Origin: Adineta vaga
Lineage: Eukaryota; Animalia; Rotifera
DNA length: 64,000 nucleotides
Assembly (NCBI GenBank): GCA_021613535.1
Contig: CP075492.1
Coordinates: 8,494,001 to 8,558,000, forward strand
Direction: 5' to 3'
A program made the translations under genes and the position numbers. The notes beneath the pieces were generated by a model that had not been told where the DNA came from, did no database searches, and was given only the letters and a program-made list of their open reading frames with translations. Of the stretch, positions 1 through 64,000 are shown piece by piece (position 1 is the stretch's first letter; each line of letters begins with the position of its first letter).

Positions 1-40
1 CATAAAAGTTCATTTAGTTTCTCTTTATCTCTTCTTTTAG

Positions 41-1004
41 TACAGCAAATTCACTTGCTGGTTTGAAAAATTATAACATATTTATATGTGTTCTATATTG
101 CTGAATTTAGGTGCTTACGAATATATATTGAAAAAAACCAATGGATCTAATATTGATGTAAGTCGTTTATTTATTTATTATAATGGACGTGCTAAAAATA
201 AAAATGCTTCAACTATAACTGATTCGGGTTGTACAATGACGAATGCTATTGAAGCATTAGAAGAATATGGTGTATGTCTTGAATCTGTTTGGCCGTATGA
301 TATATCAGCAGTCAATAATCAACCTGATCAACAAGCCTATGAACAGGGAAAAGATCATCAAATTACGGGAGCTTTCAAAGTCAATATAGATTTAAATGAA
401 ATGAAATCTTGTTTAGCACAAGGTTTTCCATTTGCGTTTGGTTTACGATTATACAAAACGTTTAATAGAGCAGCCAACACGGGTGTAGTACCTCAACCAG
501 ATGCTGGTGATCAAGAACGAAGTGAACATGGCAGGTTTGACTTTATAGTATATTAACAATGATACAGAGATCGACTAAGTTTCATTTTCTTTCGTACTAG
601 ACATGCAATGTTAGCAGTTGGTTATAGTGATCAATCACGAGCATTTATTGTTCGAAATTCATGGGGTGAAAGTTGGGTATAAAAGAAAGTTGACGAAGTT
701 GAACATGTTTTCATTTGCTATTTATTTTTAGGGTGATGCAGGATATTGTTATATTCCATATGATTATATGACAAATCCTGCATATTGTTTTGATGTATGG
801 ACTATTCGAGAATTAGAAACTAATGATATGGGTCATGAAAATTGGGATTATGATGATTCAATTGATTATCAAGAAAAACTTCAATACGATGGTGGTAATA
901 ATAATGATGATGATAATGAAATTCGACAAATTCAAGAATATGGAGATGATGGTGATGATGATGATGATAATACCAGTACATCAAGTAGTAGTTCTTCAGA
1001 CTAA
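41..1004 (+). CDS. Papain-family (C1A) cysteine protease, xylellain-like, copy 1 (5' end outside window)
   Basis: 20-nt micro-exon 41-60 (TANSLAG), then SRLFIYYN, GVCLESVWPY, GFPFAFG, RHAMLAVGY (catalytic His) and RNSWG (catalytic Asn). GT-AG introns of ~50-65 nt and an acidic D/N-rich tail. The first two bases of the nucleophile codon lie outside the window. Confidence 0.9.
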
Positions 1005-1457
1005 TATTAAGTTCTTTAACATGAATACAATAAAATATTTTACTTGTTTTTTCATATTATGAAACTATTAAATTACTAATAAATCTCGTAATCTTTCATA
1101 ATTACTTATGAGTCAATGAAGCCATTTATTTTCCTTTTACTTTCGATGCGCTACATCGCAGTTAAAATTTGATTTATAGATTCCATTGTATCTCTCGAAC
1201 GTCATAGATAACATCAAAGATGACAAATCAATGAAGTGTTAATAAGCCAACAGAAAAAAGAGAAGAAGAAGAAGAAATGCGTTCATCAATATATTAAGAT
1301 ACAACGATGTTCTAGGAAGAACGGAGAAAAAGACTAATTGTAGAGTGTACGACAAGTTGTCAACTCATTCGAAGGTATTTAACATCAGTCAACACATGAA
1401 AAATTTATCATTTATTTTGTTATTCTAACTTGGAAACGATTGTTACAAAAGATAGAC

Positions 1458-3090
1458 ATGGCATTAAAACGTTACTTATCAAGAAAATTTAGTGACCATA
1501 AACAACGTTTAACAAATATTCTACCAACAGTACATTTACGTCATAGAAAACGTTCAAAAGAATCTTTTCGTCATCATAGAATCTATAGAACTGATCAACT
1601 TCCACCAAAAGTTGATCTTCGACCAGATATGACCCCCATTGAAAATCAATTAGATCTGGGTAGTAGGTAAGTATTAGTCACAATAATTTCATTTTCTCTA
1701 AAGAAAAAAAATAAACTTCTTTTAGCGTAGCCAATTGTCTAGCTGGTATGCTAAATAATTCTTTCAAGAGGTATCATTCGTGTTCTGATTTTTTAAGGAG
1801 CTTATGAATATTTAACAAAGAAAGCAACGGGTTCTGATATTCATGTCAGTCGATTGTTTATCGATTACAATGCACGTATTCTCGGTTGTTCTTCGAGATT
1901 GATCACTGATTCGGGTTGTTCTGTTATCAATGGTATTGAAGCATTGGAAGAATTTGGTGTATGTCTTGAATCTCTTTGGCCGTACGATATCACATGTGTT
2001 AATATACGACCTGATGATGAAGCTTATGAACAAGCTAAAAATCATAAGATAAATGAAGTATCACAACTACATATAGATTTAAATGAAATGAAATCTTGTC
2101 TTGCACAAGGTTTTCCATTTGCATTTGCTTTAAAATTAAACGATTCGTTTATGAGCGCATCAAAAAATGGTATTATATCCATGTTGAATACACCACCAAA
2201 GCGAGATCAACTATCAATTGGAAGGTTTGCTCATGTCTTTTTATTAATATAAAAGTATCAAATTTCTATGCCGAATAATTTCATTCTTTTAGTCATGCAC
2301 TGTTAGCTGTTGGTTATAGTGATCGATCTAATGCATTTATTGTTCGAAATTCATGGGGTCATTATTGGGTAAATTCGATTCATTTTCACAGAGAAAGTTT
2401 TTAAATAGATGATTTCTTTTATTTAGGGTGATAAAGGATATTGTTATATACCTTACGAATATATGACAAATCCGGAAGTTTCGTATGATATATGGACAAT
2501 TCGAAAAGTATCAAATGATAGTTTTGGTCGAGAATATTGGCATTTTGATGATATTGTTAATTATCTTAATGAAAATTCTATTGAAAAGAATCATGAAAAT
2601 GATTCGGATGATGATGATGAGAATGAAATAATACGGACAGATTATCGTCGATGGAAGAATTCTGAAGAAGATGCATGGAATGAATATCAAAACCTTAGAG
2701 GTTTGTTCTGCTACTTTGCTCGACGATGAATATTCTTTTCATGATTTTATTAAAGAACGACGAAGTCTTATCCGATATGATGATGACTATATTAATCAGC
2801 GATATCGACGCGATCGTTATGACCGAGATAATGAACCATATGATCAAAGATGTGAAGGTAAACATTAATGAAATTCAAAAGAAATAGAAAAAATACTTAG
2901 ATACCTTAGGATATATCAACAATGGCTTTGATATAAATAAAAACTATTCATCATCAATCTTCGATCAATATCAAGATCAATTTTGTAAATATTATCATTA
3001 TACAATATCAATCTGATTATTTCTTTTTATTTAGATAATAATTCTACTCATAATCGATTCGGTACCAATAATCAAAACTTCATGTTTTAA
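1458..3090 (+). CDS. C1A protease homolog copy 2, nucleophile Cys replaced by Ser (probable pseudoprotease)
   Basis: Spliced model reads PPKVDLRPDMTPIENQLDLGS-S-VANCLAG (codon AG|C across intron 1667-1725, micro-exon 1726-1745), SRLFIDYN, SHALLAVGY, RNSWG. Additional 3' exons run to TAA at 3088-3090. Confidence 0.85.
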
Positions 3091-3493
3091 CTAACACGAT
3101 TGTATTTCTTTTAATAATTCTCAGTATGAGTTGCAATACCAAGAAAAAGTACATTGGCACTCAAAAATAACAGATAATTCATCCTGCAATGAATAAGCAT
3201 TTAATAAAAATAAAAATAATGAGTTTTTTAGTTACTAACTATGTCAATAATGTTCTTTTTTTGGATTTGTTTCGAAATTAGTCAGCATGAATAAACCCTT
3301 GAAAATAAAGAATAGAAAAATTTGTTTGCTTTCATACCCCTGCCTCGTTTATTTGACATGAAAACAAGAAAAGCAAGAACAGAAATCGACTGATTCATTC
3401 ATCGACCTTTTTAAAGGTAGAAACATTTTTCTATTTCACAATCGAGTCAAACGGGAATTTATTTTCTAAGCGTAAAGTAGTTCTCGAGCAACA

Positions 3494-5102
3494 ATGCCGT
3501 TTAAAACTTATTTGATCAATAAAATTAAACATAAACGATTTCGTTTGAATGGTATTGTTCCATCCAAACGTTTACCACGTAAAGATAAATTATGTCAAGA
3601 ATTTCGTGATCATAAAGTTTTGCAAGCTGACGAATTACCACCTAAAGTTGATCTTCGACCTGACATGACACCAGTAGAAGATCAATCTAGAATTGGAAGC
3701 TGGTAAATATACATTAATTTATAGCCTAATTTTATTCATTCGTTCTTTCTACTTGCAGCACTGCTAATACTCTTGCTGGTGAAGAATCAATTTCTATTTT
3801 TTTTAAAATTTTAATGAATATAGTCTTTCTATATTTTATTAGGAGCTTATGAATATTTAACAAAGAAAGCCAATGGTCGGAATACAGATGTTAGTCGATT
3901 GTTTATCTATTATAATGCACGTGCAAGAAATAAAGATGGGCAAGCTGTAAGTGATACTGGCTGTTCCATGACACATGCAATTGAAGCATTAGAACAATTT
4001 GGTACATGTCGTGAATCACTTTGGCCTTACGATATTTCACGTGTTAATGTACGACCAGATAGTTCAGTTTACGAAGAGGCTCAGAATTATCAATTAGAGG
4101 AAGCACTTCGAGTAAATGTCGATTTAGAAGAAATGAAATCTTGTTTAGCACAAGGTTATCCATTTGCATTTGGTTTAAGATTATATACATCATTTGATAA
4201 AGCAGCAAAAACAGGTGTTGTGCCAATGCCTAGCGTATGGGATGGAAATCGACAATCGGATGGAAGGTTTGTAAAACAATTACTTGTGAAAAAAAGAAAT
4301 TTATTTATTTGTTTATAGCCATGCACTATTAGCAGTTGGTTATAGTGATGAATCACGAGCATTCATTGTTCGAAATTCATGGGGTGAAAAATGGGTAGGA
4401 AAGATTTTGTTTTCTTCTTCAACATAATGGTTTGATTTACTAATAATGTATAGGGTGATGTAGGATATTGTTATATTCCATATGATTATATGACAAATCC
4501 GGATTATTGCTTTGATGTTTGGAGTATTCGACGATTAGAAAATGATGATCTTGGTCATGATAATTGGGATTATAATGATAATGTTGATTATCGTCAAAAA
4601 CCGGAAAAAGATACCGCTGACAATGATAATGATGATGACGATAACGATAACGATGATAATCATATTGTTGAAGGATTCGACGAAGATGATGATAATGATG
4701 AGGATGATCGAGGTGGTTCAAAAAAGGAAAACTTTTGGTCGGAATTTAAACAAGATGGAAATTCAAGTAGCTATTCGTATTCGTACAGTAGTCATCGAAG
4801 TTAGTCTATATTTTGAGCTAATTCTTCTACTAAATATTCTCCTTGTTCGTTCAAAGCAACTGAATATTCAAGTGGTGAATCAAGTTCATTTGGTCATCGA
4901 CATCATGATAATAATGATGATGATAATGGTAAAGATTACATTTAACCTAAAACAAAAAACAAGATAATCTCGTACATATACCGCTTTTAGAATTTCGTCG
5001 ATTTCATCATGGAAGAAGCCATTGTAAGTCTTAAAATGAAGTTTTTTTTGTGCCTAAACTCATTTTATATCTTTAGTTGGTGGCTTTTCGGACGATGGAT
5101 GA
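3494..5102 (+). CDS. C1A cysteine protease, xylellain-like, copy 3 (intact Gln/Cys/His/Asn)
   Basis: PPKVDLRPDMTPVEDQSRIGS-C-TANTLAG (codon TG|C across intron 3703-3758), SRLFIYYN, SHALLAVGY, RNSWG. Acidic tail plus three small 3' exons to TGA at 5100-5102. No signal peptide. Confidence 0.9.
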
Positions 5103-5183
5103 TATGTACTATTCTTTCAAATATAGAACAAACACTATTTTCTAATTACTACTTTTATTATATGATGCCAATAAATTTTCTGT

Positions 5184-6251
5184 CTAATACAATAGAAATA
5201 AACAAAAGAGAAAAAATGAAATAAACGAATGAGTTAATGTTGATGATGAACTTGACATCAAAGGAAAAAAGGATATTTTTCCAAATTTTGGACATTGTAA
5301 ATCAATATATGTAAATCGATCAAAGAGACGAGCATGAGTAGTTCCATCTGGCATAAGACATTTTGTAAATTGAAATAGAGACGATGTATATTTCTTGGAA
5401 TAAATGACATATGTAATAAATCGTTGATATTCACGAAGATGATTACAATTACAATACGGAGTATTGAGTACAGTAATGAATGTTGAATTAACAAACATTT
5501 TCATAATCGTTGTCATTGATTCTAATGAAATCATTCGAAACTGACTAGGATTTGGTATAATTGATTGAAATGGAATATTTTTCATACGAATACGAAACGA
5601 TTTTGTAGAGTTTTTCCATTGATTAACTAATTGAATCCATTGTTGAACAGTTAACATCTGTTTTAAAACTACATTTTCATAAGATGAAATAAGATTAATT
5701 GATTGAATATATTGCATTTGAAGTAAACTATCGAAATGATCGATAGATTGAATAGGATTATCTTGTAAAAATAATGAAAGTAAACTAGTTAATGGTTGAA
5801 AATCATTTCCATCAATTGATTTGATATTATTATTTGATAAATCAAGCATTTGAAGATACTTATTTTGAAAACGAGGAAGTTTCGTTAAATGTGTATTACT
5901 TAAATTTAATTGAATAATCTGTGTTAAACATGAAAAATCAACTGATTCAGAATCTAAATATGATCCACTTAAATCTAATATTTGAATATTTGAATATTCA
6001 CATATATGACTTGGCCATTGTGTAAATGCATTTTGTGCGACAATTCGTGTAACATTATTCGCATTTTGTGAAGCAAATAATGGCAAATCAAATAATTTAT
6101 GAGAACAATTCGATAATGCTAACGAATATTGTGTTAAATAACATTGACAAGATGTATTTGGAACACATGAAGTGATATTATAAGTTTTCGTAGAAGTGAT
6201 AAAAACAAAACGAAGAAGAAGAAGGAGAAGAACTTGATTTAGTTGAGACAT
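5184..6251 (-). CDS. Secreted, possibly GPI-anchored, leucine-rich repeat protein
   Basis: Single 355-aa ORF with a signal peptide, a Cys-rich LRR N-cap, LxxLDLSxN repeats, a CNCNHL LRR C-cap and a Ser run followed by a hydrophobic C-terminus. Confidence 0.8.
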   Translation of the reverse strand: MSQLNQVLLLLLLRFVFITSTKTYNITSCVPNTSCQCYLTQYSLALSNCSHKLFDLPLFASQNANNVTRIVAQNAFTQWPSHICEYSNIQILDLSGSYLDSESVDFSCLTQIIQLNLSNTHLTKLPRFQNKYLQMLDLSNNNIKSIDGNDFQPLTSLLSLFLQDNPIQSIDHFDSLLQMQYIQSINLISSYENVVLKQMLTVQQWIQLVNQWKNSTKSFRIRMKNIPFQSIIPNPSQFRMISLESMTTIMKMFVNSTFITVLNTPYCNCNHLREYQRFITYVIYSKKYTSSLFQFTKCLMPDGTTHARLFDRFTYIDLQCPKFGKISFFPLMSSSSSTLTHSFISFFLFCLFLLY

Positions 6252-7038
6252 TCTACTTGTTCAAGATATTGAATGAAAAGACAAACTTTTGTCATAGTTA
6301 TTGTTGTTTTTTCGTACTGTTCATTTAAGACATATTCAGACATTATTTGTAATTGGACACTACACATAGTTTTTGCTTCCTATTCATTTAGTTGACTCGA
6401 CGTGACAATGAACAAATAATCAGACTAGTGTAATCGTCTGTGTTTTTTTTATTCACTGGTCTAGATATTATTGAAAGCTAATGATTAATAACTTACACAA
6501 TGCATATTCTTTAATAACACGGATTTGATAATGTTCATTGACTGAATGAAATAATGATAAGTCACGAAATTTATGTCGATATCGTTTTCGTTTCTAAACA
6601 TCTATCAATCATGTATTAGTCTATAACTTCTTCGTTACCAAAAATGTCTCAAATATATTCGCAATTTTTGTTATTTTGTCCAAAATTTAGTACAAAGGAC
6701 AGTAGAAAAACGAATGACACATAGTGATATGCAAAATCGTTAGCGATTTCATCTCTCATTTCATCGAAATATTATTCAAATCGACTAGGTAACTATCTAC
6801 ACGCAATCGACAATGAATATCTACATAATGTTAGATTCTATGTATGCAAATTTTTCTTTCAATATCAATATGATTGATTTATCCGAGAACGGTGTTAGAT
6901 GGTGGTATAGTGAAGAAGAAAAAAAATCGTCTTGTTCTCCTGTCTGCTTTATCACCATATAAACTTGACATTATTTCATGACGAATAACACATTGCTTTT
7001 TTTCTCTTTGTTTAAGATAACTGTCTTTCTAGTAAAAT

Positions 7039-8765
7039 ATGTACAGTGAACCATACAATTCATCAACGGTATGAAACTTCTTTCTAACTATTTCTAATTA
7101 TCTTCTTTTTTTTGAATATAATAGACATTTAATAATCAAACAACATTTCGTTTTAATGATTCTTATTATTTGGATTCTTTACCTTATTCTTCGTATAATA
7201 CAAATTCTTATCCATTTCGTCAACAAATTCCATCACATTCAACTCCATCCAATGTTTATTTTTCTTCTCATCAACATACATTTTCATCAACATCACAACT
7301 TACACATCCTGATTTAACACCATATACAACTTATGATACAACTTACTTGAATGCAGCAGTTGCAGCTGCTTATCAAAATACTTATCCAAATCCTTATCAT
7401 TCGAATCCAACCGATGATTCACTTGATGCTGGTTTTTCTCGACATATTGGTGGATTATATAGATCTGATAATGAACAACAACAACATGAACAAATCAATA
7501 CCGATCTTTCAGAACGTAAAATTTCAACATCAACAGTTCAATCGAGTAGAAAAAGAAAATCACAAGACGAATCAATGAGTAAAGAAAAATCTTCTTTTTT
7601 TGTATAGATTTTCATGCGATTGTTTCATTTTAGAATTACAATATGAATCCGAATCTTGCCGAGTATGTGATGATGTTAGTTCGGGTTATCATTTTGGTGT
7701 ATTTACATGTGAAGCATGTAAAGGATTTTTTCGTCGTTATTCAAAAAAATCAACAATTCTCGAGCCATGTCCAATACGATGTTCGATCAATAAAAATAAT
7801 CGGAATAATTGTGCTGCATGTCGTTTTGATAAATGTAAATATGTTGGTAAGAATATAATATTCTTGAAAATGAATATTTCTTCTTCTTATTTATCTATAA
7901 AGGTATGGCTTTAGATAAGATTCGTTTTGGTAAACCACCAAAATTATGTCGTTCTTCTCTATTACCATCAAGTGTTAAATTAGAACCGAATAATAATGAT
8001 TTTCAATTGATGTTGAAATTACTTGAATGTTATCAATCATTCGAAGAATATGAACAACAACCAACAACAAGTACACATTCATCAATTATATTTCAATTTT
8101 GTCATCGATTAGCTGATATTGTTATGCCGGAAAATGAACGTGTACCTGAAATATTTCTTGCTCGATTAAAACGACATGAATCAGCAATTAAATTTTTAAT
8201 TACAGGTGAAAATGATCAACATGTATCTTCATGGAGTAAGGAACCACAAGCATGGGTATTTGCACATAATGAACGTTGGCGTTTAATTATGATTTTATTG
8301 ATCTTAGCATTTGATGACGAACAAATTGGTGGAGGTTCATTCATTTCAGTACCATCAACTCCATCATCACCATTCGATATGAATGAAAATCTTTATCCTT
8401 CAACAAATGATACAGTAATTGAAAGAATTCTACGTTTATTTGAACTTGAATGTGATCAAGAAAAAGAAGCTCGAACATTTAATGAAAGTTCAAATTCTTA
8501 TACAACCATAACAAATGATAAGAATATAAAATATATGAAAGCACAATTTATTCTGCGTTTTGTTGATATGATGACAAATGATATGATATCCAATAGAGAT
8601 TCTTTATCAACAATTAATAATGATTCGATTCAATCATATTTAATTATAGAAGAACCTTTATATCGCAATCATCCGAATATAGCTTATTCATCAACATTAG
8701 ATGAACTACAAATACAACAAACAGAAACTAGTCAATCAACAGATCATTGTAGTGAAAAATCTTGA
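7039..8765 (+). CDS. Nuclear hormone receptor (C4 zinc-finger DBD, divergent C-terminal domain)
   Basis: CRVCDDVSSGYHFGVFTCEACKGFFRR...CAACRFDKC followed by GM..KIRFGK. Four exons are joinable by GT-AG introns from ATG 7039. Confidence 0.88.
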
Positions 8766-8976
8766 ATAAAAAAGTGTGTTTTTTCTTATTTAAATATATG
8801 AAATATTTGCAGATTCATTCTATGATCTATTCCATCCTTTGAATCTAGAATTTGTAATTATTAAAGCTATATATATATAGCGCAAAAATCGAATCATTGA
8901 AATTAAAAGACAAAATTCGATTGGAGAGATAATATTACATTGATATAGGAAACAAATGTTCATCAAAACGATAGAT

Positions 8977-10839
8977 TTATCGTGTAAAACCAAATACTTC
9001 AATTTCCATAATTTGAAAATGTTCACAACTTGACAATGGTTTATTTGCATATGTATCACATTGTTTTGTACTACCTTCATTTAAATTCTGTTGAATACAT
9101 AAACCAATATCGAGTGCTTCTTTACTTCCACCGAATTGTAAACGTTCATTATCGGCATAGATAAAATAATCTTCATAAGGTTTCGTATCACCCATACTAA
9201 ATTTTTGATAACCAATCCATTTAAAAACTTGTCGTTTAGGCTTCAATGTAAATAGGAAAGTTTCACCTGTGCCAAACCATGTTCTTACTTTTGAACGTAC
9301 TGACAGTTGACCCGAACAGAAGACACCAAATATTTCTTCAAGTTCATTACGTATAATAATAAAACAATGTTCGTAAAATTCAACATGATCATATAGAGTA
9401 CGTAAACGACGACCATGAATATTAGATGAATAGATACGTTCAGGTTGAAATTCAGTCAATCGACTTGGAATTAATGACCAAAGATATGCAAAATCTGAAT
9501 GACTTGCTATGCTTGTATCAAATTCACGAATCATGATAATTGAATTCGAATTTTGATGATGACAAGGACGTATTGATGTACTTGTCGATGAAGAATTTGA
9601 TCCATGCTGCTCAGTAGTATTTGGTCCTGGACGTACTAAACGACGTTCTTGTTTGACTTTTTCTTCTTCAATCTATGTAAAAACTAACATTGTAGTTCAG
9701 ATATATCAAAACAGAGAAGGAAAGTTTTTACTTGAATTGTTCGAAAGATATCTTTTCTTCGTAAATGTCGAATATTAAATGCTTGTTTAAATAATTTCTC
9801 AATTGGTTGATCGAATTGTTGCATATAGTTGATTAAGAGTTCATCAGTCGCAGTAATATTCGCTTTTATTGCTGCTGATGATGTTGATGAAAAACGAGAA
9901 AATGTTTCACGTTGAAATATTGAATAACGTCGTTTTGGTTTAAATTGTTGATTTGATATGAATTTAGCAAATAGATTCATTAATGCCATACTGAAACGTA
10001 TTAAGATTTTCATATCTTCAATTAAAAGACAATCAATAATTGGTATTAAATATTTCGAAGGTAAATATTCAAATAGAATCCAAAGCCATTGATCAAAGAT
10101 ATTTTGTTGATATTTTGAAAGTATTTCATATGTTGAACGATAATGTCGACGTAATAATGAACGAAATGCCAATGTGATTGATTGATATTGAATTTCTGTT
10201 TGAGTTATTACATTATAATTATTACTCGTAAGAATTAATAACGATTCATAAGCATCGATTTCAGTCATATAATGTAAAAATAAAGCTGTTATAGGTGCAA
10301 GTAAAGGTGCCCATGTTACATCTGGATGATAGTAAGCAAAGACACTTAAGATACGCGTTCGTGCATGTTGACCTTTTCGATTCAGATTATAATTAGGTAG
10401 ATGATTGATATCAATACAGGATGGAAGACGAACAATGATGTCATTACGACGACCAAATATATTACTAAAACAAAACATTGTATTCCACTTCTTTTTTATC
10501 TTTTGAAGAGTAAAAATTTCAGATAACGTACCGTATATCTTCTGGATAACGTTCAACAGCTTGCTGAAATTTATATTGTTGATGTTTTTGTTCGTGATGA
10601 AGAATATTAAACCAAAGTGATGAACGTAATGGATGTGCGACATGTAAATGTGTAAGACGAAATAAATATTTGAGATTAGTTAAAGAAATATTGTTTTGAA
10701 AATCAATCGACAAAAATTGACTTAAATACTCATCATTAATTAATTGTTGATTAAATGGTTTTAATTCTGTTCGTTCACTATTTGCCGTATTTCGAGTATC
10801 TTCACAAATACTTGTTAAAGTTGTTAATGCAGGATGCAT
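8977..10839 (-). CDS. TBC1D24: TBC + TLDc domain protein (TBC1D24/skywalker-like)
   Basis: N-terminal TBC-like helices (HPLRSSLW, HPDVTWAPLLAPITALFLHYM) plus a C-terminal TLDc domain (YSSNIHG, FGTGETFLF, EIEVFGF). Confidence 0.82.
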
Positions 10840-11567
10840 CGAATGACATCAATTTTTACACGATGTATTTTATATATAATAGTCTTTCTCTTTTCAGTAT
10901 CATTTCATCCGTTCTATATATATATATATATATATATGCCTAGTCCATTATCAGCATAGGATACATGTAGAAGGTCAAAGAATGTTAAATACTTTCGTCG
11001 ATTCTTTAATATTTATTTATGTATTTTGAGAATGTCTATGTAGAACACCGTTGTTTTTTTTTCTTCAAAAAATTATCAGATATGTAAACAAATTTTTCCA
11101 GAATGACTAGGTCAAGTGTCTTTTGTGCATCGTATTATGTTTTATCTTTTATTTTTAACAACAACTGAGAGCGAGAAAGAGAACACAAATGAATAATAAT
11201 ATGAAGAGATGAAAAAGAAAGAGAGAGAAAGAAAGAAAAACGTAAAAATAAATAGTCGGATATTGGTTTTTCCGTTTAGTTTGTTCTTTGAATATCCGAA
11301 TTATGTCCCGAAAACAAAAAGAAGACGACGAAGAAGAAAAAAATCTATGTTAGATATAATTAAATAATGAAAACTAAACCAACGGACAACACGTATATAT
11401 TGACATGACAGATTTAACTGAAAACGCATAAACGAAAGAAAAGAAGACGAAAAACGAGAATATGATATAAATTTTGAATGAATGAAAGTAAATATGCCTG
11501 TTTAGCACGAATCGATCACATTATCTTGTCTTTTATAGCTATCTATTCTTTTTGAATCTTTGCATCT

Positions 11568-14547
11568 TTAATCTACTTTGATGACAGAATAAATTATACG
11601 AACAAACCAGAAGCAAGCAAGAAATCCGATTGTACCTGAATCATAACAAATTATTCATCAATTAATTTGTATTACTTTCGAAAATTTCTTACCGGTAAAT
11701 AAGAAGAGAATAAATGTCAACATCAGCGTATATCCAAAATAAAGAAATGTCGATGTACCATCAGATATTTCTAATTTTGTTGAAAAATAATAAATAGAAT
11801 ATAAAAAGAAATAAACAGCTGTGAAGCCGGATGTTAAAAATGAACGCCACCACCAATTATAATCCTAATAATATCAAAAAGAGACATAAATTCTATTGTT
11901 TCACAATAGTTCGAACATACTTCAGCACATAAATGAAAATAGCAAAGAAGAATTGTTGTTTCAGAACATGTTATTATAAGGATGATATAAACAACAAGTA
12001 AGAATCCGAAAAAGTAATAATATTGATGTGCCCTTAAATAGTTCGACAAGATTTCTTACATTTAGATATGAAATAAAAAAAGATTATTTACCAAATACTG
12101 TTTAAAATGAAGAATAATTGAATGAAAATACAACCAAATGGTAGAATTCCACCCATCAGAATACCTTGAAGAAGAATGTATTTAAATTTTTACGATGTAA
12201 TCAAATACAAATCATCATTTCTTACCTGGTAATGGTTTTGTATATAAAGTCTGTTCTGGTACTTGACGTGGAATTTGATTTGTTCGGACAGGATTTTCTG
12301 ACACCTTATTTATTTAATAGGAATGATTTAATTCGAATTTTTTTTTTCTTTGACAAATTCTTACTGGACGTTTAAAGCCAAGATACGCTCCAATAAACAC
12401 CAAGGGTGTTGAAACGCAAAACCAAAGAGCAAGTAATGCTATAAATGTCGTGATTGGAATCGCTGCCGAACTGCCATTTGCCCAAAGGACACAATTCAAG
12501 ATAAAGAATACTGCAAAAATAATTCTAGAAAATCATCAATTATTCAGTTTTTTCCTATTAACAATGACTTATTTGTATCCTACCCAGGACATGCAACTGC
12601 AGTCATTAAAACATTCTTCTTCCATCTTTCACCACCGAACACTATGACAAGTTCGAATGATAAAAATTTCCATATAAACACAAAATCTTACTTTTATATA
12701 AACGAGCTGATGTATAACCAGCTGGTGTTCCCAACAGAACATAACAAACGATAGCACCTATACAAATGAATAAATGAATCAAATGAAGTATTTTCAATGG
12801 AATACGTACATGTCATCAATGCACCACGACTTGCTGGTGAGAGAAAGCCGAGACAAGCGAAAACTAAATGAAAATATTGATAAATATAATCAAACAAAAG
12901 GAATTTCTATCTTACTCAATGTAATTAATGACATAATACCAATTTGAACACCATTGCCAATGAGAACTGAAAGTAGCATACCTTTTTGTGGTGGTCGAAA
13001 GACATCACCGTGTACTCTAGAATTATAAATCATACGTACTTAATTATTATTCTTGAAATAATTGCACGTAATATGTTTCTTGTATCTCATGTTTTTTAAA
13101 GAATGTCAAAATAGTATGTGATATTCACGACCTCTCAAATCAGATTTGTATTATTTTTTATCTCAATGACTAAATAATAAGCATAAATATCTTACAGTTT
13201 CCATCCGAATTCTTCTTGAGCATCGTCCTACATGACAAAAAACACAAAATATTTACTATTTGCTTTTCGTATTTTGTTCACTTACGGCATCAACCATTTG
13301 ATTGTAACGAGCAATATCTCTATGTAATGTACGTAAAAGAATCATGGCAACCATTCCAGAAAGAAATAAAACAATAACTAATGAATTTAGAATTGAAAAC
13401 CATTGAATACGTGTTTGTGGTAATGATTTCAAGATATAATCCCATCGACTAGCCCAACGAATCTCATTATTTTTAAGGAATTTAACACTATATGTAAATG
13501 GAATTTCAACATCTGTTGCACTTGATTGAAACATAATTGGATCAGCATTACGATCACAACTATCTGAATTCAAACTATACAAAAAGAAAAAGAAAGGTTT
13601 TCTTTCTATAATCTTTTCCTTAAAATTCTTTCACAAACCTATTCACTTGTACTTTCGCGGCAATAATACGGCCACCTTCTTCACCAAAAGCACTTCCCCA
13701 TGTTTCACCTAAATAGCAAATATTCATTCATTTATCAAATCTTTTTTCACATGAACTTCTATTTTACCTTGACCACTATGATAAATGATTTCGAAATCCA
13801 AATGATTGAATACATAAAAAGTATCGTTTTTTCCATCACGAATATTACATGATTCTTTTGAATGTCCACTTTTCGTTACATAACAACCAATTGGAAATCC
13901 ACGTGAACAAAATTCTTGTTTTTCTGCATTTTCATAACATAATGTTACAGGCATATTATCAATAATCCAATGTTGTTGATAGTTTAACACCATTCCTTTC
14001 ATTAAACGTTTTAACATTTTTTGTTCAATTGCATTTGATGAGGAAAATTTTTTTCGACAGACGAGATGACAATCATCATTTTTGAGAAAATTAAACTAGA
14101 AAAAAAAGAAACATTTCAATGATTTTAATACTCAGTCGAATAGAGCTGAGACTTTGTAAGGTGATGGACGAATACGTTCACCAAATAGAACTTGACCGAG
14201 ATTTTCTACAGGTGATGGTTCATCTTTAACGGCACAGAAGTCAAAACTAAATTATTAAAGAAGATTTAAACATAATTTTAGTTAATATCAAACTTACTAA
14301 GAATATTCATAAGGTAAAACTGATTCAACTGAATCGAGACGATTGACAAATACTTCAACCTTGGTCTATAATGAAATGGATAGTATTTGAATTGAAAATC
14401 AGACAAATTCTTCCTTATACAAACTTTGCATTTTGCATCCTCTATCGCATTTCGACAAAATACATTCGGTGCTAAACCTGGTAGATAAAATCCATGGATC
14501 GATGATACAAATAGAGTTGTTACGAAGAAATTGAAATAGCTTTTCAT
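11568..14547 (-). CDS. TM9SF2: Transmembrane 9 superfamily member (TM9SF2-like)
   Basis: FYLPGLAP, WIIDNMP, WASRWDYIL, QWFSILNS, LRTLHRDIARYN, GWKLVHGDVFRPP and a C-terminal YSVIKVD*, spread over many short introns. Confidence 0.92.
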
Positions 14548-16387
14548 GACGATGCAAATGGTAAAACTCTATCTGAAAGATCAAGATATATCACTAAACG
14601 AAAAATCAAGCTACTTCGGCCTTTATTTCTCTCCTTCAACCTGTACACGTAGCGAATGTAAAAAAAATCGTTCCAATTGTCGCACTTCTGCGGAGTATAG
14701 TCACGGCAAGCAATAAATGAGGGAGAGAAAAAAAAATATTGCAATGAAAAAAAAGCCGAAGAATAAGAAAGGAGAAAAAAAATCCAACAGAAGTAAAAGC
14801 AAATGCATGATTGCTTACATCCTATCTCAAATATGCGCTAGACATTACTTTTCTTTTTTTCTTTTTCTCCTTTCTTTCTCATTACTTCATAAAACCAAAC
14901 TTATGGACAGATTTCATGTTTATGTTTTCCCTGAGACAAAACGATTAACAAAACTTCGAAAAAAATTACTTGAAACAAAATAAATATGTAGAGCGTTCTT
15001 CGTAAAACAAAAAATAAATTTTCTCTGAGTTATTGATTGTTCAATAGATATAGAGAGGACAAATGACTACAATTATGGCGATTCTATCAACCAATCAATG
15101 AACAACTCGTGTGACAAGTTGTCATGTCAACTCATTGATAAATTTAAATTTGTTGTTACACTATATACATATGTGCAGTTGGAATTTCTCCTAAAATTAA
15201 TAGTAAAATGTAATTGATTTAAAATTTTGATTAAATACACGATCTCATATGTTTATGAAAGACTGAAAATAAGTGTTTTGTCTCATATATATATATAGTA
15301 TAGGTTTTATGACGTGTTGTTGAATCATTTACCTTAATGATTAGTGATATCAAATTCTGACTCACATGAAAATTTTTTCTATCTATATAATCTTGTATTT
15401 TAAATATCATTTGTTATATTACACAAAATCTGAGTACATTTAGAACATAGAACTCATCCAACAAAATAATTCATACAAATTAACTAGCAAGAAATAAGCA
15501 TAAAATTCGATGTTCCACATGTTTGTTACTAGCAATGGAAATAATCAAATTTAAAAAGCTCAAATATGGAATCAACAGAGATATAAATTTTTAATGTAAA
15601 GATTAAGATATCTATGGCTTACATATAAAATACTCGTTTTCAACAAAGATAGCGTTGAAATCCAAATGAAATTATAGATTAGTAGTTATCCACTAATCTA
15701 AATTATTCAATCAAAGTCAATTTTATATAAATGATATCTAACCTGATACATCACAGTACGATTCATGTGATAAATATGTTATTTATTTTGATAAATTCAA
15801 GATTAGAATAGAATCGACGAACTATTTCATCTGTTCGATGTCGATGTTTATGATTGTTGTTGTTATTATTATTATTGATGTTAGAATATTTTCAGTTATT
15901 TTTTCGAGGTTATATTTCATTAGTACTTATTGCTGTTTTTTTATTGTCTGAAATATTGAAAAAATTAAGGTCATAAATGATGACCGTATGTAATTAATGA
16001 AGGTCGAATATTAAAAATATTCATCAAAAAGACAAACTACTATTATATCAATTTCATTTTTCGCTAATTATGTTTATTAATTGAAGCATTTTCATATAGA
16101 ATATATATTAGTAAAAATACAAAAACAATCGTACGAGAAGGTAAAATCAATGTCTTTTGTTTCAAAAATCTTTTTGATCTTGAAAACGGAATGATTCGTT
16201 AAAAGCGACTATAACTATCTAGATGAAGCCATATCATACTTCGCTTTGAAATAGAATTTCTTTGAAAAAATAAACGAAGTAAAAAAGTTAAAATATATAT
16301 GTAAAGAAGAATAAGAGAGAAATATGGTGTTTCTTTTTATCTCTTCGAATATAAATGACAAAATGGAAATTTTCAAGTTGGTTGTAA

Positions 16388-18523
16388 TTAAATAACTCGA
16401 AACATTTCACTCAATGAATTACTTGTGGGAAGATTGGGAGCTGTTGAACTTTTCACTACTTTCTTTGGATCGATTGGAATAGATGAACTGATGATTCGAG
16501 GTCGTATATTTTGACGTATTAATGGTTGTTCTTGTTGAAAATGTCCAGGATATAATTGATGTGATGATGCATGTTGTTGTAGTTGTTTCTGATGATTCGA
16601 CGATTGCTGAATACCAGAGGGAGGCAATTGTGCAGATGGTGGAGTTTTATCACGTGAAGTATCAGGTACTGATTGTGGCGAACTTGTTTGTAGAGGTTGC
16701 GTGCGGAAAAGCCATGGGCTATTAACATGACTTTTTTCGACAATAGTCATTGCCAAAAATGGAACACGACGAGCAATATCAAATAATTTTTCTATATATA
16801 TATATATGTATAATGAAAAATAACAACAGATACTTGAGTGAATTTATTTAACAAACCTGGTTGAAGTTTTCCTCCAGACAAATGTCTTGTAAGACCTTCA
16901 AGACTTGGTGCATCTGTAAGAGAAGAAAAACAAGATAAGCAACAACTATTTGATCTTTGAAAACTATAATTAAACTAACGTGCTACGATAAGAATAGTTC
17001 CACCTGTATGCATATGTCGTTCAGTAATAACATCCATAATAATACGACAACGTTCATAATAATCAAGTTGACTATCATGTGGACGCATAAATGGCATTAA
17101 TGATTGATAAGATTTATCAATGTTATAATTGTTTGCAGCTAATTCATCTTTTGTCATAAAACATAATGTACGTTTAAAATCATTTAAATAACATTCAAAT
17201 AATCCCGGTTCCTGCAAAAGTATATGAAAAATTTAAAATTACGCAAGTGAAAAAGTAGTAACGTACTAATTGCATGGGAACAGTTTTTCGATCCATACCA
17301 TTTAAAATACCATCTGCACTTTGAACACATCGTAATGATGGACTTGTATAACAAATATCAGCTGCATATCCATTGAATAATAATGCTTTACCTGTTTTAT
17401 AAGCATGCAGACGACCACGATTTGTCAATGGAACATCAATTACATAGTGATGTAAATACGAACGAGTCGGTAATCTACGATGAAGGTAATTGATTTTAGC
17501 AGGAAACAAAAAACTATAGATAAGATAGAAAAAACTTACGCATCAGGTAAATGTTCACTAAATCGGATATAACGACCACTTCGATCGAAACTTTTCTTTG
17601 ACCAATCAGATCCTAGAACAGCATCGGCTCGTTCAGCATGACGAATAATGACAATTCGAAGTGGTTTCAAAAATGGTAAAACACGTCGAGACATGACTGA
17701 ATTTGTTTGAGCTTGTGTATTTGGATATCGATCATCAGTAGATGGATAATACGGCTGCTGACGTTGTTGCTGTGGTTGTTGTACCTGTTGTTGTGGCTGT
17801 TGCTGTGGTTGTTGCGGTTGCTGTAACTGCTGTGGTTGCTGTAACTGCTGTGGCTGCTGAGGGTGTGGGTGTTGTTGCTGAAGTTGAGACTGTTGTGGTT
17901 GTTGTAGCTGCTGTGATTGCTGCAGTTGCTGTAACTGCTGTAATTGCTGTTGTTGCTGCTGCTGAAGTTGAGATTGTTGTTGTTGTTGTAATTGAAGATG
18001 AGAATGTTGTTGTGCTAGCTGCATTGTTGGTTGTTGTTGTTGTTGTAATGGAATCTGTAATGATACCTGCGGCTGGGATAATTGTAACGATGATTGTTGT
18101 TGTAATTGTAAGGGAGGGTGTGGTTGCTGTTGTAGTTGGGGCTGTAACGGTGGATGTGGTTGCTGTTGTTGCAATTGCGGTTGAAGCTGTAAGTGCGAAA
18201 ACTGTTGCTGCAGTTGTACCTGTTGTTGTTGTTGTTGTTGCTGCTGCTGCTGCTGCTGTGGATGTGGCTGTTGTTGGAGCTGATGTGGCTTACCTACAAC
18301 GTTTTCTTTCTGTGACAGTCGCTAAAAAGTCGAAATATATATGAATAAATAAATCTATTTTTGAACTACATACATGAGCAGCAAGTAATTGACGTTCTTC
18401 TTCCATTAGTCTCATAAATTCATACTCATAACCTTCTTGTGCTGCTTGATTATCTATCGGAATTATTGCTGATGAACGACGACTACTATTCATACTATGT
18501 GGAAACGTATTACTACGTGCCAT
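16388..18523 (-). CDS. Histidine phosphatase (STS/UBASH3/ecdysteroid-phosphate phosphatase-like PGM domain) with N-terminal polyQ region
   Basis: IVIIRHAERAD, DVPLT..G, YTSPSLRCVQSA, EPGLFE and LIVAH (His codon split by an intron). Long Q/P-rich N-terminus. Confidence 0.8.
17750..18290 (-). repeat. Coding CAA/CAG low-complexity tract (polyQ/P/L)
   Basis: (tgt/tgc)n-rich on the + strand, encoding QQQPQQLQQ-type repeats on the - strand. Confidence 0.9.
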
Positions 18524-19651
18524 GATAGTAAAATCTTATCAGTTAATTTGTTTAATATATTTTTATCTAGAATATGATGTAATGTACGCAAGAAAAGTTT
18601 ATCACATGCTTATTTCGTAACATAGAGGTGGAAAATATATGATCAAGTAAATCAGAAAGAAAAATTACTATTTTAATAATACTTGCATCAAATGAATTCT
18701 TTTTGTTTTTGTAAAGTCTACAGTAATGATGATAATGATGAACACACCTATTGAATAAAAATATGCACAAAAGTACCTTGCATTCGAAGAGACAAGGTTT
18801 TTATATATGTTGATGGTAGATGAAAAACGATAAATTATATTGCATTTGATCAATAAATGTATATATGTATACATATATATATATATGTATTCTTTTTTTT
18901 TCTTCACCTGGTTAGTCAGTCAGTCGATCGATTGACGTCACATTTCTTTTTCTTCTATATATTTATTAAAAATTAATTTTACATTAATGAGAAAAACAAA
19001 CTTATTATATTTTTACATAGAGAGGAACTAGAAAACATCATTAATAATAACAAATGTTACATTCAATGAGAGATAGTTAGATACCATTTTATAACGATAT
19101 TTCTATATAATTCAAAAGCAAAAATGACTACCACATTTCTTATATCTATGACATCAAGTACAGATAATGACATGTGGCTAGGCAGATTTGAATATGAGAC
19201 GCGATATGTACAATTATTGTCTTTTCTTTTCAAGCTTGATGAATAAGACGATGAGCTTTGTATGAAAAAACCACGCGTTTAGTCTAGTTTATCGTCAATT
19301 ATATTACTATAGTCATTTGAAAGGAAATACATTAATATAGATTATCAAAAGATAATATAAATAAATGTGAGTTAATTAAAATCAAACGTATGCAATCGAT
19401 TCGTGAAATTTTACAAAAGAGACAAATTAGAAATCTGATCAATACATAGATTTTGATCAAAGATTGATGCAATCACTGTTTCAAATAGTTCTTATAAGAA
19501 ACTATATAGATTAATCACCGTATATCAATGTCAATTGTTTGATACGATAAAAATCTGTTTTATGTTCTTTATTCAAGGATAAAAAAATGCATTGATTTAG
19601 AAATATATTTCACATAACATCATTAAAATTATCGATGAAAAAGTTTCCTGT

Positions 19652-21499
19652 TCATGTCCATATTGTATATAATTTCCAAACATCAATTGTATCAATGACG
19701 ATACTGTCATCATCATTCGGCGCTTCATTAACATATACTGCTAAATTATCAGCGTTTTCTTCTTCGGGATAAACATGGCCCGTTAATGCAAATCGACCAC
19801 CTTGTGGTTCAAATATTTCAATAACGGAATGATCAATAAAAATATCTAATTGAAGAAACCAATGAGTATTGGCATTTGTTGATTCCATCCATATTGGTGC
19901 ATGAAGTATATTATGTGCAGCATCTGGATTCTTCTGTGATAAAATTCTGTTCATATAAATCCAAATAATTTGTTTATCGTCGTGCCGTTGTTTTACACCA
20001 GATATACAAACAGAATTTGATGTAAGAAATGGAATGCCAGATTTAAGAAAACAATTATTATTTATTTGTCGATCTTTAACAAATGTCCATGCTTGACATT
20101 TTGGATCTTTATTACAAGCAATTTGACAGCTAGACCAGTCAATTATACTTGGAACACTAAAATAATCCCATCCAGACAAATCCCAATTGAACATAACACT
20201 CGTATTATCTCTTGAAGTAATACCAATACTTGTTTGTTGACTACCATTCGATGTTGATAAAACAATTAGACCAAAATCTAAATTCTAAATATATGGGAAC
20301 GAAATAGTATACTAACGAAAGAAGAAAATATGATCACTAACTTGGTGCATTGGAAACTGCCAATTGATAAGTATTTCAATTTGATTACCATGTGTATTTG
20401 GTATTAATTCAAATGGAATATATGATGGTAAAACTACACTATGAAAAGATTCATGACTTTGCTCATCACGTAAAGTTTTCAATGCATCAATTGGACGTGA
20501 ACGTAATTCAGATCCATCATCCGATAGAAATATTGTTCGTGGAAGTGTATGACAACCTTGCCAACCACGTTTTGGACCTAAATTATCTTCTTCAGATGTC
20601 CAACCCATGATTATTTGTTGATCATTTACTGGATCATAGAATGTTTTCGATGCATAGAATCTTCCATGATCAATCAATTGAATAAATTCACCAAGATCAT
20701 GATTATCTGGTATGAAAATTAATTTAATTGGATCAATATCACCAAGTGTCCAAAAATCTCGACCAAGTAATGATGCTTTCAAAACAATTCGATTAGTAAC
20801 TGCAAATATATCTGGACATTCCCAAAAACTATCATAATGATTACTATGAAATGGATGTAAATATGTCCATTTAAGAAAGTCTTTCGACGTAAATAAAACA
20901 GCTTGTCCACCTAAATCTTCTGTACCATAACCGTATATTAAATAATAGTTTTGTTCATCATCTTGAAAAGCTGTTGACGGATCACGACCATTCGGAGTTG
21001 TAATTAAAGGATTTAACAATGATTTTTTCCAATTTGTTAATGTTGGATCAGACATATCAACTGGTTGAGCTTGACATTGAACTTGTGCACTTGTATTTGT
21101 TATTCCTGTATAAATTATTGTTGGAATGCCATTGACTATAGTTGTACTACCACTAAAGATTCCATTGATATCATATGGCTGATCAGGTGCTAGAGCAACA
21201 GGTAAATGAATCCAATGGACCATATCTTTACTATAACAATGACCCTATATGAAAGAGAACGATAGTAAGAAAGGCTAATTAGATTCATCTAACCGTACCC
21301 AATGCATGTCACCCCATACTGCAGCATTTGGATTATATTGAAAGAACATGTGATAGTAACCATTAAAATATACAGGTCCATTGGGATCATTAAGCCAATT
21401 TTTAGCTGGCATCATATGATATTGAGGACGTAATGGATCATCAGCTTGAACGACCTCGAATATCGTAATTAAAGACACGAAGAAAAGTATTGTTTGCAT
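19652..21499 (-). CDS. Secreted glycoside hydrolase family 32 (beta-fructofuranosidase/invertase) with inserted PAN/apple module
   Basis: Signal peptide, WLNDPNG (nucleophile), [21 protein letters not shown] (acid/base) and DHSVIEIF. Two introns. Insert of pattern [16 protein letters not shown]...CFLKSG. Confidence 0.93.
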
Positions 21500-22168
21500 A
21501 TGTTGTCTATCTATGTATGTGTATGCTGTGTGAGTATACTTATTTTATCTCGTTATCTCGTTACTAATCACAAAGATCTACAAAGTATCTTTAAAAAAAG
21601 TACAAGTATTCATAATTTTAGTAAATATTTGTTTGACTTACTAAAAAAAAAGCTTTCGAAAAATATGAAAGAAACTACGGTTCTCTTGTTGTATTCTTAT
21701 GCAATCTTGAATAAATGAATAAAAAAAGAAATGTTCACACTCATCTTCTTCCTAAAAAAGAATTAGAAAAAACATCTTGTCAGTGGAAAGTAGAGTTGTA
21801 TGTAAAGATGTGTGTATTAGAAAATTGCATTCTCTTTCTTTCTTCACTATTAGGTTGATTTTCCTACTTGAAAGATTCATTTCTTACGGTTGAATACTAA
21901 ATTTTTTTCTCGTTCTTTTTCTTTTCTGTCATAGTTCGTCAACCTGAATGGAAGAGAGAACAGAAAGAAGAAAACTAATGGAAATCATTACACTCATATA
22001 TCCTTTCTTATATTAACTATATAGTTACATTGGATGTGACGATCAGTCATGATTGTCGTCGAGAACAACTTATTCTATATTGAATTATGTTCTCTGTATC
22101 ATAAAATGAGTGGACAACATGAAAGAATGCCAGGATGCAAAATAAATTTAGTTTTTATTTTATAGATC

Positions 22169-23064
22169 ATGAATTCGAATTGGGATATTAAAACTAGCTA
22201 TAAACCTGCACTATGGCGATCAACAGTTACTGCACCATTATGTGCACTTTGTAATAAAACGGTCTATCCAGCTGAAGAATTGACTGCTGCTGGTCAAAAA
22301 TTTCATAAACTTTGTCTTAAATGTAGTAAGATTGAAGAATTTTTTTCTACTGTTCAAACCTTGACAACGTTTTACTTTTCTGTTTAGCGACTTGTAATAC
22401 ATTACTTAATTCTGGTAATCTCAATGAACATGAAAAGAAAACTTACTGTGTACCATGTCATCGTCGTCAATTTGGTCCTCAAGGAGGTAAATACTATTTA
22501 TATTTGGAAACTAAAGGTAGAAAAAACTATTTTTTAGTTGGCCGTGGTCTAGCATCTACCTCATCATTCAATGCTGATATGTTATCGACGAGTCCACGTT
22601 CGAATACAATAGAAATGAATCTTGAAAATCATCGTTATCAACGAAAAATATCGACAGGATCATCACCATCTCGTACATCATCGGATGATGATTCACGTCA
22701 TATCAGTGGTGTAGGATTTAAAATGATGAGTATTTCACAAAATATCTGTCCACGTTGTTCCAAAACTGTCTATTCTGCTGAAGAAGTCAAAGCTGCTGGA
22801 AAAGTAAGTCAATTACATTCTTTTTTCATTTCGTTTTCGTTCAGAATCACATTCGTCAAGTATATTTTAGTCATTTCATAAGCGATGTTATAGTTGTGCA
22901 CATTGTAAAGGAAGTATCAGTGGTGGTCGATACAGTGAACATGATGGCGAACTGTACGATAATAGTAAGAATGATAAAAGTATTGATTTTGCAAGTCACC
23001 ATGTGAATATATTTGTTTAGATTGTTATCAACGTTTATTTGGACCTGAAGGTAGATGTTTATAG
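22169..23064 (+). CDS. Cysteine-rich/muscle LIM protein (two LIM domains), paralog A
   Basis: [27 protein letters not shown] and [34 protein letters not shown] follows each LIM. Four introns. Confidence 0.88.
22725..22975 (+). repeat. Left arm of a 251-bp perfect inverted repeat (partner 27906-28156)
   Basis: Base-by-base comparison shows 22725-22975 is the exact reverse complement of 27906-28156, including one whole intron. Near-identity continues to about 23050/27830. Confidence 0.95.
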
Positions 23065-23315
23065 TATAGATGAAAACCGGTGCTTTGAAAAGAAAACGAA
23101 TGCTCTTCAGTCTCATGAATTTATTTTGCTCGTTTAGTTTCTATTAGTTTTCTTTAATTATCGAAATATTTATCTTGATTTAGTTTTTGTTGTTTCTATG
23201 AAATCTGTAAGTGTATAGATAGATATATATATATATAAATAAATGAATTTAATTATGAAAGAATATTTTCAAAGCTAAATTATATACATAGTTTGTATTT
23301 ACAAGCAATATTGAT

Positions 23316-24556
23316 TTACTCATCGTTCATAATTTTTAGATTTTTAAATGCTTGTGTAAGATATCGACAATCTTGTATTGCTGCTGGCGGTGAATGACTA
23401 TCCGTATTATTGAAATAAAAGAAGAGTTGAAGAGAACTATCATTTGTATTTGAAAGAAAGTGTTTGCTTGTATTTGCAGCTAATTGTTGCATACGATTTT
23501 CTCCATAAACACCAGTATATTGACCGATTGAACCGTGAAAACCTATTCACTCATTGAATGATGATATACGGTTTCGTGACAATGATAAACTTACGATAAT
23601 AGACACCCCAATCACACGTTTTGTGGTCGTCAATATCTGCTGGAAGAGTTCCAGACGGCATATTACCGCACCAATTTTTCGAATTTTCACAAGTAATAAT
23701 GCATAAACACCAACTGGAATGAAGGAGACAATTTGAATAAAAGTCAAAAGTCAATTTAATTTACTTGTATTTTTTCATTAAATGATAGACTTCATCACAA
23801 AACCAAGATTTATCTCGAAATTCGAAAGCAAATCTCGCATCTTTTGGTAATATTTTTGCTAAATCATCAAGACGAGTTAAAGTTGTTTGTGTATTTTTAA
23901 ATCCTGGTGGAAATTGAAAAAGAACAGGTCCAAGATGAGACTTTAATAATTGACATTTTTTCCAAAATGTCTAGAAAAATAAAAGATATTCATATATCTG
24001 AACACAAACATTACCTTACTTCCCATCGTTCAATCCATACTTCGTCAATATTTAATTTTTTCATATGTGTAAAAAACCTAAAAACATAAATCAATCATGA
24101 CACTGTTCGAACACAATTCTCCTACTTATTGGCTTTAATGGTATATAGAAACGATGGTCGAGGAGCTTTCTTCGTCCAATTTTTAAAAGCCGAATCCTGT
24201 GGAATATTATAGAAAGTCGAATTTATTTCAACAGTATCGAATTCCTATGTTTAACCGTAATGTTTAATTCATTTTACATTGGATATATACATACACTACA
24301 ATAATAGTCAAATTCATTTTTATCCGGATAATAGTTCTGATTTGTTGGACCCATATGCCAACTGAATGAAAGAAAAATATGAGAATACATATAATTTTCA
24401 ATCTTTCTCATACCGTTTATAAGAATAACCACTCGTACCACATCGAACAGGACAGTTAATTGCAAATAGTTTCGATCGTTTATTATCCATCAGAATTTCA
24501 AAAGCATTTCTTCTTATATTCGTTTTTGTATGCTTTGAACTGTTCGGTGAGATCAT
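23316..24556 (-). CDS. DUF72 (YecE/UPF0759-like) protein, six introns, only fragments visible in the ORF track
   Basis: Manual splicing gives RCGTSGYSYKRW...YYP...EFDTVEINSTFYNIP..W...F.YTIKA.KFFTH.KKL...LGPVLFQFPPGF...FAFEFRDKSW...YYRFHG...FFYFNN. These are the DUF72 motifs in order, and all six junctions are GT-AG and in frame. Confidence 0.88.
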
Positions 24557-24829
24557 TTTTCAAATTGGATTAAAATGATTTATTCGAAACGGCATAGAAG
24601 ACGAACAAACATTTTTCTTTCGATGTTATAGATGATATTTGATAGAATAGAAAAAGAAAGAAAGTATGTGCACACTATAGTCAACATTCTAGAAAACGTG
24701 ACGACATCTTAGTCATGCATTCTTTCATGAAATACATGTACGAAATTATCATTCGTATAATATTTAAATTCTAAAGCATTCAACTGTTGGATATAAAATA
24801 GATAATATGTCTTATGTTTCATTGATCGA

Positions 24830-25529
24830 CAATATCTACTTTATTTATTTGAAATAAGTTAAAATACAATACAATGAAAAGAGAAAAACAAAATGCACTA
24901 TTCTCCTTCAGACTAATTATGATCATCCAATATATTCCATAGACCAAACTGATATGCAATTATTAGAGTCATATATCCTATATGTAAATGAAAAAAATAT
25001 CGCTACATTCCACTGTTCTCAACTGATCGATACTCTTCTTAAAAAACAACAAGAATAATACTCCCTTTTCTTATACCGATTTGAATTGAAAACGTGTGCT
25101 TTCGGAACACCCGGATTTTGCCAATCGGTTGATGATACATATCTTCGAAACTCGACTTCCTTACCACTATGACGACAATGTTGAAGATACACCGATAAAA
25201 TTGACTATTTTGTTGTGCATTCTAATAGTATCATCACAAACAAATAGAATTTCAGGTTCGGTGGCCTTCAACATGTCCGATCGACCCTAGGCGTCGGTGT
25301 TAAACGACGAAAGCAGAGTTTTAGATGATCGAACACACTGGAAGCCGGGTTTTTACTCAGGCGTAAAAAGTCCGAGCGACTACGAAGTATGCTTTAGCAA
25401 CAATGCGATTGCAAAATTTGGGTGCAAAGACAGCACCCGTTTCCAATCCGTCATCGGTATAGGTTATTAGCCACCGGGAGTGTGTTGTTGAGACACGACG
25501 CGCGGTTGATGATCAGATGTGGAAGATGT
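24830..25529 (-). ncRNA. Candidate structured Pol II noncoding RNA, copy 1 (family unrecognised)
   Basis: TATATAAA at 25560-25553, 31 nt upstream of a putative start at 25529. GC-enriched core with several hairpins whose G-U pairs mostly favour the - strand. AATAAA near 24845. No long ORF. Near-identical to copy 2. Confidence 0.55.
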
Positions 25530-25552
25530 AAAAATACATGAGAAAACGTGTC

Positions 25553-25560
25553 TTTATATA
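25553..25560 (-). promoter_or_regulatory. TATA box of candidate ncRNA copy 1
   Basis: TATATAAA on the - strand, conserved with its context in both copies. Confidence 0.55.
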
Positions 25561-26429
25561 GTCGACGTTGTTATTACACAACGAACAGTCAATGGAGAAT
25601 ATTCCAGAAAAGAGGAAAGAACGAAAAAACAAAATTACAAAGAAAACGTGTATAGTGGTGTAAGTTATTTTGTTTTGTTTCACATATCTAGGCAATACGT
25701 GCAAAATTGAGCTAGTAGAATGCAATCAGGTTGTTACGTAGGTAAGAGACCGATACATACAAAATAAAAATAAAAAATGAGAGTGTTGCAAGCGTATTGT
25801 GAAACAAAAGTAAAAAATAATCAAGACGCAATAGCAAAAGTCTGTTGTTTCCGTCAGTGATTCTATGGAACTTCAAAATATGTCTGTAAGGCCTGACGAT
25901 GCGATGCTGTTTGATTGAGTTGTTTTTGTTTATTCAGAAAAATGTAGGAGGTAACAATTTTACGTCTATCATTTTTGTTATGAATACTACGAGAAGAAAA
26001 CGAAATTTGAATAGATTTTAGATAAACATTGCTTCCAAAGTAAAAGTAAGAATATTTAAGAATCAATGCTTGTTCAAAGCCATCGTCTGTTAGTATATTC
26101 TAACGCTGATTTTATTAGCTCATTTCTTTAGCATTAACTACGTGTACTATCGAGCAAATGTTTGTAGTGAACGATGTATAAAGAAAAAGACATTAAGATA
26201 GAACAGATGGTAGTATTCTGCGTTAACTATGATAAAAAGATTTTGTCATGACGATGCGAGATAAAACTTTGCAAATGTTTTATTTTTCAGTGTTTATATT
26301 TGGATTTTGCTCAAAAGATCCATTGAAAACTATCTAGACAAAACAGCAATGACGCATTCAGCGAACAAACTATGAGATGAATAAAATAAATATTTGTTAT
26401 CTTTAACCGATGATTTGTAGATTTATTGA

Positions 26430-27157
26430 CATAGTTTAATGTTTTATTTATATATGACAGTTTAAAAAACAATACAATGAAATAAAAAATACAACTCTTT
26501 CTATTTCTATGCTAATTCACCTGTTTCAGAGACCAACCATCATCATGCAGCATATTCCATAGACCAAACTGATATATGATTGCTAAAACCAACATTTACG
26601 TATATAATAAAACGTTTCATGTCTAAATATTCTCGATGATATTGTAAAACGAACTAAAATAAATACCCACCTTTGTAGTAAACTCACTCTGGTAACCAAA
26701 TTGTACCATCGATGTGAATTGAAAGCGATTACTATCAGAAAAATCCGAACTTGACAATATGGTTGATGATGCATATCTTCGAAACTCGACTTCCTTACCA
26801 CTATGACGACAATGTTGAAGATACACCGATAAAATTGACTATTTTGTTGTGCATTCTAATAGTATCATCACAAACAAATAGAATTTCAGGTTCGGTGGCC
26901 TTCAACATGTCCGATCGACCCTAGGCGTCGGTGTTAAACGACGAAAGCAGAGTTTTAGATGATCGAACACACTGGAAGCCGGGTTTTTACTCAGACGTAA
27001 AAAGTCCGAGCGACTACGAAGTATTCTTAGCAAGCATAAGCAGGTTTTATTTTAACGATAGCAAACGTTTCCAATCCGTCATCGGTGTAGGTTATTAGCC
27101 ACCGAGCGTGTGTTGTTGAGACACGACGTGCGGTTGATGATCAGATGTGGAAGATGT
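26430..27157 (-). ncRNA. Candidate structured Pol II noncoding RNA, copy 2
   Basis: TATATAAA at 27188-27181, putative start 27157, same structured core as copy 1, AATAAA at 26448-26443. Confidence 0.55.
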
Positions 27158-27180
27158 AAAAATACATGAGAAAACGTGTC

Positions 27181-27188
27181 TTTATATA
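27181..27188 (-). promoter_or_regulatory. TATA box of candidate ncRNA copy 2
   Basis: TATATAAA on the - strand with the same spacing as copy 1. Confidence 0.55.
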
Positions 27189-27783
27189 GTCGACGTTGTT
27201 ATTACACAACGAACAGTCAATAGAAGAAAAAAGAAAAGAGAACGACAAAAAAGAATTACAAAGGAAGCATGTATGGTGGTGTAACTCGCTGTGTTTTGTT
27301 TCATATATCTACATGATAAATAAGGTATTCAGTTAGTCATATGTAATCAAGCTGACGCGTAGGTAGAAGAATCACGAAAAACGAAAGCAATGGAAATATT
27401 ATATGATAAAGAGATGACGTAGGACTTAAGAACAAAAAAGATTTCAAGATGTTTTGCTTTTTTCTTAAATTTGTGTTCGATAAGAACGAAATAATCTTTC
27501 TAGAGTATTTTCATGACAACAGTGGTTCACTTTCTTCCTACAATCAGAGAACTTATAATATATTTTCACTCACGTGTTCAAACATTTATCAACACGTTAT
27601 TTATATTCAATCGTTCGATCAAAACAAATGCATTATATAGATAACGGTTGTTCATGATAGTAAAATGTTAAATCGAATAGAAAATAAACAATAACAAACA
27701 AAAGTAGCTAAAGAGAAAAACGATAAGAGATAATAATCGTCTATGCATTCTAGCACGAATTTTTCGAGAAAATATCGATGATT

Positions 27784-28833
27784 TCATTTCCCTGTTGATA
27801 ATGCTCCGGCACCCATACCAAATCCTACACCTTTAGGTCCAAATAAACGTTGATAACAATCTAAACAAATATATTCACTTAGAGACTTGCAAAATCAATA
27901 TTTTCATCATTCTTACTATTATCGTACAGTTCGCCATCATGTTCACTGTATCGACCACCACTGATACTTCCTTTACAATGTGCACAACTATAACATCGCT
28001 TATGAAATGACTAAAATATACTTGACGAATGTGATTCTGAACGAAAACGAAATGAAAAAAGAATGTAATTGACTTACTTTTCCAGCAGCTTTGACTTCTT
28101 CAGCAGAATAGACAGTTTTGGAACAACGTGGACAGATATTTTGTGAAATACTCATCGTTTTAAATGCTGCACCACTAGTTACACTTGCTGATGTTGGTCG
28201 ATTGATAGTTGACGGTTTTTGTCGTGCTACTACCCCACTAACAAATGGCATACTAGTAGTACGACGTGAATCATCATCAGATGAAATACGCGATGGTGAA
28301 GAACTGACTGAATTTTCGTGAGTGAAACTATTTTGATCACTATTTGCTAGTTCATTGATTGAATCATTTTCTTCACTATTTGCATTGGGACTATTCGGTG
28401 GTGTTTCTAAATCAGTTGGTAATGCTGTAGCCAAACCCCGACCAACTAAACATAATTCATTTATTTAGCTTTCAGTTTACAAACAAATCAAAGCATTATG
28501 TACCTCCTCGTGGACCAAATTGACGACGATAACATGGTACACAATAAATCTTCTTTTCACGTTCATTTAAATTACCAGTATTAAGTAATGTATTGCAAGA
28601 AGCTAAAATGCAAGACACGAGAGAATATTCGATGAAAGAAACGAAAAAAATGATATCTTACTGCATTTAAGACAAAGTTTATGAAATTTCTGTCCAGCAG
28701 CATTGACTTCTTCAGCAGGATACACGGTTTTGTTACAAAATGCACATAATGGCGCTGTGTAGGATACTCGCCAAAGTGCAGGTTTATTGCCAGGTTTATC
28801 ATCTGATTGAATGTTGCTTCTGTACGATGTCAT
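27784..28833 (-). CDS. Cysteine-rich/muscle LIM protein (two LIM domains), paralog B
   Basis: [21 protein letters not shown] and a second LIM identical to paralog A. Ends in the canonical CRP Gly-rich tail [19 protein letters not shown]. Confidence 0.9.
27906..28156 (-). repeat. Right arm of the 251-bp perfect inverted repeat (partner 22725-22975)
   Basis: Exact reverse complement of 22725-22975. Confidence 0.95.
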
Positions 28834-30872
28834 GATCTTTAGTGGAAAAAAAACGATTATCTCTCGTTTTGAATAGATGTAAACAAAAAGAAAGACTTAC
28901 AGGTGATGTTTTATCTGTTGAATTTATAATGGAAAGATCTGCTGAATCCGGATACTAAAAAAATAGAATTAATATGAATAATAAATAATTTAGAAAAATA
29001 GAAAGACAATCGAATCAATAGAATCAATTTATCTTACTCGACTCAAAAGTAAATCGAATGTACGTGAAAAACGAGGCGTTGGAGATGGAGGTGTCCGTCT
29101 CATATCTTTCTCAAATTCAGTTCGTCGTCGCATGTGTAGATAGATGAAGAAAATGAAAGAGAAAAATGGATCTAAGCGTTATGTATATCGATGGAAACAA
29201 AAGAATTTTTCTGTTCTTGTTCATTACCGCGTGGTCAAATCATATGTATATAGTTCGTCAGTCTTAGCAAATATTGCATATGAGAAAAGAGAAGAAAGAA
29301 TATTTTGTTTTATCTATCACATTTCTATAAAGTAGTTTTTCTTTCAGTTACCTATAATCAAGCAAATTACATAAGTAAAACATACGCTGATAGGAAGTGT
29401 AATAAAGCAAAACAACATGACTGTTAGAGAACGAATACGTTTCTACCTGTTACATGAAAGCGATTGATTATAGGCAAAAAAAATAAATATAAATGAATAT
29501 TGTCAATCAAATGATCGTATGAAATCAAGCATGTGAAAAGTAATTTTGAAGGCCACGAAAATACATTTGTTATCAAAGAATCAAACCAATAGGAATATCA
29601 TATTTTTGCTTAAAGAGATTAACTATAGTGACTTTATCGTATTCAATTGCGAGTAAGTCGTTTTTTCTTCTAAATTTAACACTTTCGAACTCATATACGC
29701 GATTAATTTCGAGAAATATTCAATGGACTTCGATCTTTGAAAGCGTTTCGTATCATGATATGAATATTCTCATAGATTTCATTTGCAAATTCATGAAGAT
29801 AATCACGTATCAATTGTCGGAATCGAATTAAATGTTTATTTTGATCAATTACAATTGAATACAATCGATAGTACCTTGTCGAATATCTTCAGTTTTATCT
29901 ACTATTGATAAATTGAGTAAAATGAGTGAGAGTTTGTCTTATTTTCGGTATCTGTTGTTCAAAAGAATCGATAAATATTTGTTCTTTCTCTACAAATATT
30001 TTTGTATGTGAGTAACCTCGAGAAAATGTTTTGTTAATTGAAAGTGACATAATAAAAAAAACCTGAGAAAGGAGAAAAATCACAAATAAATTTAAAAAAA
30101 ATGCGCATTTTCACAGTCTGAGAAATATTTTAATAGAATAATGTTTTTCTCTTCTTTAAACTTATACTAAGATAGAAGGATATATGAATGAAGAAGTATG
30201 AGATTAGAAAATCATATTGTTCGTTTTCATTTTTCCATGTAAATGTGATAATTATTTCCAGAGCATGAGTTTTTCTTTTCATAATGATCATATAATAGAT
30301 TTGTCAGGCACTCGTGAAAGATCATCTAATCGTGTTGACATAGACTATAGGAAAACTAAACTGAAAAAACTCATCATCATTGTCGTTTCTTATGAAATGG
30401 GATTTGAATATTTAAAAGGATAGGTGAAAGGAAGTTTTTTTCTTCTAACTATGATAATTTCTGTATCACATTAAATATAGATTGAATACTGAAGAATGTG
30501 TTTTCTAAATCTAACAGTTGCTTATCAAGATTTTTATACTTTCAAATTGAAAGAGTCTCGAGTTCATCAATATATTGCGACATCTTTCCATAGAATAGTT
30601 TTAAAACGAAAACATAAAAGGAATCCTCTTTTTTTTCGTGAAAAAGCAAATACAATGTTCGTTGTATTAGGCTTTTCTTTCCCATAATTACTTCCCTAAA
30701 ACGATATTTAGTATGACAGAATCGAACGATTCTTTTTTTCTTTTCTCCTTTAGAATAACCCATTCGACAAGAGAAATTCCATCAGGAGAATAACAAGTGT
30801 AAGTATTTCTTCAGTTGAAGAAATATGAATTATTAAATATTCTACATAAAAAAAAGAACCTGTTATATTTAG

Positions 30873-33208
30873 ATGAAGAGACAGATGTGTGTTCTTGCTA
30901 TTCTTATCTTCATAATCGTCGTTCGTGGAGAAAACTATGACAATAGCATATCTTTTTTCGATGATGATGTACAGCAAAATATAAATCTAACATGTCTCTG
31001 TATCGGTGATGAAAATTGTGATCTCAACTCTCGAACTTGTCGAATAACACATTCTGATCATGCTTGTTACGAAAGTTGGACAAGATATATGTATGATGAA
31101 ACCATTCATGTTACTGCTGGGTATGGTAACAAGTATTTTTATTCGTTTATTCAATAGTTTATCTTCGTCATTTAGATGTATGTATAATGATTTCTTAATT
31201 ACGCAAATTCTATGTCATAGTAATCAAACCAATCGATATATTATTTGTTGTACTGAAAGAAATAATTGCAATGATCGTGATGCATATTCAAATGATATAC
31301 GAAAGCAATTTTCATTATTGAGTAAGTTAGAAAGGAGAAGAAATTCTTAAATTAAGATTAAAACTTTTCATTGCGTGTAGATAAACGTAAAATATCAAAT
31401 AAATTCCCGTTGATATCGATACTGTGTCTTTCGATTGGATTTATCTCTTTGAGTATATGTTTACTTGCATTTCTTTTAATTCGTCGAAAACGAAATAGGT
31501 GTGTATATGATAAATCGACGAATTGAATGAATGAAAAAATATCATGTTATTAATAGAACAAAGTCATTAGCACATGATTCGAAAAATGACGAATCAACTT
31601 TGAAACGACGATTACTGAACTATTTATGTCATCAATCAGAACCTTTGTCAACTGTTATTAAAATCGATGAACTTTTTGATGAAATGTCAGAAGGTTCAGA
31701 TCGATGTGGTAAATTTTCTCGTGTAAATATTATATCTGAATATTTCTACATTGTCTATTCTAGGTACTCCTTTTTTAACACCAATTCATTTCGCTAAACA
31801 AATTACGTTAGATAAAAAAATTGGTGTTGGTGGATATGGTTGTGTTTACCGTGGTAAATGGCATGATGAAATTATTGCTGTAAAAATCTTCTCATCGACT
31901 GATGAACCATCATGGGTTCGCGAAGTTTATATTTATGAAACACTTTGTTTAAATCATGAAAATATTCTTCGATACATTGCTGCAGATAATATTGTAAGTT
32001 ATTTAGATAATTTTACCAATCATAAAACAATTGGTCTATTTATCGGTTTTTCACTCAGACTGACACTGATGTCTATTCTTGTTTTTTAATACTTGAAAAA
32101 CAATAGACTATAGTCTTGTTGTAAACATATGAGACACTGTCTGGACGTAATGCTCCATTGATTTTTGTTATGTCTGAAGAAAATCATCGAAATTTCTTCT
32201 TTCAATTTTAGGATATTTCGAATTGTATTGAACGTTGGATAGCGACGGAATATCATGAAAATGGATCGGTATACGATTATCTTACCACTCATACAATTAC
32301 AGTACCAATTATGATTAAAATGATGTTTAGTATTGCTAGTGGTCTCTATCATTTACATCGACCGATTGATGCAGCACGAGGTTAGAAATTTGTGTTCATT
32401 AAATTAACTTTCTTCTATTCTTTAGGAAAAGTATCACTTGCACATCGTGATTTGAAAACGAAAAATATACTTGTAAAAAAAGACTTATCCTGTTGTATAG
32501 CTGATTTAGGACTTGCAGTAAAAGAAAAACGTCAAATTCGTGCAGTAGAAGAAAAACCTACAGTAATTGATATTATTGCAAACCATCGTGCAGGAACGAT
32601 TCGTAAGTATAGAAAATGAACACAAGAATATCTTATATAATTCATTTCTCTTAGGTTATATGTCTCCAGAAATCCTTAATAAAACATTAAATGATCAAAG
32701 TTTCGAATCATATAAAGCTGCGGATCTCTATGCATTAGGTTTAGTCTTTTGGGAAATCTTACGAAGGTGTCGAACAATATCGGAAGGTTTTCTATTTTCC
32801 ATTAGTTATTATCTTATTATTAGTTCGCATTTAACTTCATTTAGTAAATGATGCCGATTCATATCTGCTTCCGTATGAAGATACACTACCGAATAATCCA
32901 TCATTTGAACAAATGCATGAAGTTGTATATATAAGAAAGCTTCGGCCTTTACCTTCATCTCGATGGACAAATCATTCAGTAAATCAAATTGTTTCGTTTG
33001 AACTTTGATAATGAAGATTTCTCTTTTTTGTCTTTAGACTTTTTGTTACATTTTTGATCGATGTCAAGAATTATGGTTAGACGATCCAACATGTCGTCCA
33101 AGTAGTTATCTAATTCAAAAACAACTACGAGAACAATCGCAATCTATTGAAATTGAATCATTAAATACTTATATTGGATCTCAAATTGAAGGTCCAAATA
33201 CTGTTTAA
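30873..33208 (+). CDS. TGF-beta superfamily type I receptor Ser/Thr kinase (divergent)
   Basis: Signal peptide, activin-receptor Cys box (CC..RNNCN), TM helix, [70 protein letters not shown]. Confidence 0.9.
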
Positions 33209-34214
33209 TAATTCTCAATATTTTGTCTCATTGCCTGCAACTATTGATCTTTGTCTAACAAATCTTCTGTCAGATTCTTTCTTTCTTTCTTTCTTTCTTT
33301 TCCGAATTTATTTTATCATCTTCGGTAGCAGCATATGTTTTTGTCACATTGTTTATGAAAATCATTACGCTAATAATTAAATTTTTATTTTATTTCAGTG
33401 TAGATAATAAATACATGTCAATGCTTCATCAATACAAATTCGTAGGAAAAAGAGAACTACTACTACTGTAAGAGATTTTAAACAAATGCTGAATCGATTA
33501 TTGCTCAAATTATTTTGATTGCTCAAATATTTCTTTTCATTGGTCGAGATAGAAATGCTATTTATTCAATTGACTCTACTGCTGAATGAGTCCTTTTCAA
33601 ATTTAGTTCATTCGATGATCTCTTGTTTGGGTACTTCTCAATACAGTCCGTCTTTTTCTGTTCTCATTTTGTTTTCTCTCTCCCATTCGGGAAAAAAAGC
33701 AGATATATACTCGCATGTATTCATGACTATATGTACATAAAGGTTATTGACAAAACCTCATTAGTCGAGTAATTTGTGCAGAAGGACCCAGCGTAAAACC
33801 AGATCATGTACCAACAGTAGCTGTAAATAAATGTAAAAAGCTTAATCTTTCAATAAGTACATTGGGTATCTGTATATGTACGTTAGAATTATCGATTATT
33901 GTTTTTCTCGCTGTTATTTATTATATAACTTATTATTTTCTCTACAAAATAAGGACATACATAACAACAGTTAATTGTTTCGAGACCGTTATGAAACTAA
34001 GTCTTGCGGGAACGAATAAGGACCGAAACGGGGACTATCCAGTTAAAACACAACGTTCGTCCTGTCATATTTGAGTAACATGAGATAATTAATTGCAATA
34101 CCTTTTCTCCCACGATTGATTAAACTTGCAAAGCTCGCTGATATATTTAACTTGTAAGAACAGAACAAAGTTTCTTTTCTGTAAACAATCACCTGTAATG
34201 TAATTAATTCATCG

Positions 34215-34241
34215 TATATATATATATATATATATATATAT
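34215..34241. repeat. (TA)n microsatellite (similar tracts near 10914-10937, 43138-43155, 60514-60532, 61278-61297)
   Basis: Visible directly in the sequence. Confidence 0.9.
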
Positions 34242-34630
34242 TTACTTCAGTTTGTCATCTTTATAAGACATTTTTGATTGCTTAATTGTCACAGATGTCA
34301 ATCACAGACACATGCCGACTGCTATGCAAAGAAAGTACTTCCTTTTTACAATGTAACAAAAGTATATTGAATTTTCAATTCTATAACATATAATTAAACG
34401 CAATTATCATGTCAACATAAATGCTTTGATTCAGTCAAGTTGACTTTATTATTGGTATTCAATCATATGAAATAACTATCAGGATTTAGCTTTGATTGAT
34501 CTTCTTAATTAGCTTATTTATGATTTAAAATGATTAAGTTAAACGAAATATTTTGAATAAAATCAATGATAATTCCTTGTATCAATTGTAATGTGAGAAA
34601 AATGTGAGAAACTACTTTCTAGATTTCTAT

Positions 34631-37600
34631 ATGAGTAAAATACCGACTAATCGTTCTATCCCAACACCAACTAAACCAGTTTTTCGTGAGCGTCGAATAT
34701 CGGCAAATTCTCAACAACTAAATCCATCTACCAATGCATCATCAGATAATCCATTTAGACTTGCTGATCAAGTTACTACTAGTGGAAAATCAGGCACAGT
34801 AGCATTCGTCGGTCGTACACAATTTTCTGAAGGTTTTATGAAATTTTATATTATATAGATATTCTACAGAAACTTATTTTAAAATAGGCGAATGGATTGG
34901 AATTATTCTCGATGAAGTACAAGGCAAAAATGGTAGATGCGAAAACGTGTAGTTACATACAACATAATCTTTCTTTTTTTCATTGCATTTAGATGGTTCC
35001 TATAACGGTGTTCGATATTTTGAAACTGATATGAATCGTGGTCTTTTTTGTCGACCAGATAAAGTTCAACATCTTCCATCAAATGATGTTTCACAGAGAA
35101 TTTCATCATATAATCCATCGGGATTATCTATGCCAGGTATAAAAGAAAGATATTCAACGAAGAAATATAGGATCATATAATTAGATATAATCTGTTTTTT
35201 TAAGTAGAATATCAAGTTAATAAATCATCGTCGAATAGAACTATGAATCTATTAGATGCGTCATCAATTAAAAATCTTCAAATTGGAGATCACGTCGTTA
35301 TTCGTGGGACAAAATATGGTATACTAAAATATATTGGAAAAATTCATATTAATGAAGGTATTTGGTGTGGTATTAAATTAGATGGACCATTAGGGAAGCA
35401 CAATGGTAAAATAGAAGGTGTACGATATTTTCGATGTCAACATCGTTTTGGAATCTTTGCTCCATTACGACATGTTGAAAAAATTGTTGTCGATTCTCGT
35501 ACTCCGCGTGCATTGACTGATCGATCACATGGTTCACGAGATTCATATAATCATTGTCGTGATTCGAGTCCAGATTCGAATCTATCTGTCTCTTCATCAC
35601 CATCAAGTAATTCCAATCATTTTCAACCACGATCATCAAGTCACACTAAAACATCTAATTCGTTAAAAGATTCATCGACTCGAGAAAAGGCATTATCAAC
35701 TGAAATTACAAATTTAATGCAAAAAATCCAAGAGAAAGATAAATATATTGAAAAATTACAACAAGATAATCAAAAAGATCGTTTCGAACTTTCACATACA
35801 ACAGAAAAAATGAACGAAATGGAAATCAATATTCTCGCATTACAACAACAGCAAGATATGAAAGAAAAGGAAAATGAACATTTAATCAAACAACAAGTCG
35901 AATTTAATCAACGTTTAGAAGATTTACAATTTCAACTTGAAGAATATCAATATCCCGATACAGATCAAGATCATCCAGTCATTCCTCCTGATCATTATCT
36001 TTTATCAACAGAAAAACTAGCCAATTATGAAGAAAACAAATCAAAAATACTTGAACTTCAGGCAATCAATGTAAATCTATCCCAGCAAAATCAGATCTTT
36101 CAACAAGAGTTCAAACGACATCAAGAACTTATAGAAAAAGAAAAGTTAACCGATAAATTTATTGAAGAATTAAAAAGACAAATTGAATTATTAAAATCAC
36201 AAATAGCTGATCTTAAACTAAAAGGTAAAAATTCAATTTATTCTTTGTCTAAAACAACTCTTATCTGTAGAACAAAACACAATATCACAATTGGCAACAA
36301 GTGAAGCATCTTATAAACAACAAATCAAAGAATATCAATCACGAATCGATCAAATCACTAAAGAATCACAAAATGTAAGACAAGTGTTCTATGAATTCAG
36401 AATTTCGAAAAATGACATTTGACACATGTAGATACGCCTTCGATTATCAACATTAGAAGAAGAGAAACAAACAAGTGATAAACGAATCAATGATTTACTT
36501 GAAGCATTAAAACATCAAAAGGAAAATATTGTACCTGAATTAGAGAAACAATGTCAAACATTGAAAGCAGAATTACAAAATCGAGGTAAAATATTTGTTA
36601 TTCTTTCGAATTGAAATATCTTTTCTTCTGATTGTTCGTTTACCTGTAGAACGTACGACCGATATGGCATTTAGTGAACGAGAAAAATACTATGAAGAAC
36701 AAATAAGACAATATCAAGATAAAATCAATCAAGCTACTCGTGAAACAGAAAAATCATATGCAACATTACAGTATATACAGGAAGAAAATGAGTTGAAAGA
36801 TAGACGAACCGAAGCTTTAATTACGAAATTAAAAGAGAATTATGAACAGGTTCAAACAGAATTGACCGAATTAAATAATCGAGGTACGTTGTTAATCTTC
36901 ATCTTACATTTCTCATCTTTCTATTCTTATCTTTATTATAGAACAGCAAGTAAATCAAGCACTTAATCAACGTGAATCCTTTTTCGAACAACAAATCAAA
37001 GAGTACGAAAACAATCTTAATCAAGCTACGGATCAAACTAAAAATATTCAAAATGAATTCACCAAATTAGAAGAAGATAAAGCTTCACATGAACAAAAAT
37101 TGAATACGATTATCAATTCATTGAAACAAGATTATGAAAATCAATTTGACTTGTTAAAAATTGAATTAGCTCAGTTACAAGAAAAAGGTTTGATTAACTA
37201 AATTCTCTCTTCTTTCTTTTTCATTAATATAAGTTTAGATCGTACACAAAATATTATTTTAAATGAACGTATTGCTCATTATGAAATCGAAATCAAAGAA
37301 TATCAAATTCGAAGAGATCAAGATGAACATGTGATAGACAATCTTCGCAATGAATTAATCAGAGTACGTGAAGAAAAAGTTGTACAAGAAAAAAATTTCA
37401 ATGAAATTATCGATATATTAAAATACGATATAGAAAAACTTCAAAATGAACTCATTGGTCGATTGAAGGACAATGAAGTAAAGCATCAACAAGAAATTCA
37501 AAAATATAAAACTAATCTCGATCATATCAATGAACAAGTTCAAACTCTTCGAACAGAATTAAATAATTTACAAAAAGAGAAAGATACCAATGAAGAACAA

Positions 37601-39613
37601 CTAAACGATACAATTGAACAATTGAAAAAGAATTATGAAACATTAAAAACTGATTTACAAGATCGAAGTTTGATAAGTCTATTTCTATGTATTGATATTC
37701 TATTTCTATGATATAGATCAAACTCAAACTATGGAATTAAATGAACGTGAAGATCAATATCAACTTCAAATACAAGAATTACAAAGAAAATTGACTGAAT
37801 CACATGAAGAAAAAACTACCATTGATAATCAATTGAATGAAATTATAAATACATTAAAACAAGAGCATGTAATACAATGTAAAGAACTTCAAACTGAACT
37901 CGATGAACTCAATGAACGAGGTTAGCCAATGTTTTGATTTTCGATTGTATTACAAGACTTTCTTCCTATAGAACGAAAAGTACATAAGGAACTTCATCAA
38001 CGTGAAGCACAATTTGATCAACAAATTACCGAATATCAAGATAAATTAGAACAAGCTCGTTTAAAATTTGAACAATTGCATACAGAATGGATCAAATTGC
38101 AAGCAGAAAAAACAGAATTCAATAAAACAATTAATATCTTGCAACATGATCTTACTGATGCTAAATCTGAACTAGAAAATCGAGGTAAGAGAATCTTTCT
38201 TTTCGAAATATGTTATTCATTTATCATTTCCATCGTAGAACATACTCAAGATATGGCATTAAACGAACGTGAAATTCATTATCAAAATCAAATTAAAAAC
38301 TATCAAAGCGAAAAAGAACAATTCCTTCTTCAAATACAATCTCTTCAATCCGAATTAACAAAATTACAAGAAGACAAAGTTCTAACGAAGAGGAATTGAG
38401 TAAATCCATCGATTCAACTAAGCAAGTTGTTGAAAAACTTGAAAATGAACTCAATGAACGAGGTAGATTGTTTACTTACTCTCTTCATGTGATATTTATT
38501 TTCTATTGCAGAACGTAAAGAAAAACTGACTATGAAACAACATAAAGCAGAATATGAACAACAAATTGATGAATATCAAAAAAATCTTGAACTTTCTATC
38601 ATTCAATGTCAAAATGTACAATCAGAATTGGCAAATTTACAAGAAGAGAAACAATCAAATGAAAAGAATTTAAATGATATGATGTATACATTGAAAGAAG
38701 ATTTCGAAAAACAAATAGAACTTCTTCAAACACAAACGAATGACTTACGAAAACAACGTTTGTATCCTTTATTCTTAATTCACTTTTAACAAATACATTC
38801 GTTTTTCAGATGAAGCAACCAATAATATACTGACTGAAAAAGAACAAGAATTACATGAATATCAAATGAAATTTGATCAATTAAATAACCAAATTCTTGA
38901 ATTAAATCAAGAGAATGAAACCAAACAAAATCAAATACAACAATTAAAAACGGAGCTAAATCAAAACCATCAAACCAATACACAAATTACGAACCTTAAA
39001 CAACAGTACGAACAAACACAAGATGAACTATTCCAACGAGTAAGTTTTACAATGATTATGTAAAATTCAATTATCATTCGTTGAATTTTTATAGACAGAA
39101 AAGTTAACTGCAATGAATGATAAACTTCAGAAAGAAATTGAAGATTTAACAAATCAAAATAAACAATTATCAAACACTACTGTTGATAATAATACTGAAT
39201 CAAATGATAAACAAGTTGTTATCGATCAATTAACAAAACAAATTGATGATTTACAACAGATGCATACTGATCTTCTTGAAAAACAAGCACATACTATAGA
39301 ACAATATCAAGAAGAGAAAAAAGCTCAGGAAAAGCTCATGAAGGATAAAATTGGTGAATATGAAATGAAGATTGCATTGGCGAAAAGTAAATCTTCTTTT
39401 TTCTCTATGATGAATAATTTTATTATTTGTGTTCAGGTGAATTTATGGTTGATATGGAAAATACAAGACTTGATCATGATCAAGAAGTACTTCGATTAAA
39501 AACTCAACTACAACAAGCACTTCCAACAACTAAACCAAGTAAATGATTTTATTAATTTCAACTTTAGTTTCATAATCAGTTTTTCTTTTTGTTATCTAGA
39601 AGGAAAAAAATGA
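34631..39613 (+). CDS. CAP-Gly domain linker protein (CLIP-170-like) with long repeated coiled coil; apparent frameshift near 38379
   Basis: Two CAP-Gly domains (GEWIGIILDEVQGKNDGSYNGVRYF and GIWCGIKLDGPLGKHNGKIEGVRYFRC..FGIFAP), then serial phase-1 coiled-coil exons. Confidence 0.82.
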
Positions 39614-40199
39614 TTGACAATTGTCTTCTGTGATTCATTGTGTGCTATTGGATTTGTGATATTATATAAATTTGTGTTGTTTTTGTTCTTCACTTCTTCA
39701 TTAGATTATATTTTAGTTATCATAAATAAATTATAATCTAATAGTTCAGACTATAATGAAAAATCTCCTGACAATTACGGTAATATTAAGAATTGAAAGA
39801 AAACGAAATTGATTATGTTGCCAAATAACAGCTTGACGTGTTGTCCTATGCGAACTACGTGACGAAGAAATTACAGTTATTAGACAGATATGAGTTTTGA
39901 TTTAACAGAATTGGCTAATCCATTCATTGTTAAGTAAAATCAAGTATACATATGAAGATTCGACAAAGAAAGCATCATAATGAACAATGAATCGTTTATG
40001 TCAAATATATATCTTTTGTATTATTTTTACACTCTCGCCAAAATGAAGTTTTATTTCTAATAAAGATATTATACTTGTTAGAAAATCATTTTTAGTTATC
40101 ATACTCTGTACAACACTGAAAATGACACAAATCGTCGTATCGATACAGCTACATTGAATGGATACATTTTTACGAAAAAGAAATAGTCAATGATCATAA

Positions 40200-41258
40200 T
40201 CAAAAAATTTTACAACAATTTTCCGATGAAGATTTGGAAATATCAATTTGCCGTGATGACAATGATGATCGTTTTGAAAGTTCAATGAAGGATGAATTGT
40301 ATATAGTATCATTTATCTTAATCTGTTTTAATAGCGATTTATTCTGTAGAATACGTAATATCAATTGTTTAAACATCACTCGAATATTGTCACCACGTTT
40401 TGCTGATGCATAACAGATAGTCATATTATGTAATGATGAGAAATGTTCAGCCCGTGCCAGAAATATGCTTTTATATTCATCATCACAATTTTCTTCATAT
40501 AAATCGATTTTATTACAAACAAGTGTTGATTCGACGTTTTCTTTTCCTTTCATATGTAATTGTTTATACCAATAGAGTTCAATTCGTTCCAATGTATCAA
40601 TATCTGTTGAATCAGCTATTAAAAATGCACCATGACAACCACGAAAATGATTATCACAACATGATTCATATCGTTCCATTCCTGGTATATCAGTTAACTG
40701 AATAATGATAACATATTTATCTTCATATAATTGGTCCAAATAGAAAAAGTTGAGATCAGGTCCAATAGTTGAAGTACATTTCAAATGTACAAAATTAGTT
40801 TTCTCACCATATTGAAAGTATCGAGCAATCGTCGTTTTACCAACATTTGAACCACCTAGAAGACTAATACGAATCTTCAATGTCGGTTTATCATCCCATT
40901 CGATAGGTATTCGACCATGACGTATATTAAATGTTAAAAATTGATTAAGGGATAAAATTGTCTTTTGTTGAGTACAATATTCTCCGATAGCACTTTTTAA
41001 ATTAAAATTATGTATATAACGACGATCCGTCAATATTTGATTTGTCATTGGTGACGAATTATGATCACTTAACCATTGTTCTATAGCATGTAATTCATAT
41101 GAATGACCCTATAACAGTATGTTGAATATTATATGCAGTTTTCTCTATAATTTAGTCAAACTTACATCTTCAACAAGAACCACTGGATTTTCCATAATTT
41201 CTCGAGTTATTGGACAAAGAAAATCACGTGGAATGGGTATTAATTCTTCATTCATCAT
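40200..41258 (-). CDS. U-box domain fused to a Rab-like small GTPase
   Basis: Exon 1 plus exon 2 give PRDFLCPITREIMENPVVLVEDGHSYELHAIEQWL..SPMT...NFNLKSAI (U-box). Then GGSNVGKT, STIG, DIPGMERY, NKID, SAK and a C-terminal CCKIF. Confidence 0.88.
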
Positions 41259-41694
41259 GAGATTTTTCTATCGATTACAATCACTAGTATTATTAATAAA
41301 CTCTTATTGTACCTATTCGATATAAACTTTACTTTCTATAATATTCTATCATCGTCAAATCATGTTTGTCACGCATATTTATCATTTACATGGGAGCATC
41401 GAAGTTACAAAAACATTTTCTTTCTTTTTCTTTTTTTTCTCATTATTAATACCTATAAAAGTGTCGATTCAGTGCACAAAAAAAATGACGCCGTTTTCAT
41501 TATTTCCCTTTCGTTTTTTTTCATTGATCACGTGTTCGTTACTATGCTGATTAATATCAAAATCATTACAAGAAAAAGACAAATCAGTTTTAGACAATAT
41601 ACTTTGATCTGATGTCTATACATAATGGGTACATCATGTAAACAGCAAACTTCACTTGATAATCAATGATAATAATATGATATTTTTTTAAAAT

Positions 41695-43934
41695 TCATAT
41701 CGTTTTCGAAGTACAATTATTTATCTGACAAAATTTTGGACACAGATGTCGAATATGATCTGTTTCACATTCATGTTCGAGTATAAAAGTACATATATGT
41801 ATTGGTTCTTGGTCACAAAGTACTAAATAGTAAATATAAAGAAAGTTAGAAGATATGAAATGTTTTCTTTGAAAAGAAAATTATCATACCTGTTTCACAA
41901 TGATCACCTGTAAAAGCAGGCAAACATATACATAAACAATCAGAATTTAAACGCCCATCATGATAACATTTTTTGTTTTTACAATATTCAAAAGGTGTAT
42001 TGGAAGTTGAATGAATTGTTGTTGTTGTTGTTGTTGGCAATGAAGTTGTTTGTCTTTCCATAGAAGTACTTTGAGTAGTAGTAGTAGTAGTAGAAGTGGT
42101 TGTTGTAGAATTAGATAGTTCACTTTTATTAGGGCTGATCATACTTAACATCCAAGAAAATGGTGGTAATGCTAATGTTGGATATGGTTTGAAAAATTCT
42201 AACAGTTGATCTTTTATATTATGATCTTTGATATCATACACAAATAAAGGTTCAGTAAAATTCTCAAATAGATCTATGATTGTTGTTGTGTTGACTATTA
42301 AAGTACCATTATCATCATTTAGATTGCTATTGATCTCAGAATATGATTCGAAATCAAGTGAAAGATAATCTTCAAAATCATCATCATCGTTATCATCGTC
42401 AGCTGCAGCAGCAGCATCTAAAGATAAATGATCAAATCGTGTAATTGGTAATTCGAATGTCGTGTTGAATATTGTCCAATCATTATCGTCTATTTGTATA
42501 AGTGATGTTGTATTTAATGAAGATAATATACTAGAAGTATCATTAAAATCCCAAAAATTTATTGAGATATTTGGTTCTGAAATAATAAACTCATCAACTA
42601 GTGTACTATTTAAGAGAATTTCATCGATAAGATCCAATTCATCATCTAGATCAAATAGGATAGTAGTAGTATTTGATGATAGTGTAGTCGATACCATAGA
42701 TTCAAATAAATTATAATCTAAATCAGGATCATCCCATATCATATTATCATTATAGATATCATTAGTGACATTCATTATAAGTGAACTTATTGTCGATGTC
42801 GTAGTAGACTTAATAGTAGTGCTATGTGCTAAAATATTCTCAGTCATTGAAAATGCAGGAAAAGTAATAATTGATGGTAATTGATTATGGAATATACCTA
42901 ATAAGACAAAATAGGTAAGCTTTTTTTCTTAGAATCTGCAAGATCTGAATATTTACTCATGATGAAATCGAAGCTTACACCATTACATCTTAGAAAGTAG
43001 AAAAGAACGATTTGATGAATATATTTTTATTTCAAAATCTATTATTGCTTACAAAGATTCTTCACAGAAGAATGCATCAGAACCAAGTAATTTTTGAAGA
43101 CCACTTTTAGCATGTACTTCAGGCCAAAATGTTGAACAATCTCGTGTGATAACTACAATATATATATATATATATCAACTAGAAAAATTCCTATCATTCA
43201 AATCAAATTATGCATACGATTGAGATCATTAGGATTTCGAAAAATAATACAACTTGATGAACATGGACGAATATAATTTGATGCATAATGAGAATCTAAA
43301 AATTCACCACAACCTTCAAAGCGTGCTGTACATGAGTAACATTGATGTACTTGATGATGTAAATCTGCTCCTAAAACAGTATGCTAAATACTTTTTTTTC
43401 AGTCAATTTTAACGATAAAAACATTTTCTCTCTTATCAATTTTATGACATAGAAGCGATAGGTATATTAATGAAATTTACCTGTTTGTTTCGATATTGGA
43501 TTATTTGCTGCTGAAAATAATAACTCTTGAGATGGTGAAATAATATGATTTTTTATTATTCCTAGTTTGCTTGTAACAACTTCTGTTTGTTCGATAGTTC
43601 CATTATTACACAAATGCGAATCACAAAAATAAGCATTAATCGTTGGACTTATTTCATGCCATCCAATCGATTTTGCCATCATATGTCCATATGTCCATGA
43701 ACAACCACGAACAATTGAACCATTTGCATTTCGAAATAGTACACATTGACCATTACATGGTTCAGTATAATATTGAAGAATATCTGTATAGATATATGAA
43801 TTTGGTTGATTGTTACCTACACATTCACGAAGTGTATCTTCTGAACATAGATAACATCGACCAGCACTTGCATTTAATGTCAAGAAATAGATAATAAGGA
43901 TAAAAACTAGGAAATGTAGTTCAATTGTAATCAT
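41695..43934 (-). CDS. Secreted mosaic protein: two Ly6/three-finger-like domains, acidic/Thr-rich stalk, EGF domain, ShKT-like Cys domain
   Basis: Signal peptide, CYLC...C..C...RGC...CDSHLCN and CYSC...RDC...CEESLCN, CKNKKCYHDG...C.CLPAFTGDHCE and a terminal C..C..C..CPKFC..C. Confidence 0.72.
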
Positions 43935-44497
43935 TCTTAATAAATGATATATATTCGTGTCGATTGAAATAAGCAAGACACATACGAACAATAAATGTAT
44001 GACATAAGATCACGTTTACAACCTTCATCGATTGATTATATTGCTCACATGTTAAAAGTTTATATTATAATGGTTCATCTTATGTATAACGAGTGCAAGC
44101 TTATGATCATTTACTAATTGAACAAAAAACGTGTTTAGACATCGAGGTCGTTGTCTATATATGATAGAATGACTTACGGGTAAACTTGTTTTATTTATAC
44201 GAAAAACTTAATCTAGACACATCTTCATGCTTAACAAACAATCGATTAATGAGAACGAAAAATTCAATAATCGATAGAAGTCGCTCAATAACAGTTGTGT
44301 TTATATATATCAACCATTTTATTGAATAAGAACCGTAAACCTCTCTAAATAAATAAACGAATTATTATGTTATAGTTATAGATAGTCATTAGATGTTCAA
44401 AAACGATAACGAATAGAAATCTTTGAAGAGATTATTATTAGAAATAAATGAAGTTAGAGGTGTATTTCTGTTGATGAGATTTGTATCTTTTTAGATC

Positions 44498-46340
44498 ATG
44501 GCAAATGCTGATGATTTTTGTCAGTTTGCACGATTGGGTCAAACAGCTAAAATTCAAAAGTGTTTACAATCACACAGTAAGTCATTCAAATCTATCTATA
44601 ATTATATGATTCCTAAGTAAACACAAATACGAACAACAGTGTTAAGCTTCGAGCAGTTTTAAAGACATTTGTATGTCTTCTGAGAACATTCTCTACTCCG
44701 TAGACTTCGTTTAATGTATAACAATGTTCTAAAGATATTTTTATTCATTGTAGGTGTTGATATCAATGCACTAAATTTATATGGTGAATCTGCACTTTCA
44801 ACAGCTACTTATCATAATCAAATTCTATGTGTTGAATACCTCTTGGCCAATAAAGCTGATCCTAAATTGTAAGCGTTTTATCTTTGTAAAATCTATTAAC
44901 GCTTGTACTTTGTTTTCTATAAGACGTCTTTCAGCTGGACATACAACAATACATATTGCTTGTCGCTTAGGTAATGTTCCAATTTTACATATGTTATTAT
45001 CCATGAAAAAAGACGAAAATAAGAATAGTATCGAAGGACAAGAGCAACAACAACAACAACAACGATATGAAGATAAACATGTTTATGAATGTTTAAAATT
45101 GAAAGATAATTCCAATTTAACACCTATTCATTGGGCAGCAACACAAGAATCAGTATCAAAACGGCAAAAAATGTTTGCATATCTGGATAAACGAATGCCT
45201 GGCGTACTTGATAGTAGATATAATCTTAATTGGTTTCATTCATGGGCAAAAACACATCCGTGGGTGACTGAACAGAACAACACTCAGTAAAATCATACTC
45301 GATTCTAATCATTTCATATAATAGTTCGTTCGAATGTATTTTAGTATACCAATTGGATCTGCACCTATATTAACAAGTCCTAATCAAACTTATCGACAAG
45401 AAGAATCATCTGAAATTATTTCACTTGATATGACACCAAAAATAACAACCAATGATTATGAACGTACTCCACGAGCACCTCTAACAGCAACAATCAATAA
45501 TACGAATAGAAAATCATCAAAATCACGTGCTCCACGTATTCAAGTTCGATTTTTGTTTTAGAATTGATCTATTTTCTTTATTTTTTTCAATCAAATAGAT
45601 TGAACAACCATCAGTTCTACCATCAACACCCATATCAAGCTGTAAAGTAACAGTCACTTCTATCTATCACATTCCAAAAAGTGATCCACAACAAACATTA
45701 TCATCATCATCAAAATTACTTGAACCTCCTGAAACACAGGTACTTTTAGATATTGAAAGTCGAATAGAAGTGTTCCAGACATGAATAGATTATAAAACGA
45801 ACGGTTATCTTTCTTTTCTTTCAGTCAACATCACAAAAACTACTAATGAACGATCAACCATTATCACCTCTATCGAATCGTTTCACTTATCGTGCTCATC
45901 GAGTTCGAATTGAACCAACAATAGATTTTCCTCCTCCACCAACTGATATTGAAGATATTGAAAATACATTTGATATTAAAACACATGAGTATGAAGATGT
46001 CAATACACCATGGTCTTGCAAACGTCCATCACATAATCTTCTTTCGAATATCGTTCCATCTGCAACAACTCCATCGACTGATCAAAGTAGTCAACAATCA
46101 ACAAAACATATCGCATCATCATTCGGTTTTGATACATCAATTGAGCGACGTCAACGAGCCGATACAACAATACATTCAATGACTGATACTTATGCACAAA
46201 ATGATGATCAAATCGATCTCGAATCAGTTTCATCAAATGATGAAGATAACGATTATGAAAGTAATAAAATTGATTACATATGTAAATCAACTTCAACAGT
46301 TGATATAGCTTCACCTAGTGCACATACTTATTATGCATAA
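44498..46340 (+). CDS. Ankyrin-repeat protein with disordered Ser/Thr/Pro-rich C-terminus
   Basis: VDINALNLYGESALSTA..CVEYLLANKADPN, GHTTIHIACRLGNVPILHMLL and LTPIHWAA across GT-AG introns. Confidence 0.75.
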
Positions 46341-46828
46341 TTTCGTTTTCTTTTGTCGTTTTTAGAATGAACAACTTGTCAGATAGTTTGTTTTGTATTA
46401 TATATATATATATACATATATCTATGAACTACATTTGTTTTTATTTTGATAAAAAGATTATACGAAATAGTTCTTCATGTCATACTTAATGTTATCAATG
46501 ATAATTATTCTCATCTCTAATGGAATTATTTTCAGACCCAAGATTCTCTTTCACGCATTTTATTTGGATAAAAGTATATTGTTTATTCTTTAAATTTGTA
46601 TTCAAAAAATAACAGATCTCTGGTCGGATATCTATGTTTGTTGTCATATAAAATATATTTAATTTGTAAGAAAAAGTAATCTGATAGGTGAAAGGAATAG
46701 GAAAATGCATATGTATACAGGAAAAACCGACGGAAAACAAAAGAAACTGTTTCACTCGTAAAAATACTTTCAAAAGCAAAATATCTACTTTCTACTAGTT
46801 ATTAAAAAGTCTTTCTCTATTTCGTTTA

Positions 46829-48795
46829 TTATTTCTTTTCTTTGGTATGAATATGATCAATATGATCTTGATCAAAATAAACAACGGTTATTGTAATATC
46901 ATCACGTATTGAACGTGGATTAGGAAATGTTAAGACATCAGATAAAAGTTTACTATCAAATTGTCCTTTGGATGTATAAGCAAGTGCTTGTCGTATCAAA
47001 TGTGTTGCTGAATTTTGATCCATTGGTTGATTTTTAATAGCTTGATGTCGTGCAAGTAATAATTCATTGATATCTTTTAATTTCGTTGATGTTGTATTAC
47101 CACTCTTATGTAAAACAAAACGATCAAAACTTTGAATACCTTTTTGATGATTAAATATCAATTGAACAACACGTTCTGGAGATAATAAATCCCAAACACC
47201 GTCTGTAGCTAATACAAGAAATTTATCTTTTTTTGTTAATTTATGTTTTGTTATTTCTGGTTTAACAGTTAAATATGGTGGAGATAAATAAAATTGTGGT
47301 ATAGCATCACCTTTTTTGTAATAAGGTTGTAAATATTCTCGAAGATAATTAGCTGACCATTTAAAGCGTACATCACCAAATGCACGAAATGGCATTAAAA
47401 GACCAAGTAAACGATCACTACGTATAACTGAATGAGATTCATTTGTTCCATGTTCTGAAAGAACACGTTGTACTTCGGATTGATTACGTGCATTATGATC
47501 ATGAGAAAGATTAATGACATTTGGATTGCCTTCATCATCAATAGTACCTGAAAGACAGAAGAAAAAACATTTCTTCGATTAGTAAATTGAATGTGTGATT
47601 TTTTTTCATATACCAAGAATTGCTCGTGCATCACCACAATTAGCAATATAAAGATCGTCATCTTTGACTAAAGCAACGCATGCACATGAACCAGCTGTAC
47701 AAATTTGTAATAAATCTTCATCGACTGGCTGAGTATCAATTGGTATCGCTTCTGAACATATATCACGATCTAATTTAATAAATGCACCTTCCAATGAACT
47801 GATTATATCAGTATAATCATGATCAATATTTGTATAAGCATCTTCAATATGTTTTAATAAATTCATTTGATGAATATCTTTGATCTTTGAATTCCGTGTA
47901 TCTTTATATGGATTATAATATGAATGAAGAAGAAGTGAAGTAATTGTATTCGATGTTGTTTTATCTTGACTGTAAGTATGAGTATGAGTATGAGTATGAC
48001 TGTGAGTTTGAGCATGTTGATTTGCTGTTATTCGTTTTGCTTGTTGCATAATTCTTTCTAAATCGTTCGGTTGATGTAATGTTACTGCAATGTATTCAAA
48101 TAGACGTTGACCAACTACATCTGAACACCAAGGACCACCATGACCATCGAAAACACCGAATAAATACATATTCGAATCTGGTGAATGAATGCGAGCTTGT
48201 GCTTGGCGATCCTCTTTACAAACCGAAAAAAAACAATCTTCGATATATGAACTATGAACGATAAGAGAAATTATTTTTTTCTCATTTTCTATGCATACAT
48301 GCATGCATGCACTGAAGGCAAGTCCTACGCATTGTATTTGTTCTTGACATAATATTTCATTGATGATCGGTGCTCTTCTCTCTAGAGATTATCACGAACT
48401 ACAGGGAAGATGTTTTGATTATGTCAAAGTACGTTAGTGTTAAATTAATTCATTATTTTACTTTAGAAAAGATAATATTCAAACTGATTTTATTTCAATT
48501 TAGCAATGTATCACATACCCGGTGGATTATTAGCACCGAGATAATTGACTTCATAATATTTCACTGGGCAATTAGCTTCAAGATCAATACTTGCTTCATG
48601 CGTTCGTAAGATTCCTGTTGCTTCTTGAGAAGAGAGACGTTGTTCTTCAAATGATGATTCTTCAGGAAGATTTCCTTCAATTGAATCACTATGATAAGAT
48701 GAAACTGAAACGAGTTGATGTTTAACTAGCGATAATAGGTATGGAATTTGTTTCGAAGAAATACATGCATTTTTCGATAGTAAATGTCGAATCAT
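46829..48795 (-). CDS. PDP1: Pyruvate dehydrogenase phosphatase catalytic subunit (mitochondrial PP2C)
   Basis: LGANNP.EDR, FGVFDGHGG, GSCACVA, ANCGDARAILG, RLLGLLMPFRAFGDVRFKW, PPYLTVKPE, LATDGVWD and RDDITITV. Transit-peptide-like N-terminus. Confidence 0.9.
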
Positions 48796-49970
48796 TTCAT
48801 CTTGAAGAGAGAAAAGCAAATGAATCAAAAGTTCTTTTTTCCGTCAAATCTTCGCTATTTACAAATAATAATCGAACAGTTAAAAAAAATATATCATATG
48901 AGTCGTTTTTTTTTCTGGTCTGGCTCATATATATATATATTTATATATAATAAAAGGAGTAAGTAAAGAAAAACTGTTTTTTTTTATTGGTAGAATATGT
49001 TAACGAATAGAGTTATTATATAAGAAGGACATCAGACAACTTGCGACAACAGAGAACAGAAACTAATTCGGCTGATTATTACTTTAAACACAAAAACTTA
49101 GAAGGAAAGGAAAAAAGAGAAGAGAGCACGATATTTCTCAGTATTTCTAAAGCAACGATTGAAGGAAACCAAATCTTGTTGAAGTAATCAGCACTCAATA
49201 GTGTTCTATAGAGATGTTTCTGTTACAGAAAGTTATGTTTCTCTAAAGACGAAGTAGAATATTTAAGTCTTTTTTAGGTATGAATAAATATTGCCGGAAA
49301 GAAAAACAAAATCCTTGATGAATAGATCTCGCTGAAATGTGGACAATAGATATTTTATTTGACGTTCAATACTGCAGATTCATATGATCAATCCAACTGA
49401 TAAAAAAAAGCTATCATATTTCATTTGTCACAAACAAAGAATGTGCCGGATGTTCCGACAAATATGCTTCAAAGATTTTCTGGAATGATCCGTGATAGTA
49501 ATCTACCTATTTTATTTTCATGCTTTAACAAAAAGCATTGGTGTGTTGATCATTTCCTAAATACAAAACCATTTCAATCATAATTCAGTACTAGCTTTGC
49601 TTCATACGATCATCAATATAAATCTGAAGCACATGCGTCGTATCGCAAGTTTAATCAAGGTTTCAACAATGTTGCTATCTTTAGAGTGATTTCTTCAATA
49701 GATGAGATTTAAAAATGTGATTGTGACGAGAATCTTACATTTCTGATCAAATTCGCGCAGTAGTTAATCGCCATAAAATATATCGTTTGCCTCCACATAC
49801 TATTGTAGAATGCCTATTGGTCAAAATATGGGAAGCAGAAAAGGAGAAGGAAAAAAATGCACACATTCATATACATTTCTGCCATGATTATTTGATTGTT
49901 TATTTACAAGATATTTTTCGATTTTAATTGATTTATTTAGTTCTTTTTAGATTTTAAATCTTGCCAATCC

Positions 49971-50650
49971 ATGGCTAGCAGTTTCCCATCACGAACAGGT
50001 TTGTTAATAGATATTTTAATGTACAAATTTATCAAACAATAATCATTTTTCTTTGTCTAATGATTAGTTGTTCCACGAAATTTTAAACTATTAGAAGAAC
50101 TCGAAGCTGCTCAGAAAGGTCAACATGAAGGGTAAATATCATTCATTAATGCTCGAAAATTTCATTAACATTGGTTTTTCTATAGTTCGGTTTCATGGGG
50201 TCTAGAAGCTAATGATGACATGTCACTCTCTCGGTGGGTTTGCATGATTATTGGACCAACACGAGTAAGACTTCATTACTAATAATCAACTTGTTCAAAT
50301 CTATTTTCTCTTCTACTTTTCTAGACGCCTTTTGAAGGTCGTATACATACATTAAAAGTTCATTGCGGTGATCGTTATCCTGAAGAACCACCAGTAGTTC
50401 GTTTTCAAACACGTATCAATCTAGCTGGTGTAGCAGCCAATGGTTCCGTAAGAACATGGTTGTTCTAGTTGTCTCTCATTCTTTTGACGTTATCTTTCAG
50501 ATTGATCCTAAATCAGTTCCAACACTTCGTAATTGGAATCGCGATATGACTATTCATCAAGTATTAAATGACATACGAGCAAGCATGTCATCGAAAGAGA
50601 ATGCGAAGTTATCTCAACCACCAGAAGGTGCACTTTATCCATCCCAGTAA
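49971..50650 (+). CDS. UBE2V: Ubiquitin-conjugating enzyme E2 variant (UEV1/MMS2)
   Basis: Spliced sequence [59 protein letters not shown]. Confidence 0.93.
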
Positions 50651-50884
50651 TCAATCGTATAAATCAAATCCAGAGAAAAAAATCTATGCGAACGTTTTTC
50701 TTCAGCTCTTTGTTCATGCGCAAAAAAAACACAAACATAATTTTTCTTTCTTTTCTTTGTGATACCTTTTTCTTTGCTTCTGCATATTAACTTTAATCTA
50801 TTCTGTATGATTCAATCCCATTGAAAGACAACACATAACTTTTGAAAAAAAAATTGCAAACAATCCTTTGTTCTAGAGAATAGA

Positions 50885-52469
50885 ATGAAATTAACATTAA
50901 CACCATCGAAAAAAGCGAATGAAAATGATACATCAACGGATAATGATGTTTGTATACATGAAGGTTCATCTTATCAAGCCAATATTCCTGTACTTAACTG
51001 CTCATCTTTATCGACTGATCATGATTCAATTCTTTTTTGGAAACCAACCGATTCAATAAGTAATGATGAATTATTAGATTATTTAAATTATGCTCGTCGA
51101 AAACATCGAATGAATGAAGAACAAGCTTTAGCAATCTTGCAAATATGTAAATATAAAATTGGTACAAGTCAATTATTAATGGAACAATATATACCAGAAG
51201 TTGATGAATGGACAGTTGAAGAAAAATTTCTTTTCGAACAAGCGTATAAATTTTATGGAAAAACATTTTCACGTATTCGACAAATGTTACCAGAAAAAAG
51301 TATTGCAGAACTTGTTCGATATTATTATTCTTGGAAGAAAGTACGATTACATAAAAGTCTTATGGATAAACATGAAAAACAATGTCAATTAATGCCCTAT
51401 GATGAAGATGATGATAGTGATGAAGATGAACGAAATACAACATCGATACATTTACCAACAAAGTAAGTCAAAAGAAAATCGATCTTGCACAATAGATGTC
51501 ATTAGAAAATTTACCGAGAAGGTTTATTCTAACAGTTTTCTTGTCATAACCTTGTATTCGAAGGAAATATATCAATTTAATATCGAAAAAAAAACTTCTC
51601 TCTCCTTGGAAATAAAACAGACATCTATGTTTTCATATCGATGAGAGTATCTTCTCGGTTTCAATGTTCTTTCTGTCATTATTCATACTTATAGACAGAG
51701 AACAAAAAAAACAATCTTCTGTATTCGATTAAATACTTCAGACAGTCGTAAAAAGAATGTTTTATTTACCTTGAGAAAATCGTATATATTTGTAATGTTC
51801 TTTTTTTCTTTCAGAGATTTAGATCATCGTCCGAAAACAACCATTGATTCAATGAATAATGAAGATCAAGAATGTTGTAATTGTGAAATACAATGTGAAT
51901 CAATGCATTCAACTCCTAAAGGTATTCTCTGTGATGAATGTTTTGTTTATTGGCAAAGTTCAGGTTTAATGCGACCAGAATTATATCGAACGAAATCAGT
52001 CGTAAAAAAAATGCGACGACCACCGAAAAATATGTCAGTCGATTTCAATACATCTACATCAACAACACTACATGATGATGCTCTGGATAAATTAGAAGAT
52101 GATATTCGTCATGAATTATCGATTATACAATCTCATAATCAATCGATTGAACTTCTAACCAATCAATCTAGAGAAGTCATAGAAACAATGGAAATACCAT
52201 TTTTAACTACAATTCTTAATACAACTGATACGACGACACCAACATGGTCAACAGAAGAAATTCTTCTTGCAATACAAGCTTTTGCTAAATATGGAAAAGA
52301 TTTTCAAACAATAGCACGACTTATTGGTCCAACAAAAAGTCTTCGAGATGTTGAAACTTTTTTTGTTGAATATAGAGAACGTTATCAACTTGATACGATC
52401 ATAGATATGAATTCGAAATCGAATACTAATGTACAAAAAAATGTTGATGAAATTGTTTTTGTTAATTAA
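50885..52469 (+). CDS. RCOR: REST corepressor (CoREST)-like: ELM2, SANT, C4 finger, SANT
   Basis: IHEGSSYQANIP, EEQALAIL, WTVEEKFLFEQA..FYGKTFSRIRQMLPEKSIAELVRYYYSWKK, RRPPKNM and WSTEEILLAIQAFAKYGKDF..IA. Confidence 0.88.
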
Positions 52470-52552
52470 ACATGTTCTATTATTTACTTTTGTTGTAACG
52501 ATAGGTAATAGAAAGAAAATTATCTTTTCTTCTTCTTCTTCTCATTTCAGAT

Positions 52553-53627
52553 ATGGAAGAAATTATCCTTTCTCTTGAACCAGCATTTCATCGAATTGAA
52601 CGATTCTTACTATGGCATAATAAATATGCTAGTTTCATTGCATTCATTCTTGGTCATGGCATTTTCTATGCTATTGCTCGAGCTGGTTTACGTCCATTTT
52701 GTGCTATTACAATTGTTCTATTGATTTTACATATATTAGATTGTATCAAAAAGAAACGTGTTACTACCGAAGAAAAGAATCTCTCAGAATTAACTCAACT
52801 TGTTTTAAAATCTTATCGACGTACATGGCAAACACATGAACAATTAAATGTTATTAAAACTGAAAATCGATCGAAATATTCATTAATTATTCTTATTATT
52901 TGTTTCATTCTTGCATATATTGGTATGAAAATGAGTGGATTTTATGTTTCATATATCGTGATGTTTATACTTTTCACATTACCAGCAATTGTTTATCATA
53001 AAATAATACCAAAATTACTTAAACGATTAGCTCCAATTCTTGAACAACTTGATCAATCGATGTAAGTGATAGAAAATGATCAATAAATCAGTTGTAGAAT
53101 GATTTTTATCTAGGGAATATAAACGACGTACATTAATTGATAGAAAAGATCTATTAGTTAAAATCAAAACTCCAGGTATGAATGAAAATGATGATGATGA
53201 TGATGAAGATGTACGAAAATTGAAATTACAAAAAAATCAAACACATACAACAAAGGCTCGTTCATTGAATACAAGTGATGATGATGATGATGAAAAACTT
53301 ATTTCGACAAAAACTGAAAATACATTTTTAACGAATCGTCATCAGACAAATTTCGATACGCTTAGTGATTCATCGTCGTCAACAACAGCAGATGATGAAA
53401 CGTCTCATATTACTGATTTATATGCAAATGTTGGAAATAAAATTGATGGTAAACAGCGAATTAAAATCAAAGGTGATGAAATAAAAATCAAAGGATATTC
53501 GAATCGACAACGATCAAAATTAATCAATACAGATGTTTTTCAATTAGATCGAAATACGAAAAAATCTCTTGGCGAACCAGATCTAAGTGGTTTTGATTTT
53601 CTCAATGACTATGATGAACAATCTTAA
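52553..53627 (+). CDS. RETREG: Reticulophagy regulator (FAM134/RETREG-like)
   Basis: Reticulon-like paired hydrophobic hairpins ending PILEQLDQSM.YK, an acidic disordered tail and a terminal LIR-like GFDFL motif. Confidence 0.7.
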
Positions 53628-53807
53628 ATTTGTACAAAATATAAATGTGTTTTACGAGAGTTTACGTGTGTGTGTGTGTGTGTATGTTGTTGTTCGTATT
53701 TGTGAACAGTTGATGTTTTGATTTGTTTTTTTAATCGATAAAAGAAAATAAAATTCCTCAATTCTTGGCGTTGTTTGTTTTTGTTTTATTTCTTATAGAT
53801 TTTCTAA

Positions 53808-54800
53808 ATGCTATTGATTACTAGATTGTTTTTCTTTCGACAGATTCGAACAATGACAACACAGAAAGTTTCATATTTAACACAACAACAATCAAAAGAT
53901 ATCGACGAAGAACTCTTTCATGAATACAAATTTAGTGTTGATCAATTGATGGAATTAGCAGGATTAAGTTCTGCATCAGTTATTGGTAAGAAAAGAAATC
54001 TTGAATGTAAATAGATCATTAATGAATTCTTTCATTGATGTCGATTAACTACATCAGACAATATCTAAGTTGTTTTGCGTCATCGACTGATTAGGTCATA
54101 ATAGAAATGCTTTTGTAATGATTACATTCGATTGATGTTCATTGTAATATGACCATATTTTTACGGTATAGAAAGAGAAGACGTGACCATAAGATTGTTT
54201 ATGTTATTACGAAGACTTTATTTCTTGTCTTTAGCTAAAGCATATAGTGATACGAAGAAATATTCAAATTGTCTTGTGGTTGTTGGTGGTGGTAATAATG
54301 GTGGTGACGGTCTTGTATGTGCTCGTCATTTGAAATTATTTGGTTATGATCCAACAATTGTTTATCCTAAACGAACTGATAAAGAATTATATAAAAATTT
54401 GACACATCAATGTGAAAAAATGGATATAAAAATTCTTGATAAAATTCCAACGGAATCTAAAATTGATTTAATTGTGGATGCAATCTTTGGTTTCGGGTTT
54501 TCCGGTGAAATTCGTGAACCATTTGGAAGTATTCTTAAAGAATTAAAACATTTCGAAAAGACCATACCAATCGTTTCAATTGATGTACCAAGTGGATGGA
54601 ATGTTGAAAATGGTCCAATTAATGATGAAAGTCTTCAACCTGAATGTGTTATTTCTTTAACAGCACCAAAAAGTTGTATGAAACATTTTCAAGGAAAATA
54701 TCATTTCTTAGGCGGACGATTTGTTCCTCAAGCTTTACAAAATAAATATCAAATTATTCTTCCCGATTATTCGGGTAGTGAACAAATCGTTCAAATCTAA
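53808..54800 (+). CDS. NAXE: NAD(P)H-hydrate epimerase (YjeF_N)
   Basis: [61 protein letters not shown] and HFLGGRFVP. Confidence 0.95.
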
Positions 54801-54847
54801 ACGAAAGCAAATATAAAATAAATGCTATATTTTTAATTGATTTTTAG

Positions 54848-56182
54848 ATGTCTCCTTTATTAATTCTTGATCCACGACAACCACTCTCAATTGATTCATT
54901 TGAATTTCTTTATCAAGCACTTGCAAAAGAAATTAATTCAATCTATGCACCAGTTAGAGATGGTCTTGCACTTCTAGCTGGTTGTTATATATTGAAAAAA
55001 TTATTACCTGTTCCATATTATTGTTATAGAACGATAAAACTCTATTTTATTCCATATAAAATCAATTCAGTTCTTATCAAAACACCAGTAACAACACAAT
55101 CACATAGTAACGGTTTATCATCATCAGATCATGATGAACATTGGGCATTAATTAATGATTGTACGACACCAAGTGGTTGTGCATTTGCACAAAATCTTGC
55201 AGTAAATTGATTTTCTTTACGAATTTCAAATGAATATTAAAATAATTTCTCTCTTTATTTTCAAAGAAACGAGGTTATAATTTAATTTTGGTTTCAACTG
55301 AAGAATTACAAGAAGAATTAAAATTACTTTCAACACATATCGAACGAACATTTCTAATTCGTACTGTAACAGTTATCTATCGATGGAATAGTCCACAACA
55401 ACCATTAGAATTAACTTCTCCAATGACAAATGTCACTGGAACATGGTCAACAACAACAACAACACCACCAACAGTTGGTCAAACATCTTTAGCAAAAAAA
55501 TTTCATCGAGCAGGATCATTTGATCGTTTGGAAACAATTGAAACAATAGCACGAAATGCCAATCTTGTTCTATATATCAATTGTACAAGACCATTTAATG
55601 ATCGAAATCTTTCGAAAACACTCAATCCAGCCGAATTTCAATCCATTGTTAATAATTATCTCATACCACCAATGCAATTAGCATATATTGTAACTATTTC
55701 TTTTCCATAAATATAACAATATGATTTCATTCTATTTCCATTAGGTTCTTCCGTTTATGTCAGTTCGTCGTCAACCTGCCTATGTTTTGAATGTTGTTCC
55801 ACATCAATCTTGTCTCAACTCAACTCTGCATCGTTTATTAACTATTTATTTCAATGCACGTAAAGATGAATATTCTCGTCGTAGTTTACTTCATTTTCAA
55901 ACCGTTTATTTACCCATTCGATGGATTCGTTCATCAACAGATGTTCGTACAGTTGAAAATTTTCAAAAATATATCTTATCAAAACATGGTTTAAATGAAA
56001 ATGATAAATTAATATGGGGCTCATGTAAACCACAAGTCTATGTTGATACAATTCTTCGTCAATTAGGTCGATGTGATCATAGTGCTGGCTATTGGTTAAA
56101 TGCACTTCATTTAACATGTCTTTCAATTCTACCTCGTTTTCTTTCACATAAACTTATTGATTATTGGCTTTTAACGAAATAA
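54848..56182 (+). CDS. HSDL1/HSD17B12-like short-chain dehydrogenase homolog, degenerate cofactor motif
   Basis: IDSFEFLY..RDGLALLAG N-terminus, WALINDCTTPSGCAFAQNLAKRGYNLILVS (compare WAVVTGxxxGIG..A..LA.RG), VLPFM..R and C-terminal LG....AGYW..H. Confidence 0.68.
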
Positions 56183-56329
56183 TTTTCTCAGTCGATCGAG
56201 AAACGTTTTGTCCATAAATAGAATCCGAAAAGAAAACCTAGTATTGGCGTTTTGATTTTTTTGAATGATTCTCATAGAGAGAAGAAAATATTTGTCCTCT
56301 TCTTCTTCTTTTTTTTAGATCAATTTCCT

Positions 56330-58243
56330 ATGGAACTTGATGAACAAACTCTTCTTCAATCTTTAATCAAAGATTCATCAAATGAATCGTCTACTTCAAT
56401 TGATTACACACCCTATCTTCCCTATTTACAAACATTATTTACCTATGATACTGAACGTTTACATCGTGAATTAGAATATTTAAATGATGAAAAATGTTCG
56501 AAATCAACTCAAATGTTATCATTAACATTTGATAATTATTCAACATTTATTCAAACAGCTGAATGTTCAAAAAATATTTCAAATGATTTTTCAACAATTG
56601 AAGATCGTCTATCATTAATACTAAATCAACTTGATGATTTTAGTTCCTGTTGTCAAACATTCATTCGTGAAACTGAACAAACTAATTCTCTTCGAAAACA
56701 AAATATGTTTACATTACAAAAATATCCACAATTATTAGAAATACTTGAAATACCGCAAATCATGGATACATGTGTACGAAATGATTATTATGATGAAGCT
56801 TTGGAAATTGTTACATATTGTAAGCGTTTAGAACGGAAATTTTCTTTACCATTAAATAAAACAACATCTAATACAACTTTACATATACCATTGATAACAA
56901 ATATTGTCAGTGATGTTCGTCTATCATTAGAATATATGCTTGAACAATTAATTAATCAACTTCAAACAAATATTCAATTACCTGCTTGTTTACGTATTAT
57001 GGGTTTTATTCGTCGAATGGATATCTATAATGAATTAGAATTACGTCTATGTTTTCTACAAGCACGTACACATTTCTTAGAGAAACGTTTAGATTTAATT
57101 CAAAAGCAATATTCTACAACGAATACATCCGATTATTATGAACATGCATCGAAATATATTGATGAAACACGTAATATACTTTTCGATATTGTTACACAAT
57201 ATCGTGCATTATTTAGTGATGATGATACAACATTGTATGTGACATTTAATCGAAATGAATTTATTAAAGAAACAAATCTATTTCGTTCATGGTTAGTGTA
57301 TCGTTTAAATGAATTTTTAAAAGTTTTACAAGTTGATTTACAACATTGTAGTGGTAAGATTTAAAAGATTTTTAATGAACAAATCAATCAATCGACTCAT
57401 CGTTGTTTTGTTTCTTTTTCTCATTTAGGTTCACAATATCAACGACTTGAATCACTTCTTGGTCAAGTCATGTATTTTGGTGCATCATTTTCACGTTATG
57501 GTTTTGATTTTCGACCATTATTTATTCAATTTTTTTCTCGAACAGCTTTAACTAATTTTCAAAATTCATTACACGAAGGCAATCATTTATTTGAACAGTT
57601 ACTACATTCTTTTACATTCGATCAATATGTTCAAATACCATCATCCGACACGTCAACTACTGCAACGAATCCATTTATTCCACCAATGATTCTTGTTAGT
57701 TATACACCATTAGCTGTTTATTGTAATACTGTTCTCACAGCATTTAATGATCTTCGACTTTGTTGTCCTTTATCAACCGTTCGAACAGTGAAACAATATC
57801 TAACGGATTCATTATTAGATATTCGAAATCATTTGTTGAATTATTATAAATCTGAAAAGGTGACATTAACAATTATTGAATCTGAACATTTTATCGATTT
57901 TCTACGTATTTTTATTTCGATCTTTATTCCATATATTGATACTTGTATTCAAGCATTATTTCCTGATGCTCAATTATCTCGTGAATTAGGTGTATCTGTA
58001 TTAGATGTGAGTGAAAAAATGAAATTAAATCGAATTGATATTGAAAATATAATTGAACCAATTCGAACGATTATTGAATCCATGGCTCCAAAAAAGACAC
58101 TAATAAATGAAACTAGTTTAAATAAAAAAGAAGATTCTCCTCCTCCTCCTCCTGCATCCAAGGAACCAGAAGAAGAGGGCGAACAACAACAACAGGAAGA
58201 AAAACTTGAAGAGACCGATAATAAATCAGACATTACAGAATAA
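56330..58243 (+). CDS. COG8: Conserved oligomeric Golgi complex subunit 8
   Basis: FDNYSTFIQTAECS, LLEILEIPQIMDTCVRNDYYDEAL, IQLPACLRIMGFIRR, LFDIVTQYRALFSD, MYFGASFSRYGFDFR and AFNDLRLCCP. Confidence 0.93.
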
Positions 58244-58450
58244 TTTATGCAAATTTCTTTCTTTTTTCGCTTTTAATATTGTTATTATTTTATTCAAATA
58301 AACTGCATGGGAGGAAAAGAAAGGGAATCCATTCTCTTAACTATAATATAAACCATTTATTAGAAGAATAAACTTTAGAATTAAAATCACCTTAGAAAAA
58401 AAAGCATGCACGCAAGATAAAAAATATAAATCATGGAATAGTTATTTGTA

Positions 58451-60569
58451 TTAGAATCGATCTGCACTATCGAAACCGGTAAATGTTGGTGGCGCTGCTG
58501 ATAATTGAGCGAGTCTAGAAAAGATATATGTATTAATCTATCTGTCATTAGAATGTTCTTACTGTCTAGAATAGTAAATATAAATTGCAGCTGCTAAGCC
58601 TGTAGTAATCGCCATGCCACCACCTAAACCTATGCCTAAACCTAATTTTAATCTAAGATTTTCATCTTCGAGTTCTTTGATGCGATTTGTTGAAGCTAAA
58701 TTGATAGTTGTTGTTGATGTTGTATCAGTAGTAGTAGTTTGAGTTGTAAATGTTGAATATAAATCGGGACATGTGAAGTTAACTGTTTCATTGGTTCGAC
58801 AATTCCATCTACTACAAACATCGAAGCATGCAGTCGTTGTAGTCGTTGTAGTAGCTAAATAGAAGTAGAAATATAGATTCGATTATTTTTATCTATTAAA
58901 TATTTATCAATAATTAAGAATTAAATATGATTTTTTTCTTTATACCAACTCAAGTACTATATAGTTCTCCTTTCTAATGCATATAATTCTATTTGTATTC
59001 GCTCTATTTACTTGTTGTCGTCGTGGTTGTTGTTGTAGTCGTTGTAGTAGTAGTACTGGTAGTACTGGTGCTAGTGGTACTAGAAGTACTGGTACTAGTG
59101 GTGCTAGTAGTACTAGTACTAGTTGTGGAAGAAGTACTAGTACTAGTTGTGGAAGAAGTACTAGTACTAGTTGTGGAAGAAGTACTAGTACTAGTCGTAG
59201 AAGAAGTACTAGTACTTGAAGTGCTAGTAGTAGTTGACGTGCTTGAAGTCGAAGTACTTGTGGTACTGGTGCTACTTGATGTGCTTGATGTTGAAGTACT
59301 GGATGTAGATGTAGAACTACTGGAACTGGTACTTGTAGTGCTAGTACTTGTTGACGTGCTTGAAGTCGAAGTACTCGAAGTGGATGTAGAACTAGTACTT
59401 GTAGAGGTACTGGAACTTGTTGTAGAACTAGTACTTGTAGAACTAGTACTTGTAGAGCTAGTGCTAGTTGAGGTAGTCGAAGTTGATGTAGAGCTGGTGC
59501 TAGTTGATGTGCTCGATGTTGAAGTTGTTGTGCTAGACGTTGATGTTGAGGAAGTAGTTGAGGTACTCGTAGTTGTTGAAGCTGTGTCTGTTGTTGTAGT
59601 AGAAGTAGATGATGTTGTACTAGTAGTGCCCGTGGTGGAGGCTGTTGACGTTGTTGAAGTCGTTGATGTAGTGCTAGTAGAGGAAGTTGATGTGCTCGAT
59701 GTTGTTGATGTAGTACTAGTAGTATCCGTAGTGGTAGTTGATGTTGTCGAGGTAGTTGATGTAGTGCTAGTAGTGACAGTAGTGGTAGTCGATGTTGTCG
59801 AGGTAGTTGATGTAGTGCTAGTAGTGGCAGTAGTGGTAGTCGATGTTGTCGAGGTTGTCGATGAAGTACTAGTAGTAGCCGTAGTAGTAGTCGATGTTGT
59901 TGAGGTCGTCGATGTAGTACTAGTAGTAGCCGTAGTGGTAGTTGATGTTGTCGAAGTCGTTGATGAAGTGCTGGTAGTGCCGGTAGTGGTCGTGGATGTG
60001 CTAGTCGTTGTTGTGGAGGTACTGGTAGATGTTGTTGAGGTTGTCGATGAAGTGCTGGTAGTGTCCGTGGTGGTGGTAGTGCTGGTAGAAGTGCTAGTTG
60101 ATGTTGTAGAGGTACTGGTAGATGTTGCCGAGGTCGTTGATGAAGTACTAGTAGTGCTCGTGGTGGTGGAGGTACTAGTTGATGTTGTCGATGACGAAGT
60201 ACTGGTAGTTGAAGTTGTACGTGTTGTCATTTCTGAGGTATCCATCATTTGTGTCGAAGTACAGACACATGAACATGATTCATCACATTGCATTGTACTA
60301 CGTTTGTAGCGCATGTGAAGGTCATCGAACGACTGTTTTGCAAGAGAAATATCTATTATTCGTATTCACAATAGATATATATGATTAATATTATAAACAA
60401 ATAAGAACATACCTTGCTTTGTTGGTAAACTGTTCGTAAGAGACCAACTTGTTAAAATTAGGAACCACAATAAATATCTTGATCCACCCTATCATTTAGA
60501 GAAACAGAGAGTTTATATATATATATATATATCTTCTATATCATTGAATATCATGATTACAAGTTTCAT
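58451..60569 (-). CDS. Type I membrane mucin-like protein (about 400 aa Ser/Thr tract between small Cys clusters)
   Basis: Spliced model has a signal peptide (YLLWFLILTSWS), CDESCSCVC, the T/S tract, CFDVCSRWNC..C, a TM helix LGLGIGLGGGMAITTGLAAAIYIYY and a short tail ending at TAA 58453-58451. Confidence 0.78.
59010..60235 (-). repeat. Coding Thr/Ser low-complexity minisatellite
   Basis: Includes tandem 24-bp units GGAAGAAGTACTAGTACTAGTTGT near 59107-59215 and degenerate ~39-bp units near 59700-59980. Confidence 0.9.
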
Positions 60570-63216
60570 TGGGAAACAATATTCTAACCGATCAGAATGC
60601 ATGCTATCTTTTATGCTAGTAAAGATGTCCAAAATTTTTAAGTAGAAAAACGTATGTTGTCAACTTGAAATTGATTGAACATGAATATTTTGATATTATC
60701 GATTGATCGATATTTTTATTTTTACTGTCTAGATATCAGTCTCTTTATTTCCTGGGCATTAATACTGTGGTACGTCTATAAGTCCAGCTGAGATAATGAT
60801 TGTGTTTCTTTTATATTTTTCATTACCACCTACTGTCATTAAATAATCTTTCTTTTATTTTTATTTGAAAAAAGCTTCGATCAAATATATATCTTTCTTG
60901 ATTAAATTTTTCAATGAAAGTATATGAAGAAAGTATGATTGTATTCTACATAAGTCGACAGCTATTACAATCATTCTCGATCAACTTCAAACCATAGAAA
61001 GATCAGAATAATCCTGTAATGATGAACTTCTACTTCTTCCGATCAAGTTAACAGGAATAATGTACTTCAAACTGTAGAGATCATGTCGAACTCTCTATAT
61101 GTATGTTTTAAAATGGATGGGTATCTATTTACTCATCGTCTCTGTAGTCGACAGAAACTTTTTCGATATAAGTTATTCATCTTTTCATGGGAAAAATTAA
61201 GAAATCAATAGCTTACCATTTCGAGATTATATGATTATCACCAAAGAATAAACTTGTTTGATTTCTATCTATCTATAATATATATATATATATATATGTT
61301 TCATCTTATTCATACCTAGATTAATGATAAAAGCCAATGTTACTGACATGAAAATTGCAACAATATACGTTGATACAATACGATCATCGAATTCGTAGAA
61401 CTCTATGTCGATAACAGTAAACCCCTACTGGATTAAAATATTCCTTAAAAAAAATATTGAATGTTCGATGCAATAAAAAGTCCAAACTCTGTATTATGTT
61501 CACTGCCTCTCTCTCTCTGTGACGGCAGCCGTTATTCATAGAAAATATGATATTCTGCGATCTGTAAATTCAAATTTGAAATATGAAAATAAATATTGAT
61601 GTCAAACGTTTCGAAATAACTCATTAACTTCAACTTCAAATCGAAAACCCCTTCTAAATAACAAATTCTCTTTATGATTATGTTTGCTTTGTCATTTTAG
61701 AAATCCAGCTGCCTTTTCATACCGAGGGGTGGAGGGATTTACTTTAGCTCAAATGTTGTATTTAAAAGCAAAGAAAGAAACGATGTGAATGAAAAAGTTT
61801 TTGGAATATATATGTAAGGTGCTTTTTTTGCATTATCTGATGCAGTTTTAGACGCTGATTACGAATATCTATTTTGTCTTAAATTTTTGCATATGTTGTA
61901 AAAAGATACACTTTTCAAACGGAAGGAAGATTTTGCTAAGGATAAAAAGTAAACATGCCTGATCAGCATCTAAAAGCCCATCGGATAATGTGAAGAAAAA
62001 CGGCAAAAACGAATTTTCTCTCAACGTTTGCATTGCTTGCATTTTATACATTTATATATATATTTTGTTTTTTTCTTAATTTTTCTGTTTGCATACTCTT
62101 TTCGTCAATAGCGAACAGAAAGTATCAGAACAAAAATTCGCTTGAAAAGAAGAAGAAGAGAGAAAGATTAACATAATAGAAAGGAGAACCGATTTAGTGC
62201 GCAAGAATATTTGACACTATATGTCAGCAATAAAACGTATATGTACAAATTTGTTTTTCATTTCTAGAGTTAAATTATTTGCTTGATTACATATGTAAAC
62301 GATGAAAAGTGTACTTTTCTTCCAACAACATGTCTTCATTGTATTAATTATCAAACGATTAAAAAAAACGACTAGTTCTTTTTAGTTATTGTAAGAATTT
62401 TAACGACCAGTTATGTTCTTACTGTGTACAGAAAATACTGATTAAACTATTAATAATCATAGATTTGTTTGCCTGAAGAATACAAATGCCATTTTTCGAA
62501 ACGTACAAGTACTTCAATCGAAATGGTTTTGAAAGCCTTAGAAAAGCTTGCTAAGCAATTACATACAATAAAAACAAAAACGTACAAAATGAAATAGAAG
62601 ACTTGATTTTAACAAAAGAAAAACATCGATGAAAAGTGTCAAACGAACATCGACATATCTTGCTAAAATTTGCTTTCCTCGAATCATGTTTATAAGCTTG
62701 ATTATAACTCTATACACTCGCAACTCTTACCAGACGACTTTAAAATGTTTATTTTATTTAAAAAAAAAGAACTCTTTACAATGTCATACATCTGTCAAAA
62801 CTGTCTATTTAACTTTGACATTGAAATTATGTTTAGCAGTACTTGAGAGATATAACTGATATACTTTCTAAGAATTGAATTGATTAAAATATACGCTTTG
62901 TTATTCTCTATATTGAAGTTTATATCATCAAAAATGAAAGAAAGTATGACGGTCAATTATCATTTTTTAATTTTTTACACGGATATTTTGCCACGTTTTA
63001 TATTACATTTACTCTCTCTTTCCACATCATCGACGATATGTTTCCAAAGTTTATTACTTGTCATTTTCTTTCTGTTCTCTAGCTGTAACCAACGTCACGA
63101 AAATATCTTGTATCTACAGGTGGTATTTTTCTTTAGAAAGAAACAAAAAAATCCAAAACTTTCTTGACAACAACATATCTTTTTAACAAGAAAAATAAGA
63201 ACATTCTGTTATCATT

Positions 63217-64000
63217 ATGGCTCAAGTAGAAACAATCAACTATGAGACGACTATATTCACACTTAAACCAGATAATTTTGGTCCCAATAAAGCTACTTTA
63301 TTACATGCTCGAACGACGAATAATAATCAAGATCATTTCTATAAAGCCATTCTTTATTTACACGGATATAATGACTATTATTTTCAGTGAGTAATTCTCA
63401 TGTATCATTTTGAATTTCTTTTGAAAATTTAGTGATCATGTTTGTCAACAATTTCTTAATCATGGTTATGATTTTTATGCTCTTGATATGCATAAATGTG
63501 GACGATCAATTATTTCACCTGAACACGATGAATACAAACATTATTGTACTAATCTTCGAGAATATGATGAAGAAATTACGCTTGCTATTGAACATATGAT
63601 CAAACAAGCAGGAAATAAAGAAAGAAAATTATTACTTTTAGGACATTCAACAGGTTTACAACATCAAAAGTCAAATATTATTCGTTTTTCTTTTTGAATT
63701 TATTTATAGGAGGTTTAATTACTTCTTTATATGCATCAACAGGTGCTCGACGTGCTGATATCGATGCAGTGATATTAAATAGTCCTTATCTTAGTGCATT
63801 AAAGACAACATATCTTGAATCAATACTTACAGGTATTCTGATGAAATTAGGTCGATCACATACGATAGAAGACAATGGGTATGGACGATCAATCCATAAA
63901 TCTAGTCGAGGTGAATGGGATTTTGATTTAACGAAGAAACCAATTGATTATATAAGAATACATGGAACATTTCTATCTGCTGTACGAATCGTTCAAGATG
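63217..64000 (+). CDS. Alpha/beta hydrolase (Hydrolase_4/lysophospholipase-like), 3' end outside window
   Basis: AILYLHGYNDYYFH, GYDFYALDMHKCGRS, nucleophile elbow GHSTGGL (split by an intron) and VILNSPYL. Confidence 0.85.

Follow-up and report, generated by a model that had tools for sequence, protein, structure and literature searches.

Two GC-rich blocks lie in tandem in a 64-kb stretch of the Adineta vaga genome, the window analysed here, and the question is what kind of gene they represent. A sequence-only reading had taken them for unnamed, structured, TATA-driven genes for non-coding RNAs, transcribed by RNA polymerase II (Pol II) from the minus strand, and this is supported by transcription of the locus, by homologues in other bdelloid rotifers, by covariation of paired positions and by evidence against coding. 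We consider it rather probable that each copy is an independent non-coding RNA gene of ~440 nt belonging to a new bdelloid family, a judgement that takes in the proposals of Pol II transcription, inducibility by stress and a role as protein scaffold.

The tandem pair is transcribed and non-coding

The blocks appear as direct repeats at 25106-25394/26740-27028 (96% identity) and 25426-25596/27054-27224 (95%), with a period of ~1630 bp. Outside one patch copy A and copy B are 98% identical over 343 columns, and within it the identity is 43%. The tandem arrangement had been described correctly, as had the contrast in base composition, the GC content being 0.41-0.46 in the blocks and 0.24-0.33 in the surroundings.

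Both copies are transcribed. RNA-seq contigs, which show presence and carry neither strand nor level, cover 25041-25360 and 25331-25467 on copy A, together with 26965-27095 (taking in the copy-specific patch) and 26511-26755 on copy B. The run covering both copies also shows spliced neighbouring genes, and an RNA-seq run from a relative covers a 92%-identical homologue. The relevant strand is the minus strand, as first proposed, since a covariance model covering 162 positions scores 177 bits on it and 27 bits on the plus strand.

The near identity of the two copies might point to a transposon remnant, and a 35-codon open reading frame in the rod hairpin and a plus-strand frame open but for one stop might suggest a small protein-coding gene, readings to which we give next to no credence. 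A genome-wide scan with the covariance model returned two copies in the 100.8 Mb of the A. vaga genome, both in one syntenic place, which argues against a transposon. The longest open reading frame reaches 72 aa, in keeping with the observation that no long one is present. In each of the two candidate frames, differences from a relative are spread equally over the three codon positions, a 1-nt insertion in the homologue L036 shifts the frame of the 35-codon candidate, many 1-nt indels occur in the core, and the plus-strand frame found no homologue when compared with the protein collection. Copy number, indels and codon-position pattern thus contradict both a transposon remnant and a protein gene.

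Homologues occur in divergent bdelloid lineages

A combination of synteny and a pattern scan of metagenomes located homologues in ~8 other bdelloid lineages. Two tandem copies each are present in L030 and L036, a partial one in L039 matches L036, and the others are found in L041, L031, L043, L050, L121, L123 and L120/L122/L124. The metagenome scan gave no match with an exact 21-mer and five contigs with a degenerate 30-mer derived from the alignment. The lineage of L120 is roughly equidistant from Adineta and Rotaria, and its RNA lies in another gene neighbourhood yet retains the TGTGCAAT motif, the TATA box and the tail blocks. No RNA copy was found on the contigs carrying the neighbouring genes in L040, L042, L044, L045-L047 (Rotaria) and L048/L049, the last of which is a bdelloid lineage whose syntenic locus lacks the RNA. 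Many bdelloid lineages hold homologues, and the covariation among them is significant.

The core fold is supported by covariation

The alignment of 12 sequences predicts 105 base pairs, in which 95.4% of the cells are paired, compared with 33-41% when the partners are slid. Compensatory double changes occur at 19 of the 105 pairs, whereas shuffled alignments give 10.0 +/- 2.1 and none of 500 reaches 19. The minimum free energy of the predicted fold is -137.6 kcal/mol for copy A (z -5.41) and -120.1 kcal/mol for copy B (z -3.39). The fold consists of a 5' branched hairpin, whose inner stem has four pairs with compensatory changes, followed by a long irregular terminal stem closing a core, and within this core a small hairpin is followed by a three-way junction bearing two long hairpins (Table 1).

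Table 1. Features of the two RNA genes, in window coordinates
Feature	Position	Strand	Basis or remark
Structured RNA, copy A (~439 nt)	25091..25529	-	RNA-seq contigs, covariation, predicted fold
Structured RNA, copy B (~434 nt)	26724..27157	-	RNA-seq contigs; patch 27027-27069
H1, 5' branched hairpin, copy A	25442..25523	-	helices 1-3, 92-94% of cells paired
Variable patch, copy A (terminal stem, 5' strand)	25393..25441	-	pairs with 25091-25131
Terminal stem, 3' strand, copy A (Block 1, spacer, Block 2)	25091..25131	-	covariation
Closed core domain, copy A	25137..25392	-	91-100% of cells paired per helix
H2	25383-25392 with 25137-25147	-	compensatory pairs
H3 hairpin	25356-25377	-	compensatory pairs
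H4	25342-25350 with 25150-25158	-	compensatory pairs
Nested hairpin H5-H7	25273-25336	-	compensatory pairs in H7
Rod H8	25180-25272	-	compensatory pairs
TATA box, copy A	25553..25560	-	kept in all homologues, 31 nt before ACATC
TATA box, copy B	27181..27188	-	sequence match
TGTGTAAT motif, copy A	25573..25580	-	all lineages, 12 nt before TATA box
TGTGTAAT motif, copy B	27201-27208	-	upstream of copy B TATA box
Three-unit heat-shock element TTCnnGAAnnTTC, copy A	25597..25609	-	49 nt upstream of TATA box
Polyadenylation-type signal AAUAAAUAAA, downstream of copy A	24839..24850	-	conserved
AAUAAA signal, downstream of copy B	26443..26448	-	sequence match
GGUGGGUA, 5'-splice-site-like (U1-binding) motif, copy B tail	26664..26671	-	sequence resemblance

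The rod and the nested hairpin, both drawn earlier by hand, are recovered with covariation. A conserved CUCGRAC/GYYUGAG hairpin stands in place of the proposed UUUUUAC/GUAAAAA helix, the helices CCGAU/AUUGG and CGGUG/YACCG are absent from the consensus, and the closure of the 5' and 3' ends by AUCUUC/GAAGAU is replaced by ACUUCG/CGAAG together with the long patch-to-tail stem described below. The 3' copy of GGTTGATGAT, which was thought to bracket the core at both ends, is not kept in relatives. Taken together, the repeats, base composition, lack of coding, TATA box, strand and two hairpins of the sequence-only reading hold, whilst several of its helices, its 3' end and its 3' copy of GGTTGATGAT do not.

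The rod, whose arms measure ~36 nt and whose terminal loop is variable and in one relative contains six of the nine listed differences, could be thought to belong to a primary transcript serving as the source of microRNAs or small interfering RNAs diced from its long hairpins. The TATA promoter and polyadenylation signal would suit such a precursor, and a weak match to mir-7 on the plus strand reaches 26 bits, below the cut-off of 51.8. The mir-7 seed is missing, however, and this match lies on the untranscribed strand. A microRNA precursor would keep the seed in one arm invariant, with variation in the loop or the other arm, whereas here both arms vary by compensatory pairs, would-be seed bases included (variants CACAAC, CACGAC and CGCAGC), and the long-range helices uniting all hairpins in one fold also co-vary. 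Dicing into small RNAs is therefore highly improbable.

The variable patch is one strand of a terminal stem

The patch in which the two copies diverge had been misjudged and is not a loop. It pairs instead with the 3' tail as a long co-evolving stem, 90% paired compared with 33-53% when the partners are slid, in which 8 of 19 pairs show compensatory changes (a value reached by none of 500 shuffles); in the outer helix such changes affect 6 of 13 pairs. Duplexes of patches with their cognate tails have a mean energy of -34.2 kcal/mol against -22.2 kcal/mol for non-cognate combinations, and none of 20000 permutations is as low. A hairpin within the patch alone was also considered, and dropped because the patch-to-tail stem has far more pairs and covariation.

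The patch of copy A forms a duplex of -36.7 kcal/mol with its own tail and of -18.5 kcal/mol with that of copy B. The corresponding duplex of copy B is weak (-17.6 kcal/mol), and thus copy B may be decaying. The first tail block is degenerate in A. vaga itself.

Since the patch pairs with the tail, the RNAs would extend over ~25529-25091 (copy A) and ~27157-26724 (copy B) and are longer than earlier proposed; the former 3' boundaries at 25127 and 26761 fall ~36 nt short of the end of the terminal stem. The start of copy A at 25529 is derived from the spacing to the TATA box and its end at 25091 from the last pair of the terminal stem, whose 3' strand in copy B ends at 26724.

The promoter carries a heat-shock element

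The TATA box TATATAAA lies 31 nt 5' of ACATCTTCC in both copies, as previously noted. Upstream of it, the position of TGTGTAAT reads TGTGCAAT in most relatives, and this octamer is the core of an upstream element of the A. vaga U1, U5 and U3 genes. That snRNA-type element has the form TCTACTGTGCAATTTTTGC, with TGTGCAAT placed 18 nt before a TATA box starting at -32. Octamer and TATA position agree with the structured-RNA promoter, whereas the flanks and the gap of 12 nt differ, and because of this gap we regard the link to snRNA-type promoters as a resemblance. A loose TGTGYAAT-TATA pattern, searched with a spacing that left out the structured-RNA locus, was no commoner than its control.

Further upstream, copy A has a three-unit heat-shock element, the sole such site in the window. 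At least three alternating nGAAn units 5' of the TATA box, as expected for a gene under heat-shock factor, are found in 10 of 13 homologues, perfect and at the same distance from the TATA box. The element is absent from L120, L031 and copy B, in the last through a short deletion. Four-unit heat-shock elements number 55 genome-wide against 12 for the control. Judging from these motifs, heat or other proteotoxic stress probably raises transcription by way of heat-shock factor.

Transcription by Pol III had been argued against on account of internal U runs. A T run after the RNA is not conserved among the homologues, while an internal T5 is, and the upstream motif of Pol III-type genes in this genome is absent, observations that agree with that argument.

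The tail and the downstream gene

A polyadenylation signal was reported about 700 nt downstream, and we find it at ~680 nt. A conserved ATTGTATTGTA block precedes the AAUAAAUAAA signal, which aligns among Av_A, Av_B, L030, L036, L041 and L043. Between the structured part and this signal, the position of the U1-type site GGUGGGUA reads GGUGAGUA or GUAAGUA in L036, L123, L041, L030_b, L043 and L120, so that the site is conserved in relatives and degenerate in A. vaga copy A itself (25057-25067). No splice joint at the GGUGGGUA site was seen in the RNA-seq contigs.

The next gene downstream (~23900-24556) is small and probably belongs to the DUF72 family. In most lineages the RNA lies directly upstream of this gene and in the same orientation, and the splice-donor-like motifs after the structured part would fit a cis-acting leader or upstream regulatory transcript of it. 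Such a relation is very unlikely in view of L120, L122 and L124, in which the RNA occupies a different neighbourhood without the DUF72-like gene. Furthermore, a conserved AAUAAA belonging to the RNA precedes the gene, the upstream copy of a tandem pair is followed by a second RNA copy rather than by the gene, and the RNA contigs show no splice joint from RNA to gene, whereas the 52-nt intron of the gene itself is seen.

Relation to known RNA families

The RNA had been left without a family name, and a search of the region with the Rfam covariance models gave no match. The A. vaga genome has two canonical SRP RNA genes elsewhere (220 and 207 bits), and its RNase P, MRP, U1, U2, U3, U5 and U6 genes are likewise elsewhere; with no model match at the locus, an identity with any of these RNAs was rejected. 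Searches for tRNA-like elements and bacterial-type signals found none.

7SK, the scaffold holding HEXIM and P-TEFb and binding also LARP7 and MePCE, deserves consideration in a highly diverged rotifer form, since the Rfam 7SK model has no match anywhere in the A. vaga genome, although HEXIM is encoded there (38.5 bits), as is a Bin3/MePCE domain (104.9 bits). Drosophila 7SK is close in size to the structured RNA, a similarity that would suit this identity, and one conserved helix pairs GAUC with GAUC. Being self-complementary, GAUC is expected to occur paired by chance among ~100 pairs, and this helix is central in the molecule, at a distance of ~200 nt from the 5' end. The hallmarks of 7SK are a paired GAUC in the distal 5' hairpin, where HEXIM binds, a short 3' terminal hairpin and a U run (PMC10083321). 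Here the 5' hairpin pairs GAUCAU with AUGA-C, the 3' end sits in the long-range stem, and both the short 3' hairpin and a conserved U run are absent. A 7SK gene would be expected to be of Pol III type 3. The U6, MRP and RNase P genes of A. vaga share ATTCACCGTT and a TATA box, those for U6 and MRP terminating in at least 8 T, and ATTCACCGTT is missing from the structured-RNA promoter. The Rfam 7SK models give no match in the region up to an E value of 10, and a search for 7SK among other A. vaga genes with a Pol III-type promoter yielded four unknown loci, none convincing. A slim chance is thus all that we grant to a diverged 7SK.

A bdelloid telomerase RNA was also considered, and a literature search found no paper on a rotifer one. 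Fungal and vertebrate telomerase RNAs have a similar size, a Pol II-type promoter, a fast-evolving co-varying arm and a three-way junction, and fission-yeast TER1 reportedly carries a splice-donor-like site soon after its structured part; by analogy, all these features of the bdelloid RNA might recall a telomerase RNA. The telomere repeat at the start of contig 4 is (CCCACA)n, so that the G strand reads TGTGGG, and the RNA failed as a template for it: a telomerase RNA should offer more than one repeat as conserved unpaired template, whereas in the conserved unpaired regions of the 12 homologues permutations of CCCACA do not exceed 6-7 nt, and partial matches occur only within paired, variable positions. 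A 9-nt direct repeat at the 5' end of the A. vaga RNA predicts an array (GGAAGATGT)n which is absent from the genome, and the flanks of an interstitial telomere tract show no match to the RNA. We regard a telomerase RNA as extremely improbable.

Discussion

We propose that Pol II would transcribe each gene from ~31 nt after the TATA box and that heat-shock factor would raise this transcription under heat or proteotoxic stress. The primary transcript would continue to the conserved AAUAAA ~300 nt further and would be trimmed back or otherwise processed, with the terminal stem protecting the mature 3' end and the conserved U1-type site in the tail possibly affecting 3'-end formation or nuclear retention. 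Once mature, the RNA would act in trans, probably as a scaffold for a protein complex, which is the default guess for RNAs of this kind. More tentatively, and with slightly less than even confidence, we suggest that it is the RNA subunit of a new bdelloid-specific, stress-switched ribonucleoprotein rather than a diverged form of a universal RNA.

To our knowledge, few large RNAs of animals have a fold in which the individual pairs are conserved (rRNAs, SRP, RNase P/MRP, telomerase RNA, 7SK and spliceosomal RNAs), and as far as we know new ones are seldom found. For the RNA described here, ~120 base pairs are supported, a conserved promoter of its own is present, and homologues extend over divergent lineages of bdelloids. 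Bdelloids are known for surviving desiccation and radiation. If the proposal is correct, these animals would possess a large, compact RNA machine or scaffold under heat-shock control, and the textbook heat-shock element would tie the RNA to the stress response in a directly testable manner. The covariance model and the promoter grammar can now be used in annotating rotifer non-coding RNAs. In addition, the boundaries of RNA genes need to be set with caution, since what looks like a variable patch can be one half of a co-evolving stem, paired with a strand beyond the edge of the conserved block.

Several known systems resemble this RNA in part. As in SRP (7SL) RNA, a 5' domain is followed by a long helix of 5' and 3' strands ending in two hairpins, but SRP motifs are not present. 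With 7SK it shares the character of an animal nuclear-type structured RNA, the similar size and a paired GAUC helix, whereas promoter type, terminal U run, 3' hairpin, GAUC in the 5' hairpin and model match are all missing. Telomerase RNAs likewise measure a few hundred nt, have their own gene (the Pol II assignment being ours for the bdelloid RNA), an arm kept only as pairs, a three-way junction and a long enclosing helix; unlike them, the bdelloid RNA has no template for TGTGGG, and neither Sm site, H/ACA box nor pseudoknot was identified. The U1, U5 and U3 genes of A. vaga also form small multi-copy sets with an upstream TGTGCAAT (or TATGCAAT) and a TATA box ~31-32 nt before the start, but their motif stands 18 nt from the TATA box instead of 12 nt, and the structured-RNA genes have in addition the heat-shock element and the downstream polyadenylation-type signal and encode an RNA that is 2-4 times longer and unrelated in sequence. 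The stress-induced Drosophila gene hsr-omega is non-coding, is transcribed by Pol II and combines a TATA box with a heat-shock element, an organisation that the bdelloid gene, presumably also transcribed by Pol II, has in common with it. Stress RNAs of the hsr-omega type are long, poorly structured and conserved mostly in gene organisation, whereas in the compact bdelloid RNA conservation extends to the individual base pairs.

Results

A duplicated pair of expressed non-coding RNA genes

The tandem minus-strand pair consists of real, expressed and strongly structured non-coding RNA genes, which found a new RNA family conserved among bdelloid rotifers. The two genes belong to a direct duplication whose period is ~1630 bp (Table), in which a non-alignable patch separates the two blocks of each copy and the flanks are just 70-85% alike. 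As a sequence-only reading of the region had described, the near-identical blocks are rich in G+C (0.41-0.46 versus 0.24-0.33 in the surroundings) and short of coding capacity, the longest ORF having at most 72 codons. Also confirmed in both copies is the arrangement of the minus strand, where TATATAAA is followed 31 nt on by ACATCTTCC and, ~680 nt downstream of the latter, by a polyadenylation-type AAUAAA. Since BLAST and a covariance model give only two copies in the A. vaga genome (100.8 Mb, six contigs), a transposon or LTR origin is excluded.

Contigs of four public runs were mapped onto 24300-27900. X1 is an RNA run: it reveals an intron of a neighbouring gene and a junction between exons of the LIM gene, and leaves intergenic stretches uncovered. 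The expected transcription is seen in its contigs over both copies, one of which takes in the private patch of copy B; strand, ends and level are not readable from these contigs. The 52-nt intron (CT..AC on the plus strand), confirmed by an RNA contig, belongs to a small gene on the downstream side of copy A; synteny with ORFs matching PF01904 makes this gene a probable member of the DUF72 family. In a relative represented by run X8 a contig is 92% identical to A. vaga, versus just 82% for the coding exon next to it in that run; of the 9 listed differences, 6 sit in the rod hairpin's terminal loop.

These differences spread evenly across codon positions in both candidate frames. The core alignment contains numerous 1-nt indels and the 35-codon ORF is thrown out of frame in the relative L036, in keeping with the non-coding character first proposed; a protein homologue of the plus-strand ORF was sought and none was found.

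Table. Positions of features in the window and, where a G000 contig is named, elsewhere in the A. vaga genome
Feature	Position	Strand	Remark
RNA, copy A	~25529 to 25091	-	3' end a minimum
RNA, copy B	~27157 to 26724	-	3' end a minimum
Block pair 1	25106-25394 with 26740-27028		95-96% identical
Block pair 2	25426-25596 with 27054-27224		95-96% identical
Variable patch	25393-25441 (A); 27027-27069 (B)
X1 contigs, copy A	25041-25360; 25331-25467
X1 contig, copy B	26965-27095		includes patch
X1 contig, copy B tail	26511-26755
X8 contig	25163-25353
Intron, small gene	24362-24413		CT..AC on the plus strand
LIM exon junction (X1)	27860
LIM/CRP-like gene copies	22169-23116; 27786-28833	+; -	multi-exon, inverted
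GH32 gene	19652-21223	-
SNORD47-like match	26224-26295	+	spacer between copies
L054, L055, L056	G000 C2:2628065, C6:4233946, C5:14662872		U1-like
L067, L070	G000 C1:91014, C1:395496	-
L082	G000 C5:1777803	+
L125	G000 C3:1951690-1951750		interstitial

The core fold and its strand

RNAalifold applied to 12 sequences predicted 105 pairs; compensatory double changes occur in 19 of these, versus 10.0 +/- 2.1 in shuffles (0/500 reach 19). On this structure 95.4% of the cells are paired, versus 33-41% with the partners slid by 1-3 columns, and an earlier alignment of 10 sequences gave the same picture. The fold comprises H1, a branched 5' hairpin; H2, a closing helix in which ACUUCG pairs with CGAAG and CAU/AUG or CGU/ACG covaries; H3, a small hairpin; H4, another closing helix; and a three-way junction from which a nested hairpin (H5-H7) and a rod (H8) extend. 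The rod and the nested hairpin had been correctly drawn by hand, while three of the smaller helices and the 5'-3' closure are replaced in the consensus. A covariance model of H5-H8 scores 177 bits on the minus strand and 27-28 bits on the plus strand, which settles the minus strand, as originally assigned, as that of the RNA.

The variable patch as one half of a stem

Between two copies within one genome the patch is 43-78% identical, versus 95-98.5% for the remaining core. Three of its stretches have complements in the tail past H2: a conserved block ~35 nt beyond that helix pairs with the 5' part of the patch, the block directly adjoining H2 with the 3' part, and the spacer between these two blocks with the hypervariable middle. 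The outer helix is formed by CGUGUGCUCUC and GAGAGCACAUG in L036, and by GCGUAUUUUGUC and GACAAAAUACGU in the relative L120. For the two alignable helices (alignment A5) pairing amounts to 90%, versus 33-53% with slid partners, 8/19 pairs are compensatory versus 3.2 +/- 1.3 in shuffles (0/500 reach 8), and the covariation score is 0.305 versus 0.147. Patches fold with their own tails at a mean of -34.2 kcal/mol versus -22.2 with the tails of other sequences (0/20000 permutations as low), and the A. vaga RNA folds with a z-score of -5.41 once the tail is included, better than the -3.96 obtained without it. The patch is one half of a patch-tail stem, and the RNA therefore extends at least to the 3' ends in the Table. 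The stem of copy B is far weaker (-17.6 kcal/mol).

A U-rich stretch downstream of the stem is common to the tails of the relatives, L120 included; ~20 nt after it comes a strong site resembling a splice donor (GGUGAGUA or GUAAGUA), and the tails also share a T-rich block containing ATTGTATTGTA and an AAUAAAUAAA. No conserved acceptor among the relatives and no splice joint in the mapped RNA contigs were found, so the donor-like site is read as a putative U1-binding signal, which may serve 3'-end formation or retention; some processing of the transcript would be expected.

Homologues and genomic neighbourhood

A gene of glycoside hydrolase family 32 (GH32) lies 4 kb away, and one of its exons matches numerous bdelloid-type proteins from metagenomes and genomes; we searched the contigs encoding these matches for the RNA. 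By this route homologues were found at L030 and L036 (two tandem copies each), L039 (partial, matching L036), L041, L031, L043 and L050, always with the same location and orientation; no copy was found at the syntenic locus L048/L049. A degenerate 30-mer from the alignment, scanned over metagenomes, added L121, L123 and L120/L122/L124. L120 has none of the window's neighbouring genes, and the receptor gene adjoining its RNA shows 73% identity with Rotaria and 69% with A. vaga; the RNA gene is therefore present in a distant bdelloid lineage in another genomic context. The homology and covariation sought for the structured RNA are thus seen in several bdelloid lineages, with compensatory changes above shuffles.

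The RNA pair is flanked by inverted copies of a LIM/CRP-like gene, with one 348-nt arm pair 97% complementary and the other exons 77-85% alike; most relatives have this layout too, among them L048, which is without the RNA. The GH32 gene, whose N- and C-terminal parts are separated by a PAN domain, is widespread among bdelloid-type contigs, its next-best named matches are plants, and it looks like a horizontally acquired family. A weak SNORD47-like match (26 bits, cut-off 50) is probably due to chance.

Discussion

The Rfam search of the locus returned no known family, only a mir-7 match that falls below threshold and lies on the wrong strand, as expected for the unnamed family of the sequence-only reading. 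SRP, RNase P, MRP, U1, U2, U3, U5 and U6 RNAs are ruled out, each gene being located elsewhere in the genome. Telomere-type (CCCACA)n begins one genome contig, and the RNA contains no template for this repeat, which makes a telomerase RNA very improbable. At L125 two telomere-type tracts, GGGTGTGGGTGTG and CCACACCCACACCC, lie in inverted orientation, with TCAAGATGGTG after the second; the site may mark the junction of a retroelement end with telomere repeats. The genome encodes HEXIM and MePCE, yet no 7SK gene was found, and the candidate might be a diverged 7SK; this is very improbable, as all the structural and promoter hallmarks listed in PMC10083321 are absent from it. The new bdelloid family, of which no description in rotifers was found in the literature, probably functions as a scaffold.

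All homologues have a TATA box and, 12 nt before it, TGTGCAAT (TGTGTAAT in A. vaga and L030). Most members carry a predicted heat-shock-type promoter: a perfect three-unit element, TTCnnGAAnnTTC, stands 49 nt before the TATA box in 10/13 homologues, being absent from copy B, L120 and L031, and could confer stress induction. This type of three-unit site occurs once in the 64-kb window. Four-unit elements number 55 genome-wide versus 12 for a control pattern, and heat-shock elements are therefore under selection in A. vaga.

Small-RNA promoters of three kinds were found in A. vaga. In U1, U5 and U3 genes the TATA box starts at -32, and TGTGCAAT, within TCTACTGTGCAATTTTTGC, stands 18 nt upstream of it; U6, MRP and RNase P genes have ATTCACCGTT and a TATA box, those of U6 and MRP terminating in long T runs; and U2 has a third motif without a TATA box. 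Three U1-like genes (L054, L055, L056) start with ATACTTACTTTC, not ATACTTACCTG, and have upstream not the normal U1 motif but a ATTCACCGTT-like one, as at U6, MRP and RNase P genes. The Pol III-type ATTCACCGTT and TATA box also precede two unknown loci, L067 and L070; behind the promoter at both, several hundred bases contain internal GGATTT-rich repeats, and an early T run is absent. A further unknown locus, L082, lies after ATTCACCGTTTTGTTTTG and a TATA box, has several GATC-containing stretches downstream and could be a small RNA gene.

RNA polymerase II is, on promoter grounds, the likely transcribing enzyme of the candidate. The candidate is without the Pol III motif of the U6, MRP and RNase P genes; an internal T5 is retained in it, and past the RNA no T run is conserved. 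Compared with U1, U5 and U3 genes, the motif-TATA spacing differs (12 versus 18 nt), whereas the octamer and the position of the TATA box are alike.
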